Shown: positions 1 to 52,757 of the stretch, one piece after another | Layout of the letters: the number at the start of each line of letters is the position of its first letter | Position numbering within the stretch: the stretch's first letter is position 1 | Virus record (IMG/VR): IMGVR_UViG_3300022930_000003 | Length of the DNA stretch: 52,757 bases | Source: a virus | Reading direction: 5' to 3' (one strand) | The notes under the pieces: generated by a model | Databases searched by the model: none | What the model saw: the letters and a program-made list of their open reading frames with translations, nothing else | Told to the model about the DNA's origin: nothing | Translations under genes and position numbers: made by a program

Positions 1-127
1 GCGGAACATTCAAGCCATAGCGAGTCATGATGCCAGAACCAAACGATCCAAAGCCTAGCAAAGCTAGCTGATCGTCATAGATGTTCGTGCGCGTAGCCGA
101 GGTGCCAGACGTTTCATACGTGCGCAT
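1..127. repeat. Terminal direct repeat, copy A (identical to 52631..52757)
   Basis: Read directly: nt 1-127 (gcggaacattcaagcc...catacgtgcgcat) recur base-for-base as the last 127 nt of the window, so the unit genome is 52,630 bp. Confidence 0.95.
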
Positions 128-367
128 GAGGTCGCCTTCGCGCTCACTTTTGAGCACTTGCGTGCCAGTTTCGCCACTTGTAGATTGCGCTTGTACGAAC
201 AGAATGCTGGCCGCCTTTAGGGCAAGCGCCAATGGCTGGCTTTCTACGGGGTAGGCGTCCACATTGATGTAGAGACGCGCCAGAGTGATGGCGAATTCCA
301 CATCAGCATCCGGAAGCGCGGAAAACTGCGGCGCGACAAAGCGGAAAATCTCAAGCGGCGTCGCCAT
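1..367 (-). CDS. Head-tail connector/adaptor (DUF4054-like), 5' part of a junction-spanning gene
   Basis: ATG at 367-365 overlaps the TAA of the upstream ORF (TAATG). I translated MATPLEIFRFVAPQFSALPDADVEFAITLARLYINVDAYPVESQPLALALKAASILFVQAQ...SEREGDLMRTYE. The frame stays open to nt 1 and continues at 52630 to TAG 52598-52596, giving 133 aa. It is absent from the ORF track because it runs off the window edge. Confidence 0.6.
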   Translation of the reverse strand, partial: MATPLEIFRFVAPQFSALPDADVEFAITLARLYINVDAYPVESQPLALALKAASILFVQAQSTSGETGTQVLKSEREGDLMRTYETSGTSATRTNIYDDQLALLGFGSFGSGIMTRYGLNVP

Positions 368-549
368 TATTCGGCCTTCTCATCCTTGGCAGTGCGGGCC
401 TTAGCTTTGACTACTTCCAGTTCATCGTTGCCCTTGATGTCAGCTTCGGAACATGCCACTTCAACGGCTTCCGCGCCAGGGATCAACTGTACGCCTGCGA
501 CGGTCCAAAGACGGCTTCCGGTGTTCTTAATCAGCATGTCAAACTCCAT
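367..549 (-). CDS. Small hypothetical protein (60 aa)
   Basis: ORF 367..576. The internal ATG at 549 (MEFDMLIKNTG...) sits inside the conserved ...CAATTGATTTTAACTATG motif. It is translationally coupled to the adaptor gene. Confidence 0.5.
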   Translation of the reverse strand: MEFDMLIKNTGSRLWTVAGVQLIPGAEAVEVACSEADIKGNDELEVVKAKARTAKDEKAE

Positions 550-565
550 AGTTAAAATCAATTGG
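547..565 (-). promoter_or_regulatory. Intergenic CAATTG-core motif copy, with a TGTATAAT extended -10-like box just upstream on the minus strand
   Basis: The minus strand reads GATGTATAATTGATTTACCACCAATTGATTTTAACTATG, ending in the start codon of 367..549. Confidence 0.45.
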
Positions 566-620
566 TGGTAAATCAATTATACATCCATACTTGCGGTACA
601 CCATCACTAGGAGATATACC

Positions 621-914
621 ATGACAACCGCCTCTAGCATTGCCTACCAAGCTTGCAACCTGTTTGACAAAAACCCGAAAGAAATTGAAGGCTCTTTCAC
701 CATGTATTCGCACGATCGCTTTGCTTCTTTAATCATCGCCGGTATTGCCGAACAAATGATCAAAGACGGATGCGGTGAGGCGCAAATTAAGATGGTTCTC
801 GCATCCAAGTCCATTCGTTGGGGGCTTGATGCTCATGAGGATGAATTGATTCAGTGGGGTCAAAAGTTTGCCCGCGATTGCGGCTTTAAAGACGAATACA
901 AGGATGCAAAATGA
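621..914 (+). CDS. Hypothetical protein
   Basis: ORF 591..914. The ATG at 621 is preceded by AGGAGA. First gene of a plus-strand cassette. Confidence 0.6.
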   Translation: MTTASSIAYQACNLFDKNPKEIEGSFTMYSHDRFASLIIAGIAEQMIKDGCGEAQIKMVLASKSIRWGLDAHEDELIQWGQKFARDCGFKDEYKDAK

Positions 915-1123
915 TTGCCACGTACTCTGTAAATATGTATGACGGAAATTCAGGAACAAGTATCAAAATTTGTGAGGATGGGGACGGCCCTGGAATGTTA
1001 AGCGTAAAAGTAGATCAAGAACATTTCGGGGACATTGATTTCCACATGAATTTTAAAGACGCCAAAGACTTTGCCAATGGCATCCTTCGCGCTGTCGAAC
1101 TGATAGAGGAATCGCAGAAATGA
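911..1123 (+). CDS. Hypothetical protein
   Basis: 70-aa ORF, overlapping its neighbours by 4 nt on each side, which suggests coupled translation. Confidence 0.6.
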   Translation: MIATYSVNMYDGNSGTSIKICEDGDGPGMLSVKVDQEHFGDIDFHMNFKDAKDFANGILRAVELIEESQK

Positions 1124-1791
1124 GCGCAATTCAAGTACTCGACCACGGCACAATCCGATTGGTAGACCACATGGGCAATGATCTGTCCGTAGTTCGATCA
1201 GCAAGGGTCAGCTACGATGCCGAATGGCGCGCTGGCGACGATGCTGGCAAAGATGCGAAGCTTATCAACTACTTGATGAAGAATCGCCACACAAGCCCGT
1301 TTGAGTCGGTCACGTTCACCTTCGAAGTCAAAGCGCCGATTTTCGTTTTTCGCCAATGGCATCGCCATCGCACTTGGTCGTTCAATGAAATTTCGGCGCG
1401 CTATGCAGAATTGCCGGAGGAGTTTTATGTGCCAGATGTGAGCAAGATTACGGCGCAGTCTGTAGGGAATAAGCAGCAACGGACGGATGAACAGTTGCAA
1501 AGCGCTGTACTGATTCAGACCATCATAGGAAGCCATTGCGAAGATGCATTCACAGCGTATCGTGACTTATTGGCGTTTGGCTGCCCCCGCGAACTCGCGC
1601 GCGGAGTCCTGCCTGTGAACACATACAGCAAGATGTTCGCCACGGTCGATCTGCACAACCTGCTGGGCTTCATTCGACTGCGCGACCACAGCCATGCGCA
1701 GTATGAAATCCAAGTGTATGCCCAAGCCATGCTTGACTTGATCCGTCCAATTGTGCCGGTGTCTGTTGCGGCGTTTGAGGAGTTTAAATGA
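1120..1791 (+). CDS. thyX: FAD-dependent thymidylate synthase ThyX
   Basis: ThyX signature RHRxxSxxxxSxRY is present as QWHRHRTWSFNEISARY. The length (223 aa) and N-terminal VRLVDHMG... are typical of the family. Confidence 0.93.
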   Translation: MSAIQVLDHGTIRLVDHMGNDLSVVRSARVSYDAEWRAGDDAGKDAKLINYLMKNRHTSPFESVTFTFEVKAPIFVFRQWHRHRTWSFNEISARYAELPEEFYVPDVSKITAQSVGNKQQRTDEQLQSAVLIQTIIGSHCEDAFTAYRDLLAFGCPRELARGVLPVNTYSKMFATVDLHNLLGFIRLRDHSHAQYEIQVYAQAMLDLIRPIVPVSVAAFEEFK

Positions 1792-2018
1792 AAAATATTG
1801 ACTGGTTTGGCGTGTTTTTATTTGGTGCCACTGCGCTTTCTGTGCTAATGGTGCTAGGTCTTTTTTTTAGCCTTTTTTATATAAACAAAAACGCCGCCAA
1901 GTACATTCCAATTCACAATTGCGTTATTGTCAGCTATGCAGGAGAGGATGCAGAGCCAATCTACCAATGCGACACAGGCTTAAAACGTAAGCGCGATATG
2001 CTTGAGGAAAAAAAATGA
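1788..2018 (+). CDS. Small membrane protein
   Basis: Hydrophobic N-terminal segment WFGVFLFGATALSVLMVLGLFFSLFYI. Start overlaps the thyX stop. Confidence 0.6.
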   Translation: MKNIDWFGVFLFGATALSVLMVLGLFFSLFYINKNAAKYIPIHNCVIVSYAGEDAEPIYQCDTGLKRKRDMLEEKK

Positions 2019-2218
2019 ACAAATACATTGCATTAATCATTGCAATTCTATTGATTGGCTGTGATCGCCCTAGAACCGGGGAGCACTCAGAGCTTGCGAC
2101 TGATCCGGGTTTGTATAAAGATAGAGAAACGGGTTGCGAATACCTTGCCCGTGGAAACCAATACGGAGGATTAACACCTCGCATGGATTCTGACGGAAAG
2201 CATATTTGTCGTAAATAA
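2015..2218 (+). CDS. Putative lipoprotein
   Basis: Signal peptide plus lipobox: MNKYIALIIAILLIGC (L-I-G-C). Confidence 0.65.
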   Translation: MNKYIALIIAILLIGCDRPRTGEHSELATDPGLYKDRETGCEYLARGNQYGGLTPRMDSDGKHICRK

Positions 2219-2245
2219 AAAAAGGGGCCATCACTGGCCCCTTTC
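2217..2245. terminator. Bidirectional intrinsic terminator
   Basis: aaaaaaaGGGGCCAtcacTGGCCCCttt lies between the convergent genes 2015..2218(+) and 2280..3254(-). Confidence 0.75.
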
Positions 2246-2279
2246 CGCATCCAAGGATGCTATCCCCATCACGAGATTC

Positions 2280-3254
2280 TTAAATGCCAGATGCAATCGC
2301 AAAAGCCATTGGACGTTCGATTGTCACGCCACCAAAGCGAGTCTCGCAAGGCACAATGAAGTACAGATTGCGCGACTGTGGCGAGTGCTGAGTAAATGGC
2401 ATCGGGATATTCATCTGGTAGTTTTCCGAGCTATTTTCAGCAGCAACCATGATGTCCGTACCACCTGGACCTGCACCAGTCAATTCCAGAACTGGGACAA
2501 CACGCTTGATAAACGGGTTGTTGGACAAGAAGAATTGCAGAATCGTGGTTGGGTCTTGTGCACCCGAGCGCTGCGAGTTGATCAGCGCGTACTGTGCCAG
2601 AGGCATCCAAATTTCATCAGGGCGATGAGTGCCATTGGTACTGGTGTAGACAGAATTCGCAATGCCATTCAAGTCACGGATGATTTGATCAGCAGTCTTG
2701 GTCGAAAAAGTCTTGGTGGCGCCAGTGCCGTCAGCAGGAACGACATAACCCGGAATATTTGCATTGGTCAGGAAGCCAGGCAGACCCGAAGCCGCATCGC
2801 CAGTCCATGCAAACCGGTTGATGGTTTGATCGCTGCTTTTGCGTGCAGCGACAGCAAGCTTGGAATCAAGCGGTACACCAGCCATTTGCGCATAGCGAAT
2901 CTCCTGCACATCGTAGCGATAGCTATTGCCGATGCTCTTGATAGGCGTGGTCGTTTCCAGCGCAGAAATGCTGGAAGTTGGCAGATCATCAGCGTATGCG
3001 GCGATGATTTTTGCCGAACCAACCGAATCCCATTGACGCCAAGTGATAGTTTTAGCACCAGATGGAATCGAAGTATCAATTGGGAAAAGTTCCCACGCGG
3101 TCAGCCTTGGACGCTCAACGTCATAAGTCTTTGCACGAATGAATTCCAATTGCCGAGCAAAGAAGATCGACTCGCCAGCATCGGCGCGCAGCATGCCGGT
3201 GTTTTCGATGACGCGCAGGTCTTGTGCATCGTAGTACATAGTTTCGTCACTCAT
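2280..3254 (-). CDS. Major capsid protein (DUF2184-like)
   Basis: 324 aa. It sits directly downstream of the scaffold and cement-like genes. The sequence (FARQLEFIRAKTYDVE..., ...YQMNIPMPF...) resembles the DUF2184 capsid family by eye. Confidence 0.78.
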   Translation of the reverse strand: MSDETMYYDAQDLRVIENTGMLRADAGESIFFARQLEFIRAKTYDVERPRLTAWELFPIDTSIPSGAKTITWRQWDSVGSAKIIAAYADDLPTSSISALETTTPIKSIGNSYRYDVQEIRYAQMAGVPLDSKLAVAARKSSDQTINRFAWTGDAASGLPGFLTNANIPGYVVPADGTGATKTFSTKTADQIIRDLNGIANSVYTSTNGTHRPDEIWMPLAQYALINSQRSGAQDPTTILQFFLSNNPFIKRVVPVLELTGAGPGGTDIMVAAENSSENYQMNIPMPFTQHSPQSRNLYFIVPCETRFGGVTIERPMAFAIASGI

Positions 3255-3736
3255 TAGTCAATCTCCACCACTGCGAGGCCCGATGCGGTCGTGCCGGTAA
3301 TAAACGTTGCGCGGAATTGAGTAAATGCCTCAATACCTGCTGCAACGGCTTCATCTGTCACCAAGCCGGACGACAGTTTAAGGTTTGCGACAGCGCCAGC
3401 TACAACGGCATCATCGGTCATCATCCAGATACGACCACGCTTAAACACGGAAACCGAATCAGTTGCCGAGTACGCCGATACAGCACCAAGCGATGGATAC
3501 ACTTGCTCAGCAAACATACTTGCGGCAGCAATGCCAACTGCCAATGCAGCTTGGCCTGCGCCAGTGCCTACGGCCAGGACTTGTCGCTCTTTATTGGTGC
3601 CAAGCTTCACAGCAGCGCCAAAGGGAATTGTGCCTTCCGCCAGATAAGACATAGTGTCACCAAAGCCACTATCGTAAATCAGGCCGGTATAGCCCAAAGG
3701 CTGATACTGACCAAACGTGCTTTGTGGAATAGGCAT
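3254..3736 (-). CDS. Putative head decoration/cement protein
   Basis: 160-aa Ala/Gly-rich ORF between the scaffold and capsid genes, with 1-nt overlaps on both sides. Confidence 0.45.
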   Translation of the reverse strand: MPIPQSTFGQYQPLGYTGLIYDSGFGDTMSYLAEGTIPFGAAVKLGTNKERQVLAVGTGAGQAALAVGIAAASMFAEQVYPSLGAVSAYSATDSVSVFKRGRIWMMTDDAVVAGAVANLKLSSGLVTDEAVAAGIEAFTQFRATFITGTTASGLAVVEID

Positions 3737-4779
3737 TATTTTTTCTCCTTCATGCGTGCAATCATTTCATCGCGTTTCGATGCACTGGTAATTGGTGCTG
3801 CGCCATCAGTACGGGTATTGACTGCCGCACGCTGCGATGCCATGTTTTGAACGGGAGCCACTTCCACCGCCATATCGAAAGCAGCATCGACATAAACATC
3901 GGACTTATCGGTCAGATCGGCGTCTTTGCGAACCGACTTGATAACTAGCTCCTTAACTTCGCGGTCGGTTTTATCCTTTGCGTCCACCTTGAACTTGGTA
4001 GCGGTTGCTTCCAGGGTCAGGCGATTCAGAGCATCAATGCGGCCTTGTTCTTTTGCAGCAGCCAGGGCATCGGCTTGCGCGTCAACTTTAGCTTGCAGTA
4101 CATCCTTGGCAGCGATAGCGGCATCGAGTTTGGTTTTGGCGTCGGATACGTCAACCCGGAGCTTGTCTAGCTCGCGGGAGACTTCCGGAGCCGCATCATA
4201 CTCAAGGCCGTCAAGTTTTACTTTTACGGTCATGGTTTGTTGCTCCTGCTGGTTGAAAAAAGGGTCTTCGTCACTGTCCATATTCAGGCGCGCAACCGGT
4301 CCGGCGCGTCCCTTTTTTACAACAGACAGGTGGTTAATTCGGATGTTGCGCTGAATCGCGTCATAGCGGCCAAATACCGGATGCTCGCCCGGCGTCTCGT
4401 CCAAGTGCGCACTATAACCTAGTGATAGCTCACGCCTATCGCCAATAGCGTCAGGCGAATGAATGGTGATGTCGGTCCGGACATTATCGCCGTCTTGAGT
4501 GCCCGCGCTAAGGATAGTTCCAATGGTCACGCGGTGCGCGCTCTTGGCGTCTACACGGCCACTGGCAGGGTGATCGACGGTGATTGCCTTCCCTCGCATG
4601 GATGCGAGCGCATCGGCGTGGAAAACCTCTTCTGGCAGGCGCAATTCACGCTGAATCTTTCCGTCTGCGCGGCGGTACTCCTGAATGCCAACACGCGCCA
4701 CGATGGGCGAATCAACCAAGAACCCTTCATCGGTCTTGGTCGCCTGGAAATCGCTGTAGTCGTATCGGGTAACGTTCAT
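3736..4779 (-). CDS. Scaffold/prohead protease-like protein (DUF2213-like)
   Basis: N-terminal domain (MNVTRYDYSDF...VARVGIQEYR...) followed by a long Ala/Lys/Asp coiled-coil C-terminus. I prefer the start at ATG 4779 over the track start at 4824. Confidence 0.7.
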   Translation of the reverse strand: MNVTRYDYSDFQATKTDEGFLVDSPIVARVGIQEYRRADGKIQRELRLPEEVFHADALASMRGKAITVDHPASGRVDAKSAHRVTIGTILSAGTQDGDNVRTDITIHSPDAIGDRRELSLGYSAHLDETPGEHPVFGRYDAIQRNIRINHLSVVKKGRAGPVARLNMDSDEDPFFNQQEQQTMTVKVKLDGLEYDAAPEVSRELDKLRVDVSDAKTKLDAAIAAKDVLQAKVDAQADALAAAKEQGRIDALNRLTLEATATKFKVDAKDKTDREVKELVIKSVRKDADLTDKSDVYVDAAFDMAVEVAPVQNMASQRAAVNTRTDGAAPITSASKRDEMIARMKEKK

Positions 4780-4809
4780 GTAGCTATTGTATATCAGAAT
4801 CAAAATAGC

Positions 4810-4829
4810 GATAGAAAAAATCAATTGGC
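4810..4829 (-). promoter_or_regulatory. Intergenic CAATTG-core motif copy upstream of the scaffold gene
   Basis: The minus strand reads GCCAATTGATTTTTTCTATC..., about 30 nt upstream of ATG 4779. Confidence 0.4.
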
Positions 4830-4884
4830 TAGAAGTTCGGCAAAGAAATATGATTTGGATACACCATCACGAAGGGGGATTGAA

Positions 4885-5145
4885 ATGTCTTTAAGCCACA
4901 TCAATGAAATGGCATACGTAAAAGCAGCAATTAAAAAGCTAGGCGATGTCCCGGAAAACTTTTTTATCTACAAACTTGCATGGATTGGGGAGGGAAATGC
5001 GGCAGTCATGCAGTTAACCGGCGCAGTATTTAGAGAGGCGAAAAAAGGGAAAAATAAAGGCGAAATGTGCATCGTAATCAAAGGGTCTGAGAAAGTTACC
5101 CATATGACTCATGAGGAAATTGATAGCGCGGAGGGACGGAAATGA
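4885..5145 (+). CDS. Hypothetical protein
   Basis: ATG at 4885 after GAAGGGGGAT. The upstream part of track ORF 4459..5145 is antisense to the scaffold gene. Confidence 0.55.
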   Translation: MSLSHINEMAYVKAAIKKLGDVPENFFIYKLAWIGEGNAAVMQLTGAVFREAKKGKNKGEMCIVIKGSEKVTHMTHEEIDSAEGRK

Positions 5146-5246
5146 TCCCCCGCCGCAAACTCTTAATCGCTTTCGCCATCGCAGTAGGAATTGAAATCAT
5201 CATCGTTGGCGTAACCACCTACGTAATTCACAAAATCGGATAAATA

Positions 5247-5510
5247 ATGCACATCACACTTAAAAAGAATGGCCTTCGTCGCGAAGTCAAATCGGGATTC
5301 TCTTGGACTACTTTGTTTTTCGGAGCATGGGTTCCACTGTTGCGCGGCATGTGGGTTCAACTCTTCATCATGTTTGCAACGCTCGGCTTCGCCTACTTCT
5401 ATTACATCTTCACTATCAATCGCATCTATGCGCGCAAGTTGATCGAGGATGGTTGGCAAGTTTCTGACGATGATTTGACTATGGCCCAAGTGGCGTGGGG
5501 GATGGTATGA
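5247..5510 (+). CDS. DUF2628-like small membrane protein
   Basis: KSGFSWTTLFFGAWVPLLRGMW motif and two hydrophobic segments. Confidence 0.6.
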   Translation: MHITLKKNGLRREVKSGFSWTTLFFGAWVPLLRGMWVQLFIMFATLGFAYFYYIFTINRIYARKLIEDGWQVSDDDLTMAQVAWGMV

Positions 5511-6337
5511 ATAACATTATTAATGAAGCAATTGCATTTAGAAAAGATGCAATAAAATATGGAAAAATTGAATACGCCATGAGCATTCAAAGTGATTTGC
5601 TTGAACTTGGAATTATCCTTGATGATCGTCCGGACGGATCAACAGGTTGGATTAAGTCGAGCGCGGCAAGGGATGCGGCGCTGGAAGAGGCGGCGGGTCT
5701 GTGTGATGAAGAGGCGCGCGACTACCCCGGCCCCGCGCCGCGCCGACTTGCCACCGCCATTCTCGCCCTCAAGTCCATCGCCGCGCCTGTGGCGAGCTGC
5801 GCTGAGAAGCCAGCTGGTATTAGCTGGCTGGAAAACGTATTTCATGGCGATCCGCCATTGCCGCATGCGTCTTGGAACGACTGGATGGCCGAGGCCACGC
5901 AGTCACGCGTCATCAGTGGCGTCACCATCAGGCAGGTGAGCATATCCGACTACAGCGCCAAAGCTCCCGCCCTGGTGCAGCAGGCAGCGCCGAGCGATGC
6001 AGCAGATAAGTGGCGCACACTTGCGCTGCAATACGATGGGCATCGCATGCAGGCTTTGGCTCACCTGAAATGCATGGTTGAAAACCCAGCAACGCATCGC
6101 AGTATAGCGGCTCAATTTTTGCGTGCCGCGCCCGCCCAGCCGGCCGGCCTGAGCGAGCAGGACAAGCTCGATGCGGCGCGGTATCGCTGGCTGCGCGCCA
6201 ATCACGAAACCTACGTGCCGGACGGCGATCTCCCAGCGCTGTGGGAGCACAAAAAGCGCAACGACTACGGCATGAAGTCGTTCGTCGCGCTCGACTCCGC
6301 CATTGACGCCATTCTCGCAGCCAAGGCCGCGCCATGA
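5507..6337 (+). CDS. Hypothetical protein with a very GC-rich body
   Basis: ATGA overlap with the upstream stop. AT-rich N-terminus, then a GC-rich remainder. DAARYRWLRAN motif near the C-terminus. Confidence 0.6.
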   Translation: MNNIINEAIAFRKDAIKYGKIEYAMSIQSDLLELGIILDDRPDGSTGWIKSSAARDAALEEAAGLCDEEARDYPGPAPRRLATAILALKSIAAPVASCAEKPAGISWLENVFHGDPPLPHASWNDWMAEATQSRVISGVTIRQVSISDYSAKAPALVQQAAPSDAADKWRTLALQYDGHRMQALAHLKCMVENPATHRSIAAQFLRAAPAQPAGLSEQDKLDAARYRWLRANHETYVPDGDLPALWEHKKRNDYGMKSFVALDSAIDAILAAKAAP

Positions 6338-6522
6338 CTACCAAACTACAATGGCGCAAACCAATCGAATCAGACAAGGCGCGCAAATGCCGAGCACGTA
6401 ATAAATTTGAAAAGAAGACGTATTTCGTCGAATGGAATCAAGAATATCAAGTTTGGGCAATTTTCGGAAAACCACATATTTTGGTTCGAGTTGATGAAAT
6501 TTTTGCGGAGCGTGCCAAATGA
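6334..6522 (+). CDS. Hypothetical protein
   Basis: 62-aa ORF coupled to both neighbours by 4-nt overlaps. Confidence 0.5.
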   Translation: MTTKLQWRKPIESDKARKCRARNKFEKKTYFVEWNQEYQVWAIFGKPHILVRVDEIFAERAK

Positions 6523-6815
6523 TCTTCCTAGACCCCATCATGATCGCCTGTCTAATTGGCTTCATTATTTGCGTAAGAATTACGGGTCAAGACATGATCC
6601 GCTTTGTTATGGCTGCATTTCGCATCGCATATCTTCCGAAGCTTGGCGTAAATTATTACTACTCCATGAGTGGTCCATTTGGTGATGTGCTGACGCCTAC
6701 CAAAATCATCAACGGCTATGTCGAGTACGACGTAAGGTATGCGGATGGCAACAAGGCCAAATCATCGGCAACCTTCTACACTTGGGCATTCATGTGCAAG
6801 GAGATTAAAGAATGA
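6519..6815 (+). CDS. Small membrane protein
   Basis: N-terminal hydrophobic segment IFLDPIMIACLIGFIICV. Confidence 0.55.
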   Translation: MIFLDPIMIACLIGFIICVRITGQDMIRFVMAAFRIAYLPKLGVNYYYSMSGPFGDVLTPTKIINGYVEYDVRYADGNKAKSSATFYTWAFMCKEIKE

Positions 6816-6963
6816 AAACGCGCCACATCTTGTTTGCACTAATCGGAATTTAACTTTTCTCCATCATGATCGGATCAGCCATGTACCAATCAGAACTCTA
6901 TGAACTCAGGGGCGCGCATTGCACGCCGATCAATCAATCTTATGTTTGTATCCAGGGTGCGAA

Positions 6964-7329
6964 ATGAAAAAGCTAACAGCCGACAAAATTGATAGCCTTT
7001 GGTCGAAGACAAAGGAGCGCTCTGAATTTATGCAGAACATCTTGATCGAGGTTGAGGAAATGGCGGAGTTTGGTCCTACCTGTGCAAAGATCGTCAGCCA
7101 GGATATCGGCATCACAATTGAGGATGCGGAAAGCTGCATTCGTCGGTTGGTGATTAGTGGTGCATTGCAAAAATGCAAAAATAAAATGAGGATTGGAGGT
7201 GAAATGCAAACGATGTATCAGATTCCTAGCAATGAACCAAGGCAAGCAAAATTGATTGAAGACACGCCACCGCAACGAGATTGGCTCGTGGCTGCATTTT
7301 TTGGAGAGACAGCATGCGCTACACCTTGA
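6964..7329 (+). CDS. Hypothetical protein
   Basis: I prefer the ATG at 6964 (MKKLTADK...). Last sizeable gene of this plus-strand cassette. Confidence 0.55.
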   Translation: MKKLTADKIDSLWSKTKERSEFMQNILIEVEEMAEFGPTCAKIVSQDIGITIEDAESCIRRLVISGALQKCKNKMRIGGEMQTMYQIPSNEPRQAKLIEDTPPQRDWLVAAFFGETACATP

Positions 7330-7393
7330 TCCAATGCCCCCAATGTGGTGGCGCACACTCCCTAAGTCATTGCCCAAGATGGCGTTGTTAAAA

Positions 7394-7419
7394 AAATAGG
7401 CCCATAATAGGGCCTATTT
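7394..7419. terminator. Bidirectional hairpin terminator
   Basis: AAATAGGCCCataataGGGCCTATTT, a 10-bp stem. Confidence 0.75.
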
Positions 7420-7438
7420 AACGTTTCGGAGGATCAAA

Positions 7439-7612
7439 ATGCAATACGAATCAAGGTTTGCCATCGGCGATTACGCAATTATGGAGCAAGGTCGCGTAAT
7501 CATTTTTGCTGTGACGTTCACCGTATCAAAAGTTACTTACCAAGTGATGAATATTGAGGGAAGCATGATGCACAATATTCCTTCTGAGTGGCTTACTCCT
7601 ATCGAATCTTAG
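7439..7612 (+). CDS. Possible 57-aa ORF
   Basis: GGAGGATCAAA precedes ATG 7439 (MQYESRFAIGDYAIMEQGRVIIF...). It is below the track cutoff and overlaps the 3' end of 7599..8081 by 14 nt. Confidence 0.3.
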   Translation: MQYESRFAIGDYAIMEQGRVIIFAVTFTVSKVTYQVMNIEGSMMHNIPSEWLTPIES

Positions 7613-8081
7613 CATCAACGGCGCTGATCATTGCGCCGGTCCAGTTCAATGGATCATTTCTTAATTTGTACTTAATAGTACGTGGCGAGTTAGGTGGATC
7701 GCTCCACCCGATCATTTTTTGTTGTTGATAAACAGCGTGTTTTTTACCAACAATTAACATCTCTTCCAAAAAGAATCCGGTTGTCAATCCACGTGTAAAA
7801 GCTTTTTGGATGTTCGTCCATATATTTGCCCTGTTGTCATCGAATGACTCAGCGGTAAATGGCCTAGATGGAATGATAATTGGCGCTCCATCCAAAAACA
7901 TCCTCTTTGCTCCGAACTCTTGGATTGCGCCAATTTGGGCATATGTCAGATGGTCCCTGTTATTTTCGCCAGGGTGAATTCCCAATGATGCATGCAAACC
8001 AATTGTTACTGACTTGCCGTTCAATGCTTTGAGTCCTTTGATTATTTTTAAATAACCATGATCACGTATTACAACAGTCAT
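7599..8081 (-). CDS. Putative virion morphogenesis/neck protein
   Basis: Follows the Mu F-like gene. The C-terminal ...WSDPPNSPRTIKYKLRNDPLNWTGAM... resembles morphogenesis-protein motifs of the Mu G / HK97 gp10 type. Confidence 0.45.
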   Translation of the reverse strand: MTVVIRDHGYLKIIKGLKALNGKSVTIGLHASLGIHPGENNRDHLTYAQIGAIQEFGAKRMFLDGAPIIIPSRPFTAESFDDNRANIWTNIQKAFTRGLTTGFFLEEMLIVGKKHAVYQQQKMIGWSDPPNSPRTIKYKLRNDPLNWTGAMISAVDAKIR

Positions 8082-8084
8082 TAA

Positions 8085-9095
8085 CTACCTCGACATCATC
8101 AGTTTATTAAGTGAATCTTGCGAAAGACGGCCACTGCTAAGCAAAGAATTAATTGCCTCTCTAGCAGATGACTTGTTTCTATTCAAAGCCAAAATTTCTC
8201 CTGGCGTCAACTTACCACTTCTTAATGCCGCTCCGTACTCTTTGGATCGTTCATCGCGCCCAGCTTGACCAACTCCGGGCCTGTACTGTACCAGTTCTAT
8301 CCTTTTCATTGGATCAATAGGGAATTGATTCTCAAAATCAAAATCAAGAACAGGGGTCGCAACACACCGGCAGCGCGCAGGCATGCCGGGGTGGCCGTCA
8401 CTCGGAACAACCTTCCAAGAAAAAACCTTTCCTTGTCTCTGCGCGTGCAGAGGGCGCACGCGCTCATCACGTTGAGTCGTCCATACATAAGACAGTGCAG
8501 TAATCCCCATAAGGCGACTACGCTGAAGCTGTGAATTCAATGAACCCGTCTCGTTAATTGCAGTAAAGTTGACTTGTCCACTAAATGCTTCTCGACGTTT
8601 TGCAATTATCTCTTTTGTGGTTTTTGCTTTGGACTGAATTGCAGCCTCATTGCGAACAATCGATTCCACAGATTTGATATATGCAGTAGCCTTATCAACA
8701 ACCAATTGTTTTACTTTCGTAGACCATGAAGCTAGAACGCCGCCGAGATTTGACTCTGCCAGCGCTGGAACAACCTTCATTGCAGAATTAACTGCTAGCT
8801 TGAATTGATATTCGTTGTATGCCGCTATATTCCTAGCGTACGTGTAAATTGAGGATAAATCGTATGTGGATGCGCGAAGCAAAAGAAGTGCGATCAAAGC
8901 TAACAGTTCTTCGCTCCATGATTCCTCTTGATCCTCATCAGCGTCAAGCTTTGATTGCGTCAAAAAGTAATCAATGTTCGATATGATAAAAGAATCAACA
9001 TCAGCAATTATTTCCTTGGCATATGCTTGCAAGAAACGATCAAGCTGCCTTTCTTGCGCATGGGGATAAAGCCATTTTCTAGACATTTGAGACAT
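8085..9095 (-). CDS. Mu F-like minor head protein
   Basis: ERVRPLHAQRQGKVF...HPGMPARCRCV motif typical of Phage_Mu_F. The start could be 9095 or 9086; both overlap the portal stop. Confidence 0.85.
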   Translation of the reverse strand: MSQMSRKWLYPHAQERQLDRFLQAYAKEIIADVDSFIISNIDYFLTQSKLDADEDQEESWSEELLALIALLLLRASTYDLSSIYTYARNIAAYNEYQFKLAVNSAMKVVPALAESNLGGVLASWSTKVKQLVVDKATAYIKSVESIVRNEAAIQSKAKTTKEIIAKRREAFSGQVNFTAINETGSLNSQLQRSRLMGITALSYVWTTQRDERVRPLHAQRQGKVFSWKVVPSDGHPGMPARCRCVATPVLDFDFENQFPIDPMKRIELVQYRPGVGQAGRDERSKEYGAALRSGKLTPGEILALNRNKSSAREAINSLLSSGRLSQDSLNKLMMSR

Positions 9096-10425
9096 CCGTC
9101 TCAGTAGGTTCTGGCAACCCTGGTGCAGCACTGCCAGGAGCAATTTGATATTCCTCGGTCAACGTATCGCGCACTTCATCAACATCTAGCACGCCCCGAT
9201 CAATGTAAGCAGAGTCAGCCTCAGAGCGAAACTTAAACGCATCCGCATTCATCTTGTTTACCTCGGCTTGCTCTTTATCGGACATCACCGACAGAGGGCG
9301 CATGCACAGCTTATAGTCTGGCACATCACCACGCTTTGCGCCAATGATCCAGCTAATCAACTTGTCCTGTGGCTTGCGCAGAATGTCGTTCCACATCGAC
9401 CCGATGCGCGCATGCCAGCTTTCCATAACGTTTTTATCAGTGCCGGACAAGCCGCCTTGCGAACGCCCCATAAGGATAGAAACAGGGATGCCAGAGACGG
9501 CTGAAAGGGCTTCTGCGAAACGGTCGATTACTTCCGGATAGCCGGCCATCGACGTCGATTGAATCGTGTATTCGTCGTTGATATCAATTGCTACTGTGTT
9601 CAAATATCCACGCACCATATCCACAATATCCATGCGTTTCTGAATCATTTGTTCACCGCCAGGGCCGCGCAAAGTTGCAGCAAGCTCAGATATTTTGTGC
9701 ACGGCCTGTTGACTACGCTCAAGCACAGACGACACGTTCTGATGGCCCATGCCTAATCGGATCAATTGATCGTAGCAAGATTGAAGGGCTGATGCGCCCC
9801 AACCCTGATTAGTTTCGCGCATGAGGTCAGGCACGCTATCGCCGTCGAACTGCCACAGGCGGGAATGATGAACACGATATGGATTGCCGCCCATGTGCGA
9901 ACTAATGAGCCACATTTCAGGTTTGCCATAGTCGATGGATTGAGGGTCCATTACACGGTTTTGGATGGTCGCTTGATAGCGGTCGTACACGCGCAGGAAC
10001 TCAACGTCGCGCACGCCTTCGGGATTGAGTGGAGTATCTAGCATTCCGCCATCGTTCAGACCGAAGATCATCACGGAGCCGCCAAACAGACGCGACCAGC
10101 GGACAGCATCATTGAAGTGCCTCATAGCGTCCAGTTCGTCGAGGCGCGACTCTACGTACTCCACAATCGATTCATCATCAAGGTCTTGAAGTTCGATGCC
10201 AGATCGGGTCATTTCCTCTGCCACGCTATCAACGATCTTGCGGCCAAACCCATCACCGATATAAAGGTTTTGAAGAGTGTTTTGATCTAGTAGGCGTGCA
10301 GAGCGTGGGCGTGCATAGCTGGATCGGTCACGGTTCGTTCCTGCCCCGCTAAAGGCTTCAAGGTAGCCGTCCGTTGTGATGGTAGGTGCTTTTGGTTTGT
10401 TCTTGCTTCCAACTGGACGGCTCAT
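9079..10425 (-). CDS. Portal protein (DUF1073-type)
   Basis: 448 aa, in the expected position between terL and the Mu F-like gene. The sequence resembles DUF1073 portals by eye. Confidence 0.85.
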   Translation of the reverse strand: MSRPVGSKNKPKAPTITTDGYLEAFSGAGTNRDRSSYARPRSARLLDQNTLQNLYIGDGFGRKIVDSVAEEMTRSGIELQDLDDESIVEYVESRLDELDAMRHFNDAVRWSRLFGGSVMIFGLNDGGMLDTPLNPEGVRDVEFLRVYDRYQATIQNRVMDPQSIDYGKPEMWLISSHMGGNPYRVHHSRLWQFDGDSVPDLMRETNQGWGASALQSCYDQLIRLGMGHQNVSSVLERSQQAVHKISELAATLRGPGGEQMIQKRMDIVDMVRGYLNTVAIDINDEYTIQSTSMAGYPEVIDRFAEALSAVSGIPVSILMGRSQGGLSGTDKNVMESWHARIGSMWNDILRKPQDKLISWIIGAKRGDVPDYKLCMRPLSVMSDKEQAEVNKMNADAFKFRSEADSAYIDRGVLDVDEVRDTLTEEYQIAPGSAAPGLPEPTETDVSNV

Positions 10426-10453
10426 AGTTTTCTATCTGGTAAATTTATTTAGT

Positions 10454-10475
10454 CATAGTATAAATCAATTGGACC
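10454..10475 (-). promoter_or_regulatory. Intergenic CAATTG-core motif copy upstream of the portal gene
   Basis: The minus strand reads GGTCCAATTGATTTATACTATG...GATAGAAAACTATGAGC, where the last ATG is the portal start. Confidence 0.45.
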
Positions 10476-10533
10476 GGAGTGACATGAATGGGCGATGATG
10501 AATGCTCTAACCAAACACTATCAGGGGGAAAAA

Positions 10534-10899
10534 ATGAAAAACTTATGGGAAATCGACCATCCTTATTACTGCAATGAAGGAAATTACTACAGCAATGATT
10601 GCGGTTCGGAATATGAATCGTGGGAAGACTTTTACAGCTATGAGGGAAAGCTTGATTTTGATATGAATTTGGTTTTCCGATTTGATTGGAGTGAGGTTGA
10701 CGATGAATCAGGGGAAGATACTTTCAATGGCGATCCATCATTTAAGAATGGGAAGCTAAAAATCTTCTGGATTGGACAGCGCAAAGGTATTTACAGATAT
10801 AGTATTGTTGATGTTTGTCGCAACGATCAGGATGATGTGAAGAATTTTCTGATTCCGCGTCTTGAGCATTTGAAAAAACTTTGGGAACCATTGATTTAA
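10534..10899 (+). CDS. Hypothetical protein
   Basis: ATG at 10534 after GGGGGAAAAA (MKNLWEIDHPYYCNEGNYY...). Confidence 0.6.
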   Translation: MKNLWEIDHPYYCNEGNYYSNDCGSEYESWEDFYSYEGKLDFDMNLVFRFDWSEVDDESGEDTFNGDPSFKNGKLKIFWIGQRKGIYRYSIVDVCRNDQDDVKNFLIPRLEHLKKLWEPLI

Positions 10900-11006
10900 T
10901 CAATTAGGAGCAATCATGCAACCAGACCTAGCCGCCGAACACGCCCGTTTAGTCGCAAAATTCAAAGCGTTGCATGATGCGTTGTTTAAGACGAAAGGAT
11001 AAAAAA

Positions 11007-11156
11007 ATGAAAAAAGATTACTTTGCAATGGGATGGAATGATTACGCCATAGGTCTAGCATTTATCACTTGCGAATGCTCAGATTGGAAAAACGGATGGT
11101 ATGCAGCACATGCTAAGCATGTCCAACAAGGAAAACTTCCTAGCTTAATGTGTTAA
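11007..11156 (+). CDS. Small hypothetical protein (49 aa)
   Basis: ATG at 11007 after AAAGGA, inside track ORF 10974..11156. Confidence 0.4.
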   Translation: MKKDYFAMGWNDYAIGLAFITCECSDWKNGWYAAHAKHVQQGKLPSLMC

Positions 11157-11187
11157 AAAACAAACCCCGCCGTAGCGGGGTTTTTTG
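11155..11187. terminator. Bidirectional intrinsic terminator
   Basis: aaaaaacaaaCCCCGCcgtaGCGGGGtttttt between convergent genes. Confidence 0.8.
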
Positions 11188-13047
11188 TTAGGTTGCTACA
11201 CGTTCAAAAGCGAACGCACGCCAACCGACTTTAATGCCGCCACCACCGGTTCGAGCGCCAACACGCAAGCGCATTGTAAAGAGCGAGAAACCAGACAGCA
11301 TCTTTTGGGCTTCACTGCGGTATTTCAGTGCCGGACCCTCAGTGGTAAAGGTTGCGACATCCCGGCCAGTCTGAAACACATAGGACGATTGGATATTGCC
11401 GCCACTTGTGGTTTGCGCCTGGAAGATTGCAGCACCTGCACCAGTTGTGTTGAAAATCTTGAATTCAACAACCAGCTGGAACGAATCCCCAACAGCCATC
11501 CCAGTAGGCACGTTGAACTGTTGCAGCAATTCATGGTAGTCGCCAGCGGTAGCGCCTGCAACGTCCATCGTCCACCAATCCATGCCGCCATCTGGATCAG
11601 GCTCAAACGTAGTCGTGCAAGTTTGAGTGCTGCCAGAGCGCGACAAGGTGTAGCTGTCTGGCGTAGTACCGGTGATGCCATTTGCAGCGGTGACCGTACC
11701 GCCAGAGCCTCGCAAGCAAGGATTCAGATTGTGCGATCCGATTTTAAGCGTTGGGTCCCACTCTGCAAGCGCATTGCGATAAGGCTGTGCAGTTTGATAG
11801 AAGCGCTTAATCTCATTGACGATTGGCAAAGCAAATTGATATGCGCCAAACGGCATGAAGTGGATATTATCGACTGTGTAATAAACACCTGTTTTACCGC
11901 CTGCATTTGCGCCGACAACAAGTGTATTTGCATTAACCATGCGGTCATAAGCACTTGAGAATGCGACGTTCTTAAGCGTTGCAATGTAAGCACGAACTTT
12001 TGCGCCTGCACGAGCCAAGAACTTATTGATAGTTGCCGATGCTGCGATATTTGGAGGCGCTTCCTGATATACCACGTGGCGAGCACGGGCGCGGGCTTGG
12101 TCGATCAGGTTGATAATGTTGTTGGCAAGTGCGGTTGCCGCAACGTCAGTTGCAGGAGAATCGTTAGTTCCGCCAACGATCACTACAACCTCGGCATCTT
12201 GCGCCAATGCTTGAGGTGCCCACTTCACCATGTCAGCAGTGGTAGCGCCGCTGATGCCATAAGCCTGATAGTCCGAGAATGTGTCGCCCAGCAAGCCAGC
12301 GACCCAAGCCACATAGCCCAACAGGTTGTATTCACTAATGGTGGCAAGGCCAGCAGTTGTCACGGTGCTCGTGCCATTTGCCACTGGTGCAGTTGCCCCA
12401 CGGATAGCAACAAGAATGCCTTTATTTGGTGTGCCACTGTTCAGGTAGAACCAACCACCTTGTGATACATCTACATATTCGCCAGGGGTATCCCCCGTAT
12501 ACGTCCAGCGCATCCATGAGCGTGAATCTGTTTCTACTGTGCCGCCTGCGGTGCCTGCACGGCCATCAACCATGACATAGACCAGCCATGCACCACTTCC
12601 AAGGTTAGCAGGCGTGGTCACGGTGCTGCTGCCATAGTATGGGATGCCGCTGAAATAGCCAGGAGCACGACCAGGGGAGCCGCCGTAGGTCAACGAATCG
12701 CCGATGAATACGCAGCGCCCACGACTGGTTAGGGCAAGTGGGATGTTCCCAACGCCAGGGGCCATCAATCCATTCGTACCCGTCGTGAACGATGGTGCGT
12801 TGAGGGTCATGTTGGCGGTTGTTGCAAGGCCACCGAATGAACCATCCGTGTTGACCAATGCCCGAACTGGCGTAGGCGTTGGGATAAGGTATGCAGATGT
12901 TGGAGGTACGGAGCCAATCAATTTCAGGTCCGAAATACCCAAAATTTCATCATAATATGCATCCGGAACAGTTCTCTGTTCGCCCGGAGGGATGAATACT
13001 GATCCTAGTGAATAGCCGCGAGCGGTGGAGTTGTTCTGAATTAGCAT
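11188..13047 (-). CDS. SGNH/GDSL hydrolase-domain protein with N- and C-terminal extra domains (putative virion-associated esterase)
   Basis: All four SGNH blocks are visible: FIGDSLT (I), YGISGAT (II), GGTNDS (III), DNIHF (V). I prefer the ATG at 13047 (AAAGGA RBS) over the TTG at 13077. Confidence 0.7.
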   Translation of the reverse strand: MLIQNNSTARGYSLGSVFIPPGEQRTVPDAYYDEILGISDLKLIGSVPPTSAYLIPTPTPVRALVNTDGSFGGLATTANMTLNAPSFTTGTNGLMAPGVGNIPLALTSRGRCVFIGDSLTYGGSPGRAPGYFSGIPYYGSSTVTTPANLGSGAWLVYVMVDGRAGTAGGTVETDSRSWMRWTYTGDTPGEYVDVSQGGWFYLNSGTPNKGILVAIRGATAPVANGTSTVTTAGLATISEYNLLGYVAWVAGLLGDTFSDYQAYGISGATTADMVKWAPQALAQDAEVVVIVGGTNDSPATDVAATALANNIINLIDQARARARHVVYQEAPPNIAASATINKFLARAGAKVRAYIATLKNVAFSSAYDRMVNANTLVVGANAGGKTGVYYTVDNIHFMPFGAYQFALPIVNEIKRFYQTAQPYRNALAEWDPTLKIGSHNLNPCLRGSGGTVTAANGITGTTPDSYTLSRSGSTQTCTTTFEPDPDGGMDWWTMDVAGATAGDYHELLQQFNVPTGMAVGDSFQLVVEFKIFNTTGAGAAIFQAQTTSGGNIQSSYVFQTGRDVATFTTEGPALKYRSEAQKMLSGFSLFTMRLRVGARTGGGGIKVGWRAFAFERVAT

Positions 13048-13101
13048 GGTTGTAAATCCTTTATAGAGGTATGGCAATTATAGCCTTTAACTATCGGCGT
13101 G

Positions 13102-13116
13102 ATAGTTACAACCAAT
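13102..13116. promoter_or_regulatory. Intergenic motif copy (ATAGTTACAACCAAT) with an adjacent TAACTAT-N7-ATAGTTA inverted repeat
   Basis: Read directly between the terL stop and the SGNH gene start. On the minus strand a TATAAT box follows (GGCTATAATTGCC). Confidence 0.45.
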
Positions 13117-13125
13117 GCATCATAT

Positions 13126-14505
13126 TTAAAAAACATCCCACATACCAGTGCCAGATTCAGGAGCAAAGCACATCACCAAAGCATCGGCCAAGTTCGGAGA
13201 CATCACGCCACGCTTTTTCATGGCGTCCTTGGATTCAACCTTGACTTTGCCATTCGTGAATTCACGGCGCGGTTGCGATAACTCGCCACACAGCTTGTCG
13301 ATATGTGGCAAATTAAGATCAAGGCTGATTAGCTTTTCAGGATCGTATGGCTTTCCATTGATGGCGTCATAGGTGTTGCGAAAGCGGTCTGCCAATAGCC
13401 ACCAAGCTTGGGCCTTGAGGTTCAAGAACATGTCTTCGTTTTTCTTTCCTGGCATGTACTCAGATTCCGGCCACATCACCTTAGCCGATGCCGTGAAGCC
13501 GTCGAAATTGGGCTGACGCACCTTGATCGAACAATTGGCTTGTTCTTCACGGATCGCGCCCTTAGCACCTGCGCCAACGCCGATATTGTCGTAACTCACG
13601 CGGTCCAGGCCCATGCGAATAGCCTCGCTGAATACGTGACGCGCTGCCGTGTTAGGGTCTTGGTCCTTCCATTCCTCGCAGTGATCCACAACGATGCCAT
13701 GGCGCGCAATAAATGCATTGCTGTCTGGCCCCTCATCGGCCACGTCAAAGCCTGCCAAGCGCCCACCAGTTGGCGTGATGCCTAGCTTGATGTGAGCACC
13801 TCGTGCTGCCTCGATCCACATAGGTTTGATGATCGCCAGATCGCTATTGCCGACAGGCTCGCCCAAGTAGACGTGCCGGTATAGCTCAAAGTCATTAGCT
13901 TTCATCAACTCCATATCGTCCCGCAACTCTTGAGGGAAACGCGGATTGTCCGTGTAGTTGATTTGCTTGACGATGCAATATCGCTTGCCATGCAGGTAGT
14001 CTGGATACTTGCGATTTGTGACAAACATTTGATGCGTGGCGCTCAAAGGATCGTCCGGGTTATAGCTGACCCAAATCTCTGACCCATCTTTTCGCAATGT
14101 CGGAATAACGAACTTCCAAGAGTCCTTGGAGACATTCTCAGCTTCTTCCAGCCATGCGCAATCGAAGTTCGCATACCCCTTTAGCTTTTGAGTATTGCGT
14201 AACAGACCATCGAACTTAATGACACCGTTCGAGCGCAAGGCATGAATGGACGTTCCTAAAATCTTGAAATCAGCATCACGGCCAGTGCGGCTAATCTCTT
14301 CAACGAACTCGGCATACACCGAATCCTCGATTGACTTCATGACCTCGCGGAAACAAACAAGACGCCAGCCGTAGTAGTCAACGTTGTTAAGGAGTATCGA
14401 AACAAATGTGCGAGTCTTAGCGCTGCCTCGGCCACCGTGGGCGACCTTGATGCGGGCAGGCTGTAAGTATTCCTCGAAGGCAGGGAAAATTTCTGTGATG
14501 GTCAT
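13126..14505 (-). CDS. terL: Terminase large subunit
   Basis: Walker A GGRGSAKT near the N-terminus. 459 aa, with a PBSX/Terminase_3-like sequence pattern. Confidence 0.92.
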   Translation of the reverse strand: MTITEIFPAFEEYLQPARIKVAHGGRGSAKTRTFVSILLNNVDYYGWRLVCFREVMKSIEDSVYAEFVEEISRTGRDADFKILGTSIHALRSNGVIKFDGLLRNTQKLKGYANFDCAWLEEAENVSKDSWKFVIPTLRKDGSEIWVSYNPDDPLSATHQMFVTNRKYPDYLHGKRYCIVKQINYTDNPRFPQELRDDMELMKANDFELYRHVYLGEPVGNSDLAIIKPMWIEAARGAHIKLGITPTGGRLAGFDVADEGPDSNAFIARHGIVVDHCEEWKDQDPNTAARHVFSEAIRMGLDRVSYDNIGVGAGAKGAIREEQANCSIKVRQPNFDGFTASAKVMWPESEYMPGKKNEDMFLNLKAQAWWLLADRFRNTYDAINGKPYDPEKLISLDLNLPHIDKLCGELSQPRREFTNGKVKVESKDAMKKRGVMSPNLADALVMCFAPESGTGMWDVF

Positions 14506-14525
14506 AGTTGTATTCTATCAGGTCG

Positions 14526-14546
14526 ATAGTTACAACCAATTAGACC
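14526..14546. promoter_or_regulatory. 21-nt motif ATAGTTACAACCAATTAGACC
   Basis: Perfect reverse complement of 20207..20227. It lies in the divergent region between terL (ATG 14505) and the gene at 14608(+). Confidence 0.55.
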
Positions 14547-14607
14547 AAGGTGGGGAAAATCCGGATACTAACTACATCGGCTCCACAAACACTAAAAGGA
14601 AAATATC

Positions 14608-14904
14608 ATGACTAAGTACATAGCAAAATTTGAAGGCGGCAAGATTGAATTTGAAAGCAAGCGCGTTATAACTCATGCAGTAGTGGTAAGTGGTAAATGC
14701 TTTGATAAGCACGGCGAGAATGCTGGCAAAGACGATGTAAAACCAGGCATCCTCTACACTGTTAGCCGTCCCGATTTGGTCGCGGCAGCCGTAAAAAAAT
14801 CGCAAAAATCATACGGAACTGTAGTCGTTGTCGAAGTCGAAATTTCTGAAAAATTGGTTACAAAGAAATTTAAACGAGACCTTGCAATTCTTGTTGGATT
14901 TTAA
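14608..14904 (+). CDS. Hypothetical protein (single-gene cassette between terL and terS)
   Basis: 98-aa ORF with an AAAGGAAAA RBS, followed by two terminators. Confidence 0.6.
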   Translation: MTKYIAKFEGGKIEFESKRVITHAVVVSGKCFDKHGENAGKDDVKPGILYTVSRPDLVAAAVKKSQKSYGTVVVVEVEISEKLVTKKFKRDLAILVGF

Positions 14905-14929
14905 AAAAAAGCCCCTCACGGGGCTTTTA
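14903..14929. terminator. Bidirectional intrinsic terminator
   Basis: aaaaaaaaGCCCCtcacGGGGCtttt. Confidence 0.8.
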
Positions 14930-14942
14930 CTTATCCAGGCAT

Positions 14943-14967
14943 AAAAAAAGCACCCGTAGGTGCTTTA
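14943..14967. terminator. Second bidirectional terminator
   Basis: aaaaaaaGCACCcgtaGGTGCttt. Confidence 0.7.
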
Positions 14968-15019
14968 GTGTCGTCATTTCTACGACTCGGGGTGTTATTT
15001 CAACCCATGCCCATTAGTG

Positions 15020-15448
15020 CTATTTATGCACAATATTATAAACCGGCGCAGTAGGTCGCATTGTGCCATCCGGATTGCTAATCTCGGTACGGTCCGTGAA
15101 CAGCTTCAAATACTTCCCAAGCAATTCAGAGCCTTTCAAAACCGCCGTCGAATCAAACTTGTATTCGCCAGTAGGAACGCCGTCACGGTCCAAAACAGGT
15201 TCGGCCTGTGCACAGCGCTCAATCGTATTTTTAATCGTCTGTAGGACGTATTCAGCGCTGATATCGACCTTTGCGGCGCGAGCCTTGGTCCCCTCTGCAA
15301 TGGCTGCTTGTATCAGAGGTTTTGAAAGGTTCTCAGAACCAATAACTTGAGCTGTCTTTTCCGAGTACCCAGCGCGAATAGCGGCCTGGGTCGCATTCAG
15401 ATCGACTAGGTATTCTTTAACGAAAAGGGCTTGCTTAGGGGTTAGCAT
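15020..15448 (-). CDS. terS: Terminase small subunit (Terminase_2-like)
   Basis: MLTPKQALFVKEYLVDLNATQAAIRAGYSEKTA... is a typical TerS N-terminal HTH. Confidence 0.88.
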   Translation of the reverse strand: MLTPKQALFVKEYLVDLNATQAAIRAGYSEKTAQVIGSENLSKPLIQAAIAEGTKARAAKVDISAEYVLQTIKNTIERCAQAEPVLDRDGVPTGEYKFDSTAVLKGSELLGKYLKLFTDRTEISNPDGTMRPTAPVYNIVHK

Positions 15449-15451
15449 GGC

Positions 15452-15580
15452 TCACTTAATAACAACCAAAATAGTTTGCTTCTTTACAATATCCGAAACC
15501 GCTGCAATTGCTGCTAAATGGCACTTGGTATCGCAATGCCATTTGGAGAGAATGCCGTTTATTTTTGTGTAGACATTCAT
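15452..15580 (-). CDS. Possible 42-aa ORF
   Basis: ATGA overlap with the VRR-NUC stop (MNVYTKINGILSKWHCDTKCH...). Below the track cutoff. Confidence 0.35.
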   Translation of the reverse strand: MNVYTKINGILSKWHCDTKCHLAAIAAVSDIVKKQTILVVIK

Positions 15581-15948
15581 TTGACCAATTCCCCTTGAAG
15601 ATAATTCGTGATGTGGTTTTTTAATTCGTTAAAGTCATTGGATACGATTGTACAGTATCCCTGTTCCGTTAGAAACTCCAAATACTCGCTCTGTTCTTTA
15701 CTCGGAGCTAAACACTTACCACCTGGCCGTTTCAACTCCAACATGAGGCCATGGAAGCCCCCACGTGGCACAGGGAGGTGCAGGTCCAACACACCAGCCT
15801 TGACCCCCTCAGCAACCATCAACTGCGCCGTACGGCTATCACGCTTTCCACCGTTTGGCACACTGTGCAGCCACTTCAATTCTGGATGCACTTTCAGCTT
15901 GGTGCGCGACCAAGTGATGATTGCTTTTTGGAGATCGGATTCAAGCAT
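15577..15948 (-). CDS. VRR-NUC domain nuclease
   Basis: GVLDLHL...GLMLELK catalytic D...ExK pattern in a 123-aa protein. Confidence 0.88.
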   Translation of the reverse strand: MLESDLQKAIITWSRTKLKVHPELKWLHSVPNGGKRDSRTAQLMVAEGVKAGVLDLHLPVPRGGFHGLMLELKRPGGKCLAPSKEQSEYLEFLTEQGYCTIVSNDFNELKNHITNYLQGELVK

Positions 15949-16114
15949 AGAGTTTCCAAATAACCGCTAGCAAAATCACGAATGACACCACACAAAGAAT
16001 CCATTCAATTTTGCTCATGATGAATTCTTTGTTGAAGTGTTTAACGGCTAGAAATCCCAATACCAAAAGTATTGGGATCAGAAACACGATAGTCAGGAAA
16101 TGTTCATCAATCAT
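15941..16114 (-). CDS. Small two-TM hydrophobic protein (57 aa)
   Basis: My translation is MIDEHFLTIVFLIPILLVLGFLAVKHFNKEFIMSKIEWILCVVSFVILLAVIWKLYA. The stop overlaps the VRR-NUC start. Confidence 0.45.
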   Translation of the reverse strand: MIDEHFLTIVFLIPILLVLGFLAVKHFNKEFIMSKIEWILCVVSFVILLAVIWKLYA

Positions 16115-16203
16115 AATCCCACCATGCTCAAAACTGCCATTACGCCATCAGCAATTGGATTGGCAAACAGGATCAGGCCAATGACGATGATGAGGTCTTT
16201 CAT
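16111..16203 (-). CDS. Possible 30-aa hydrophobic peptide
   Basis: MKDLIIVIGLILFANPIADGVMAVLSMVGL, with ATGA overlaps on both sides. Confidence 0.3.
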   Translation of the reverse strand: MKDLIIVIGLILFANPIADGVMAVLSMVGL

Positions 16204-16397
16204 CATTCCACCTCGACAAACAATGGGCGATTGTCACCCACTGCCATTCTGGTATCTCGCTCAATGCGATAAAAAATCCTGCCTTCGATTTCACTTAAAG
16301 AGCCATCTTCATTTTGAACAAACAAACGCTTTGGAAACCTGAGTGGATTGTGATTAGCGATTGGAACGATTTTTCTATTTGAATAAATATCGGTCAT
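16203..16397 (-). CDS. Hypothetical protein (64 aa)
   Basis: The first 22 codons of track ORF 16203..16463 are encoded by the T-arm and acceptor end of a tRNA-like gene, so I prefer the ATG at 16397 (MTDIYSNRK...). Confidence 0.5.
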   Translation of the reverse strand: MTDIYSNRKIVPIANHNPLRFPKRLFVQNEDGSLSEIEGRIFYRIERDTRMAVGDNRPLFVEVE

Positions 16398-16419
16398 ATA
16401 TTCTTTCGTGATGGGAAAG

Positions 16420-16507
16420 TGGTGCAAATAGTTGGACTTGAACCAACGATTCCACTGAGCCATATTCGGCCAAACAATGGCGGCTTAACCAACTTGCCTA
16501 TATTTGC
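16420..16507 (-). tRNA. tRNA-like gene with an expanded anticodon arm (Gln-UUG-like if 12 nt are removed)
   Basis: Acceptor GCAAATA/TATTTGC, D-arm GGC-AAGTTGGTTAA-GCC, T-arm GTTGG-TTCAAGT-CCAAC, discriminator A and an encoded CCA. The anticodon stem CCATT/AGTGG encloses 19 nt instead of 7. Confidence 0.45.
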
Positions 16508-16513
16508 TTTGAG

Positions 16514-16586
16514 TGCCACTGGAAGGAATTGAACCTCCGACCCACTGCTTACAAGGCAGTCGCTCTACCAACTGAGCTACAGGGGC
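16514..16586 (-). tRNA. tRNA-Thr (anticodon UGU)
   Basis: Hand-folded cloverleaf: GCCCCTG TA GCTC AGTTGGTA GAGC G ACTGC CTTGTAA GCAGT GGGTC GGAGG TTCAATT CCTTC CAGTGGC A. There is one C-U mismatch in the acceptor stem. Confidence 0.85.
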
Positions 16587-16796
16587 ATAATCCCGGCTTC
16601 CACGGTTAGCCGCCAACGTGGCGTCTGCAAAATCACTAGCGGCGAAATCGAAAGGTTTGCTAGCTTTTACTGCCGGTGTTACCCACTACCGGCTTGGGGG
16701 CCGAACAACCACGCTAAAAAAACACAACTATAAACATGTACCGCCTATTACAGCGCTGATCGTGTCGAGCGATTCAGATGTTTGTAGCTGCAAAAC

Positions 16797-16824
16797 TGGT
16801 TCGCAGAGCAGGATTTTAACCTGC
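16797..16824 (-). pseudogene. Degenerate tRNA 3' fragment (T-arm, acceptor 3' strand and ACCA)
   Basis: The minus strand reads GCAGG-TTAAAAT-CCTGC TCTGCGA A CCA. I could find no matching 5' acceptor strand or anticodon arm upstream. Confidence 0.35.
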
Positions 16825-16922
16825 ATGTCCCGACTTCTTTTCATCATGGATTCATCAATCGTCATTGATTACTACCAATCTGGTACGCCGATTCCTTTGT
16901 CTTTTAAGGTATCTGAGAACTC

Positions 16923-16999
16923 TGGTACGCCCAACAGGAATTGAACCTGTAACCGCCGAATTATGAGTTCGGAGCACTAACCAATTGTGCTATAGGCGC
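16923..16999 (-). tRNA. tRNA with anticodon CAU (Met or Ile2-type)
   Basis: Hand-folded cloverleaf: GCGCCTA TA GCAC AATTGGTTA GTGC T CCGAA CTCATAA TTCGG CGGTT ACAGG TTCAATT CCTGT TGGGCGT A CCA. The acceptor stem has two G-U pairs. Confidence 0.85.
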
Positions 17000-17951
17000 A
17001 AAAAAACACAAGGATGATGACTGCACTACTGACTAGAATGTCGTTATCACACTCAATGCCCAGCAATCACCATCCGTGTGCCGCCTCTTGCGAAGCGGTA
17101 ACGGTGGTCTTTGCCAACTGTCAAGGGGCCACTACTCATAGCCTTAACCACCCCCAGGGCGTACTCTTTTTGCCACTGTAATCCAGTGACCGTCTTTCCG
17201 GTCTGCCACCGCCCCGAATAAGGCATCGTTTAGATTTGATCACTACAAGCTGCCAAGGCTTGCTGCGGAATTTAATGCCTAAAACACGCCACGCAATCGG
17301 GTTTTGCCTAAGCTGTCCCAATCTAGCCAAACTATGCGCGAAACATGCGGCGCTCCATGTTCTCTCGTCACTACTACTGTTTCTTAGGTGGCCGGAGATG
17401 ATCCCGGCTTGATTGTAAGTGGCGCAACCAACATCAGCGTTAAAGGTAAGACCGTTGCGCGGCTATATTCCTTTATTCCACTTGCGCATCATCACTGCGC
17501 ATTCACCTAACGACTGCTGATTCAGGTTGAGCACGTCCACAGCAAAATGTATGGAATTCGGCGTTAGTATCAGCATGCGTTAGGTGACTGGTTAAGCCAG
17601 TCAGGCTACTCAATTTATTCGGCAAACACCCACTGAGCTAGGCGCTGAAAATTTCCCCTGTTGGCGCAAGGATAACTGCCTTATTAGCTGAAAACGAAAC
17701 ACTATGCAGGGAGTCCTTGCCTACCCATCGGCCATGCCGTCAGCTTGTTAGCTATTCGGGCTTACAGGGCGGAGCGGTAATTCTGTCGCACTTTGCAGGG
17801 AGTGTTTCGCTTCCATGTGTAGAACTATATCACCAACCAACCTCATCTACACCAAACTATTTTTCTATCGATACTTCTATGTCGATAGGCATTTCAAACG
17901 TGCGGCGTGGCCTGATCCAAAGCCACAGGAGGATAAGCCATGCCCACATGC
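17000..17951. ncRNA. ORF-free, hairpin-dense region; candidate large structured ncRNA(s), class and strand undetermined
   Basis: About 950 nt contain only short Arg/Ser/Pro-rich ORFs. Several perfect or near-perfect local helices are visible: 17070-17107, 17174-17188, 17221-17226/17275-17280, 17246-17262, 17391-17408, 17484-17500 and 17585-17603. Confidence 0.35.
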
Positions 17952-18254
17952 TTAATCCGCCGTTACATCGACCGTGATAGCCGATGGTGCGTCATACATT
18001 TGCTCCACGTTGCCATCCACGGTGAAATTAGCCGTGATAACTCCACCAAGCTCAGCACCAGACGAGTCCAGACGTTGCGCAGTCACGGTGTACTGACCAT
18101 CGTCAATGCGCTCGAATACGGCCTCTTTGCCGGTTACCTCTTCAAAGTCCAGAACCTCACCGCCTTGCAGCAGTGAAATGCGCAGCTTGCCAGGGGTACG
18201 GCCAGTTGGCAGGGCGACGGAAGTGGTGGCGATTTTTACAGTTACTTTGGACAT
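17952..18254 (-). CDS. Hypothetical beta-rich protein (100 aa)
   Basis: AAGGAGA RBS. The T/V-rich sequence suggests an Ig-like fold, but that is only a guess. Confidence 0.6.
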   Translation of the reverse strand: MSKVTVKIATTSVALPTGRTPGKLRISLLQGGEVLDFEEVTGKEAVFERIDDGQYTVTAQRLDSSGAELGGVITANFTVDGNVEQMYDAPSAITVDVTAD

Positions 18255-18315
18255 GATGTCTCCTTAAAGAAAACACAATGTTACATCACGTCTCTACCCT
18301 GCGCGCCACAATATT

Positions 18316-18477
18316 TTATCGGTTTGTCAGCTTAACAACTGCATCCATGATCGGCACATTCTGATCGTACATGTAGCGTGCCGCATCACGATCCAGGCGT
18401 TGACCAGCCTTCTCAATCAACACTTCATACCAGACCTTAAACCGCTGGCGGTCTTCAAGGGCTTCGAGGGGATTCAT
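18316..18477 (-). CDS. Possible 53-aa ORF
   Basis: MNPLEALEDRQRFKVWYEVLIEKAGQRL...; below the track cutoff. Confidence 0.4.
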   Translation of the reverse strand: MNPLEALEDRQRFKVWYEVLIEKAGQRLDRDAARYMYDQNVPIMDAVVKLTNR

Positions 18478-18596
18478 AGGGCATCCTTAAAAAATATCAG
18501 AAGGTTCAATAACATGGCCAGAACTACACCAGCCTTTACGATAAAACGTCAAATATCCCTCCCGCTTATTGCGGCTTACAAGGTGGCGGAGGTTGG

Positions 18597-18815
18597 TCAT
18601 AGCGCCTCCACATGACCCAAGGCCATCCTTGCTTCCCATTGCACCCTTGCTGCCAATACTTCGGCAGATGAGCAATTTTCAGCGCTCCCATCGGCATCCT
18701 TCATTACTTCCAGCGCATCCCGCATAATCATCGCCGCCTCAACCAACTTCCGATAAGTAATAGGGCTGACAATGATCCCGTTTTCAAGGTCTTTCTTTAC
18801 TTGTTCGATGTTCAT
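18597..18815 (-). CDS. Hypothetical protein
   Basis: 72-aa ORF in a same-strand series of small early genes. Confidence 0.5.
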   Translation of the reverse strand: MNIEQVKKDLENGIIVSPITYRKLVEAAMIMRDALEVMKDADGSAENCSSAEVLAARVQWEARMALGHVEAL

Positions 18816-18978
18816 CCTGTCTATTCCTTATATGCTGATCCACAAACCTATCAGCCTTCCACTCTTCCATGCCTAAGTGAAAAGCCAAAACTCTTAACCA
18901 TGACGCGTAGTTCGGCATGCATTCGCGCTTTGCTTTTGCGGCATCTCTTACCAATTGCAAAAGCTGATTTGAATTCAT
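18784..18978 (-). CDS. Hypothetical protein
   Basis: ATG at 18978 (MNSNQLLQL...), preceded by GGGGAGGAAA. Confidence 0.5.
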   Translation of the reverse strand: MNSNQLLQLVRDAAKAKRECMPNYASWLRVLAFHLGMEEWKADRFVDQHIRNRQDEHRTSKERP

Positions 18979-18982
18979 GTTG

Positions 18983-19222
18983 TTAAATTTCCTCCCCAGC
19001 ATCACGCAATGCTTGTTGGATCAATGGAATTGTCATTGGATCGGTATCATTTTCAAGCCTTGCTAATGCATATTTTAACGCAGCAACAAGACGTGCATTG
19101 CCATTGATGATGACGTTAATTGTCGGCACATTAAAGAAATGAGCGGTGGTAAAAATAACGTCAGTCTCATCCCATCCAATAGCTGCCAATTCATCATGGC
19201 TTGTTTCAATGTTGATTTTCAT
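18983..19222 (-). CDS. Hypothetical protein
   Basis: ATG at 19222 (MKINIETSHDEL...), preceded by GTGGAGTAAAC. Confidence 0.5.
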   Translation of the reverse strand: MKINIETSHDELAAIGWDETDVIFTTAHFFNVPTINVIINGNARLVAALKYALARLENDTDPMTIPLIQQALRDAGEEI

Positions 19223-19241
19223 GTTTACTCCACATAAAAAA

Positions 19242-19517
19242 CTATGGTTGTGTTGCTTTGGCGATGGCGGCATCAATCTCATGAAGCACATGGTGATTGA
19301 CGTGGTAATCGCGAATTTTTACCAAGACGCTTAACAGGTCCGGAGCGGCGGCGATTAGGCGATTATTAGCAGCAGACTCTTGGCCGCTTCGGCGACCCCC
19401 TAACCCATGAGCGCCTTTCAAGTTCTGCATCATTGCCACCCGACCAAGATCAGGCCCGGTTACGAAATATGCCTCTTCAAAATGGGCTACCCACGGCCCC
19501 GGCGTATGCTTACTCAT
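19242..19517 (-). CDS. Hypothetical phage protein (HTPGPW...NNRLIAAAPDLL type)
   Basis: MSKHTPGPW...ANNRLIAAAPDLLSVL, a motif pair I recognise from many phage hypothetical proteins. Confidence 0.6.
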   Translation of the reverse strand: MSKHTPGPWVAHFEEAYFVTGPDLGRVAMMQNLKGAHGLGGRRSGQESAANNRLIAAAPDLLSVLVKIRDYHVNHHVLHEIDAAIAKATQP

Positions 19518-19807
19518 GCTACATCCTCCAAATTAACTGCCTTCCAAGCAATCTGACGCATATCTTGCGCATCAATTTTTGTTGGATCATAGTAAAGTGA
19601 AATCAGATTAAGAGCCTCTTTATATCGATCTCTTTCCAATACCACATCCGCACAACGCTCTTGCAATTTTTCGATTCGCTCGAAGTTTTTAATTCGGTCA
19701 GTTATCGCGGCCAAAAAATAGTCAGCATCATCAGGATTGACAAACGCCGCAACGGTTTCATTTGTATCTTCGTTCTTTAGTGCCGAACCTGATTTGTAGA
19801 GTTTCAT
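19514..19807 (-). CDS. Hypothetical protein
   Basis: 97-aa ORF, coupled by a 4-nt overlap. Confidence 0.6.
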   Translation of the reverse strand: MKLYKSGSALKNEDTNETVAAFVNPDDADYFLAAITDRIKNFERIEKLQERCADVVLERDRYKEALNLISLYYDPTKIDAQDMRQIAWKAVNLEDVA

Positions 19808-19848
19808 TGATGTCCTTTCGTTGTGCGCCGCCTGGGCAGCGCGGGGTT

Positions 19849-20145
19849 TTATGCAGGCAAGCGAGACGCCCGATATTTGTAACGATTAGCCAATTCTTGA
19901 TTAGCTGGCGTCATGATGTCTTTATGGTCAAGCCATTTGCCCATGTACTCAAGAGCTTCACCGCTGAACAGTTCTGCAATCTCAACGTTGGTTCCACTTG
20001 AGCATACAGACTCAACCACATTCATTCCATCGCCGTCAATGTAGCCATACAAGTCCAATTGCAGTGCATCGGTATGCTGGTAATTCTTGTAAAGCAGTTC
20101 GCCGCTGACGGTTGGTTGTTGGTAAGCTGGTCCAATGCGATTCAT
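19849..20145 (-). CDS. Hypothetical protein
   Basis: 98-aa ORF with an AGGAGAAAC RBS. First gene downstream of the 21-nt motif at 20207. Confidence 0.6.
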   Translation of the reverse strand: MNRIGPAYQQPTVSGELLYKNYQHTDALQLDLYGYIDGDGMNVVESVCSSGTNVEIAELFSGEALEYMGKWLDHKDIMTPANQELANRYKYRASRLPA

Positions 20146-20206
20146 GATGTTTCTCCTAGTAGGTTTGCGCTGCTGATGTATGAACTATAAACACTCAAAC
20201 CCACTA

Positions 20207-20227
20207 GGTCTAATTGGTTGTAACTAT
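20207..20227. promoter_or_regulatory. 21-nt motif GGTCTAATTGGTTGTAACTAT
   Basis: Perfect reverse complement of 14526..14546. It is followed by an imperfect palindrome, TAACTAT-N7-ATAGT. Confidence 0.55.
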
Positions 20228-20238
20228 GGTTGCTATAG

Positions 20239-21000
20239 TCAGAAACTATTGTTGAAAACATCCAAAGCCGCCCTCAATTTGGCGTGATCTTGATCTTGGT
20301 CCCAAGCCGCCACTGCCTTGCACAGTTCCTCCAGTAGCTTGCGGCTCGGTTTTGACCCCGCCACGGCCTTTTCAGTGGCGCGTCCACCTCCACGTACCAC
20401 TGCATCCTTAATAATCGCTCCTGCGCCCTCTCCGTGCGTCCTGACCACCTTCATGGCAGTCGTGCTCGACACCTCACCGTTCTTAATCGCCAATTGGACG
20501 TCGGTGTTTGCCCCTGCCAAGCCCAAGCACTGCGAGATATGACCAAGCGACCGGCCAACACGGTCAGCGATCTGTTTGTTGGTCCAGCCGAAGCGAACCA
20601 GCTTGAGGTACTGAATGCCCGCTTCCAGCGGCGTCAACGGCATACCCTGCGAACTGGTCAGCAGGTGCGCAACGCGATCTGCATCATTGCCACGAAACTG
20701 CGTTGCCGCCATGCTCGGAATTTCCACACCCTCCGCCACCAACTCATTGACAGCGATCAAACGGTGTTCCCCATCGACCATTATGATTTCACCAGCTACC
20801 ACGCGAACAAAGATTGGCGGGATGGTTGCGCCATTGCGAATCGATGTCTTGAACTGTTCCACGTTCTCGCGGCTGATTGGACGATTGAACCCTGGCTCGA
20901 CCTTGACCAAGTGCGGGGCAACCTGAAAATTGGTTTCTTTGTTGATGCCTGGAACTTTTGCTTCTGCGGCTACCTTCAAGGATACGAATGGCTTGTTCAT
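20239..21000 (-). CDS. ParB-like nuclease-domain / HTH protein
   Basis: IPPIFVRVVAGEIIMVDGEHRLIAV is ParB N-terminal box-like. The central HTH reads WTNKQIADRVGRSLGHISQCL. Confidence 0.8.
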   Translation of the reverse strand: MNKPFVSLKVAAEAKVPGINKETNFQVAPHLVKVEPGFNRPISRENVEQFKTSIRNGATIPPIFVRVVAGEIIMVDGEHRLIAVNELVAEGVEIPSMAATQFRGNDADRVAHLLTSSQGMPLTPLEAGIQYLKLVRFGWTNKQIADRVGRSLGHISQCLGLAGANTDVQLAIKNGEVSSTTAMKVVRTHGEGAGAIIKDAVVRGGGRATEKAVAGSKPSRKLLEELCKAVAAWDQDQDHAKLRAALDVFNNSF

Positions 21001-21033
21001 TTGTTGCTCTCTTGTGTGATGGGGTTTTAAATT

Positions 21034-21240
21034 TTACTTGCTGACCAGTTCGATCAATTCGAAATCATGATCTTCTCGTGAATCGTACCAATACTTGCCA
21101 TTGGTAGTCATAGCATCCAACTCCCCAAGATAAAGAACTTTCAATGGGTATCTGGCCGAGTCATCAATGTCAATGACCGTAGCCACGCCACCTTTGTTTG
21201 TTTTCCACTTCTGCCCTACTGCGAAATCTTTTAGTTCCAT
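21034..21240 (-). CDS. Hypothetical protein
   Basis: ATG at 21240 (MELKDFAVGQKW...), preceded by AGGAAG. Confidence 0.55.
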   Translation of the reverse strand: MELKDFAVGQKWKTNKGGVATVIDIDDSARYPLKVLYLGELDAMTTNGKYWYDSREDHDFELIELVSK

Positions 21241-21298
21241 GATGTTCTTCCTGTGAGTTGGTTGGCGTAGGAGAACTATAGCGACCACGGTCAAGCCT

Positions 21299-21320
21299 GA
21301 CCAATTGATTGTAGCTATGG
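21299..21320. promoter_or_regulatory. Intergenic CAATTG-core motif copy (GACCAATTGATTGTAGCTATGG)
   Basis: Read directly at the edge of the AT-rich 21300-21711 spacer. Confidence 0.4.
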
Positions 21321-21711
21321 TTTTTACCAGTTCAATAGTGTTTGATTAAACTAAGATTCGCTCCAAAGATGTTTTGCTATAAAAATCAATAGCTTACGCC
21401 CATCTTCGAATGATAGATGACATAGAGATATAAAGACTGTTTTTGAATTTACCTACCACTACAGTAGTTTATAACTCTATCTATAGACGTGAAATTACAC
21501 ACCGATAATATATCTATAGTGTATGGGGAAAAACGTCTCTCTTGTCTAGCTTGCCGAAATTGTCGGCTAAGTTATTGATTCCAAAGAGAAATATTCTTAG
21601 ATTTCATCCTTGGAAAACATCTTAGAGAGCCTTTCATCCTAAAAAGGAACTCAATAAAATCAACAACTTACATGCACTTTACGGCATTTTTTGTCCTGCG
21701 TCAAACATGTT

Positions 21712-21744
21712 CTGGAAAAAGAAAAACCCCGCACTTGGCGGGGC
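21712..21744 (-). terminator. Intrinsic terminator after the primase/helicase gene
   Basis: The minus strand reads CCCCGCcaagtGCGGGGtttttcttttt. Confidence 0.8.
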
Positions 21745-21748
21745 TTGG

Positions 21749-24130
21749 TCAGGTCTGTTTTCCGGTCGCCTTGTACCTGAGCACCGGCGCGTTGGCATAC
21801 ACCTTGCCGGTGTCGATTTTCTCCAAGTACCCGTTCGACCACAGCCCGTCCACGATATCGGCCAAGGATGTCTTGGTAATGGAGGAACTTTTGCACTGGC
21901 GATGCATAACGGCAATAGTTTCTCCGGAGTCAGTCGAGCAGATTTCGCAGATGCGGTGCGCAACAGCATCCATCTTTTCTGTGACGTTGCGGCTTTCCAT
22001 GCCCTCCGTACTGTTCACCCGGCGAATCTTGCGGTCAATCTCCGAGCGCACCAGCTTGACGGCGTAGCGGGCCATTGGCAGGGTCAGGCGGCCTTCCTCT
22101 GCGGCCAGGGCCATGGAAACCTTGATCACACCATCCAGGCCGCGACGTGGCAGGGATTCCAAGCCTGATTCTTTCTGCGTCTCAGCAAGGTCAAAGAAGT
22201 AGTCAATGGCACGGTCGATGAACACTTGAGCGTCTTGGTCGATCTGGATTGGCACACGCTTTTGGTCAAAACTGTCAACTCGTCCAAATGGACATTCATC
22301 ACGGTCAAACGACACAGCCTTAAGTGACATGGTGAGGCTTGCCGGGATGGGTGGCGACCCTGCCCAATCTGGCTTTGGACGTGGATTGGTTTCGTACTCA
22401 TGGAAAACCATTGCGCGGGACAGAAAGCCGTTCTCCGTCGCCTCTCCACTGAATGCCAGTTCCATGGTGCGTGGCGTGGCAGTGGTGAACATGGACAAGA
22501 ATGGATGCGGTAAGCCGACAGCGAAGCGCTCAATTAAAGCCTTGGCGCGGCTGATCTTCTTTTTCACAACGTCCAGATCGGGAGCGGAGCCGTCTCGCAA
22601 TACCTTGCCTTGCTTTTCGATAATCTCGGCGTAGCGCTCCTTAATCATTTCCTTACGTGACAAATCGATATTGGCAATCTTGTCGCCCTTGGTGAACATC
22701 TCCATGGTCGTGTAAATGATGCCTTCAAGATACGATGCGCCACCCTTCTTATTGGCATTATTGATGCGCTGCAATGTTCCACCAAATTCATCAATGTAAT
22801 AATTGGCGTATTGGTTGTGCTCCAAAGCGTCCACAAGGTCTTTGTCGGACTTGATGCGTCCATGCGTGGCGTGACTCAATCCGACAGCGCCTAGAAGCGC
22901 CTGAGCAGCCCCAAGCACACTGTCTTTGCCTACCGATGAACCGGCGATGCAGAGAATCAGTAGATTGGGCTGAATATTGGAGAAACGCCCCGGAAAAACA
23001 TATTTCCGGCCAATGGCATTGGTCAAAACCGACAGCGCGCACGCGAGCGCCAGATTCCGATTCGGGAATACTGAGCATGCATACACATAGTCGTTGATCT
23101 TGCCAAGCAGCCCTGGCGGCTCGTGCAAACTTATGTCGGCATCATCTGCAATGGATGGGAGTGTGACGCGCTCTGCAACCTTCTGCGCCCACGAGTCCTT
23201 GATTTCCTGTAACTGGTCTGGTGTCAACGCCGTGGAATCTGCTTGTGGTTCCCAACCTGCGGCGCGTGCGATTTGGACAAGCGATCCAATGCCAACAGGA
23301 CGATGCTGGTAACGCCCGAACGTGAACCATTTTTTCTGGCACAGCCCATCCTTGTAGGTTGTGCCAGGGCGGCTCCAATCGTCCCAAATCTTCAAGCCCA
23401 CATCACTACCGTCCGTTGCGCTGTGAACGATCATGCCAATCTTGACCCACTCATCATGAGATAGGTTGCACGTAATGTAGGACAGCATGTCCTTAATTTC
23501 TTCAATGTCTGCTGTTCCGTCTTGCGCAATGCGGGCCTTGTGCTCGGCGTGCGTAGCCGCCAGCATGTCGGATAAAGCGTATGGCAGCTTGCGCATATCT
23601 TCCAAGTCGGACTTGGCGGCACTATGCCATTGATATTCATTGCCTGAGGCATGAAGCGATCCGGCAATGACCACAAAGCCGCCGCCTTGCTTGACGTCGA
23701 TTCCTTTATAAGCCGCTGGCATTTTCCAGCCTAAGATCGAAGAATCTAACTTGCGAAAGTAAAAATGCAAGCCATTTCCACCGGTCTTTACAATCGCCGA
23801 ACAGAGGTCAAACAGATCAATGCCAAGGTCAACTTGCAGCTTGGCTAGTGATTCAGTTCCTCCATTGCGCGGATCAATGTCGATCACGATGTGGTCTTGG
23901 TCCAATGCCCATCCAAGGCCATTACAACCGTAAACTTCGTGCCAGACTTCGTAAATTGTGGCGCTATCGGCAAGCCGTTGGTGCTGCCAATTAGATCGGA
24001 GGGGGTGTTTTCCTACTGCTGCACAATCAGCCTCACCACAGCCGCACTTGCCATTGATGATTGGGTAGAGCGGGATTAGGCGCAAGTGCGCATCAAGGTA
24101 GTCGTTCGCGATGGGGTAAAGGTCGGACAT
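21749..24130 (-). CDS. Bifunctional primase-polymerase (Prim-Pol) / PriCT-2 / P-loop helicase-like protein
   Basis: N-terminal ...CGCGEADCAAVGKHPLRSNW (Prim-Pol). Mid-protein DEWVKIGMIVHSA...WDDWS is PriCT-2-like. Walker A CIAGSSVGKDS in the C-terminal half. Confidence 0.86.
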   Translation of the reverse strand: MSDLYPIANDYLDAHLRLIPLYPIINGKCGCGEADCAAVGKHPLRSNWQHQRLADSATIYEVWHEVYGCNGLGWALDQDHIVIDIDPRNGGTESLAKLQVDLGIDLFDLCSAIVKTGGNGLHFYFRKLDSSILGWKMPAAYKGIDVKQGGGFVVIAGSLHASGNEYQWHSAAKSDLEDMRKLPYALSDMLAATHAEHKARIAQDGTADIEEIKDMLSYITCNLSHDEWVKIGMIVHSATDGSDVGLKIWDDWSRPGTTYKDGLCQKKWFTFGRYQHRPVGIGSLVQIARAAGWEPQADSTALTPDQLQEIKDSWAQKVAERVTLPSIADDADISLHEPPGLLGKINDYVYACSVFPNRNLALACALSVLTNAIGRKYVFPGRFSNIQPNLLILCIAGSSVGKDSVLGAAQALLGAVGLSHATHGRIKSDKDLVDALEHNQYANYYIDEFGGTLQRINNANKKGGASYLEGIIYTTMEMFTKGDKIANIDLSRKEMIKERYAEIIEKQGKVLRDGSAPDLDVVKKKISRAKALIERFAVGLPHPFLSMFTTATPRTMELAFSGEATENGFLSRAMVFHEYETNPRPKPDWAGSPPIPASLTMSLKAVSFDRDECPFGRVDSFDQKRVPIQIDQDAQVFIDRAIDYFFDLAETQKESGLESLPRRGLDGVIKVSMALAAEEGRLTLPMARYAVKLVRSEIDRKIRRVNSTEGMESRNVTEKMDAVAHRICEICSTDSGETIAVMHRQCKSSSITKTSLADIVDGLWSNGYLEKIDTGKVYANAPVLRYKATGKQT

Positions 24131-24148
24131 GGTTTCCTTCGTGATGGT

Positions 24149-24171
24149 TAAAAAATCCCCTTGCGGGGATT
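24149..24171 (-). terminator. Intrinsic terminator between the GC-rich island and the primase gene
   Basis: The minus strand reads ATCCCCgcaaGGGGATttttt. Confidence 0.75.
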
Positions 24172-24176
24172 GTATT

Positions 24177-25271
24177 TTACTTGGTGTTCAATAACGCGAG
24201 ACCAGCAGCAATCACGTTTCCTGGGTACAGGTCACACAGGTAGCCGCCGTCTCCTTTATCCAAGTGAGGGCGCATGATTGCCAAGATGTCTATTTCCGGC
24301 GCTAGCTCTGCTGCTACAGGGGCGGCGAGACTGGCGTTCAATGTTTTTTTCAAGTCGTGGCGAACCCTGTCGTACTTCGTGTGCATCTCCGCCGTTGGGT
24401 AGTCGAAATCACCGCAATTCGCGTTCACGAAGTCGAGCAACGCATTCGCGGCCTTCCACAAGTCGGCCGCCACCGGCGCCGCATGCCCTGCTGGCGCACC
24501 TGGCGCGCTGGCCTTCGGCGCGGGTGGGTGCTCGTCCTCGACCTCAAAAGCGCTGGCGATGATTCCGCGTAATTCCTTTGCGGTAACCAGCATCATTTCC
24601 GGCTTGTCTTCAGGACTGTCACGATCAGGAATTTCAGCCACCGACAGGACCACCCGATTGCTGAACTCGGCCCGGCGTGCGCCCGCCACTTCATCAGCGA
24701 TGGGCGCAGGGGCAGCGTACCCGCTGTGCTTGTCGGCGTCATACGCCAGGATGTCTGGCTCTTCTGCCAGTTCGCCGATCAGGTGACGCATGCAGTCCGC
24801 TTCGTAGCGAACGCGGTCGGGGTATTCAGACACCTCGAATGTAAAATTGCGGCTGTCCATTAACGACCCGCCCTTGCGCATCAGCGTCGCCGTGAAATTG
24901 CTCTTGCCATTTGATTCCGGCATCGCGCCTGTCCAGACTGTCAGTGCTGGCGCATCAGCGCTGGCCGCACGCTGGGCGATGTGGGCGCGGGCTTCCTTGA
25001 AAAGCTGCGCCATATCGCAATTCAATCCAGACGATGGGCAAATACCGTCCTCGTCCGCGCAATCGCGGCACATCGGGCGCGGGCGCTTGTTGAGAATTTC
25101 GGCGCACTCGATCACACGGATCAACGCCGTATCAATGCTGCCCTGCGCTGGCGCGGCTTGGAGGGCGGCGAGAGCTTCGTTGACTTTCTGCGATACGCTC
25201 GTGTGCAGCGGTGCGTTACAGGTTTGCACGGCGGTCAGCGCCTCGATGGCGGCTTGAATAGGGGTGGTCAT
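24177..25271 (-). CDS. Hypothetical protein (364 aa) in the GC-rich island
   Basis: Longest frame through a region where all six frames are open because of high GC. It has Cys-rich and Ala/Pro-rich segments, and I recognised no family. Confidence 0.55.
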   Translation of the reverse strand: MTTPIQAAIEALTAVQTCNAPLHTSVSQKVNEALAALQAAPAQGSIDTALIRVIECAEILNKRPRPMCRDCADEDGICPSSGLNCDMAQLFKEARAHIAQRAASADAPALTVWTGAMPESNGKSNFTATLMRKGGSLMDSRNFTFEVSEYPDRVRYEADCMRHLIGELAEEPDILAYDADKHSGYAAPAPIADEVAGARRAEFSNRVVLSVAEIPDRDSPEDKPEMMLVTAKELRGIIASAFEVEDEHPPAPKASAPGAPAGHAAPVAADLWKAANALLDFVNANCGDFDYPTAEMHTKYDRVRHDLKKTLNASLAAPVAAELAPEIDILAIMRPHLDKGDGGYLCDLYPGNVIAAGLALLNTK

Positions 25272-25280
25272 GGGGCGTCC

Positions 25281-25655
25281 TTATGGTCGGTTGTCTGCGC
25301 AGCAATGCGGGCAGTCTGAATATTGGGTCTTGAGGAATCTGCCGCAGCCGCAGCAGTTCACCTGTTCGCACCTCGGTTTGCGCGGTTTGATCAGTTCGAT
25401 GCCGGTGCCGGCCAGGGCATCTGCGCGCTTCACGTACTGCATATCCACAGCCGGGCGCGTGCGCGCGTCAATGTAGTCCTTCGGCCACGGGATATCGGTC
25501 TCGCGAGCATGGTGTCGTGCCACTGCCTCTGCCTTCGTATAGACCTGGGCCTTGCGCATATCGGTGGTGTAGCCCTTGCCGTCGACCGCCCAGAACAGCA
25601 TGTCGTTGCCGACGTAGGAGCGGCTGTCCTGCAGGTAGAACTGGTCGGCGCTCAC
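25281..25655 (-). CDS. Hypothetical protein with a C-terminal Cys cluster
   Basis: ...CEQVNCCGCGRFLKTQYSDCPHCC, zinc-ribbon-like. Same strand as its neighbours. Confidence 0.5.
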   Translation of the reverse strand: MSADQFYLQDSRSYVGNDMLFWAVDGKGYTTDMRKAQVYTKAEAVARHHARETDIPWPKDYIDARTRPAVDMQYVKRADALAGTGIELIKPRKPRCEQVNCCGCGRFLKTQYSDCPHCCADNRP

Positions 25656-25924
25656 GATGCACCTCCCGCCGGCTGGCCCTTGCTCCGCGCCTCGATAGCG
25701 CGGGCGAAGGGGCGCAAGTACATGGCGAAGCGCGAGCCGTGCAGCATTGATCCATCGAGGTTGTATTTGCGGGCAAGGGCGTCAATCTCATCATCCGTCA
25801 GCACAGCCGCCTCGACTTTCGCAGAACTCCAAGCATCCCAAGCAATTGCACGCATAACCATAGCCAAGCTAGAGTTTTCTACTGCACCATACTTTGATTG
25901 ATAGTATTGTTCAAAATTCATCAC
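25652..25924 (-). CDS. Hypothetical protein
   Basis: 90-aa ORF, coupled by 4-nt overlaps. Confidence 0.5.
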   Translation of the reverse strand: MMNFEQYYQSKYGAVENSSLAMVMRAIAWDAWSSAKVEAAVLTDDEIDALARKYNLDGSMLHGSRFAMYLRPFARAIEARSKGQPAGGAS

Positions 25925-26127
25925 TTATACCTCTCAACTTGAATTCGTTTAACTTCGTCAGGAACAGTAGGGTATGCCATCCAGGCGTCATATTCAAAAG
26001 CGCTGTTGCTGCGCCATACCGCCTCTACCAGCTTGCCTCCACGGGTCAGCGCTAGCACCTTGCTCCCCGCTGGCGGCTGTTCAATGTGGGCGTTGGTGAG
26101 GCTGACTACTTCGGCTGTTAGTCGCAT
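25921..26127 (-). CDS. Hypothetical protein
   Basis: I prefer the ATG at 26127 (MRLTAEVVSL...). Confidence 0.45.
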   Translation of the reverse strand: MRLTAEVVSLTNAHIEQPPAGSKVLALTRGGKLVEAVWRSNSAFEYDAWMAYPTVPDEVKRIQVERYK

Positions 26128-26342
26128 ACGGCCTCCCAATTGCCACGGCAATATCGACCGGACTCGCCATTGATTTTCATTAGCATGGTAGTTGGCTCAT
26201 TCAAGTAAAGCGTGTGCCCATCCATTGGTCCTCCATAGCAATACCACGGCTCTTTGTGTACGCGCTTGCTGACAGTGGTCTTAGTTTTGATAGGCTTTGC
26301 CCCCACCTTTCCACTGTAGATCGTAGCTGGTTTATGTTTCAT
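26118..26342 (-). CDS. Hypothetical protein
   Basis: ATG at 26342 (MKHKPATIYSGK...). First gene of the leftward early block. Confidence 0.5.
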   Translation of the reverse strand: MKHKPATIYSGKVGAKPIKTKTTVSKRVHKEPWYCYGGPMDGHTLYLNEPTTMLMKINGESGRYCRGNWEAVCD

Positions 26343-26509
26343 TGAAAAATGCTCCAAATGTAGCGCAGTGCGCGAATGATGAATGGGTCTGGCTCAACTG
26401 TCAGTTGGGAATAAGGCCCGAAAGCCTCATTCATGGTGCGTGGGACTCGGTAGTTTTTCATGTACTCCCCTGTGTAAGTGAGGCAAGTATGATGCGCGTC
26501 AACATCGTT

Positions 26510-26543
26510 GACCAATTGATTCTAACTATCGACCTCATAGTTA
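26510..26543. promoter_or_regulatory. Composite motif GACCAATTGATTCTAACTAT-N7-ATAGTTA in the divergent early region
   Basis: Read directly. It contains a perfect TAACTAT / ATAGTTA inverted repeat. Confidence 0.5.
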
Positions 26544-26627
26544 TTATTCATTGGCACAGTTCGCTGCCGACGATCACAATGGCACCACGTTTTGAACAAA
26601 GCGAAACGCAACCAACAGAGGGTTACC

Positions 26628-26870
26628 ATGACTTATATCAAAGGAACGCAAGAACAGCTTGACGCCGCGAAGGATGATACGACGTTGCTGCCGTTCGGGG
26701 TGGTGTTTTTGAGTGTTAATGACGCTACCAAAGGAAGAGAAGTTCAAAGACTTTCAAGTTATCTTGATCGCTTCGATTCAGTTAAATTTGTTTCTGATAT
26801 TTATTCAGATTCAAACGATATTATGAATTATGACTATCTTTCTAGTAAAGATTTGGAGGTCATCAAATGA
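26628..26870 (+). CDS. Hypothetical protein
   Basis: ATG at 26628 after AGAGGG. First gene of the rightward block. Confidence 0.55.
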   Translation: MTYIKGTQEQLDAAKDDTTLLPFGVVFLSVNDATKGREVQRLSSYLDRFDSVKFVSDIYSDSNDIMNYDYLSSKDLEVIK

Positions 26871-27229
26871 CCAACCCCATCCAAGAACTGAAAGAAGTAC
26901 GCGAAAAAATCGCTGTGCTTGAAATGAAAGAAGCCGCACTCGTGGCGCAGATCATTAAAGAAGCTGGACATACCAAAATCGGTGAAGCAACGTACACGCT
27001 CTACGGCGCAAAGGTAAAGATTGCAACCGGCGAGAACATCAAGCTTGACAAGGCTTTGCTTAACGCAGTGTGGAAAGACACGATGCCAATCAACCGCACG
27101 TATTCGTACACGCTGCGAACCAAAGAATATGCAGCCATGATGAAGTCTGGAACGCCAGCGCAAAAGAAAATGCTGGCTGAGATTGTGACCACATCGATGG
27201 CAAAACCAACTGTGAAGATTGAGGTGTAA
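26867..27229 (+). CDS. Hypothetical protein
   Basis: 120-aa ORF upstream of the AAA_24 ATPase. Confidence 0.6.
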   Translation: MTNPIQELKEVREKIAVLEMKEAALVAQIIKEAGHTKIGEATYTLYGAKVKIATGENIKLDKALLNAVWKDTMPINRTYSYTLRTKEYAAMMKSGTPAQKKMLAEIVTTSMAKPTVKIEV

Positions 27230-27231
27230 GC

Positions 27232-28059
27232 ATGGACCTTTCACTTCTAACCAAGCCACTCACCAAGGCTCCACAAATCACAATCGTTGGCCTTCCAGGC
27301 GTTGGCAAATCCAGTCTCGGCGCACTGTTTCCAAGTCCTGTATTCATCCAGGCCGAGGACGGATCAAGCGTGTTCGATAGCTGGCCTGATGAAATGAAGC
27401 CGGTTGTTTTCCCAGCTTTGCCAAGGGCAGATGCCAAGAACAAAGTAAGCACCATGGCAGTGCTCGAAGAACAGTTGTTCGCTCTTGGAAAGCAGGAGCA
27501 CAATTTTAAGACGCTTGTGATTGATTCAGTGACTAGTTTGCACGCTCTGTTCGAGCATGAGGTATGCGAGGAATATGGCGCTGATAATATCGGTGAGGCG
27601 GCTGGCGGGTATGGCAAGGGTTATCTGGTAGTCAAAGAGAAGCACGCCCGAATCAAGGCTATCTGTGATCGTCTTCGCGAAAAGAAGGACATGACGATTA
27701 TTTTTCTGGCGCATGCTGGCATCAAAAAGGTAAAGGGTCGCCCTGATTCCGATGAATACACAGTCTATTCGCTTGACATGCACGATGCCTCGATTCCGAC
27801 CTATGTTGCACTGGTCGATGCCGTGTACTACCTTCGGCAAGATGAATTTATCAAAGGTGCTCAAACCGACAAAAAGGGACAGACAACCAAGTTTGGCAAG
27901 GTAGTTCAAACAGGGGACCGCATCTTGGTCACAGCAGGCGATGGACGTATCGGGTACGTGAATGCCAAATCGCGTTACCCTATGGACTCAGAACTGCCGA
28001 TTCCAATTGGTGAAAATCCATTGCTAGAATTGATCCCGTACTTTCGCAATAACAAGTAA
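27232..28059 (+). CDS. AAA_24 / Sak4-like RecA-fold ATPase
   Basis: Walker A ITIVGLPGVGKSS close to the N-terminus, Walker B-like TLVIDSV, 275 aa. Confidence 0.8.
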   Translation: MDLSLLTKPLTKAPQITIVGLPGVGKSSLGALFPSPVFIQAEDGSSVFDSWPDEMKPVVFPALPRADAKNKVSTMAVLEEQLFALGKQEHNFKTLVIDSVTSLHALFEHEVCEEYGADNIGEAAGGYGKGYLVVKEKHARIKAICDRLREKKDMTIIFLAHAGIKKVKGRPDSDEYTVYSLDMHDASIPTYVALVDAVYYLRQDEFIKGAQTDKKGQTTKFGKVVQTGDRILVTAGDGRIGYVNAKSRYPMDSELPIPIGENPLLELIPYFRNNK

Positions 28060-28094
28060 GATAACAACCCCATCATAAATAAAGGAAACAAATC

Positions 28095-28619
28095 ATGTCG
28101 TTCTGGAAAACTAGCGCAGGAACAGAAGCAACCGGTGAAGTAAAAGAAAACAATCTGGACGCACTGCCAAAGGACTGGTACACCATGATGTTGGAGGAAG
28201 TTTCCAACAAAGAATGGGAAGATGATCGCTACATCAATATTAAGGCGCGTGTTATAGCTGGACCGATGCAGAACCGTGTTGTTTTTCTCAAGTTGAAAGT
28301 TTATGAGACAAACAATAAATTTTACAAAGAGTCGGCACGCGATAACGCATTGGAAAAATTGGTGCGCCTCTATCAAATTCTTTGCGTAAAGCTTCCAGCC
28401 GCCGAACCAGACGACCGTTCACTGTCTCAATTGTCAGATAAACCGCTTGATGTGTACTTGGACATTTGGAAAGATCAAGCTACGAAAGAGCCGAAAGGCA
28501 ATTTCATTACCAATTTTGCGGCTAAGGGGGAGAAAGCGGGGACAGCTGAAACGGCTAAGAAGATGCCCAATAAGCCTGCACCTGGAAATTCAGGTGTAGA
28601 CAGCGACATTCCTTTCTGA
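28095..28619 (+). CDS. DUF669-like (putative ssDNA-binding) protein
   Basis: The position directly after the AAA_24 gene and the LPKDWYTMMLEEV... pattern are typical of DUF669. Confidence 0.65.
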   Translation: MSFWKTSAGTEATGEVKENNLDALPKDWYTMMLEEVSNKEWEDDRYINIKARVIAGPMQNRVVFLKLKVYETNNKFYKESARDNALEKLVRLYQILCVKLPAAEPDDRSLSQLSDKPLDVYLDIWKDQATKEPKGNFITNFAAKGEKAGTAETAKKMPNKPAPGNSGVDSDIPF

Positions 28620-28643
28620 TAAGCAACTATTCTAATAACAACC

Positions 28644-28668
28644 ACCCGGCCCAGCGCCGGGTTTTTTA
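28644..28668 (+). terminator. Intrinsic terminator
   Basis: ACCCGGCccagcGCCGGGTttttt. Confidence 0.8.
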
Positions 28669-28678
28669 GGGGTAAAAA

Positions 28679-28933
28679 ATGCCAGTCGCGCCAGAGAACA
28701 AATACCAAAAACAAATCATCGGCAAAACGGATGATTTATTCGGCAAGCCAATGACTGTGACAATTACTGTTGACGTTTATGATGTCTTGATGGCATGGGG
28801 CGTATCGAATCCCGCCATTCAACACGCCATCAAAAAGCTGTTGCAGCCAGGGTTGCGCGGCCATAAGTCCAAGGCGCAAGACTTGAAGGAGGCTATGCAA
28901 AGCCTGCAACGGGCTATTGAGCTTGAATCATGA
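28679..28933 (+). CDS. DUF3310-like protein
   Basis: ...NPAIQHAIKKLLQPGLRGHKSKAQDLKEAMQSLQRAIEL resembles the DUF3310 pattern by eye. Confidence 0.45.
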   Translation: MPVAPENKYQKQIIGKTDDLFGKPMTVTITVDVYDVLMAWGVSNPAIQHAIKKLLQPGLRGHKSKAQDLKEAMQSLQRAIELES

Positions 28934-29682
28934 TTAAGCGCATAGTTTGCTGGTTTTCATGCGGTGCTGCCAGTGCAGTAGCAACAAAGCTTGCAATCAT
29001 TGAAAACGCCGGAAAATTACCATTGGTTGTTGCTCGATGCATGATTGATGAAGAACACCCTGATAACGAACGCTTTGCTAAAGATTGCGAAGAATGGTTC
29101 GGTGTTCCGATCTTAAACTTATCAAGCAATGAGTATGGAAGTAGCATCTATGGGGTTTTTGGAAAGCGCAAATACATTTCCGGAATATCTGGCGCAGCTT
29201 GCACAAAATTTCTCAAGAAAGAAGTTCGCATTGAATTTCAATTGCCAACAGATCGGCATGTTTTCGGTTATTGCGCCGGTGAAGATGATCGATGGGATAA
29301 TTTTCTAGATGCAAATAATATTGACGCGTGGTCGCCACTCATTGAAAAAGGGATTAGCCATCCTGAAGCATTGGCATTGATTGAGAATGCAAAAATTGCA
29401 CTTCCAATCATGTACAAATTGGGCTATCAGCACAACAATTGCATCGGATGCGTAAAAGCGCAGGGGCAGGGCTATTGGAACAAAATACGTGAAGATTTTC
29501 CAAATCAATTTAACCGTATGGCTGTTTTCTCAAGGGGGCTGGGCGTGAGAATCATTAAAGTTGGAAAGGAGAGAATTTTTCTCGATGAGCTAATTCCAGG
29601 TACTGGCGACTATCAATCGGAACCTGAAATTCAATGTGGTATTTTTTGTGAAGCTATCAGCCGGGATATGGGAAATGATTGA
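28930..29682 (+). CDS. PP-loop ATP-pyrophosphatase family protein (PAPS reductase-like)
   Basis: N-terminal WFSCGAASAV, an SGGxxS-type PP-loop variant. The 250-aa length is typical of phage PAPS-reductase-like proteins. Confidence 0.72.
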   Translation: MIKRIVCWFSCGAASAVATKLAIIENAGKLPLVVARCMIDEEHPDNERFAKDCEEWFGVPILNLSSNEYGSSIYGVFGKRKYISGISGAACTKFLKKEVRIEFQLPTDRHVFGYCAGEDDRWDNFLDANNIDAWSPLIEKGISHPEALALIENAKIALPIMYKLGYQHNNCIGCVKAQGQGYWNKIREDFPNQFNRMAVFSRGLGVRIIKVGKERIFLDELIPGTGDYQSEPEIQCGIFCEAISRDMGND

Positions 29683-30634
29683 CCCTAACTCCATATTGGA
29701 AGCAATAGAAGCCTTGCCGCCAGTTCAGGATGAATCAGAGCGCGATTACTTAGGCGCTTCTATCCTTGGTGAAGCTTGCCAACGCAAACTTTGGCTTCAA
29801 TTTCATAAGTACGTTGAACCGGAAAAATTCTCTTCACGTATGCTGCGACTCTTCTATCGAGGTCAGCGAGAAGAGGGAATGTTTGAAATGTATTTGCGTG
29901 AGACTAGCTTTAACATCATTGAAAACTGTATGTCTCAGGCGCGCTGGACTGATGGGTTTATGAGTGGCGCAGGCGATGGAGTAGTCGAAAAAAATGGCGA
30001 ACGATATTGCGTGGAGTACAAAACTCATAGCCTTGCCCAATTCAAGAGCTTGGAAAGAGGCTATCTGGCAAACAGTCATCCAAAACATTTCACGCAATGT
30101 CAAGTCAATGCACTTAAATTTAATTGCGTTGGCTCGATTTACTTAGCCGTCAACAAGGACAATGATGAATTGTTTTGTGACGTAATCGCACTCGATAATG
30201 AGTTTGCCAATCAGGAATTGGCGAAAGGCGAATACGTGACGATGGCCGACAAACCACCTGAGCGAATTGCCAATAAGCCTACCGCCTTTGCCTGCAAATT
30301 CTGCCACGCCAAAGATGTCTGCTGGGGATTTGACGCGCCACGAGTCAATTGCCGCAACTGCACCTCAGCCACGAAACACCGCGAATACGGGACATTCGGC
30401 TGCGGCATGAAACAGGATAGCAATGATTTGACAAAACGCAATAGCAATAACCAATTGGACGAGTCCGGTTCTTGCGCGCATCATTCGTTTAACCCGTACG
30501 CAATACATGAGCTATTAGGCTGGGAGCCATTGGAATTTTTCCCATCACAGCGTGCGGTCAAATATAAAAAACCAGACGGATCAGAACTCACTAACGGTTT
30601 TGATTTTGTCCAATCTAAGGACTTGACAATATGA
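29675..30634 (+). CDS. PD-(D/E)XK nuclease, Cas4/RecB-like, with Cys clusters
   Basis: N-terminal Cys (GEACQRKLW) plus C-terminal CKFCHAKDVC, the Cas4-type Fe-S pattern, and an extra CxxC-containing tail. The start overlaps the upstream stop by 8 nt. Confidence 0.72.
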   Translation: MIDPNSILEAIEALPPVQDESERDYLGASILGEACQRKLWLQFHKYVEPEKFSSRMLRLFYRGQREEGMFEMYLRETSFNIIENCMSQARWTDGFMSGAGDGVVEKNGERYCVEYKTHSLAQFKSLERGYLANSHPKHFTQCQVNALKFNCVGSIYLAVNKDNDELFCDVIALDNEFANQELAKGEYVTMADKPPERIANKPTAFACKFCHAKDVCWGFDAPRVNCRNCTSATKHREYGTFGCGMKQDSNDLTKRNSNNQLDESGSCAHHSFNPYAIHELLGWEPLEFFPSQRAVKYKKPDGSELTNGFDFVQSKDLTI

Positions 30635-31665
30635 CTCCATCACAGATTAACAAGGCCATCAGTCTCGCCGCTGACATTGCACGACCAAGCACTATGCCCA
30701 TCATGTCCAATCTGCTGATTGGTAACGGCAAGGTGATTGCAAGCGACAGCGATAGCCAGATCACCATTGCAGCGCCATTAGATTTTGAGCCGTACACAGT
30801 GCCAGCGGCCAAGTTTAAAACGATCCTTGCGACTCTAGCGCCCGACGTGGCTCTGAAGCTCGACCACAAGGACGGCAAGCTTTCGGTGAAGTCAGGTCGC
30901 TCCAAGTTCACCGTACAAACGCTCCCAGCCGAAGACTATCCACAAATGGAAATTGGCGAATTGGTTTCCTCAATCGAAATTCATCAAGAGGTGTTGAAGT
31001 CGATGCTTCACGATGTCCAGCACGCTATTCCATCGCATGATGTACGCCAGTACATCAATGGCGCATTCCTATCTGTGCGCGATGGTCAGCTTACTGTTGT
31101 TGGTACGGATACATCACGCATGGCTGTTAAGTCGATTGAATTCGATAATGAGGAAGTATTGGAGGTAACGATTCCAAAGCTTGCCGTAGGACGTCTCATT
31201 AAGTTTCTAAATGACGGACCAATGACAATCAATTTTTATGATGATAAATTGGTTTTTGCAATGGGAGATATCGAGTTCACAACCAAGCTTGTTACTGGAA
31301 AGTATCCAGACTTCCGCCGAGTTATCCCGAAGAACCCAAACACAATCTTGATTGACCGCGAATTGATGCTTGAAACACTAAGCCGAGCAACAACCGTATT
31401 GGATAAGTCGCGCTCATCCAAGGTAACAATCGGTCCGAATATTGAGGTTTCTTGCTCCAATAACGGAGAGATCGCAGTTGACGACTTTCCATGTACATGG
31501 ACCGGCGCACCGATTGAATTCGGTATGAATCCTGACTTCCTGCGCGAAGCGCTTCACGTCATGAGTGGTGACGAAGTGTCTTTGTCGTTTGGCGACTCTA
31601 AATCGGCATGGCTTTTGGAGGATGAAGAGGGATTGAAAGCAGTGGTTATTGGGCTGCGGAATTAA
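30631..31665 (+). CDS. dnaN: DNA polymerase III beta sliding clamp homologue
   Basis: Clear similarity to E. coli DnaN: SGRSKFTVQTLPAEDYP vs SGRSRFSLSTLPAADFP, and KLVTGKYPDFRRVIPKNP vs KLVDGRFPDYRRVLPKNP. Confidence 0.93.
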   Translation: MTPSQINKAISLAADIARPSTMPIMSNLLIGNGKVIASDSDSQITIAAPLDFEPYTVPAAKFKTILATLAPDVALKLDHKDGKLSVKSGRSKFTVQTLPAEDYPQMEIGELVSSIEIHQEVLKSMLHDVQHAIPSHDVRQYINGAFLSVRDGQLTVVGTDTSRMAVKSIEFDNEEVLEVTIPKLAVGRLIKFLNDGPMTINFYDDKLVFAMGDIEFTTKLVTGKYPDFRRVIPKNPNTILIDRELMLETLSRATTVLDKSRSSKVTIGPNIEVSCSNNGEIAVDDFPCTWTGAPIEFGMNPDFLREALHVMSGDEVSLSFGDSKSAWLLEDEEGLKAVVIGLRN

Positions 31666-31710
31666 TTGGTATAATTAATTGTCGGCTTGGAATCCGATAT
31701 AAAATTTAGC

Positions 31711-31795
31711 AAGGCTTCACACACACTCTGGCGGGCGGCTAATGCCTGTTATTCCAACTTGCGAAAGCATGAGAGTGTGGGTGAAGCCTTTTTTA
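31711..31795 (+). terminator. Long-stem hairpin (17 of 18 positions paired) with a 44-nt loop and a T-tract
   Basis: aaggcttcacacacactc (31711-31728) pairs with gagtgtgggtgaagcctt (31773-31790) and is followed by tttt. The loop contains a GCGAAAGC mini-hairpin. Confidence 0.5.
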
Positions 31796-32307
31796 TGGGC
31801 GAATGGAAAATGAAAGAGATACCGCTTACTAGAGGAAAAGTAGCTTTTGTAGATGATGAGGATTTTGATTTTTTGTCAAAATTTAAATGGTATTGCACAT
31901 CTCATGGTTACGCTCAATTAAGAAAAAAAGAAAATGGAGTAACAATATCTATATCAATGCATAGAGCAGTTCTTGGATTGAGCAAGGGTGAAAAGGTTGA
32001 TGTCGACCATATAAATGAAATAAAAACAGACAATAGAAAAGAAAATCTTAGAAAATGCAATAGGTCTGAGAACATGAGAAACATGGGAATGAAGGCAAGT
32101 AATACAAGTGGCTATAAGGGAGTAAATTTTCATAAAGCTTCAAAATTGTGGAGGTCACAAATTAGGCTAAATATGAAATCAATTCACCTTGGATATTTCA
32201 AAAATCCAGAAGATGCATACAATGCGTATTGCGAAGCATCAAAAAAATATCATGGTGAGTTTGCCAATAATGGAAATGGATGTGTTAAGGGAGTTGAAAA
32301 GTGTTAA
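31795..32307 (+). CDS. HNH endonuclease with AP2 DNA-binding domain (free-standing homing endonuclease)
   Basis: HRAVLGL...VDHINEIKTDNRKENLR...SENMRN is the HNH_3 motif, and SGYKGVNFHK...WRSQIRLN...HLGYF...AYNAY is the AP2 motif. The gene is markedly AT-rich. The start could be 31795 or 31810. Confidence 0.85.
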   Translation: MGEWKMKEIPLTRGKVAFVDDEDFDFLSKFKWYCTSHGYAQLRKKENGVTISISMHRAVLGLSKGEKVDVDHINEIKTDNRKENLRKCNRSENMRNMGMKASNTSGYKGVNFHKASKLWRSQIRLNMKSIHLGYFKNPEDAYNAYCEASKKYHGEFANNGNGCVKGVEKC

Positions 32308-34052
32308 TTCCTAGACCATACCAGCAAATTTGTGGCGATAAAGCTATCGCCCACATGCGCGCAACTCCAGAGCCTGGGGTTGTTGTCGTAACCACGGCTG
32401 GCGGGAAATCGGTGATTACAACAATCGTCGCCAAGGTTGTTGCAAGCTCTGGCAAGCGCGTTCTTTGCCTTGCTCCAAATGGTGATTTGGTTTCGGAGAG
32501 TGCGAAAAAATACCGCGCCACCGGAGAATATTGCTCAATCTTTAGCGCTAGTTTGAATTCCAAAGCGACCGGCCATCATGTAGTCTTTGGCACGCCCGGA
32601 AGCGTTGTTAACGCACTGGAAGAGTTTGACGATGAATATGCGCTACTTATTATCGATGAGTGCGCAGGCGTCTCTGACGACGATCAGACCACCTATCAAC
32701 GCATCATTGCTCATTTGCGAGGAAAGAATCCAAAACTTCGCATCCTTGGCCTTGATGCCGTACCGGTTCGAGGCAAAGAAAAATTGATTGGACCTAATCA
32801 GACGTTCAAGCATGTAATTTATGAATTACCTCACCATGTTTTGTCTGAACTAGGCTGGGTAGTTAAATACCGGCTTGGATTCACGAAGGAGCATTACGAC
32901 CTCGCAAAGTTAAAAACTATTGGAGGCAAGTTCAAGCAGTCCGAAGTTGACGATGCCACCCTAAATAAAGAGCGTCTTAGCCGATCAATCATTGCTGACA
33001 TGATTAAAATCATGTCAGACGACAATCGTAAATGCGCAATTATTTTTACTGCAAGTATCAAACACGCGCAAGAGGTTTTGTCATATCTGCCTGATGGTGA
33101 AGCCGTCCTAATTACTGGAAAGACCGGCAAGACTTTGCGCAAAGACAGCATCGAAGAAGCCAGGCGCGGAGAATGGCGGTATCTGGTAACGGTTAATGCA
33201 CTTTCAGTAGGAACTGATATACCGATTGTTGATACCGTTGTGTTTCTTCGCGCAACCGAGTCGATTCGACTTTTACTCCAAGCAATGGGCCGTGGTTGTC
33301 GCCTATGGGATGAAAATTGGCCTTTGCCACCTGGGGAAATGAATTGGCAGCATAAGGAATATCGCGGAAAGCGTGATGCATTAATTCTTGATTTTGGGGA
33401 AAACATAGAGAGGTTTTCGCTTGATGATGACCTAACAATAACAGGGCTAGTTGCGTCAAAAAACGACCAAGCCGCCGACGAAGAGTATTTCGAGATTGAT
33501 TGCCCCGACTGCAACACGGTAAATCGTCACACTGCACAAAGGTGCGTAGGGATCACGCAAACGGGCCGCTGTGATTATCGTTTTATTTTTAAGGAGTGTG
33601 GCTCGTGCCAAGCACAAAACAGCCCTAGCGCCCGCCATTGCTACAAGTGCGATGAGGAATTGATTGATCCAAACAAGCGATTGACACGCACTGCTGCTGT
33701 CGGCCCTGGCATACCGTTTCAAGTGGCCGTGATGGACATGACCATCCGCCCCCACTGGAAAGGCGAGTCGCAGACCTTGCGTGTGGACTATGGCGTGACG
33801 GACGGCTCCAAGTCGTGGGAAGTTTCGCAGTTCTTGAAGCCAGGGAACTACCTGTTTCACAAGTGGACGGAACGCGTAGGCGCATTGGGTAACACAGTGG
33901 ACAATGTGATGCTTGAGGCCGCGCAGTTAAGAGCACCAACACGTTTGATGGTAAAGAAAAAAAAGGCTTCCAAGTATTACGACATAGTTACGATGTACCA
34001 CGATCCGACTATTGATAGGAATAAGCAATTGGACCAAGCCCAGCCAAGTTGA
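32301..34052 (+). CDS. Superfamily-2 (DEAD/DEAH, ResIII-type) helicase with C-terminal zinc ribbons
   Basis: Motif I TTAGGKS, motif II LLIIDECA, and C-terminal CPDCN...C...CGSC...C..C. The GTG start overlaps the HNH gene stop. Confidence 0.85.
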   Translation: MLIPRPYQQICGDKAIAHMRATPEPGVVVVTTAGGKSVITTIVAKVVASSGKRVLCLAPNGDLVSESAKKYRATGEYCSIFSASLNSKATGHHVVFGTPGSVVNALEEFDDEYALLIIDECAGVSDDDQTTYQRIIAHLRGKNPKLRILGLDAVPVRGKEKLIGPNQTFKHVIYELPHHVLSELGWVVKYRLGFTKEHYDLAKLKTIGGKFKQSEVDDATLNKERLSRSIIADMIKIMSDDNRKCAIIFTASIKHAQEVLSYLPDGEAVLITGKTGKTLRKDSIEEARRGEWRYLVTVNALSVGTDIPIVDTVVFLRATESIRLLLQAMGRGCRLWDENWPLPPGEMNWQHKEYRGKRDALILDFGENIERFSLDDDLTITGLVASKNDQAADEEYFEIDCPDCNTVNRHTAQRCVGITQTGRCDYRFIFKECGSCQAQNSPSARHCYKCDEELIDPNKRLTRTAAVGPGIPFQVAVMDMTIRPHWKGESQTLRVDYGVTDGSKSWEVSQFLKPGNYLFHKWTERVGALGNTVDNVMLEAAQLRAPTRLMVKKKKASKYYDIVTMYHDPTIDRNKQLDQAQPS

Positions 34053-34083
34053 TACGATTAGGCATTAACCAAATAGGAAAGAC

Positions 34084-34311
34084 ATGCCACTACCGCCCCA
34101 CCAAAAGCGGATAGCGTCAAAAATATGTGCAAGTGCTACTAAGAGCGAACGCGCAAAACTGGCCCACTATCTAGCGGAGATTCAGAGCGATGATGAGTTG
34201 TTTTGTAGATGCTTGCGCAAAGCAGTTGCAGCATTAGAGCGTTTTAACGATTCGGATTTGAAATGGCTACTTAAGTGGCTACCCATCATAGAGAGAGGTT
34301 TGGATAAATGA
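34084..34311 (+). CDS. Hypothetical protein
   Basis: 75-aa ORF with an AGGAAAGAC RBS. Confidence 0.5.
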   Translation: MPLPPHQKRIASKICASATKSERAKLAHYLAEIQSDDELFCRCLRKAVAALERFNDSDLKWLLKWLPIIERGLDK

Positions 34312-34748
34312 AAATCAAAATTAAAAAGCTACATCCGGATGCGATTGTTCCGATTTACGCCACAGCAGGGGCGGCGTGCTTTGATATTCATGCCGTGATT
34401 GACAACGATGAGCGCGCAGGCAGTTTGTTGGGCGGTCATGTTGCCTCCATCGGGACCGGCTTGGCTTTTGAAGTTCCTCCTGGATTTGCTCTCAAGCTGT
34501 TCAGCCGAAGTGGGCATGGACTTAAGGGAGTATCTCTCGCAAACGGTACCGGAATTATCGACAGTGATTACCGTGGAGAACTTAAAGTCCTGCTTATCAA
34601 TCACAGCGACGATGACGTTGATATTAATCACGGCGACCGAATCGCCCAAGCAATGATTATTCCGTTTGAAAAAGTTGGCTTTGAGGTAGTCGAAGAACTC
34701 AGTGAAACTGAGCGCGGCAATGGCGGGTTTGGGAGTACGGGGAAATGA
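34308..34748 (+). CDS. dut: dUTP diphosphatase
   Basis: GIIDSDYRGELKV, RIAQ and C-terminal RGNGGFGSTG motifs. Confidence 0.93.
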   Translation: MKIKIKKLHPDAIVPIYATAGAACFDIHAVIDNDERAGSLLGGHVASIGTGLAFEVPPGFALKLFSRSGHGLKGVSLANGTGIIDSDYRGELKVLLINHSDDDVDINHGDRIAQAMIIPFEKVGFEVVEELSETERGNGGFGSTGK

Positions 34749-34939
34749 GCGAGCAAGTAAAACAATACCTAGACAGCCTCAGTGATGGTCAAGTGCTTGA
34801 ATATTTAAAGGTTGCACACGATGATATTCATGCAATCCCTGACAATCAATTAAATGGAGAATGGCACGAAGCTTGTTTCGCGGGACTTTGCATGTTGGCG
34901 CAAGAGGCTAGCAAGCGTGGATTGAAGGTGGCAAAATGA
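34745..34939 (+). CDS. Hypothetical protein
   Basis: 64-aa ORF with 4-nt overlaps. Confidence 0.5.
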   Translation: MSEQVKQYLDSLSDGQVLEYLKVAHDDIHAIPDNQLNGEWHEACFAGLCMLAQEASKRGLKVAK

Positions 34940-35121
34940 CCAAGCACAAACTAACGCCGTGGTTTCCGGCTGATGTGAAGCCGGTTAGGCATGGGATTTA
35001 TGAAAGAAGTTACGGGTTCTTTAAATTAAAAGACTTATGGGATGGAAATTATTGGAGGTATCAAGTGAGCAAAAAAATTTGCTTTAATCAGAACAGAGAT
35101 TGGCGAGGCATCCAAAAATGA
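34936..35121 (+). CDS. Hypothetical protein
   Basis: 61-aa ORF with a 4-nt overlap. Confidence 0.5.
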   Translation: MTKHKLTPWFPADVKPVRHGIYERSYGFFKLKDLWDGNYWRYQVSKKICFNQNRDWRGIQK

Positions 35122-35282
35122 AACCAGAAGAATACAGCCAGCAAACCGACAAGATGCGGTTTTATAGTTCTCGTAAAATTTGCACTAAATGCAAAGAAAC
35201 GAAGCCGCAGCTTGGCGGAAAATCGATTGCAAAACCAAACTCAAGTCGTAAGGTTTGGGTTTGCAAAACATGTATTACATAA
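35118..35282 (+). CDS. Small zinc-ribbon protein
   Basis: ATGA-coupled start at 35118. CTKC...CKTC motif. Its 3' end overlaps the convergent i-spanin by 8 nt. Confidence 0.45.
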   Translation: MKPEEYSQQTDKMRFYSSRKICTKCKETKPQLGGKSIAKPNSSRKVWVCKTCIT

Positions 35283-35781
35283 GGTCATTAGCTCGAACAA
35301 AACCTTGGCAAGCTCGACCAGCTGCAAACCCTTCTTCCACACGTAGCTCTAGCGCTCTAATATCTCGTTCAATGTCTTCACGAACCAACCCGCCTCCGGT
35401 ATTGGCTTCAATGCTTCCGGGGGCGCTTTGGGGATTGGCCGGGCTGGAAGGTCTACCACAGATGGCGGTACCGACTCGCAGCCTGCGAGAAACAGCAAGA
35501 TCAGACTTAACTTTAGACAGTTCTTCATTGTATTTATTTCCCAATACTTCGTTGTTATCCGAGAATTGCTTTCTCAAGTCTTCATTTTCTTTGTTTCGTT
35601 TTGCCACTGCCTTATCTTCTGCCGCTTTGATCTTGGCTTTGTCAGCATCCCAAAGTGCTTGCACCTCGGCACGACCCTTCTTGACATAGTGATTCGTGGC
35701 GGCGTAATACCCAGCACCAAGCGCGCCAGTTATCACCAACCCTGCAATGATTTTAATCAGTAGAGGCGACAGCTTTAGCAT
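35275..35781 (-). CDS. i-spanin (Rz-like)
   Basis: ATG at 35781 after AAGGAA. N-terminal TM (LLIKIIAGLVITGALGAGYY), then a charged coiled coil. It lies downstream of the holin. Confidence 0.8.
   Translation of the reverse strand: MLKLSPLLIKIIAGLVITGALGAGYYAATNHYVKKGRAEVQALWDADKAKIKAAEDKAVAKRNKENEDLRKQFSDNNEVLGNKYNEELSKVKSDLAVSRRLRVGTAICGRPSSPANPQSAPGSIEANTGGGLVREDIERDIRALELRVEEGFAAGRACQGFVRANDLM
35348..35527 (-). CDS. o-spanin (Rz1-like lipoprotein), fully embedded in the i-spanin gene in another frame
   Basis: My translation is MKNCLKLSLILLFLAGCESVPPSVVDLPARPIPKAPPEALKPIPEAGWFVKTLNEILER. It has an LAGC lipobox and a Pro-rich mature part. At 59 aa it is missed by the ORF track. Confidence 0.8.
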
Positions 35782-36106
35782 CTTTTTCCTTTTCCAAGGC
35801 GGGTGCTTGGATGAGTTTGGTAACGGTTGGGGCGATCCAGGCAGCAACATAAATAGCGAGATAGCCCTCACTCATTTTGCCACCAGCCGTGAGGTAAATC
35901 ATCAGCCAAGTGGTGAGCATGAAAGCCCCGAGCATCACAACAGAGGCTTTGCTCATCCGGCCATCGTCACCAAGCAATAGGTCTTCGATGTTGATGCGAC
36001 TTACAGGGTCACGGTTGCGTTTAATAACGGCGGCAATAAGCCACAGCACCACCAGCACTAAAACGCCGTACATGATGGCCTGAGCGGTTAAATACTGATC
36101 AACCAT
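35753..36106 (-). CDS. Putative holin (three hydrophobic segments)
   Basis: Hydrophobic segments AIMYGVLVLVVLWLIAAVI, ASVVMLGAFMLTTWLMIYL and YLAIYVAAWIAPTV. It overlaps the endolysin stop via ATGGTTGA. Confidence 0.65.
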   Translation of the reverse strand: MVDQYLTAQAIMYGVLVLVVLWLIAAVIKRNRDPVSRINIEDLLLGDDGRMSKASVVMLGAFMLTTWLMIYLTAGGKMSEGYLAIYVAAWIAPTVTKLIQAPALEKEKDAKAVASTD

Positions 36107-36539
36107 TGCGCATCATCTCTGCAAGGCGCACAGATCGATTGCCTACCTGTTTTGCCCATTTGCTTGCCAACATGTTTCTCGCGGCTTGTTCGTACTTTCC
36201 ATTTTTGACGAACGTCAGTGTGTTGACAAAACCAAGTAAGCCTTGAAGGCCAAGATTGAAGCACATATTGACGATCACTCGTTGGCGCGCATAGCTTAGT
36301 GTTCGCCACCACGGCAAGCTGCGATCAAGATCATCAAACACATCTGCCAAATCACCAGCCAGGATTCTGTTTACTTGCGTGTCGTTTAATGGAAATTTCC
36401 ACAAAGTGGGAAGTGGCTTTGCTTCCATATTGTGGCCGACGCCGACAGTCTGAACATTGACCGTATCAAAATATGGAGAATAGCGGACACCCTCATCACG
36501 GCGCAATTCTTCATTTAAGATGATATCGTCTGGTTTCAT
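36099..36539 (-). CDS. Endolysin, GH24 T4-type lysozyme
   Basis: Catalytic E-x8-D-x5-T pattern in RRDEGVRYSPYFDTVNVQTVGVGHN. The start is either 36539 (ATGA-coupled) or 36551. Confidence 0.9.
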   Translation of the reverse strand: MKPDDIILNEELRRDEGVRYSPYFDTVNVQTVGVGHNMEAKPLPTLWKFPLNDTQVNRILAGDLADVFDDLDRSLPWWRTLSYARQRVIVNMCFNLGLQGLLGFVNTLTFVKNGKYEQAARNMLASKWAKQVGNRSVRLAEMMRNG

Positions 36540-36715
36540 TTGTGCGCCCATTTAAGTACCCCGCCGTGATAAGAGCACGTTCCCATGCGTTTTGTTGAAA
36601 AACTAACCGTCATATCTTTGCAAGTGGCAGATGGGTTAGGGTTTATGTCAACAAAGTGCGTGATCGCAAAATACAATGCGATCAACAGCACAATTGCCAA
36701 TACAGCATACTTCAC
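36536..36715 (-). CDS. Membrane-anchored DUF3761-like small protein (59 aa, GTG start)
   Basis: My translation is VKYAVLAIVLLIALYFAITHFVDINPNPSATCKDMTVSFSTKRMGTCSYHGGVLKWAHK. C..........GTCS.HGGV..W is the DUF3761-type motif. GTGA and ATGA couple it to its neighbours. Confidence 0.5.
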   Translation of the reverse strand: MKYAVLAIVLLIALYFAITHFVDINPNPSATCKDMTVSFSTKRMGTCSYHGGVLKWAHK

Positions 36716-37002
36716 GTTCGATCCTGCTTTTTTCCAATGGCCGACATAATTTCCTGCCTTTCGGTCCGCATTTCTGCTTTGATTTCATTAAAGATTTGTC
36801 GATTATCTTCTTTAAATTCTTTGAGAATTAATTGCATGTCGCCTTTCTTAACGCAATTTTCAGCGACATTTACCTCAAGGCTGGAAAAGTGGCGCTTCAA
36901 CTCTTGAACGGAATCAAACAAGCGCCAGATAAAAGCACCGATGAATGTCATTCCAATGCCAATTGCTGATAGAAAGACACTCAGCGGTATTTTATCTTCC
37001 AT
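36712..37002 (-). CDS. Membrane protein with one TM and a coiled coil
   Basis: TM segment LSVFLSAIGIGMTFIGAFIW, then a charged helical region. Confidence 0.55.
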   Translation of the reverse strand: MEDKIPLSVFLSAIGIGMTFIGAFIWRLFDSVQELKRHFSSLEVNVAENCVKKGDMQLILKEFKEDNRQIFNEIKAEMRTERQEIMSAIGKKQDRT

Positions 37003-37202
37003 TAAAATTCTTCCTCAATCGGTTTTTTAGGATCAATCCACTTATCGCCATCTTTGATAAAACCGTAGCTTACGTATTCCGGAATCTTGATAAATTCAGC
37101 AGCAATTGTTTCGTAAAACTCATTCCAAGGATCATACGAGATATCAACCACTTGGTTTTTAACCAATCTACCGTACTTTTGCTTCATATTACGACTCCAC
37201 AA
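37002..37202 (-). CDS. Hypothetical protein
   Basis: 66-aa ORF between the Gly-rich gene and the membrane protein. Confidence 0.5.
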   Translation of the reverse strand: MWSRNMKQKYGRLVKNQVVDISYDPWNEFYETIAAEFIKIPEYVSYGFIKDGDKWIDPKKPIEEEF

Positions 37203-37974
37203 TAATCAAACCAGCCGCCCCGAATCCAAAAGTAGTGCCAAAACCGCCGCCACCGCCTGGGAAGCCTCCATTCCCACCGACATTCCCAGTCCCACCGCCG
37301 CCGCCGTTAACTCCATTGGCTCCAAAATTACCGGCTGCGGTTCCAGATCCTGCGCCACCACCACCTGTCCCAATTCCATCTAAAGACAAATCCATTCCAT
37401 GCATACCATTGCCGGCACTAGTAGCTAAGGCTGTTCCACCCTCACCAAAAACACCATTGCCGCCAGGGGCCAGGGCAGCACCGCCACCGCCACCAGCGTT
37501 GCCGTTTCGCGCCGCTTGCGTCGCATTACCGCCGTTTCCGCCGTTGCCAAAAACTCCCGCTGCACCACCGCCGCCACCTGCCGCCGCAGATGATCCGCCA
37601 ACACGATTTATATCCCCATTAACACCAGTGCCGCCCGCCGTCCCGCCGCTAGCCCCGCCAGTCGCGGAAACAAGAGAGCCGAACGAACTAGTTTGACCTG
37701 CGCCAGCAGCTACAGTAGCCGTAACAGATGCGCCAGCAGTTTGACCAGTCAAAGTCTTAACCGCAAAACCGCCTCCTGCCCCTGCGCCGGTCGCCGTAGC
37801 ATCACCGCCACCGCCCCAAACTCGCACACGAAAAGTGGTGGCGGGAAAAACAAAAGTTTGAGTGGCAGTGATGAATTGGACTTTGCCAGTCCCGAAAGAG
37901 CCTAGGACTAAATTGGCTGGCCGATTTGAAACAATGATGTCGCCAGATGGACCGGGTGTAACGTAGTGACCCAT
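37189..37974 (-). CDS. Glycine-rich domain protein (putative fibre or fibre-tip component)
   Basis: FVFPATTFRVRVWGGGGDA..., long GGxGG runs, and a C-terminal ...GAAGLIIVES, which is the typical layout of glycine-rich domains. Confidence 0.68.
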   Translation of the reverse strand: MGHYVTPGPSGDIIVSNRPANLVLGSFGTGKVQFITATQTFVFPATTFRVRVWGGGGDATATGAGAGGGFAVKTLTGQTAGASVTATVAAGAGQTSSFGSLVSATGGASGGTAGGTGVNGDINRVGGSSAAAGGGGGAAGVFGNGGNGGNATQAARNGNAGGGGGAALAPGGNGVFGEGGTALATSAGNGMHGMDLSLDGIGTGGGGAGSGTAAGNFGANGVNGGGGGTGNVGGNGGFPGGGGGFGTTFGFGAAGLIIVES

Positions 37975-37983
37975 GGTGTGCCT

Positions 37984-38316
37984 TTAAGGAAGAATTGGAG
38001 ATTCAAAGCCGTGAACGCGGATAGCAACTTGTGTGTTGCTTGCATAGGCATTCACAATTTCAGTTGGGCTGATTACCAATGCACTTTCCTCAACCACACC
38101 GCTTGGAGGAATAACAAAGTCTTTGGGCAGGATGTAATCCGCATTTGCCGCAGCGCCAGCGACGGGAGAAATTGCCAAACGCACAGAAACCGGATTTACC
38201 ATATCACTATTTACCATTCGAATGTTAACAGTAGCCACTTTGCCATTTGGGACAGTATAGACACTTGTCCAAGTGTTGAGCAAAAGTGCCGCAGTGCCGA
38301 GTTTTCCAGAAGCCAT
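37984..38316 (-). CDS. Hypothetical small beta-rich virion-module protein
   Basis: 110-aa ORF in the fibre cluster. Confidence 0.5.
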   Translation of the reverse strand: MASGKLGTAALLLNTWTSVYTVPNGKVATVNIRMVNSDMVNPVSVRLAISPVAGAAANADYILPKDFVIPPSGVVEESALVISPTEIVNAYASNTQVAIRVHGFESPILP

Positions 38317-38618
38317 TAGAATTGTCCGGTGTAATAAAATTTAGCGTCAGAAACAGCCGCCTCAATAACAGGAGTCAGCAAAGTGGAAAGGTAATCAGCC
38401 ATCTGCTGCCAAGTGACTTTTACATCTGCGTTAGCCTGGGCGCAGTAAAAAACGTCAATAGGGTTAAGTGCGCCAGCAGGATTAAGGTCAACCACTCGAA
38501 CATCGCCATAGGCGAGTGCATCGGTAATGGAAGGCTCAGATTCTACAAGATTTTCAAGGCTGCTAAAGCTGGCGAGCAATTCCTTTAGCTGCGCTTCCTG
38601 AACGGCTGTAAATGCCAT
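38316..38618 (-). CDS. Hypothetical protein in the fibre cluster
   Basis: 100-aa ORF with 1-nt overlaps on both sides. Confidence 0.5.
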   Translation of the reverse strand: MAFTAVQEAQLKELLASFSSLENLVESEPSITDALAYGDVRVVDLNPAGALNPIDVFYCAQANADVKVTWQQMADYLSTLLTPVIEAAVSDAKFYYTGQF

Positions 38619-39052
38619 TACGCCTCCCTAGCAGTGATCTGAACAGCAATGGTCGAAGCCGTTGCGCCAATTACCGGAATATTGTTTGCAGTTACAGTGC
38701 CAAGTGTCAAAGTAGCGTTACTCAGGACTTTAAACACTGGAACGCCAGTCCCAACCTTGTAGCCGATAGCGTGTAAATATTTTGTTGGATCGCCCTTTAC
38801 GATTGCCGAAACCGTAATAAAGCAATCGTTCATTTTGATTGCATTAACACCATTGCCATCTGTTAGAAAATCACGATTGATTTTCCTGAAAACCTCACGG
38901 AAAAGCCAGTTCAACCAGTTTGCAGCCAGAGGCATACCGCGCTTGCCCTGCTGCTTTGGCTCCCAACCATTCATCATAATCGACTCAGGTGGAGGCTCAG
39001 TATTGTTTTGACCATCTGAATATGTGATCAGAGTTTCTGCAAATGTGGTCAT
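38618..39052 (-). CDS. Short tail fibre protein
   Basis: N-terminal NGWEPKQQGKRGMPLAANWLNWLFREV matches the conserved fibre N-terminus (GW...P.A..LNWL). Confidence 0.6.
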   Translation of the reverse strand: MTTFAETLITYSDGQNNTEPPPESIMMNGWEPKQQGKRGMPLAANWLNWLFREVFRKINRDFLTDGNGVNAIKMNDCFITVSAIVKGDPTKYLHAIGYKVGTGVPVFKVLSNATLTLGTVTANNIPVIGATASTIAVQITAREA

Positions 39053-39705
39053 TACTGGAATACTCCGGTCAATTTAAGGCTTGATTGCAAGATTGAATAG
39101 TTATTTTTTACGCGGATTCTACGTCCATCTAATGTAAGCAACCTTTTTCTAGCCATGGTCACAAACACGCCTAATTGTACACCAGCAAGCTCGGACTCGT
39201 TATCAGGCTCACTGCTATTCCGAGATAGCCTGAGCGCACTGGAACCAAAAGAAACAAGAATTGGAACATCTGAAATTGCGGCTGGCGCAACATCTTGAAC
39301 GCCTGCCTGTGTTGCCTCATTTGCGCCATATCCATCGGTATATAAAATTGCAGTCGCGGGAAATGATTCCATGTACTGGACGTTATCCGCCTCAGTTGTT
39401 CCTCGCACCACATAAATCAAATCAGACGGACGGCCTTTGGATACATTGACAAAAACTCGAAACTTGATAGCCAGTCGATATACATCATCTGACCGGCCCA
39501 ATCGAGGCTCGCCAACAGCAATTCCAATTTTGTCTAATTGAATTCCGATAGCAGTATCGACAGATCGTCCATCGCGAACTTGATCTGCTACCACTTCCAG
39601 CAATGAAAGCTGCTTTGGCAGAGCGCATACAACAGCTTCTATTGCCAACTTGCCTTGGAAAACACTAGTTAGACGACTCTTGGCGAGTCCCTCATAGTCC
39701 ATCAT
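39052..39705 (-). CDS. Baseplate / fibre-attachment protein (P2 gpI- or DUF2612-like)
   Basis: Position immediately after baseplate J; 217 aa. Confidence 0.5.
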   Translation of the reverse strand: MMDYEGLAKSRLTSVFQGKLAIEAVVCALPKQLSLLEVVADQVRDGRSVDTAIGIQLDKIGIAVGEPRLGRSDDVYRLAIKFRVFVNVSKGRPSDLIYVVRGTTEADNVQYMESFPATAILYTDGYGANEATQAGVQDVAPAAISDVPILVSFGSSALRLSRNSSEPDNESELAGVQLGVFVTMARKRLLTLDGRRIRVKNNYSILQSSLKLTGVFQ

Positions 39706-41114
39706 AAACCCACCACCGTAATTCTATCCATTGAAAAAATTGGAAGTTCACTACGCCCAATGGCTTTATTCGTGGTGCTATAGGATGGGGTATCGCCAGG
39801 GGCGGCTGTTACGGCAGATTCAATTGTTACCATTCCCAAACCGCTCGTGTTCAAGTAGATAGGTCCAATAAAGCGTTGATTGATAACGTCTTCTCCCACG
39901 TCCAGTAAATTTCCCGTGTTGAAAACTGCATCTTTTATTGCTTGCACAGTTGCAATTGGAAGTTGTTCCTCTGGATAAAGCTGAGTGACGGTGACACGAA
40001 TCCACACATAAATTGAGGCGGCACGAGAAAAATTAATTGGCTGCAAATCGCCATTGTCATCAGTCACATCAATGGAAATGTTGCCGTATGTTTCAATGCC
40101 AGCAGGTTTGTTTTCCCAAATATTTTTTGCCACTGCCTGATCATTACCACCACGCACAATAGCCTCAAAAGAATGAGGCGGGACCAGTCCTACAAATAAG
40201 TGCGTGCGATTCTCAAATACATTGACGGTGGTAACGCCCGGAACCTCTTGCAGCAACCGCGAACGAATGGCTGTAACAGTGGCAGAGCCAGCTACCCTAG
40301 AAACTGTGGAATGGCGCAAACGCAAGTCGGCATCACTTTCAATGTCGCGACTGCCAGAACCGGCAATCAAATTGCTAACCCCTGTCCACCCAAAAACAGG
40401 AGTGTCAATGTCCGCTAGCGCACCAATTGGAAGTTCGCGAGCGCCGCTGACGACTGAAACAAAAACCGCAGGCGATCCCATTTGAACGGTAGTGATATTG
40501 GCACTCTTCGCATATGAAAAAGGCGTTTGCCCGTCCAATGCAGATATGCGCAAAACGTCATCAGCAACCACCTTGACATAGCCTGTAATGGCTGCTGCCA
40601 AGGCCGTCAAAATGCTTGCATCAGTTGCACCAATGCCAGAATTAACGCTGTAAAGAACTCCATTAAGCGTCACGCTGTAAACTGTGGAATCAGCAAGTGT
40701 GGCGATTTCTACGCGCACATCAATTACACGCGATGCCGTGATAATTACATCGGAGGTGTTAAAGTATTGAACGTCGGCGTGCGTGACAGCATTTGCCGGA
40801 ACAATAGAACCCTCATCCCCATAAGCAGCGGCAGTAACCACAACCGGCGCAGCAGGGATTCGCACAATACCCAAAAGTGATACTGCGCGATCCAGATTGA
40901 TTCCCTCAGCCGTGGCTGGATAGGCGCTGTTGTAAACGTCATCCAGCATTTCCCAGCAGTCATCTAGTGCCGCAGCACTGATACCGTTAAGCTGGCCCAA
41001 GAACGCATCAGGAGACGTGTTAACAGGCCCCAGTGCACTAGTAACACTCTCGTCAAGCTGGGTCTTTAAATCGGCTAAGCGTGGGCGCTCAAGGCCAGTC
41101 GGGGTAAGTGCCAT
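39702..41114 (-). CDS. Baseplate J-like protein
   Basis: N-terminal ...RPRLADLKTQLDESV...YPATAEGINLDRAVSLLGIVR, the typical J-family pattern; 470 aa. Confidence 0.8.
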   Translation of the reverse strand: MALTPTGLERPRLADLKTQLDESVTSALGPVNTSPDAFLGQLNGISAAALDDCWEMLDDVYNSAYPATAEGINLDRAVSLLGIVRIPAAPVVVTAAAYGDEGSIVPANAVTHADVQYFNTSDVIITASRVIDVRVEIATLADSTVYSVTLNGVLYSVNSGIGATDASILTALAAAITGYVKVVADDVLRISALDGQTPFSYAKSANITTVQMGSPAVFVSVVSGARELPIGALADIDTPVFGWTGVSNLIAGSGSRDIESDADLRLRHSTVSRVAGSATVTAIRSRLLQEVPGVTTVNVFENRTHLFVGLVPPHSFEAIVRGGNDQAVAKNIWENKPAGIETYGNISIDVTDDNGDLQPINFSRAASIYVWIRVTVTQLYPEEQLPIATVQAIKDAVFNTGNLLDVGEDVINQRFIGPIYLNTSGLGMVTIESAVTAAPGDTPSYSTTNKAIGRSELPIFSMDRITVVGL

Positions 41115-41125
41115 GTTCTCTTTTC

Positions 41126-43021
41126 TTAGAAATTATTGCTTCGCGAGCATTCAACCCATTTTACGCCATCGCAAATCAAAGTAAGAGAGTGGCCGCCAGC
41201 AGTTGAAAAGTTGCCAGCCAAAGTCAAATTCAATCCGTCCGTGACTACCAAACTCGCATTGAATTCCATTGTTATGCGCCGACCAGCAAAACTAGGCGTA
41301 ATGCTGGTAATGGAAGTGCTGCCAGTGATGTAAAAATATTCGCCATCTGGTGGCAAAGTGAGAGTTGCTGCGCTAGCCACCTGTCGAGTGGTGTTGGTAT
41401 CATTGTCATTGATGCGCGTAGTGACAGGAAACGTCGTTGCAATTTGACCCGCCGTATTGCTACGAATTTTATTATTGCTGATAATGTTGCGCGCCTCTGT
41501 GCCGCTTCTATTCACGCCAAATCCAGTGTTTTCGGCAAACACATTACCTACCACAACAGAATCCGTCATGTTGGCAAATTCAGCGCCATCGCCTACATTG
41601 CCGCGCGAAGTGTTTCCGGTGAACGTCAAATATGCACTTGCAGTTCCAGTCCGGAATCCGTCTTGGCTGTTGCCACGCGCCACATTCCCAGTAAATGCAA
41701 CGCCATTACAAGCATCAATTGCATATCCGTTGCCTACATTATTGCGCGAGACATTCCCACTGACTGAGCCGCTATTGCAAGCCTCAATCCAAAATCCACT
41801 CACGCCATTGTTGTAAGCCACATTGTTAGCCATGATGCAGTCATCGCCTACACCGGTATCAGGCCGCATTACAATGCCGTATTGAGTAGCGCCATAAGCG
41901 ATGTTGCCAACCAGAGTAATGCGCTGGCCGCCCATGTGAATGCCGTTATTTAAGCCCCCACGAGTTACATTCCCACTCACAACTACGTTATCAATACCAA
42001 CGTTGTAACCGGTAATGTTGTCCGCTACTTCGATGCCTTGACCATTGTCCCATGCGGCATTACCAACAATTGCGCCATTAGTAGCGGCTCCAATCAAGCC
42101 AATGCCATGAGTTCCATTGAGCCAAGTTCGGTTATTTGAAAATACAAAATGATTTACACCATCGTTTGCAGTAATGCCGGCCAATCCGCAACCAGTAACG
42201 TTGTTGCCACTGATGTCGAAGCCTACAGACGAAGCTCCATTAAGGAAAATTCCGTTGGCAGCGCAATTGAAAATGTAGCAATCAAGGATTGCTACATTCG
42301 TGCAAGGACCAGTCGCAATCCCGTGACCACCTGTGTTGCTACCCTTCGTGCCATCAATCCGAAGGCCCATAATGCGAACGTTGTCTGCGCCATTTGCAAG
42401 TCGAAAAACGTGATTATTAACACCATTGGCAAGAACGATTTGAGCTCCATTTGACACCATGCGGGTACCGCTAGGTATCATCACAGTTGCTCCGATCAGA
42501 TATTGCATCCCTGGCAAATTCGGGATGAAACAATCTTTGGCGGCAGCAAACATTTTAACGAATGCAGGGGCAACATTCATGGTCAAAGTGCCTGCCAAGA
42601 CATCTGCGCGCTCAGCAGGCGTCATGAAATCTTGGGGCGTAACACTAGTGCGAAGCTTTTCATAAACATTTGATGCAACAGCTTGCAAATTAGGATGTTT
42701 ATAGCCGACCAGCGCCGATCCGCCAACAGTAGTAAAGGCGGCAACTGTCGCTGCATCAGCAGATGCGGAATCGGCAGAAATATCCGCAGCAATGGCACTT
42801 GCTTCTGCAATATCTCGTGCAGCGTTTACCTGCGAAAGAATTGAGTCAACGCCTTCATTAATTTCGGCGTCTTTGTTTTTCAGAAACTTTCGAATTGATG
42901 GAACAAGAGGTCCGGTTGATGTTTGATAGTCTTGAGTGTCAGTTCCATTTACCCAAATTTCGACACGCTCGTCGTTACCTTGAAGTCGTTTAATTGCTTG
43001 GTCGAGTGGTACGGTTGCCAT
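41126..43021 (-). CDS. Right-handed parallel beta-helix repeat protein (putative tailspike/depolymerase)
   Basis: Many consecutive repeats of the xNGIxLxGAxxxxIxGNxV type, for example NGIFLNGASSVGFDISGNNVTGCGLAGI and GIGLIGAATNGAIVGNAAWDNGQGI. Confidence 0.8.
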   Translation of the reverse strand: MATVPLDQAIKRLQGNDERVEIWVNGTDTQDYQTSTGPLVPSIRKFLKNKDAEINEGVDSILSQVNAARDIAEASAIAADISADSASADAATVAAFTTVGGSALVGYKHPNLQAVASNVYEKLRTSVTPQDFMTPAERADVLAGTLTMNVAPAFVKMFAAAKDCFIPNLPGMQYLIGATVMIPSGTRMVSNGAQIVLANGVNNHVFRLANGADNVRIMGLRIDGTKGSNTGGHGIATGPCTNVAILDCYIFNCAANGIFLNGASSVGFDISGNNVTGCGLAGITANDGVNHFVFSNNRTWLNGTHGIGLIGAATNGAIVGNAAWDNGQGIEVADNITGYNVGIDNVVVSGNVTRGGLNNGIHMGGQRITLVGNIAYGATQYGIVMRPDTGVGDDCIMANNVAYNNGVSGFWIEACNSGSVSGNVSRNNVGNGYAIDACNGVAFTGNVARGNSQDGFRTGTASAYLTFTGNTSRGNVGDGAEFANMTDSVVVGNVFAENTGFGVNRSGTEARNIISNNKIRSNTAGQIATTFPVTTRINDNDTNTTRQVASAATLTLPPDGEYFYITGSTSITSITPSFAGRRITMEFNASLVVTDGLNLTLAGNFSTAGGHSLTLICDGVKWVECSRSNNF

Positions 43022-43023
43022 AT

Positions 43024-43500
43024 TTAATATCCGTGACTAGGTATGGTGATGTTGACGAGAGTGTCTAGTAAATCTTCTACTTCAATAAACTGGGCAAAGG
43101 TTAGCCCCGAACCATCAATTGCATTAGCCGCCGGAGAATATCCAGAAGGACGACCGTTGAAATTGACAATGCCAAATCTTGTCGAGCAATTGAAGTCGTT
43201 TGTTAATTTGCGAGTGGGCCTGTCAAATGTGTATTCAAAGGAATCTATTTTGTCAACGTCTCGAACTTCCAATATTGACTTTTTTAATGCGCTAATGCCG
43301 CCAGTCAAAGACACTTGCTTCCCAAGAATCGATTCTAGATAAGGAGTGCCAAACTCAGTATCCAAAAACCATTCGCCTACCCACAATCCTAATTTGATTG
43401 ATAATTGCTGCCTGACCCTATCAGCGCCCTTAACAATCGACAGATTTAAATTGTCGATTGCAAGGTCACCGGTTAGCGGGTCAATGTAAATGTCATCCAT
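43024..43500 (-). CDS. Baseplate wedge protein (gp25/W- or XkdS-like)
   Basis: MDDIYIDPLTGDLAI...VRQQLSIKLGLWVGEWFLDTEFGTPY. It lies between the spike and the J module. Confidence 0.55.
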   Translation of the reverse strand: MDDIYIDPLTGDLAIDNLNLSIVKGADRVRQQLSIKLGLWVGEWFLDTEFGTPYLESILGKQVSLTGGISALKKSILEVRDVDKIDSFEYTFDRPTRKLTNDFNCSTRFGIVNFNGRPSGYSPAANAIDGSGLTFAQFIEVEDLLDTLVNITIPSHGY

Positions 43501-43506
43501 GCCTGA

Positions 43507-44235
43507 TTATACAACGACACCACTTGTAGAGCCGACTTGCGCAGCGGTATCTTTATGGCGATGGCTTTCATCAATGCGCTTACCATTAGCAGTCACTTGA
43601 CCTATGATATTCATATTGCCAGTGAAGTTTGCAGTGCCTCCGCCTGGGAGCGATCCAGTAATTGCCATGCCGCTCATGCCGGTAATGGTGCCTGTTACAG
43701 TCAAATATTTGGCAATGGTTTGATACCCTGCTACGGTTTGATTGCCTGTATATTCATTATTTGGCGATACAGTTTTGGTGCCACCTGGGGCATTAATCTC
43801 CATGCGACCATCCGCCGTAAGCTTGATGAATGCAGAGCCAAACCACATGACCATATCTTCATTATTAGCCCCCTGTAGCGATTGGCCGTTGCCACAGGGG
43901 ATAGCGTAGGCGTCAGACAAGTCGAAACGCCTATCGTCATCTGTGCCGTCTAGTGCTTGCTGTGCGAAGACAATCAGCACCTTGTCCCCTGCACGAATCG
44001 GTCCTTTGATCCCGCACTTGCCGCCATTAAACGAAGGCCATCGCACAGGCACGTTTGGAATGTTTGGGAACTCAAGCACATCACCATCTGCAAAACGCTT
44101 ACTTGCCAAAGGCTTGATTGTGGCAAGCCCATTCGAGTAACTTACCACCTCGCCATTTAATGAGGTATTCATTTCTGCCAATTCGCCCTGTACCAATGCG
44201 CGAATGGCAGATACCATGTCCGATTGTTCTGCCAT
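43507..44235 (-). CDS. Baseplate central spike (gpV / Mu gp45 / Gp138-N-like)
   Basis: GEVVSY...ATIKPL...FPNIPNVPVRWPSFNGG...GDKVLIVF OB-fold pattern. The C-terminal beta-helical repeats end with an SHRH apex motif. Confidence 0.72.
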   Translation of the reverse strand: MAEQSDMVSAIRALVQGELAEMNTSLNGEVVSYSNGLATIKPLASKRFADGDVLEFPNIPNVPVRWPSFNGGKCGIKGPIRAGDKVLIVFAQQALDGTDDDRRFDLSDAYAIPCGNGQSLQGANNEDMVMWFGSAFIKLTADGRMEINAPGGTKTVSPNNEYTGNQTVAGYQTIAKYLTVTGTITGMSGMAITGSLPGGGTANFTGNMNIIGQVTANGKRIDESHRHKDTAAQVGSTSGVVV

Positions 44236-45164
44236 TAGATGAACCTCACATTAATTTCGGTTTCCCATTCGCGACCATGGGTATCTCCTTGGTGCGTAAC
44301 TTTTTCTATCTTGAAAAAATTGTTGATGCCTTCTGCCTCAACCTTAACAACCTCGCCCGGAATCAAAGTAGGCTGCAACTCAGAAATTACTTTGTAACCA
44401 TGAACCTCTAAGCGATCTTTTGGTTCCTTGCCGCTAGCCAATAGCTTATCTGATTTCTTCACGATAACGCCGTCGCTTTTGGTGGTAATGCCTTGCTTTG
44501 CCGCCAATTTGTCGCTCATGGTTTTAGCTTCTAGCTCTGGCGATCCGATCATGCCAGTCTCAGGAGATAAAACAATTGCAGTTTTGGCGGTTGCACCACC
44601 CTTCTTTATGACTTGAATTTCTTGATTTTGAATCGACCATTCAAGACCAAGGTAATTGCATACTTTACCCATAGCATCACGTACACGCCCTACTGCTGGA
44701 AATCCATTTGGATAAATCTTTTGCGGAATATCATCAGGCATGCGCCGCACCGGAAGGCCGAATTGATCCGCAATAAAATTGAGTACGTCCATTGCCTTTG
44801 TTCCTGGCTTGAAACTGGTGGTTAGTTTTGTATCGCGGTAGGCTATAAGTCCGTCGTCAAGCTCCAATTCAGTAACCCAATCTGGACCCTCTCTAACGGT
44901 TATGGAGCGCCTCACTACGCCCACGAATATTGTCAATGGCCCTTTGTCCTGCGAATAGCCCGCCTTAAGTATCAGAGCGTTATTAGGCGTCTCCACTAGT
45001 TTGCGCGAAGACAAGGACAAGTTGTAAATTCGAACAGTGGAGGTGTTCAGCGTCTCGGTCAACGTCTTTTCAATGGAAAAGGAGAATCGCAAATCCTTAA
45101 TCAGAATTCCATCTTTTCCTGATTGTCCAACGATAAGTTCCGCGACGCGGTTAAATAATGCCAT
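44235..45164 (-). CDS. Baseplate hub protein (XkdQ/gpD-like)
   Basis: 309 aa, in the expected position upstream of the spike. Confidence 0.55.
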   Translation of the reverse strand: MALFNRVAELIVGQSGKDGILIKDLRFSFSIEKTLTETLNTSTVRIYNLSLSSRKLVETPNNALILKAGYSQDKGPLTIFVGVVRRSITVREGPDWVTELELDDGLIAYRDTKLTTSFKPGTKAMDVLNFIADQFGLPVRRMPDDIPQKIYPNGFPAVGRVRDAMGKVCNYLGLEWSIQNQEIQVIKKGGATAKTAIVLSPETGMIGSPELEAKTMSDKLAAKQGITTKSDGVIVKKSDKLLASGKEPKDRLEVHGYKVISELQPTLIPGEVVKVEAEGINNFFKIEKVTHQGDTHGREWETEINVRFI

Positions 45165-45165
45165 T

Positions 45166-45525
45166 TCAGATTTCCGGTACTAATGGGAGTGGGTAGACAA
45201 GTGGAATTTCATCGTCATAATAGAACAAACCGTAAGTGTCTTTGCCAATATCATCAAATGTTGGTCGGTATTTCTTTCCTCCACGGTGCAAGAAATACAG
45301 ATTCCCAGCAAATGGAAATGCGTATTCAGAGCGAATCAATGGGTAACCTGCGACCATCTTTGCATTGGTGATTATGTCCTCTCCGCCTTTTTCCGCAATC
45401 GACAATGAGAAATATTGGAACCTCTCGTTCCAAAGCACGCGAAAACTATAAGGAACATCCTCTATCACCAGATCAAGTGTCTGATCTGCTGAATCTGGCG
45501 TTAGTGGAATTTCAAAGAAAATCAT
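45166..45525 (-). CDS. Tail/baseplate assembly protein
   Basis: I prefer the ATG at 45525 (MIFFEIPLTPD...). Confidence 0.45.
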   Translation of the reverse strand: MIFFEIPLTPDSADQTLDLVIEDVPYSFRVLWNERFQYFSLSIAEKGGEDIITNAKMVAGYPLIRSEYAFPFAGNLYFLHRGGKKYRPTFDDIGKDTYGLFYYDDEIPLVYPLPLVPEI

Positions 45526-45526
45526 A

Positions 45527-46231
45527 TCAACCTTTAATAGAATTTGCGATTGATGCAGCGGCATTTTTAGCCGCCTCTAATGCCTTTGGCACAGTGTTTG
45601 AAAGAATGCTTCCATTGTCCGCCTTGCTTCCCGTAGTGCTGGTTCCACCTGTTGGTTGCTTTGCACCGCCCGTTTTCTGCGGATCAGTTTTTTTCTTCAC
45701 CGCGTCAGTAGATTTCTTGTCTACTTTTTTACTGATCCCGGGCGGAACTTTTACAGTTTGTGTGCTTACAATCCTAATGTTGGTGAATTCCACTGAAAAC
45801 TGGATGGAATCACCATTGGCCGATGATCGAGGAATGCCAATCGATGATATTGCCATGTCCGTATAAGTTCGGTACTTGGTATAAACGATCAACGTTTGAC
45901 GGTCTTCGAACATATTGCGCAACAGATTAAACGTCAGTTGCGTGGTCGTCTCAGTTTGGGATTCCTGGGACTGATTGACAATGCGGCGCGTTACATTGTC
46001 ATAGAATGATCCAGTTAGCGACGAGTCACTAACCATTGCTGTGACACGAAATCTGTCAGGGTTTAACAGAATGTGATCAGCAACAGGCGATCCCACTTCC
46101 ACTGGATTGGTGGTGATATCAGCTGACCATTCGTGTGCCTCTTCTATCAATACGTCAAATTCCAAGGATGCAATTCCTTGAAACCTCACCGTAGGTCGCT
46201 TATCGTCGTACAGAATTCCCAAATTGATCAT
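45527..46231 (-). CDS. Tail protein downstream of the tape measure (distal-tail/DNA-circulation-like)
   Basis: 234 aa; the start overlaps the tape measure stop. Lys/Thr/Gly-rich C-terminal tail. Confidence 0.5.
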   Translation of the reverse strand: MINLGILYDDKRPTVRFQGIASLEFDVLIEEAHEWSADITTNPVEVGSPVADHILLNPDRFRVTAMVSDSSLTGSFYDNVTRRIVNQSQESQTETTTQLTFNLLRNMFEDRQTLIVYTKYRTYTDMAISSIGIPRSSANGDSIQFSVEFTNIRIVSTQTVKVPPGISKKVDKKSTDAVKKKTDPQKTGGAKQPTGGTSTTGSKADNGSILSNTVPKALEAAKNAAASIANSIKG

Positions 46232-48159
46232 TGCAGTTGTCCCATTTGACGTGCCAGAGGACCAAACGACGAGTCCGCAGCTTTAGTTGTTGCATCCTTT
46301 GCTGCCTTAGCAGTTTCAGCAGTTGTTCCCGCTGGCAAGGTTTGGTACACATTAACGCTCATAGCAGGCTTGGGTACATTAAACATAGGTTGCGCAACCC
46401 CACCAGCCGACGTCGCAGCCCCGGCCACAGCCTGGGGGCTAATGGCAGGTGGAGGTGTAAATTTATTTAAAGGCTGAGTTTCATTATTTCCTATTCCCAT
46501 GATTTTTTTCAAAGGCGGAGGAATAACCATTGTCGCCAATCCAATACTCGCATCAATAGCAAGATCAAGAGCGCCAGACAGTTTGCTTTTTAGGTAAGCC
46601 ATACCCGCATCTGTGGCGGCGCTAAAAGCATTTGAAATTGATTCAACGATCACGTTTTTAACGTAGTCGAAATAAGCCTTAAACATAGTTCCTACGCTCA
46701 TCAAGAACAGCAGAACGCCAGCCTTTACCGACGTCCATACACCCTCGAATACATCAACCAAACCCGAAACAATTTGCCCCAAGCCTTCATACATCATCTC
46801 AAAATCAGCAGTGAAAAAGCCAACAAGGATTTTAAAAGCGCCTGAGATAACGTCAAAAATTCCAAAGAAAATCTTGATGAGTCCAGAAAATATATTGCCA
46901 ATTTGCTGGGCGATCCACGTAAATGGAGTTACATCGTAAAAATAATTGAAAAGCCTTTCAATCAATGCAATAAACTTGGTCATGACTCCACCATCGAAGG
47001 CGGCGACAATTCCGTTTTTCATTTCAATCAGCTTGCTGGTAAATTCTCCGATTGTTCCGGTGGTGAAAAACTCAATGGCAGAAGCTTTAAATTTATCAAA
47101 CCGTTTTTGACCGTCTCCAAACGTACCAAAGAAGTCACCAATGATTGACTTGCCACCCTTCATCCAAGTATTAAAGTCGTCTAGCGCCAATCCTACGAGT
47201 GTCAGTCCAACAACCAAGAGGCCAATAGGCGACAAGATCAGGCCAATGATCCCAGCCACAGCTTTAAAGAGAATCGGCGTGAAAACAGCAGCGAGTGCAA
47301 TTCCGAAAAACTTAATGGTGTTGGTTGCGCCTCCGAAGAAGTCCACCATGTTATCCATGCCAATTTCAATCTTCTTGAAACCGTCAACAAAAAATTGAGC
47401 AATAGCAGTTACAGCGCCAGATTCTCTATTCATTCGCGCAATGAATGTTGCAAATCGATTGCCGATAAGGGTGAATGCCTGCCCAATATTGATTGGCATC
47501 GACAAAAATTGCCTCTCCACGTCATCGTGGATTTTCTGGAAGCCCAAGATCAAATCTTGAGTAGTTACCTTGCCCTGTGAGGCAAGCTTCTTTAGTTGGT
47601 CACGTGGCTTACCCATTGCCACTGCCAAGGCGTCAAGCAACTGAGGCGCTCCCTCGGCCATGGAATTAAATTCCTGGCCCTGAAGGACCCCTGAGCCTAG
47701 CGCCTGTGACAACTGAGTCATTACCGACGATGATTCTTGCGCCGATGCGCCGCCTACAATCAGACCCTTTGCAATCGTATCGGTGATTCCTAAAACAGCA
47801 TCTTGAGTTTTTAGGTAACCTTTTGCCGCATGTCCAATTCGGACATACAGCTTTGCATATTCTTTGATGGGTTGGCGAGCATCACTAGCATGCTGAGATA
47901 CTTCATTAAAAGCCTCTCCAATGTCGCCAATGGTCTGAGGCAAAAGCTTAATTCGAGCCTCAAGATTCTGCATTTCATCGGCTATCTTGGTGATTCCACC
48001 TAGGGCCGCACCTGCTGCAACCAATGCAAACAAGCCTTGCATAGCATTGGAGGCTCTTTGTGCCGAATTATGAATATTGTTGATGGTCTGGTTATAGATA
48101 ATGAGGTTTCCATTATCAATCCGAAATCCCAGCAGCGTAATTAATTCACGTACGATCAT
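46228..48159 (-). CDS. Tape measure protein
   Basis: Long helical protein with hydrophobic central segments, downstream of the chaperone pair. I prefer the ATG at 48159 (AAGGAA RBS, after the hairpin); the alternative is 48210. Confidence 0.82.
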   Translation of the reverse strand: MIVRELITLLGFRIDNGNLIIYNQTINNIHNSAQRASNAMQGLFALVAAGAALGGITKIADEMQNLEARIKLLPQTIGDIGEAFNEVSQHASDARQPIKEYAKLYVRIGHAAKGYLKTQDAVLGITDTIAKGLIVGGASAQESSSVMTQLSQALGSGVLQGQEFNSMAEGAPQLLDALAVAMGKPRDQLKKLASQGKVTTQDLILGFQKIHDDVERQFLSMPINIGQAFTLIGNRFATFIARMNRESGAVTAIAQFFVDGFKKIEIGMDNMVDFFGGATNTIKFFGIALAAVFTPILFKAVAGIIGLILSPIGLLVVGLTLVGLALDDFNTWMKGGKSIIGDFFGTFGDGQKRFDKFKASAIEFFTTGTIGEFTSKLIEMKNGIVAAFDGGVMTKFIALIERLFNYFYDVTPFTWIAQQIGNIFSGLIKIFFGIFDVISGAFKILVGFFTADFEMMYEGLGQIVSGLVDVFEGVWTSVKAGVLLFLMSVGTMFKAYFDYVKNVIVESISNAFSAATDAGMAYLKSKLSGALDLAIDASIGLATMVIPPPLKKIMGIGNNETQPLNKFTPPPAISPQAVAGAATSAGGVAQPMFNVPKPAMSVNVYQTLPAGTTAETAKAAKDATTKAADSSFGPLARQMGQLQ

Positions 48160-48172
48160 CTTGTTTCCTTGT

Positions 48173-48201
48173 AAAAAAAGCCGGTCATTTCCGGCTTTTT
48201 T
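48173..48201 (-). terminator. Terminator-like hairpin between the chaperone -1 frame and the tape measure start
   Basis: The minus strand reads AAAAAAGCCGGaaatgaCCGGCTTTTTTT. The -1 frame stop TGA lies in the loop. Confidence 0.45.
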
Positions 48202-48448
48202 CTTGTCCATATGCTTGGTACGCGTCTGACATATCCAAGAGTGCGTTTAGCTTCATTAATTGCTCAATCCCAACCAATCCACTTAACACACCCTCAATTG
48301 TACATTTACCCGCTAGAATCGGACGCCATATCCAAAGTTCATCTTCTAATTCTTTAGATATTTTTCCAGCGCTGCTGTAGTCTATTCCGTCAGTTTTGGC
48401 GCGCCAGCGGCCTGGAGTCCAAAGCGGCCCGCCAGCTTGGTAAAAAAA
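48185..48448 (-). CDS. -1 frame extension of the tail assembly chaperone (GT-like fusion)
   Basis: Slippery heptamer T_TTT_TTT in the zero frame (GGT TTT TTT ACC, 48450-48439). The -1 frame is open for 85 codons to TGA 48187-48185. Confidence 0.55.
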   Translation of the reverse strand, partial: FFYQAGGPLWTPGRWRAKTDGIDYSSAGKISKELEDELWIWRPILAGKCTIEGVLSGLVGIEQLMKLNALLDMSDAYQAYGQEKSRK

Positions 48449-48807
48449 CCGGCGAAGTTGTACTTCAGTACCTCAAAAATCAATTCGTACATGTCTGCCA
48501 AGCCATCGGCATCGCCAAATACCTTGTTGATTGCTTTATCTGAATCAATTTTGCAATCATGTTCTTTGCTTGAAACCACTGCTAACCTAAACATTGGAAG
48601 AATAATGTCAGTCATAACCGTTTCATCAAGCTTTTCAGAGATGACGGCAAACAAGTCCTTAACATCTTGATTCTGGTTCATCCCTCCAAGAACTGGCAAG
48701 ATCAGCTTTTGCAGCTTCAGGATAATTCCATTTGCTGGAAATGCGGCAATCTTTGATGCGTAATACTCATTGCCGTTAATTACAAAAGTTTCTCGTTGAA
48801 TTTCCAT
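48382..48807 (-). CDS. Tail assembly chaperone (G-like)
   Basis: 141-aa acidic ORF between the tube and tape measure genes. Confidence 0.65.
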   Translation of the reverse strand: MEIQRETFVINGNEYYASKIAAFPANGIILKLQKLILPVLGGMNQNQDVKDLFAVISEKLDETVMTDIILPMFRLAVVSSKEHDCKIDSDKAINKVFGDADGLADMYELIFEVLKYNFAGFFTKLAGRFGLQAAGAPKLTE

Positions 48808-48834
48808 GTTTTTTCTCGTGATGGGTTAGTTAAA

Positions 48835-49263
48835 TTAATACGACATCGAAATATCAGCTGCCTGGATTACCCAGGTATTCTCCGAAATATCTTTACCTCG
48901 GGTCCAATCTGGTGCAGTCTTAAGCCAGCACTTGCTAGCCGTCAAAAGGCCACGGCCAGAAAGATCAGCTACGCCAACCGGGATTGGGTTGTCCACTCCG
49001 CCAATGAGCGACAAATTAAACAGTGCGCTCAACTCAGAGTTTGCCAAGCTAGTGTGCGCTAATACAATCTCAATTGTCCCAGTGCGACTAGCAGTCTTGG
49101 TACGGCCTACCTCCCCATCTGCGCCCGTCATCATACCGTAACGGTCTTCGTCATATTTGGCGGTAATAAAATCGCCATCAGCAAATCCGCTCACGATCAC
49201 ACCGCCAACAGTCACAATTACCTGTTCGGCGGAATAAGTACCTTGGAAATCACCTGCACTCAT
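48835..49263 (-). CDS. Tail tube protein (DUF3277-like)
   Basis: 142 aa, directly after the sheath gene. The sequence pattern resembles DUF3277. Confidence 0.68.
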   Translation of the reverse strand: MSAGDFQGTYSAEQVIVTVGGVIVSGFADGDFITAKYDEDRYGMMTGADGEVGRTKTASRTGTIEIVLAHTSLANSELSALFNLSLIGGVDNPIPVGVADLSGRGLLTASKCWLKTAPDWTRGKDISENTWVIQAADISMSY

Positions 49264-49275
49264 TTAATATCTCCC

Positions 49276-50607
49276 TTAAGCCGCGATTGGATCATACGAC
49301 AGCGAACCGGTAATGTCGGCCACATGAATAGCACCGGCTACACGCGCATTGAATTTGAAATACACAACACGGCTTGCTTTGGTGACCGAATCAACATCAG
49401 AGGCGCGAGGAACTTCAACGTTCCAGCCTGGATTCGGATCTCCATCAGCATTGGTTTCGTCCGGGGCAATGCCGCCAACACGCTGACCCTCGCGCAGAGA
49501 AGCGCGCAAGTTATTTGCCAGCAGTTGAATGCCGCCATCGGTGTAAGGAACTTTATCACGGTTGATCATCAATTGAACCATGCTGGTCTGAATGTAGTCC
49601 TTCAGCCAGTCACGGAAACGGATGATGTCGATCCACTCGCCCGAAACAACCTTGCCAGGATTGGTCAAGGCCAGGGTGTCGGAGTAGCGCTCAAAAGTGT
49701 TGCCGCCCTTGGCAAAAATGGTAGTGCGATCAGTTTCCGACAGATTGTCAGAAGTGATGCTTGCCAGCTTTTTGAGCGCCCACGTTTCGCCGCCCGGAGC
49801 AATCGACAAGCAACGTGCAGCCCATGCCACATCAGCAAATTCAGTCAGGGCCATGCTGTGATAAGCAATCGCGGTACGGAAATAACCAAGCGATTTAAGC
49901 GTGCTGATGATGTCCGTGGTGGTGGCCGAAACCAGAATTCCAGCCTCCGAAGAAGCGGTAACAAACAGCTTGTCCTGGGTTTCAATCCATTCGGCAGCGT
50001 CAAGCACGCGCTGCTTAGTGCGCTCGGTCATGTGCAAGACATACCAGCTACTATCAGCCGCCTGAATCGCCCCGAGATCGCTATCAACTATGCCAGTGGT
50101 AGCCGATGGGGTGATGACATCCCACTTGATTTTGGTGAAAGTCGTAACCGGGATAATCGCGCCTGGGAACGTCAACTCCACCGCGCCAGCTACAGCCGTG
50201 GCAGTAACGCCGACAGCAGCAGTGTTGATAGCCGTGGCAAGTTGAGTTGCAATGGTCGCGGTAGTTGGCGAAGCAGCAGCAGTAACGGTGATTAGCGTGG
50301 TGCCAAGCTTAAGCGAATACACAGCACTTGCAACGGCATCAACCGGAGCAATAGCCGCTTTCGCAATGGACAAGCGACCAACTTTTACGCGCGATGGCTT
50401 CGGAGTCTGCGCAAAAGCATCAGACAGGGCAACCATTACAGACGGCGGTAGATTGTCAGGATTGCTCGAATCATAGGCCGTATATGTACGGGTTCGCTCA
50501 GCAAACGATGCCAATGGACTTGCGATCAATGCAATGCCAATCGCTCGCGGAATCGAACTCGTGTTGAGACTGATTTTGACATTAACAATGTCGGCAAGAG
50601 TACCCAT
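49276..50607 (-). CDS. Tail sheath protein (DUF3383-like)
   Basis: I prefer the ATG at 50607 (MGTLADIVNVKISL..., AGGAA RBS); about 443 aa. Confidence 0.7.
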   Translation of the reverse strand: MGTLADIVNVKISLNTSSIPRAIGIALIASPLASFAERTRTYTAYDSSNPDNLPPSVMVALSDAFAQTPKPSRVKVGRLSIAKAAIAPVDAVASAVYSLKLGTTLITVTAAASPTTATIATQLATAINTAAVGVTATAVAGAVELTFPGAIIPVTTFTKIKWDVITPSATTGIVDSDLGAIQAADSSWYVLHMTERTKQRVLDAAEWIETQDKLFVTASSEAGILVSATTTDIISTLKSLGYFRTAIAYHSMALTEFADVAWAARCLSIAPGGETWALKKLASITSDNLSETDRTTIFAKGGNTFERYSDTLALTNPGKVVSGEWIDIIRFRDWLKDYIQTSMVQLMINRDKVPYTDGGIQLLANNLRASLREGQRVGGIAPDETNADGDPNPGWNVEVPRASDVDSVTKASRVVYFKFNARVAGAIHVADITGSLSYDPIAA

Positions 50608-50756
50608 TTCTGGAATTCCTATAGGTGTTTTAGGTGGAACCAATTATACATGCAAAGTCTATAGCTATTGCCTGACGGAGATACAACATTCGAAATGCGG
50701 TTATTTATTTTGTGATCATGTTTGATACAATAACAACACACCAACAGAGGACTATT

Positions 50757-51047
50757 ATGTCTGCCTACATCTTAATTCCTGCGCAAACAACCAGCGCAAT
50801 TTCCCCTCAATTTACCGTCACGCCAAATGTCGAGGCGTTTATTACTGCAAATGGATTGGCTTCCACAGAAAACATTATGGTTCAAGTGTGGGATACCTGC
50901 CATGCAAATTGGTTTGATTTGATTTTGGACGGCGTAAAGCAAGCTTTGGACATGAACACGAATGTTCTTGGCGTAATGGGAAGCGGAGTTTATCGCTTAG
51001 TCAAATCTGTAACGGTTGCGCCCGTTGGCGCGGCATTGGAGCGATGA
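50757..51047 (+). CDS. Hypothetical protein partnered with the collagen-like gene
   Basis: ATG at 50757 after AGAGGA. ATGATGA overlap with the next gene. Confidence 0.5.
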
Positions 51048-51742
51048 TGAAACGCGGATATGGAATTACGAGCAAGGTGGATAGCGGTGGGTCTGGTACG
51101 GGTCCAGCGGGGCCGCAAGGACCAAAGGGCGATACTGGATCGTCTGGCACTCAAGGGACTCAGGGAGCTAAGGGCGACGCTGGCGCAACTGGATCAGTAG
51201 GTCCAACAGGGCCAATGGGAGCGACTGGTCAAAATGGATTGCAAGGATCAGTTGGCGCAACAGGGCCAGCTGGGGCGCAAGGAATCCAAGGAATCCAGGG
51301 TTTGGCCGGAGCAAATGGCGCAAATGGCGCAAACGGAGTAAAAGGCGACACTGGCGCAGTTGGTGCGCAAGGTAGCACTGGATTAACAGGTGCCACTGGC
51401 CCTGCTGGTCCAACCGGGCCGACTGGATTAACAGGGCCTACAGGTCCAACAGGCGCGCCAGGATTGGACGCCAAACGCATCGACACATACAATGGCGTGA
51501 CAGATGCGAATGGCTTATTCACAGTGACTTACACCACTGCATTCCCTGTCACTCCATCCGTCCAGCCCGAGCCGCCGACTGCAAACAATCAAGTATGGGT
51601 AAAAGTTACATCTACCACTACAGGATTTAGTCTGCGCCTTGTTCAGCGCGGCTCGGTGACTCTACTCGCAACAGAAGTTCTCTTGGCTGCGGTCACTAAT
51701 GTAGCTGGCGCCAATGCCAAGGTGGTTGTAGTAGCGGCCTAA
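51044..51742 (+). CDS. Collagen-like triple-helix repeat protein with a globular C-terminal domain
   Basis: About 40 uninterrupted Gly-X-Y triplets by my hand count ([13 protein letters not shown]...[10 protein letters not shown], nt ~51101-51463), followed by a ~90-aa beta-rich domain. Confidence 0.88.
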
Positions 51743-52263
51743 ACAGTAGCAATGATGACGTATTCAGGAGAGTTTCCGGCGTCATCTTTTCCTGTCATGT
51801 TGACCGTTTCAATCAGGCCCACATCATCCAATTGCGTAGAGCGATAACGCATCATCACATCTACCATTGCCCTATTTTCAATCTGCGTCGTGTCAAGTAG
51901 TCCGGAAATATTTTGGACTGCATGAGTCTGAAACGCCGCCAGCCCCTTTGAAAGAAGGCGATCAATATGTGAACGCAAACGAAGTTTGTCTACTACCGCC
52001 TGCAAGTGCTCAGTCACATCACTGGACGAGCTATAAGCCTGGAAGCGCTGAATGTTGAGGGTAAATTCCCTATCACCAGTTACAGTTTGAATGCCGCTGT
52101 TATCAACATCGGAATGGTGGTCCTGATTAACTGACTTGACACTCTGGATTCGCAAAACACTATAAGGGCGTGCGGGTGCGGGGCTTGACATGTCAGCCCA
52201 TATCAACGTGTCAGGAAATAGCGGCTTCATGGCCGCGTACAAATTTTCTTTAAACGTTGACAT
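51739..52263 (-). CDS. Neck/tail-completion protein (DUF3168-like)
   Basis: [42 protein letters not shown]... Last of the three head-tail joining genes. Confidence 0.45.
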
Positions 52264-52609
52264 CTAATTGCACCTTAGTCGCAAAATACTTGAAGTGCGG
52301 AATAACCCCAGATTGCCATGGAAACTTGGAGGACAACTCATAAGCTGTGCCACGCCATATCAACTTATCCGGCTGCTGGTTCTCACCCTTATCTTCCATG
52401 GTCACCAATTCAACCGCCGTGTAGATGCGCATCACGTCCGTCATAACTCGGCCCTGAGGCAAGTTCAACATCTTGATATCTGTGTTGCTTAACGGCTGAA
52501 CCGAGGCTTGGATCATGATTGGCGTTTCCATCCCCGGGACCCAATTGCCATCAACATAAGCCCCTGGCATTTGACGGACGATGATTTGTGGACTTCTAAA
52601 ACCACTCAT
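52250..52609 (-). CDS. Head-tail joining (head-closure-like) protein
   Basis: The ATG at 52609 overlaps the adaptor gene end (MSGFRSPQIIVRQMPG...). The track start at 52639 lies within the upstream gene. Confidence 0.5.
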   Translation of the reverse strand: MSGFRSPQIIVRQMPGAYVDGNWVPGMETPIMIQASVQPLSNTDIKMLNLPQGRVMTDVMRIYTAVELVTMEDKGENQQPDKLIWRGTAYELSSKFPWQSGVIPHFKYFATKVQLDVNV

Positions 52610-52757
52610 TGTTACCCACCTCCCGACCTTGCGGAACATTCAAGCCATAGCGAGTCATGATGCCAGAACCAAACGATCCAAAGCCTAGCAAAGCTAGCTG
52701 ATCGTCATAGATGTTCGTGCGCGTAGCCGAGGTGCCAGACGTTTCATACGTGCGCAT
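52596..52757 (-). CDS. 3' part of the junction-spanning DUF4054-like adaptor gene
   Basis: Same reading frame as 1..367 once the 127-nt repeat is collapsed. It ends ...GLNVPQGREVGNNEWF with TAG at 52598-52596. Confidence 0.6.
   Translation of the reverse strand: MRTYETSGTSATRTNIYDDQLALLGFGSFGSGIMTRYGLNVPQGREVGNNEWF
52631..52757. repeat. Terminal direct repeat, copy B (identical to 1..127)
   Basis: Same 127-nt string as the window start. It is either an assembly overlap of a circular or permuted genome, or a short DTR. Confidence 0.95.

What the first reader, a model, noticed from the sequence alone, without database searches (positions are those of the whole stretch)
16420..16507. tRNA-like gene with canonical acceptor, D and T arms and an encoded CCA, but a 12-nt expansion in the anticodon arm
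The minus strand 16507->16420 folds with four standard parts:
- A perfect 7-bp acceptor stem (GCAAATA/TATTTGC).
- A D-arm with the GG dinucleotide.
- A T-arm GTTGG-TTCAAGT-CCAAC.
- Discriminator A plus CCA.

The anticodon stem (CCATT/AGTGG, extendable by one G-C pair) encloses 19 nt instead of 7. If the 12 nt CCGAATATGGCT are removed after the sixth loop nucleotide (the canonical 37/38 intron position), the loop becomes G-U-UUG-G-C. That has U33, anticodon UUG (Gln) and a purine at 37, and the molecule is 73 nt.

Short non-group-I tRNA insertions are not expected in bacteria or phages. This could be a decaying pseudogene, a tRNA-like regulatory or decoy RNA, or something processed in an unknown way. 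The 5' end of track ORF 16203..16463 is simply this tRNA's T-arm read as protein.
Basis: partly seen in the sequence, partly recalled or inferred. Interest (0 to 1): 0.6.

Follow-up and report, generated by a model that had tools for sequence, protein, structure and literature searches.

The report
Phage tRNA with oversized anticodon loop
A 52-kb phage carries, beside two normal tRNA genes, an 88-base gene with a flawless tRNA body but 19 bases instead of 7 in its anticodon loop, so it almost certainly cannot read codons. No relative was found, and sister phages hold another anticodon-less tRNA look-alike, or nothing, in the same genome slot.

Summary
Rfam's tRNA model scores 16423-16507(-) at 50.1 bits (threshold 29), with every arm canonical and 19 nt in the anticodon loop.

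No standard fold was missed. No single excision restores a normal loop:
- Removing 12 nt gives G-U-UUG-G-C, where G32 and C38 would pair.
- Removing 10 nt (ARAGORN's choice) gives U-U-UGG-C-U, with C37.

The 48 ORFs scanned show no RNA ligase, splicing endonuclease or kinase. The 37/38-intron/Gln reading is therefore not supported.

No homologue turned up in INPHARED, IMG/VR, GTDB genomes or 1.74 Mb of fetched phage loci.

The gene lies in a precise cassette slot between an invariant 22-mer and the ribosome-binding site of the next gene. The slot holds:
- tRNA-Thr plus this element in the window;
- nothing in L295;
- a 125-nt tRNA-like RNA in L202 and L294, derived from tRNA-Leu, with about 61 nt in its anticodon loop.

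Best reading (about 0.4): a non-decoding tRNA-shaped RNA processed like a tRNA. A recently disabled tRNA (about 0.3) and a short intron (about 0.1) remain open.

Earlier agents of this scan reported similar remodelled phage tRNA look-alikes on other DNA.

The parts
16420..16507 (-). 88-nt tRNA-shaped gene: acceptor 16501-16507 / 16424-16430, D arm 16482-16498, anticodon stem 16476-16480 / 16452-16456, T arm 16431-16447, discriminator 16423, CCA 16420-16422
   Evidence: Rfam tRNA 50.1 bits; ARAGORN; cloverleaf minimum-free-energy fold
16457..16475 (-). 19-nt loop in place of the 7-nt anticodon loop. It contains a possible inner hairpin at 16458-16471 (GGCC / GGCU around GAAUAU), preceded by a UUU bulge.
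   Evidence: The inner helix is no more stable than 6-15% of shuffled loops.
16513..16586 (-). Canonical tRNA-Thr(UGU), 5 nt upstream of the odd gene and in the same cassette
   Evidence: ARAGORN; Rfam 70.7 bits
16923..16999 (-). Canonical tRNA-Met(CAU), first gene of the tRNA/leader region
   Evidence: nearly identical copy in L295
16589..16610 (-). Invariant 22-mer that forms the 5' border of the cassette slot. It is the 3' end of a conserved structured non-coding module at about 16587-16712.
   Evidence: Identical in the window, L202, L294 and L295; covarying hairpins in the module
16395..16419 (-). 3' border of the slot: conserved spacer, ribosome-binding site and ATG (16397-16395) of the next gene
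   Evidence: Conserved in the window, L202 and L295; more diverged in L294
16203..16397 (-). Small downstream gene (64 codons). The ORF-track version 16203..16463 runs back into the tRNA.
   Evidence: Homologues P0122 and P0123 and the L202 gene align only from the ATG onward

Best explanation
The gene makes a tRNA-shaped RNA that does not decode.

How it most likely works:
- It lies on the minus strand in the leader that runs from tRNA-Met through tRNA-Thr into the small genes and the terminase genes. No promoter-like or terminator-like site was predicted on that strand in between.
- Its intact acceptor, D and T arms and its encoded CCA should let the host tRNA enzymes (RNase P, 3' trimming, T-loop modification) release a stable 88-nt molecule. 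This step is inferred.
- The anticodon arm is a long irregular hairpin without a 7-nt loop, so the RNA cannot pair with a codon on the ribosome. This follows from the sequence.

I think it is kept for its tRNA shape, as a stand-in or decoy for a factor that recognises the upper half of tRNAs. Host nucleases that attack phage or host tRNAs are the obvious candidates (inferred, untested).

Its origin is most simply a class I tRNA for an A-ending codon (UUG for Gln or UGG for Pro) whose anticodon loop gained 10-12 nt.
For: - **Intact body.** All tRNA body features are present and all 23 stem pairs are kept. Only the anticodon loop is abnormal.
- **No canonical fold or excision.** ARAGORN gives two mutually inconsistent readings, and my enumeration of excisions found no normal loop.
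- **A precise slot.** The gene sits in a defined cassette slot.
- **Slot-mates of the same kind.** The two relatives with a filled slot, L202 and L294, carry there a different tRNA body with about 61 nt in the anticodon loop (Rfam tRNA 41.7 and 42.0 bits).
- **The slot-mates belong to a wider family.** That body's D arm matches 43 IMG/VR loci exactly. These range from normal tRNA-Leu(UAA) to many variants with a replaced anticodon end.
- **Such inserts are otherwise rare.** ARAGORN with introns allowed found them only in L202 and L294, plus the poorly folded L012/L015 call, among 387 tRNA calls in the 340 loci fetched by then, about 3 Mb.
- **The defect is oddly specific.** A 10-12-nt insertion confined to the loop, with no other damage, is what selection for 'keep the shape, lose the decoding' predicts. 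It is an unlikely form of random decay (inference).
Against: - It is a singleton, so there is no conservation or covariation evidence.
- The slot is empty in L295, whose flanks are near-identical, so the cassette is dispensable.
- The inner helix of the loop is not more stable than chance: 6-15% of shuffles do as well.
- Similarity of the loop to the L202 insert or to the L209 tRNA-Ser variable arm is not significant.
- No partner protein or defence context was identified.
Confidence: 0.4

Rival explanations
1. Recently disabled tRNA. A working tRNA-Gln(UUG) or tRNA-Pro(UGG) took a 10-12-nt insertion in its anticodon loop. It now rides along as a neutral passenger with tRNA-Thr in a fast-turnover cassette.
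For: - It is a singleton with no homologue in INPHARED, IMG/VR or GTDB genomes.
- The slot shows presence/absence polymorphism.
- tRNA sets differ widely between relatives, from 0 to 7 genes.
- The loop keeps UUUGG, and CAA and CCA are the phage's most used Gln and Pro codons.
- The inner helix is not significant.
Against: - No single excision restores a canonical loop, because it leaves G32:C38 or C37. At least two events are therefore needed.
- Nothing else in the gene is damaged.
- Long insertions confined to 7 of 76 positions are an improbable kind of decay.
- The closest filled slots hold another anticodon-less tRNA look-alike.
Confidence: 0.3
2. Intron-bearing functional tRNA. The extra 10-12 nt are cut out by host or unknown enzymes and the halves are rejoined, giving a decoding tRNA (Gln UUG in the first reader's version).
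For: - The extra bases lie at or next to position 37/38.
- The arm has a 3-nt bulge followed by a 4-bp helix and a loop, which loosely recalls the relaxed bulge-helix-loop substrates of archaeal endonucleases (my knowledge).
- Introns of unknown mechanism have been reported in Lak megaphage tRNAs (PMC6784885).
- CAA and CCA are heavily used codons.
Against: - The products have non-canonical loops (G32:C38, or C37).
- The borders are ambiguous between programs.
- 12 nt cannot be a group I intron.
- No splicing endonuclease, RNA ligase or kinase domain was found in 48 ORFs.
- Bacteria lack a tRNA splicing endonuclease (established knowledge).
Confidence: 0.1
3. Remodelled class II tRNA. The element descends from an 88-nt long-variable-arm tRNA such as the tRNA-Ser(UGA) that follows tRNA-Thr in L209. 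The former variable-arm hairpin now sits inside the anticodon stem.
For: - Order (Thr, then an 88-nt gene), spacing and length are the same in L209.
- The D stem has 3 bp, as in class II tRNAs.
- The inner hairpin resembles the L209 variable arm in 11 of 13 aligned columns.
Against: - Overall identity to the L209 tRNA-Ser is about 47% by my count, the level of unrelated tRNAs. The body match is 32 of 56.
- The hairpin similarity is reached by 6-11% of shuffles.
- The covariance model of the element finds class I tRNAs (Cys, CAU type) as best matches, not class II ones.
- It would need a complex rearrangement.
Confidence: 0.07
4. Assembly or sequencing artefact that added bases to a normal tRNA gene.
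For: A 4-nt direct repeat (TGGC) lies 10 nt apart inside the loop. No independent copy of the locus could be read.
Against: - The extra bases are not a duplicate of neighbouring sequence: the two 10-nt units match at only 6 of 10 positions.
- Removing them does not give a normal tRNA.
- Such a repeat is expected by chance in about half of 19-nt loops (my estimate).
Confidence: 0.03

Closest known systems
Canonical class I bacterial/phage tRNA (Rfam RF00005)
   Same: Acceptor, D and T arms, tertiary-pair nucleotides, 4-nt variable loop, discriminator and CCA are all present. It scores above the family threshold. The best body matches are phage tRNA-Cys(GCA) and CAU-anticodon tRNAs.
   Different: It has 19 nt instead of a 7-nt anticodon loop, and no usable U33-anticodon-R37 arrangement.
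tRNA-Leu(UAA)-derived phage tRNA look-alikes with a replaced anticodon end: L202:2692-2816, L294:123-247 and IMG/VR relatives
   Same: They have a tRNA upper half with a non-decoding lower half. They occupy the identical genome slot in the closest relatives.
   Different: The body is unrelated (32 of 56 body positions). The window's D arm does not match the family's 22-mer. The insert is much shorter (12 nt against about 54 nt).
'Enigmatic' tRNA introns of Lak megaphages (Devoto et al. 2019, PMC6784885)
   Same: They are insertions in the anticodon region of phage tRNA genes, with no known splicing mechanism.
   Different: By the paper's account, the same Lak intron in the same tRNA is typically identical across cohorts. 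The one case it shows in detail is long enough to fold as a tRNA itself, and copies without that intron exist. Here the insert is 10-12 nt, unique, and leaves a non-canonical loop when removed.
Small stable tRNA-like RNAs of the T4 tRNA cluster (species 1 and 2, rnaC/rnaD) and the 'tRNA-like stable RNAs' annotated in T5 (my knowledge and earlier scan notes; not tested here)
   Same: They are non-decoding RNAs encoded among phage tRNA genes and processed with them. Their function is still unknown.
   Different: No sequence relation was tested or is expected. Those RNAs are larger and less tRNA-like.
Phage tRNAs with altered anticodon loops that escape host tRNA nucleases (van den Berg et al. 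2023, PMC10264068; Azam et al. 2024, PMC11555353)
   Same: They are phage tRNA genes whose anticodon loop departs from the host's, in the setting of tRNA-targeting defence.
   Different: Going by their titles and abstracts, those are decoding tRNAs changed by loop mutations, not loop expansions. A word search of PMC10264068 found no mention of insertions, decoys or tRNA-like RNAs.

Membership tests
tRNA (Rfam RF00005) | Cloverleaf with 7-bp acceptor stem, D arm with G18G19, T arm with T-loop, and a score above the gathering threshold | tested here: met
   50.1 bits against 29, full model 1-71; cloverleaf minimum-free-energy fold
tRNA (functional decoder) | 7-nt anticodon loop with Y32, U33, anticodon and R37 on a 5-bp stem | tested here: not met
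   19-nt loop. No alternative 5-bp stem with a 7-nt loop exists between the D and T arms (my scan). ARAGORN's intron-free fold has 3 pairs plus a G.G mismatch.
tRNA with protein-spliced intron (archaeal/eukaryal type, 37/38) | Removal of the intron gives a canonical anticodon loop | tested here: not met
   All contiguous 12-nt and 10-nt removals were enumerated. The best are G-U-UUG-G-C (G32:C38) and U-U-UGG-C-U (C37).
tRNA with protein-spliced intron (archaeal/eukaryal type, 37/38) | Bulge-helix-bulge motif and a splicing endonuclease plus ligase available | tested here: inconclusive
   Only one 3-nt bulge, a 4-bp helix and a hairpin loop are present. No such enzyme domains occur in 48 ORFs. 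The host is unknown.
Group I intron in bacterial tRNA genes | A ribozyme core of roughly 200 nt or more (P3-P9) | tested here: not met
   The insert is 10-12 nt. Rfam found no intron family in 16100-17800 at E<=1.
Class II tRNA (Leu/Ser/Tyr type) | Normal anticodon arm followed by a base-paired long variable arm | tested here: not met
   ARAGORN's class II fold has a defective anticodon stem and an unpaired 'variable arm'. Compare the genuine 88-nt tRNA-Ser in L209.
Leu-derived phage tRNA look-alikes (slot-mates in L202/L294) | tRNA-Leu(UAA)-type D arm and body, with the anticodon end replaced by an insert | tested here: not met
   The insert feature is met, but the body is not Leu type (32 of 56 to L202). 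The D-arm 22-mer is absent. Searches with the window's own D arm gave only normal tRNAs or a chance coding hit.
YrlA / Y RNA-like tRNA mimics (RF02553) | Match to the family model, Ro60 partner gene, and ends in the stem opposite the tRNA-like domain | tested here: not met
   No Rfam hit other than tRNA in the window. No Ro60/TROVE domain in 48 ORFs. The ends lie in a normal acceptor stem.

The most novel reading that the evidence does not exclude
The 10-12 extra bases are a real mini-intron of a phage that infects bacteria. Host RNases and an RNA ligase, or an unknown activity, remove them to give a working tRNA for CAA or CCA. That would be a new, very short, non-group-I class of bacterial-world tRNA intron.
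Probability: 0.08. Interest if true: 0.8.

Novelty: new variant of a known kind. Interest (0 to 1): 0.4.

Why it matters
Phage tRNA clusters have long been known to include tRNA-like RNAs of unknown function. Recent work shows that hosts attack tRNAs and that phages answer with their own tRNAs.

If this RNA is kept by selection, it would be a minimal example of 'keep the shape, lose the decoding': a complete tRNA body with only the anticodon loop disabled. It would also be easy to test.

The slot comparison is useful in its own right. It shows clean gain, loss and swapping of tRNA and tRNA-like cassettes between an invariant RNA module and the next gene's ribosome-binding site.

If the gene is merely broken, the finding is ordinary.

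Tried and rejected
**Homologue searches**
- Exact-pattern scans of IMG/VR with the 5' half, the 3' half, the D arm, and D-loop plus T-loop at expanded spacing. They returned nothing, or a normal tRNA-Ser, or a chance coding hit.
- The same expanded-spacing pattern in GTDB genomes found one normal tRNA-Ser.
- blastn of the 88 nt against 50,697 phage records at E<=1 found no match.
- Scans for the invariant slot 22-mer in IMG/VR and GTDB genomes found nothing.
- TerL and downstream-gene relatives fetched from Logan/ENA gave the slot comparison but no second copy of the element.
- The look-up of the window's own second contig failed.
- A covariance model of the element, run over 1.74 Mb of loci, found only normal tRNAs.

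**Expression**
Expression and splicing could not be examined.

**Tests of similarity and structure that gave no significant result**
- An antisense or repeat target of the loop within the window: none.
- Shared GGCC...AUGG motif between the loop, the L202 insert and the L209 Ser variable arm: not significant on shuffling.
- Stability of the inner hairpin: not significant.

**Other dead ends**
- Host or genome look-ups: no genome is held for the window or for L208.
- Isotype assignment by nearest body gave weak and inconsistent answers (Cys, CAU-type, class I 'Leu').

Full report
**What is there**

The window is a phage genome or most of one. Pfam finds small and large terminase subunits, portal, capsid, tail, primase-polymerase and sliding-clamp genes.

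Three tRNA-type genes lie on the minus strand upstream of the terminase genes:
- Met(CAU) at 16923-16999;
- Thr(UGU) at 16513-16586;
- the element in question at 16420-16507.

Rfam's tRNA model aligns the element end to end at 50.1 bits. It places 19 nt where a tRNA has its 7-nt anticodon loop.

Read directly, the body is faultless:
- 7 Watson-Crick pairs in the acceptor stem;
- U8, A14, G18, G19 and A21;
- a 3-bp D stem with an A13/A22 mismatch;
- G26/A44 and G15:C48;
- a 5-bp T stem with a TTCAAGT loop;
- discriminator A and an encoded CCA.

The minimum-free-energy fold is a cloverleaf. Its anticodon arm is 6 bp, a UUU bulge, a 4-bp helix and a 6-nt loop.

**No missed standard fold, and no clean intron**

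ARAGORN without introns forces a class II fold. That fold has a 3-bp anticodon stem with a G.G mismatch, and an unpaired 'variable arm'. With introns allowed, ARAGORN removes 10 nt and calls tRNA-Pro(UGG) with loop U-U-UGG-C-U, which puts a pyrimidine at position 37.

I enumerated every contiguous 12-nt removal from the 19-nt loop. Its loop G-U-UUG-G-C has G32 facing C38, which would pair.

I also stepped a 5-bp-stem/7-nt-loop template through the whole region between the D and T arms and found no acceptable arm.

Twelve nucleotides cannot be a group I intron, and Rfam finds nothing else there at E<=1. Pfam scans of 48 ORFs found no RNA ligase, splicing endonuclease or polynucleotide kinase.

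One point favours a decoding ancestry. The loop retains UUUGG, and CAA (57% of Gln codons) and CCA (41% of Pro codons) are the phage's preferred codons in those families. This fits the U34 tRNAs carried by relatives.

**No homologue**

- The 88 nt have no blastn match at E<=1 in 50,697 phage records.
- Exact and gapped patterns found only ordinary tRNAs or chance hits in IMG/VR.
- The gapped pattern found only an ordinary tRNA-Ser in GTDB genomes.
- A covariance model built from the element was run over 1.74 Mb of fetched phage loci. It returned only 75-78-nt tRNAs with 7-nt loops as good matches. The best were tRNA-Cys(GCA) at 55.8 bits and CAU-anticodon tRNAs at about 57 bits.

Conservation and covariation of the expanded arm therefore cannot be assessed.

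**The slot**

Relatives were reached through TerL and through the small downstream gene. Alignment A3, checked on the raw sequences, shows a precise slot.

- Its 5' border is a 22-mer (window 16589-16610) that is identical in all four phages.
- Its 3' border is the spacer, ribosome-binding site and ATG of the next gene (16395-16419).

Between these borders:
- the window has tRNA-Thr plus the odd gene (169 nt);
- L295 has only TTTATGA;
- L202 and L294 have one 125-nt element.

Rfam scores the 125-nt element as a tRNA (41.7 and 42.0 bits), with about 61 nt in the anticodon loop. ARAGORN reads these two near-identical copies as 'Phe(AAA)' and 'Ser(AGA)' with a 49-nt intron. In other words, one of their three differences falls in the supposed anticodon.

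The D arm of this element matches 43 IMG/VR loci exactly. These form a series running from normal class II tRNA-Leu(UAA) to variants whose anticodon end is replaced by 45-128 nt or more. An earlier agent of this scan described this family on other DNA.

Across the 340 loci fetched by then (about 3 Mb, 387 tRNA calls), ARAGORN with introns allowed found anticodon-loop inserts only in L202 and L294. The sole other call, in L012/L015, folds poorly.

So the same slot holds two unrelated tRNA bodies in close relatives, and both lack a usable anticodon loop. That is the main argument that the window's gene is more than an accident.

**Arguments the other way**

- The slot can be empty, so its content is dispensable.
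- The inner helix of the 19-nt loop is matched or beaten by 6-15% of shuffled loops.
- The shared GGCC...AUGG motif, seen in the window's loop, the start of the L202 insert and the variable arm of the 88-nt tRNA-Ser that follows tRNA-Thr in L209, is not significant on shuffling.
- Overall identity to that tRNA-Ser is at the level of unrelated tRNAs.
- The direct repeat TGGC, 10 nt apart, is expected by chance.
- Expression could not be examined.

**Verdict**

The object is real, and it is a tRNA derivative that cannot decode as encoded. My weights are:
- about 0.4: a tRNA-shaped RNA kept for its shape. It would be processed through its intact upper half and might act as a stand-in or decoy for a tRNA-recognising factor. 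This is inferred from the slot-mates and from the specificity of the defect.
- about 0.3: a recently disabled Gln or Pro tRNA riding with tRNA-Thr.
- about 0.1: a short intron.
- the remainder: a remodelled class II tRNA or an artefact.

The known background is tRNA-targeting defence and phage counter-tRNAs (PMC10264068, PMC11555353), and unexplained tRNA introns in Lak megaphages (PMC6784885). Neither describes a 10-12-nt loop expansion.

Interest is moderate. It is a clean and easily testable case, but it is a singleton, and earlier agents of this scan had already reported similar remodelled tRNA look-alikes in other phages.

Noticed in passing
window 16587-16712 (-); L202:2568-2691; L295:3462-3598; L294:1-122: A conserved non-coding module lies directly 5' of the cassette slot. 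It comes in two sequence variants (window/L202 against L294/L295) that share the invariant 3' 22-mer. Two hairpins are kept through double compensatory changes (7 of 20 predicted pairs). It has no Rfam match at E<=1. An earlier agent studied 16587-17951 (e1-3270353).
   Followed up: partly
L202:2692-2816, L294:123-247; IMG/VR loci L297-L339: A 125-nt tRNA-Leu(UAA)-derived look-alike has about 61 nt in its anticodon loop. Its 22-nt D-arm string occurs in 43 IMG/VR contigs. These range from normal tRNA-Leu(UAA) to copies whose anticodon end is replaced by inserts of 45-128 nt or more.
   Followed up: partly
L295:3575-3625 against window 16395-16610: The cassette slot is empty in a close relative. 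Seven bases stand where the window has tRNA-Thr plus the odd gene. The cassette borders coincide with the mature tRNA ends.
   Followed up: yes
L204:4021-4290: A relative with 84% TerL identity carries two 77-nt class-I-length tRNAs with leucine anticodons (UAA and UAG, both with A73). It also carries an irregular 93-nt tRNA-Tyr(GUA) that scores only 36 bits in Rfam.
   Followed up: no
window 16203-16463 (-): The ORF-track start at 16463 lies inside the tRNA loop. Homology and the conserved ribosome-binding site place the real start at the ATG at 16397-16395.
   Followed up: yes
L202:6487-6663 and L203:2627-2803: A 58-residue gene with a ribosome modulation factor (PF04957) hit lies just after the large terminase gene of the closest relative. 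I did not look for a counterpart in the window.
   Followed up: no

Follow-up and report, generated by a model that had tools for sequence, protein, structure and literature searches.

GOLLD and ROOL are noncoding, structured phage RNAs that are encoded near tRNA islands and whose function is unknown; GOLLD is more than 800 nt long (PMC12286853). In lambdoid phages, the late leader (pR', qut, 6S RNA, tR', and the leader before the holin gene) is promoter proximal, noncoding, and terminator bounded, and it stands at the head of the late genes. The tRNA region of phage T4 encodes the stable RNAs species 1 and 2 (rnaC and rnaD), which are small, structured, of unknown function, and cotranscribed and processed with the tRNA cluster. 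To our knowledge, the T4 RNAs are not widespread across phage families.

Here, we analyzed a tRNA locus in a 52,757-nt stretch of viral DNA (IMG/VR record IMGVR_UViG_3300022930_000003; referred to as the window). Like GOLLD (RF01998) and ROOL (RF03087), the unit at this locus is noncoding and structured, lies by a tRNA island, and measures ∼0.8 kb overall; unlike them, it is made up of separable modules that differ in presence and order between relatives, and it matches neither in sequence or structure. It resembles the lambdoid late leader in that it would be promoter proximal, noncoding, terminator bounded, and at the head of late genes, and it differs in being longer, in containing tRNAs, and in having neither a Q homologue nor a qut site that could be identified. 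As with T4 species 1 and 2, to which no relationship in sequence is expected, small structured RNAs of unknown function accompany a phage tRNA cluster.

RESULTS

A noncoding region flanks three tRNA genes

The initial annotation had described positions 16587 to 17951 as a 1.36-kb, ORF-free, hairpin-dense region seeded with tRNAs. In the ORF listing, the longest ORF overlapping this interval is ≤108 aa (≤64 aa on the gene strand); the three short ORFs named earlier all exist, and none of the longer ORFs is conserved among relatives. The original gene caller left a blank between a 100-aa gene, whose protein has no relatives in IMG/VR, and a 30-aa ORF at 16203. The first 95 nt, however, are not part of the ORF-free region. 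The small ORF at 17949 to 17857 has a 34-aa homologue with conservative substitutions (MWAWLLLILAWWRSRRESKVELPIEIEVAINKYD; positions 1754 to 1858) in L169, the closest relative with the region on its contig (TerL, 87%), and its DNA is ∼74% identical to that of L169, as for the neighboring gene. By this conservation, the ORF is a real coding gene and therefore lies outside the RNA region. Positions 17856 to 17000 and 16922 to 16587 of the minus strand, which is the gene strand, are noncoding and flank three tRNA genes (Met, Thr, and Pro), which were called by both ARAGORN and Rfam (Table 1). The stretch from 17856 to 16420 is bordered by early/replication genes on one side and by small ORFs, a VRR-NUC-like gene, and terminase genes on the other; the region lies ∼1.1 to 2.4 kb upstream of the TerS start (15448).

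A promoter-like extended −10 box is identical in L169 (GTGATATAGTTCT), where its flanks diverge, and a noncoding transcript would probably start near 17817, at this putative box. A promoter scan tool picked another site (TCGACA-18-AATAGT, 17885 to 17856).

Rfam 15 was searched with cmscan on both strands, over the window at the gathering score and over positions 16300 to 18350 at E ≤ 10. The suggested membership in GOLLD or ROOL was not borne out: neither the GOLLD model, which covers its conserved 3' domain, nor the ROOL model matched the window or the wider search interval, where tRNAs and otherwise chance-level matches were returned. The sole match to the YrlA/Y RNA-like model (RF02553) overlaps tRNA-Thr (17.6 bits, versus a gathering score of 69). 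Across the window, relatives, and canonical loci of the X element described below, Rfam matches were limited to tRNAs, an abiF hairpin next to one copy of X, and, in the relative L002, weak tmRNA-like hits. In blastn comparisons with GenBank phages, the region gave tRNA matches only.

Every helix listed in the initial annotation was found at the position given for it. Hairpin density alone is weak evidence, with whole-region minimum free energy (MFE) z scores of only −2.0 (minus strand) and −2.3 (plus strand; 20 shuffles each), but two subregions, 17610 to 17380 (z = −3.3) and 17120 to 16995 (z = −3.9), are each more stable than all 200 of their shuffles. A repeated 10-mer pointed out earlier is at about chance level, ∼0.9 exact 10-mer repeats being estimated for 1.36 kb. 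Pieces resembling tRNA halves occur at 17646 to 17629 and at 16824 to 16797. The segment from 17605 to 17646 belongs to repeat families D3 and D12, which match the 5' ends of real tRNAs; it has no tRNA model match at E ≤ 10 and is not conserved in L169.

TABLE 1 Features of the tRNA locus, in minus-strand order
Feature	Positions	Strand	Sequence or structure	Basis or remark
Small ORF, 30 aa	17857..17949	-	Hydrophobic N terminus; protein starts MWAWLILLWLWIRPRR	
Promoter-like extended −10 box	17824..17832	-	TGaTATAGT	Read from sequence
M1	17689..17815	-	Long irregular hairpin, AACACU...AGUGUU	Conservation with L169
tRNA 5'-half-like sequence	17605..17646	-	GCGCCTAGCTCAGTGGGT, without 3' half	Repeat families D3 and D12
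X hairpin a	17585..17603	-	UGACUGG-CUUAA-CCAGUCA	Stems vary and loop CKUAA is kept in relatives
X long stem P0	17504..17586	-	CACCUAACG-CAU-GCUGAU ... AUCAGC-AGU-CGUUAGGUG, variable tip	Inverted repeat I1
X core	17383..17511	-		Covariance model R1; family covariation
Block B	17290..17381	-	CAGUAGUGACGAGAG, hairpin AACAUG/CAUGUU, GGGACAG, AAAACCCGAUUGCGUGG	Similarity to L002
AGGCAU/AUGCCU hairpin	17203..17280	-	Encloses CAAGC/GCUUG; then conserved run GAUGCCUUAUUCGGGGCGGUGGCAG	Helices of the initial annotation
GAAAGA-loop hairpin	17186..17212	-	UGGCA-GACCG-GAAAGA-CGGUC-AC	Exact 21-mer matches; covarying stem
M4	17000..17111	-	Hairpin with conserved loop UUCGCAAGAG (17098-17081), 13-bp stem (17075-17010), U7 (17006-17000)	Abuts tRNA-Met
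tRNA-Met (CAU)	16923..16999	-		ARAGORN; Rfam tRNA, 68.3 bits
M5	16587..16706	-	Predicted four-way junction	Ends exactly at tRNA-Thr 5' end
tRNA-Thr (UGU)	16513..16586	-		ARAGORN; Rfam, 70.7 bits
tRNA-Pro (UGG)	16420..16507	-	Atypical, 88 nt	ARAGORN; Rfam, 50.1 bits

Conserved RNA modules in a mosaic arrangement

Scanning IMG/VR and JGI metagenomes by TerL turned up a single useful relative (L002/L003), plus a short contig; closer relatives came from a large protein search and contig look-ups. Much of the region aligns with no relative, and nhmmer searches of the region against TerL loci yielded weak matches only. The blocks shared with L169, however, are 80 to 93% identical, versus 74% for adjacent genes, and wherever the lineage-specific blocks (M1, block B, M4, and M5) differ from their relatives, the differences are in loops or are compensatory. 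The stretch from 17833 to 17690, with M1, is ∼93% identical to L169 (adjacent coding DNA, 74%), with one compensatory pair in M1 (GC to AU). Block B is 75% identical to L002 positions 6265 to 6329 and shares a second piece with it; its hairpin reads ACGUG/CACGU in L002 and ACAUG/CAUGU in the window, and within IMG/VR the block was found in L002-type contigs only. Positions 17227 to 17203, at the end of the segment with the AGGCAU/AUGCCU hairpin, are 92% identical to L169 positions 2226 to 2251, where the partner strand lies downstream instead.

The two modules that adjoin tRNA genes are also conserved. M4 is 80% identical to L169 positions 2401 to 2451, with one compensatory pair per stem. As a candidate terminator, it has a 13-bp stem that is extended by wobble pairs and directly followed by U7 (z = −3.9); a consensus terminator scan gave no call, owing to the large internal loop, and L169 has a U/G-rich tail at this end. 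M5 is 92.7% identical over 124 nt to L169 positions 2572 to 2693, there ahead of a tRNA-like gene, and every difference is in a loop or changes C-G to U-G. Two of the helices noted initially, CGCCA/TGGCG (16611 to 16623) and CCGGT/ACCGG (16673 to 16692), fall inside this block. A 19-mer of M5 is absent from IMG/VR.

The modules do not keep a constant order. L169 retains the 5' and 3' modules without the central X element (M1, hairpin, M4, U-rich tract, M5, tRNA-like gene). In L002, where TerS is preceded by an ORF-poor tRNA island of 1.44 kb, the order is hairpin, block B, X, whereas in the window it is X, block B, hairpin. X was not found in L171 and L176 with the R1 model (see below), and relatives carry from zero to seven tRNAs at the locus. 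Judged from these comparisons, the region is a patchwork of conserved RNA modules, and these are gained, lost, and reordered among relatives.

One large ornate RNA of ∼0.8 kb (∼17817 to 17000), comparable to GOLLD or ROOL, with the modules as its domains and possibly multimerizing via complementary loops, would account for the ∼820 nt between the promoter-like box and U7, for a unit that abuts tRNA-Met, and for a location near a phage tRNA island. The 5' and 3' modules of L169 around a different center recall the conserved and variable halves of GOLLD, and the loop-loop complementarity of X could be intermolecular. We consider a single RNA of this kind unlikely, however: the module order differs in L002; X is missing in L169, L171, and L176 and stands alone (∼100 nt) in unrelated phages; and no conserved long-range pairing between modules was found. 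Moreover, no Rfam family other than tRNA, GOLLD and ROOL included, matched at E ≤ 10, and the whole-region z score is only about −2. What holds of the proposed large structured noncoding RNA is its noncoding nature, its tRNA island, and conserved structure with compensatory changes, but not a single ornate RNA of fixed architecture.

X is a member of a widespread phage RNA family

The window copy of X is a member of a widespread phage family. The covariance model R1, built from other members with the window sequence left out, matched it over the full length (model positions 1 to 100) at 38.9 bits (E = 8.8e-8); scores of other members are 80.4 (HK620), 59.1 (L179), 54.1 (L177), 41.2 (L002), and 23.7 (L173) bits. 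All defining parts of the core are present in the window: (i) P1, a 7-bp closing helix with GGUG and three variable pairs (17510 to 17504 with 17390 to 17384, UUAGGUG/CACCUAA), followed by an AA linker; (ii) the P2 hairpin (17500 to 17484, GCGCA/UGCGC); (iii) P3, a variable arm (17483 to 17411); (iv) the P4 hairpin (17408 to 17391, GCCGG/CCGGC); and (v) complementary loops (17493 to 17489 with 17401 to 17397, GAUGA/UCAUC). Relative to the canonical loops, GCUGA/UCAGC, the window copy has one compensated pair changed. An abiF RNA was rejected as the identity of the P4 hairpin, the abiF match being a separate terminator-like hairpin downstream.

Upstream of the core are hairpin a and the long stem P0. 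Hairpin a has other stems elsewhere (GACUCU/AGAGUC in L002, GGCCGG/CCGGCC in L273 and L277) with the CKUAA loop unchanged. P0 is part of the MFE fold of positions 17610 to 17380 (z = −3.3) and reads CACUACACG/CGUGUGGUG in L002, two compensatory pairs relative to the window. Its internal loop (ACG-CAU...AGU-CGU) recurs in L173, L184, L208, L273, L295, and L298, and P0 with this loop plus hairpin a is found in those loci, L002, L277, and the window; enterobacterial members have another P0 type. The middle strand CGUUAGGUG has two alternative partners, the P0 strand upstream and the P1 strand downstream, and the energy model favors P0, so the cloverleaf may be one of two states. Three helices from the initial annotation, TGACTGG/CCAGTCA (17585 to 17603), GCGCA/TGCGC (17484 to 17500), and GCCGG/CCGGC (17391 to 17408), are conserved covarying helices of this family.

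Members were found in more than 120 IMG/VR contigs, in 116 GenBank phages (HK620 and T1-like, N4-like, and Vi1-like phages), and in many proteobacterial prophages; they include both virulent and temperate phages, and the phages and prophages are those of Alpha-, Beta-, and Gammaproteobacteria. None of the family records found annotates X, Rfam 15 lacks it, and no description of it turned up in the literature searched by sequence string or topic. Covariation is strong in the family alignment, whose members were chosen partly by requiring pairing: 97.1% of cells are paired (27 to 51% in slid controls), 12 of the 23 pairs show changes on both sides, and 0 of 500 shuffles scored as high. Among 113 matches selected by sequence only, 83 have the full architecture, versus 2.3 after shuffling. 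The conserved core is ∼90 to 130 nt, plus a variable arm of 17 to 155 nt. CCA occurs within 3 nt after P1 in 26 of 80 members; it is enriched and is absent in the window, and a CCA end was rejected as a general feature. Phage lambda was rejected as a member: its core scores only 10.6 bits (E = 0.73), although it shares the P0 stem, directly after tR'.

In the HK620 late leader, a canonical X lies between pR'/qut and the late terminator tQ, ahead of the holin gene; in a Klebsiella T1-like phage, it lies 8 nt before tRNA-Arg; and in N4-like and Vi1-like phages, it lies within 2- to 3-kb ORF-free regions. Of the 17 loci that have a tRNA, 15 have the nearest one on the same strand, and in 6 it is 5 to 45 nt downstream. 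Same-strand terminator-like sites were found upstream of X at 17 and downstream at 15 of 71 loci (opposite strand, 0 and 4). In unrelated phages, X stands alone in a ∼100-nt form beside tRNAs or terminators.

These comparisons bear on the view that the locus is a decaying tRNA array, consisting of tRNA gene relics and neutral spacer, with function limited to the three live tRNAs. Such decay would explain the half-like pieces, the variable tRNA number among relatives, and the lack of alignment over much of the region. We regard it as very unlikely, given blocks conserved above the coding level (92.7% and ∼93%), compensatory changes, and the presence of X across phage families and bacterial classes at 97% pairing; for X, M1, M5, and the GAAAGA hairpin, the data already contradict it.

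X has the four-helix cloverleaf connectivity of tRNA-like RNAs (tRNA, the tRNA-like domain of YrlA Y RNA, mascRNA, and plant-virus TLS), with a 7-bp closing helix leading into a 5-bp arm, a 2-nt linker, and a loop-loop "elbow." It differs from them in that the elbow is a helix of 5 Watson-Crick pairs joining loops of 6 to 7 and 8 to 10 nt, the "anticodon" arm is variable, and the CCA end is not general. Neither the YrlA nor the mascRNA model recognized X (cmscan, E ≤ 10), the tRNA model (RF00005) had no match in 17000 to 17951 at E ≤ 10, and relaxed ARAGORN runs gave implausible intron-containing calls only. Since the Rfam tRNA model misses X, "tRNA shaped" refers to topology only.

The resemblance raises the question of trans-acting decoys: X, possibly together with the tRNA-like remnants, may mimic tRNA to absorb or misdirect host tRNA-targeting defense nucleases or tRNA-binding factors, complementing the phage tRNAs. 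The tRNA-like dimensions of X (7- plus 5-bp stack, 2-nt linker, paired elbow loops), its colocation and co-orientation with tRNAs, and its occurrence in virulent and temperate phages alike would fit, as would its sporadic distribution among close relatives, which is that of accessory counterdefense genes. Phage tRNAs are reported to rescue infection from tRNA cleavage by a retron and by PARIS (PMC11555353, PMC10802454). Yet X is without an equivalent of the anticodon loop, the arm at that place varies in length and sequence, and no linked defense or counterdefense gene was seen. We consider decoys rather improbable.

A GAAAGA-loop hairpin shares the strand of genes and tRNAs

The exact 21-mer of the GAAAGA hairpin was found at six IMG/VR loci on five contigs. 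Neither the 5' UGRCA nor the loop varies, and the stem covaries (GGCUG/CAGUC in L169, CCAGG/CCUGG in L177, CUGG/CCAG in L087); from this pattern, the hairpin appears to be recognized via its loop and not its stem. Ralstonia phage Adzire has three copies in the same orientation in one leader. At X loci, 13 copies are on the same strand as X and 0 are on the opposite strand, and both X and the hairpin keep the strand of the neighboring tRNAs and genes. In L082, L084, and Adzire, the hairpin follows sigma-70-like promoters and lies 24 to 38 nt before start codons; the promoters upstream of it in L082, L087, and Adzire are of the TTGACA type.

These properties resemble those of boxB/nut in lambdoid N antitermination: a short hairpin (5 bp) with a conserved, purine-rich, GNRA-like loop and a fixed 5' flank occurs in promoter-proximal leaders, sometimes in several copies. 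Unlike boxB, GAAAGA is a hexaloop, and the hairpin is also found within tRNA islands. Neither an N- or Q-like protein nor any protein common to the hairpin-bearing phages was found among the loci, most of which are partial. The window ORFs shared with other hairpin-bearing loci encode unrelated enzymes only. An attP/host-core reading of the exact 23-mer hairpin was rejected, with 0 matches in 185,579 species genomes and several copies in one Adzire leader. By eye, the hairpin and block B have no defining core of a hammerhead, sarcin-ricin loop, CsrA site, or type I-F CRISPR repeat.

An origin or packaging-related DNA element had been offered as an alternative. A DNA-level element (a replication origin, a pac or cos site, or a recombination hotspot) would fit the location upstream of the terminase genes and the three iteron-like, same-orientation hairpins of Adzire. 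However, the arms of the GAAAGA hairpin covary freely around a fixed spacer ("loop"), and its 5' flank is fixed as well, which is the reverse of a dimeric DNA-binding site. Because stems covary around fixed loops, the modules keep the strand of genes and tRNAs (strictly, 13 versus 0), and GC skew shows no turn at the region, an origin or packaging element is disfavored; with X also present in a lambdoid late leader, far from cos or pac, we hold it to be highly improbable.

DISCUSSION

On balance, we lean toward reading the minus strand from 17856 to 16420 as a transcribed, structured late-operon leader and tRNA island, similar to a lambdoid late leader and built of separate RNA modules. This reading is drawn from comparative sequence analysis. 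The leader would begin at the putative extended −10 box near 17830. The chain of M1, X, block B, the GAAAGA hairpin, and M4 would fold as independent modules, and the hairpin with U7 at 17000 would end the promoter-proximal part; tRNA-Met, a remnant-like spacer, M5, tRNA-Thr, and tRNA-Pro would follow. The promoter-proximal structured RNA would stop at the terminator unless the polymerase were made terminator resistant. As a candidate protein recognition site of the boxB kind, the GAAAGA hairpin could load a terminator resistance factor. X, with its 7-bp closing helix on a 5-bp arm, 2-nt linker, and paired elbow loops, may be handled by tRNA-recognizing machinery and cut out together with the real tRNAs. 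Excised X could be either a punctuation mark for processing or stabilization or a stable tRNA mimic. The decoy reading is compatible with this leader model and not exclusive of it.

More tentatively, and at somewhat short of even chances, X may represent an undescribed and widespread class of tRNA-shaped phage RNA with a dedicated function; for example, it could mimic tRNA and so engage RNase P or tRNA-targeting immunity, or it could be a leader element that switches between P0 and P1. The GAAAGA hairpin, acting together with X, would then be a second new motif for recognition.

Annotations usually leave long gene-free stretches next to phage tRNA genes empty, and in this one at least two portable RNA motifs are under strong structural selection. 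If functional, X would extend the small set of structured RNAs known from phages by a new class. Tractable systems with X already exist in HK620 in E. coli and in Klebsiella T1-like phages. The locus also bears on why phages carry tRNA islands and on how late transcripts cross them.

Gene order and conservation of the stretch

The window covers nearly all of a metagenomic phage contig with a length of 52,771 bp (ENA ERZ27228638). The genes around 16587-17951 are all on the minus strand, and the RNA modules of this stretch lie on the same strand as the tRNAs and genes. The initial annotation had described the stretch as gene free and hairpin rich, and the ORFs and helices that it named were all present at the locus. 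The first 95 nt proved to be coding, with an ORF (MWAWLILLWLWIRPRR...) whose 34-aa homologue in the related contig L169 differs by conservative substitutions; otherwise, the stretch is non-coding. The hairpin density was confirmed but is weak evidence alone, as the 952-nt stretch folded ∼2 standard deviations better than 20 shuffles on either strand. The repeated 10-mer, also listed in the initial annotation, is at about the chance level estimated for 1.36 kb. The region is instead considered real because of its conservation among relatives.

Coordinates of features in and around the stretch (window positions)
Feature	Position	Strand	Description
100-aa gene	18254-17952	-	First in order, before gap
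Coding ORF	17949-17857	-	
Conserved block	17833-17690		∼93% identical to L169
M1	17815-17689	-	Long hairpin; conserved TGaTATAGT box ahead
Orphan tRNA piece	17629-17646	-	5' half (GCGCCTAGCTCAGTGGGT), without 3' half
X module	17604-17383		
X core, model R1	17383-17511	-	
Block B	17381-17290	-	Shared with L002 only
Conserved block	17227-17203		92% identical to L169
GAAAGA hairpin	17212-17186	-	UGGCA-GACCG-GAAAGA-CGGUC-AC
M4	17111-17000	-	Hairpin with conserved UUCGCAAGAG loop, 13-bp stem, U7 abutting tRNA-Met
Conserved block	17111-17063		80% identical to L169
tRNA-Met	16999-16923	-	After gap
Gap of 336 nt		-	Between tRNA-Met and tRNA-Thr
Orphan tRNA piece	16797-16824	-	T arm, 3' acceptor, and ACCA (GCAGGTTAAAATCCTGC TCTGCGA ACCA), without 5' half
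M5	16706-16587	-	Predicted four-way junction, ends at first base of tRNA-Thr
Conserved block	16706-16585		92.7% identical to L169 over 124 nt
tRNA-Thr	16586-16513	-	
tRNA-Pro (UGG)	16507-16420	-	Atypical, 88 nt
Small ORFs, then VRR-NUC-like gene		-	Between tRNA-Pro and TerS
TerS	15448-15020	-	
TerL	14505-13126	-	

Many TerL homologues were found, and the contigs compared were, by TerL identity, L169 (87%), L176 (86%), L171 (84%), L173 (83%), L177 (82%), L179 (75%), L175 (74%), and L002 (59%). The locus is highly plastic among these relatives: L171 has seven tRNAs, L002 has three around a 1.44-kb ORF-poor gap, ARAGORN called no tRNAs in L169, L173, or L175, and the gap in L176 is only ∼420 nt. 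L169 is the closest relative with the region on its contig, and its coding DNA is ∼74% identical to that of the window. Several non-coding blocks are more conserved than this coding DNA, and the remainder of the stretch did not align to L169. Next to TerL, the closest relatives encode a 58-aa protein that has a ribosome modulation factor domain (PF04957; L169 6487-6663 and L170 2627-2803).

ARAGORN fitted the tRNA-Pro only by placing an insert of 10 nt after position 37, and the Rfam tRNA model gave it 50 bits, versus 68 to 71 for the neighboring tRNAs. The two orphan tRNA pieces could be relics or parts of unrecognized RNAs.

The initial annotation had suggested the large phage RNAs GOLLD and ROOL as candidates, with an Rfam search as the check. 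Rfam 15 models matched only the three tRNAs, both in the whole window at gathering score and in 16300-18350 (both strands, E ≤ 10); therefore, GOLLD, ROOL, group I and II introns, tmRNA, YrlA, and small ribozymes were rejected. In GenBank phages, tRNAs were the sole sequence shared with the region.

An RNA family in the stretch, the X element

Pairwise comparison of the relatives' gaps identified a module common to the window, L002, L173, L177, and L179, here termed the X element. Its closing helix, P1, consists of an invariant GGUG/CACC and three freely varying pairs, and is followed by a 2-nt linker (AA), hairpin P2 (GCGCA, loop GGCUGA, UGCGC), a variable arm (17 to 155 nt), and hairpin P4 (GCCGG, 9-nt loop, CCGGC), which is contiguous with the 3' strand of P1. 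The loops of P2 and P4 complement each other (GCUGA/UCAGC). Upstream of the core, the window-type X also has two elements, the long stem P0 and the small hairpin a, and compensatory changes occur in both in L002, L273, and L277. Three of the helices noticed in the initial annotation correspond to hairpin a, P2, and P4.

Covariation was assessed after the variable arm had been removed from an alignment of 55 distinct members. Paired cells made up 97.1%, a value inflated for P1 and P4 because the selection of members required P1 to have 6 bp or more and P4 to have 5 bp; 12 of 23 pairs showed double-sided changes (88 cells). None of 500 shuffles reached any of five covariation measures, and slid controls gave 27 to 51% pairing. 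The loop-loop helix, which played no part in member selection, was 97% paired, and at three positions both sides had changed. When matches were taken from sequence pattern alone, the full architecture was present in 83 of 113 distinct matches, compared to 2.3 after the downstream sequence was shuffled.

A covariance model (R1) built from 21 other members, without the window copy, recovered X in the window at full model length (38.9 bits, E = 8.8e-8). The window loops (GAUGA/UCAUC) differ from the canonical loops by one compensated pair, and those of L173 are GCGAU/AUCGC. The window copy is a somewhat divergent member of the family. R1 detected no X in L169, L171, L175, or L176.

P1 has 7 bp, the seventh pair being present in 52/55 members and an eighth in 33/55, and stacks without a linker on the 5-bp P4. 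With the 2-nt linker after P1 and the loop-loop contact, X resembles tRNA in connectivity and in its 12-bp acceptor/T-arm length. The topology is shared but homology is not, and the tRNA model is blind to X. CCA follows P1 in 26 of 80 copies, an enrichment rather than a rule, and is absent from the window copy. One X strand, CGUUAGGUG, can pair with either the upstream P0 strand or the downstream P1 strand; an energy model favors P0, and the alternative pairing could function as a switch.

Distribution and genomic context of X

A pattern from the most conserved X hairpin (GGTGAATGCGNAG N3-6 GATGCG) matched at least 120 loci in IMG/VR and at least 120 in species genomes, where ∼70 chance matches were estimated and 31 of the 120 matches listed had the full architecture. 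The genera represented include Kosakonia, Klebsiella, Pantoea, Rahnella, Kluyvera, Pseudomonas, Achromobacter, Pandoraea, Comamonas, Rhodoferax, Nitrosomonas, Pseudoxanthomonas, and Pelagibacterium. A canonical copy, that of phage HK620, matched 116 GenBank phages, including HK620, HK633, and Klebsiella T1-like, N4-like (IME11), and Vi1-like (P01 and cp21) phages. Of the 5,426 complete genomes of E. coli searched, 108 had a match. Among the matches listed, annotation was "none," absent altogether, or a hypothetical-protein or tRNA call that overlapped the match, and none was annotated as ncRNA. X has no Rfam 15 family, and in the literature covered, which was incomplete, no paper contained its sequence or described such an element.

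In HK620, X is in the late leader, before the holin gene, and is flanked by pR'/qut on one side and by the late terminator tQ on the other. The same P0 stem immediately follows tR' in phage lambda, but the lambda core is divergent and was rejected as a member by R1 (10.6 bits). At this lambda locus (44,790-44,940), P0 is of the HK620 type, the closing helix is compensated (UUGUGCUG/CAGCACAA), and the internal hairpins differ. The X element of a Klebsiella T1-like phage ends 8 nt upstream of tRNA-Arg; in Klebsiella phage vB_Kpn_ZCKp20p, a TnpB-family gene (2689-3819) lies ∼500 nt from the X/tRNA-Arg pair. In IME11 and P01, X is inside unannotated stretches of 2 to 3 kb, that of P01 also containing STnc100 and tRNA-Met. 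Across 83 loci, the nearest tRNA was on the X strand in 15 of the 17 having one, and a tRNA lay 5 to 45 nt downstream of X in six. At 71 loci with enough flank, the same strand had terminator-like sites within 400 nt upstream in 17 cases and downstream in 15 cases, versus 0 and 4 cases, respectively, for the opposite strand.

Two further observations concern X neighbors. L295 has an abiF RNA at 1269-1305 (RF03085; 55 bits, exceeding the gathering score), directly downstream of X. Four loci (L269, L272, L283, and L285) have a second, divergent X-like paralogue 260 to 630 nt downstream of the first, with the same P1 and different hairpins (AAUGCGGC.AGCGC ... CCGGGAGGCACCCGG).

The GAAAGA hairpin

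An exact 21-mer of the GAAAGA hairpin occurs at six IMG/VR loci on five contigs, and an exact 23-mer was found in no species genome. In Ralstonia phages of the genus Bakolyvirus, the 540-nt leader that separates a TTGACA-17-TTTAAT promoter from an early operon contains three copies. At the syntenic site in relatives, the loop and the 5' UGRCA are kept and the stem is altered (GGCUG/CAGUC in L169; CCAGG/CCUGG in L177); second copies have CUGG/CCAG and CUCG/CGGG stems. At X loci, GAAAGA hairpins with a GRCA flank numbered 13 on the X strand and 0 on the opposite strand; 10 of the 13 were within 600 nt of X, at least one directly upstream. Because the loop is fixed and the arms covary, the sequences point to a stem-loop recognized through its loop, a pattern that a duplex DNA site does not fit. 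Among known elements, boxB offers the closest analogy; no partner protein was identified. One contig with the hairpin, L087, carries a Betaproteobacteria-1 RNA (RF02932; 64.7 bits) at 519-637 (minus strand), which hints at a betaproteobacterial host.

Separable modules

The other modules are also conserved and covarying. M1 differs from its L169 counterpart by one compensatory pair. M4 (folding z-score, −3.9) has an L169 counterpart with compensated changes and a U/G-rich tail. The differences between M5 and L169 are all in loops or wobble pairs. Block B precedes the GAAAGA hairpin in the window and directly follows it in L002, and one hairpin of the block changes from ACGUG/CACGU to ACAUG/CAUGU. 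A single GOLLD-like RNA spanning the unit would accord with the unit's size (∼820 nt) but is disfavored because modules are gained, lost, and reordered among relatives and X is found alone elsewhere.

Two tRNA-like RNAs not called by ARAGORN were observed in relatives. In L169, a 125-nt gene (2694-2818; GCGAGAG ... GCAGGTTCGATTCCTGC CTCTCGC) directly follows M5, at the position of tRNA-Thr in the window. In L002, an RNA at 6039-6158 has acceptor ends, a canonical T arm, CCA, and an ∼70-nt insert with in-frame TAG TAG TAA, and scores 25.6 bits with the Rfam tmRNA model.

The findings accord with a leader and tRNA island that is transcribed but non-coding, heads the late genes, and is built of separable RNA modules. 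Such a leader would have a promoter and a terminator and would be processed by tRNA enzymes. By analogy with boxB, the GAAAGA hairpin would help polymerase to cross the structured, terminator-containing leader. A role of X as a decoy that mimics tRNA would be compatible with this leader model. X is placed here, as a new form, with the tRNA-like RNAs and with the structured RNAs that phage tRNA islands encode.
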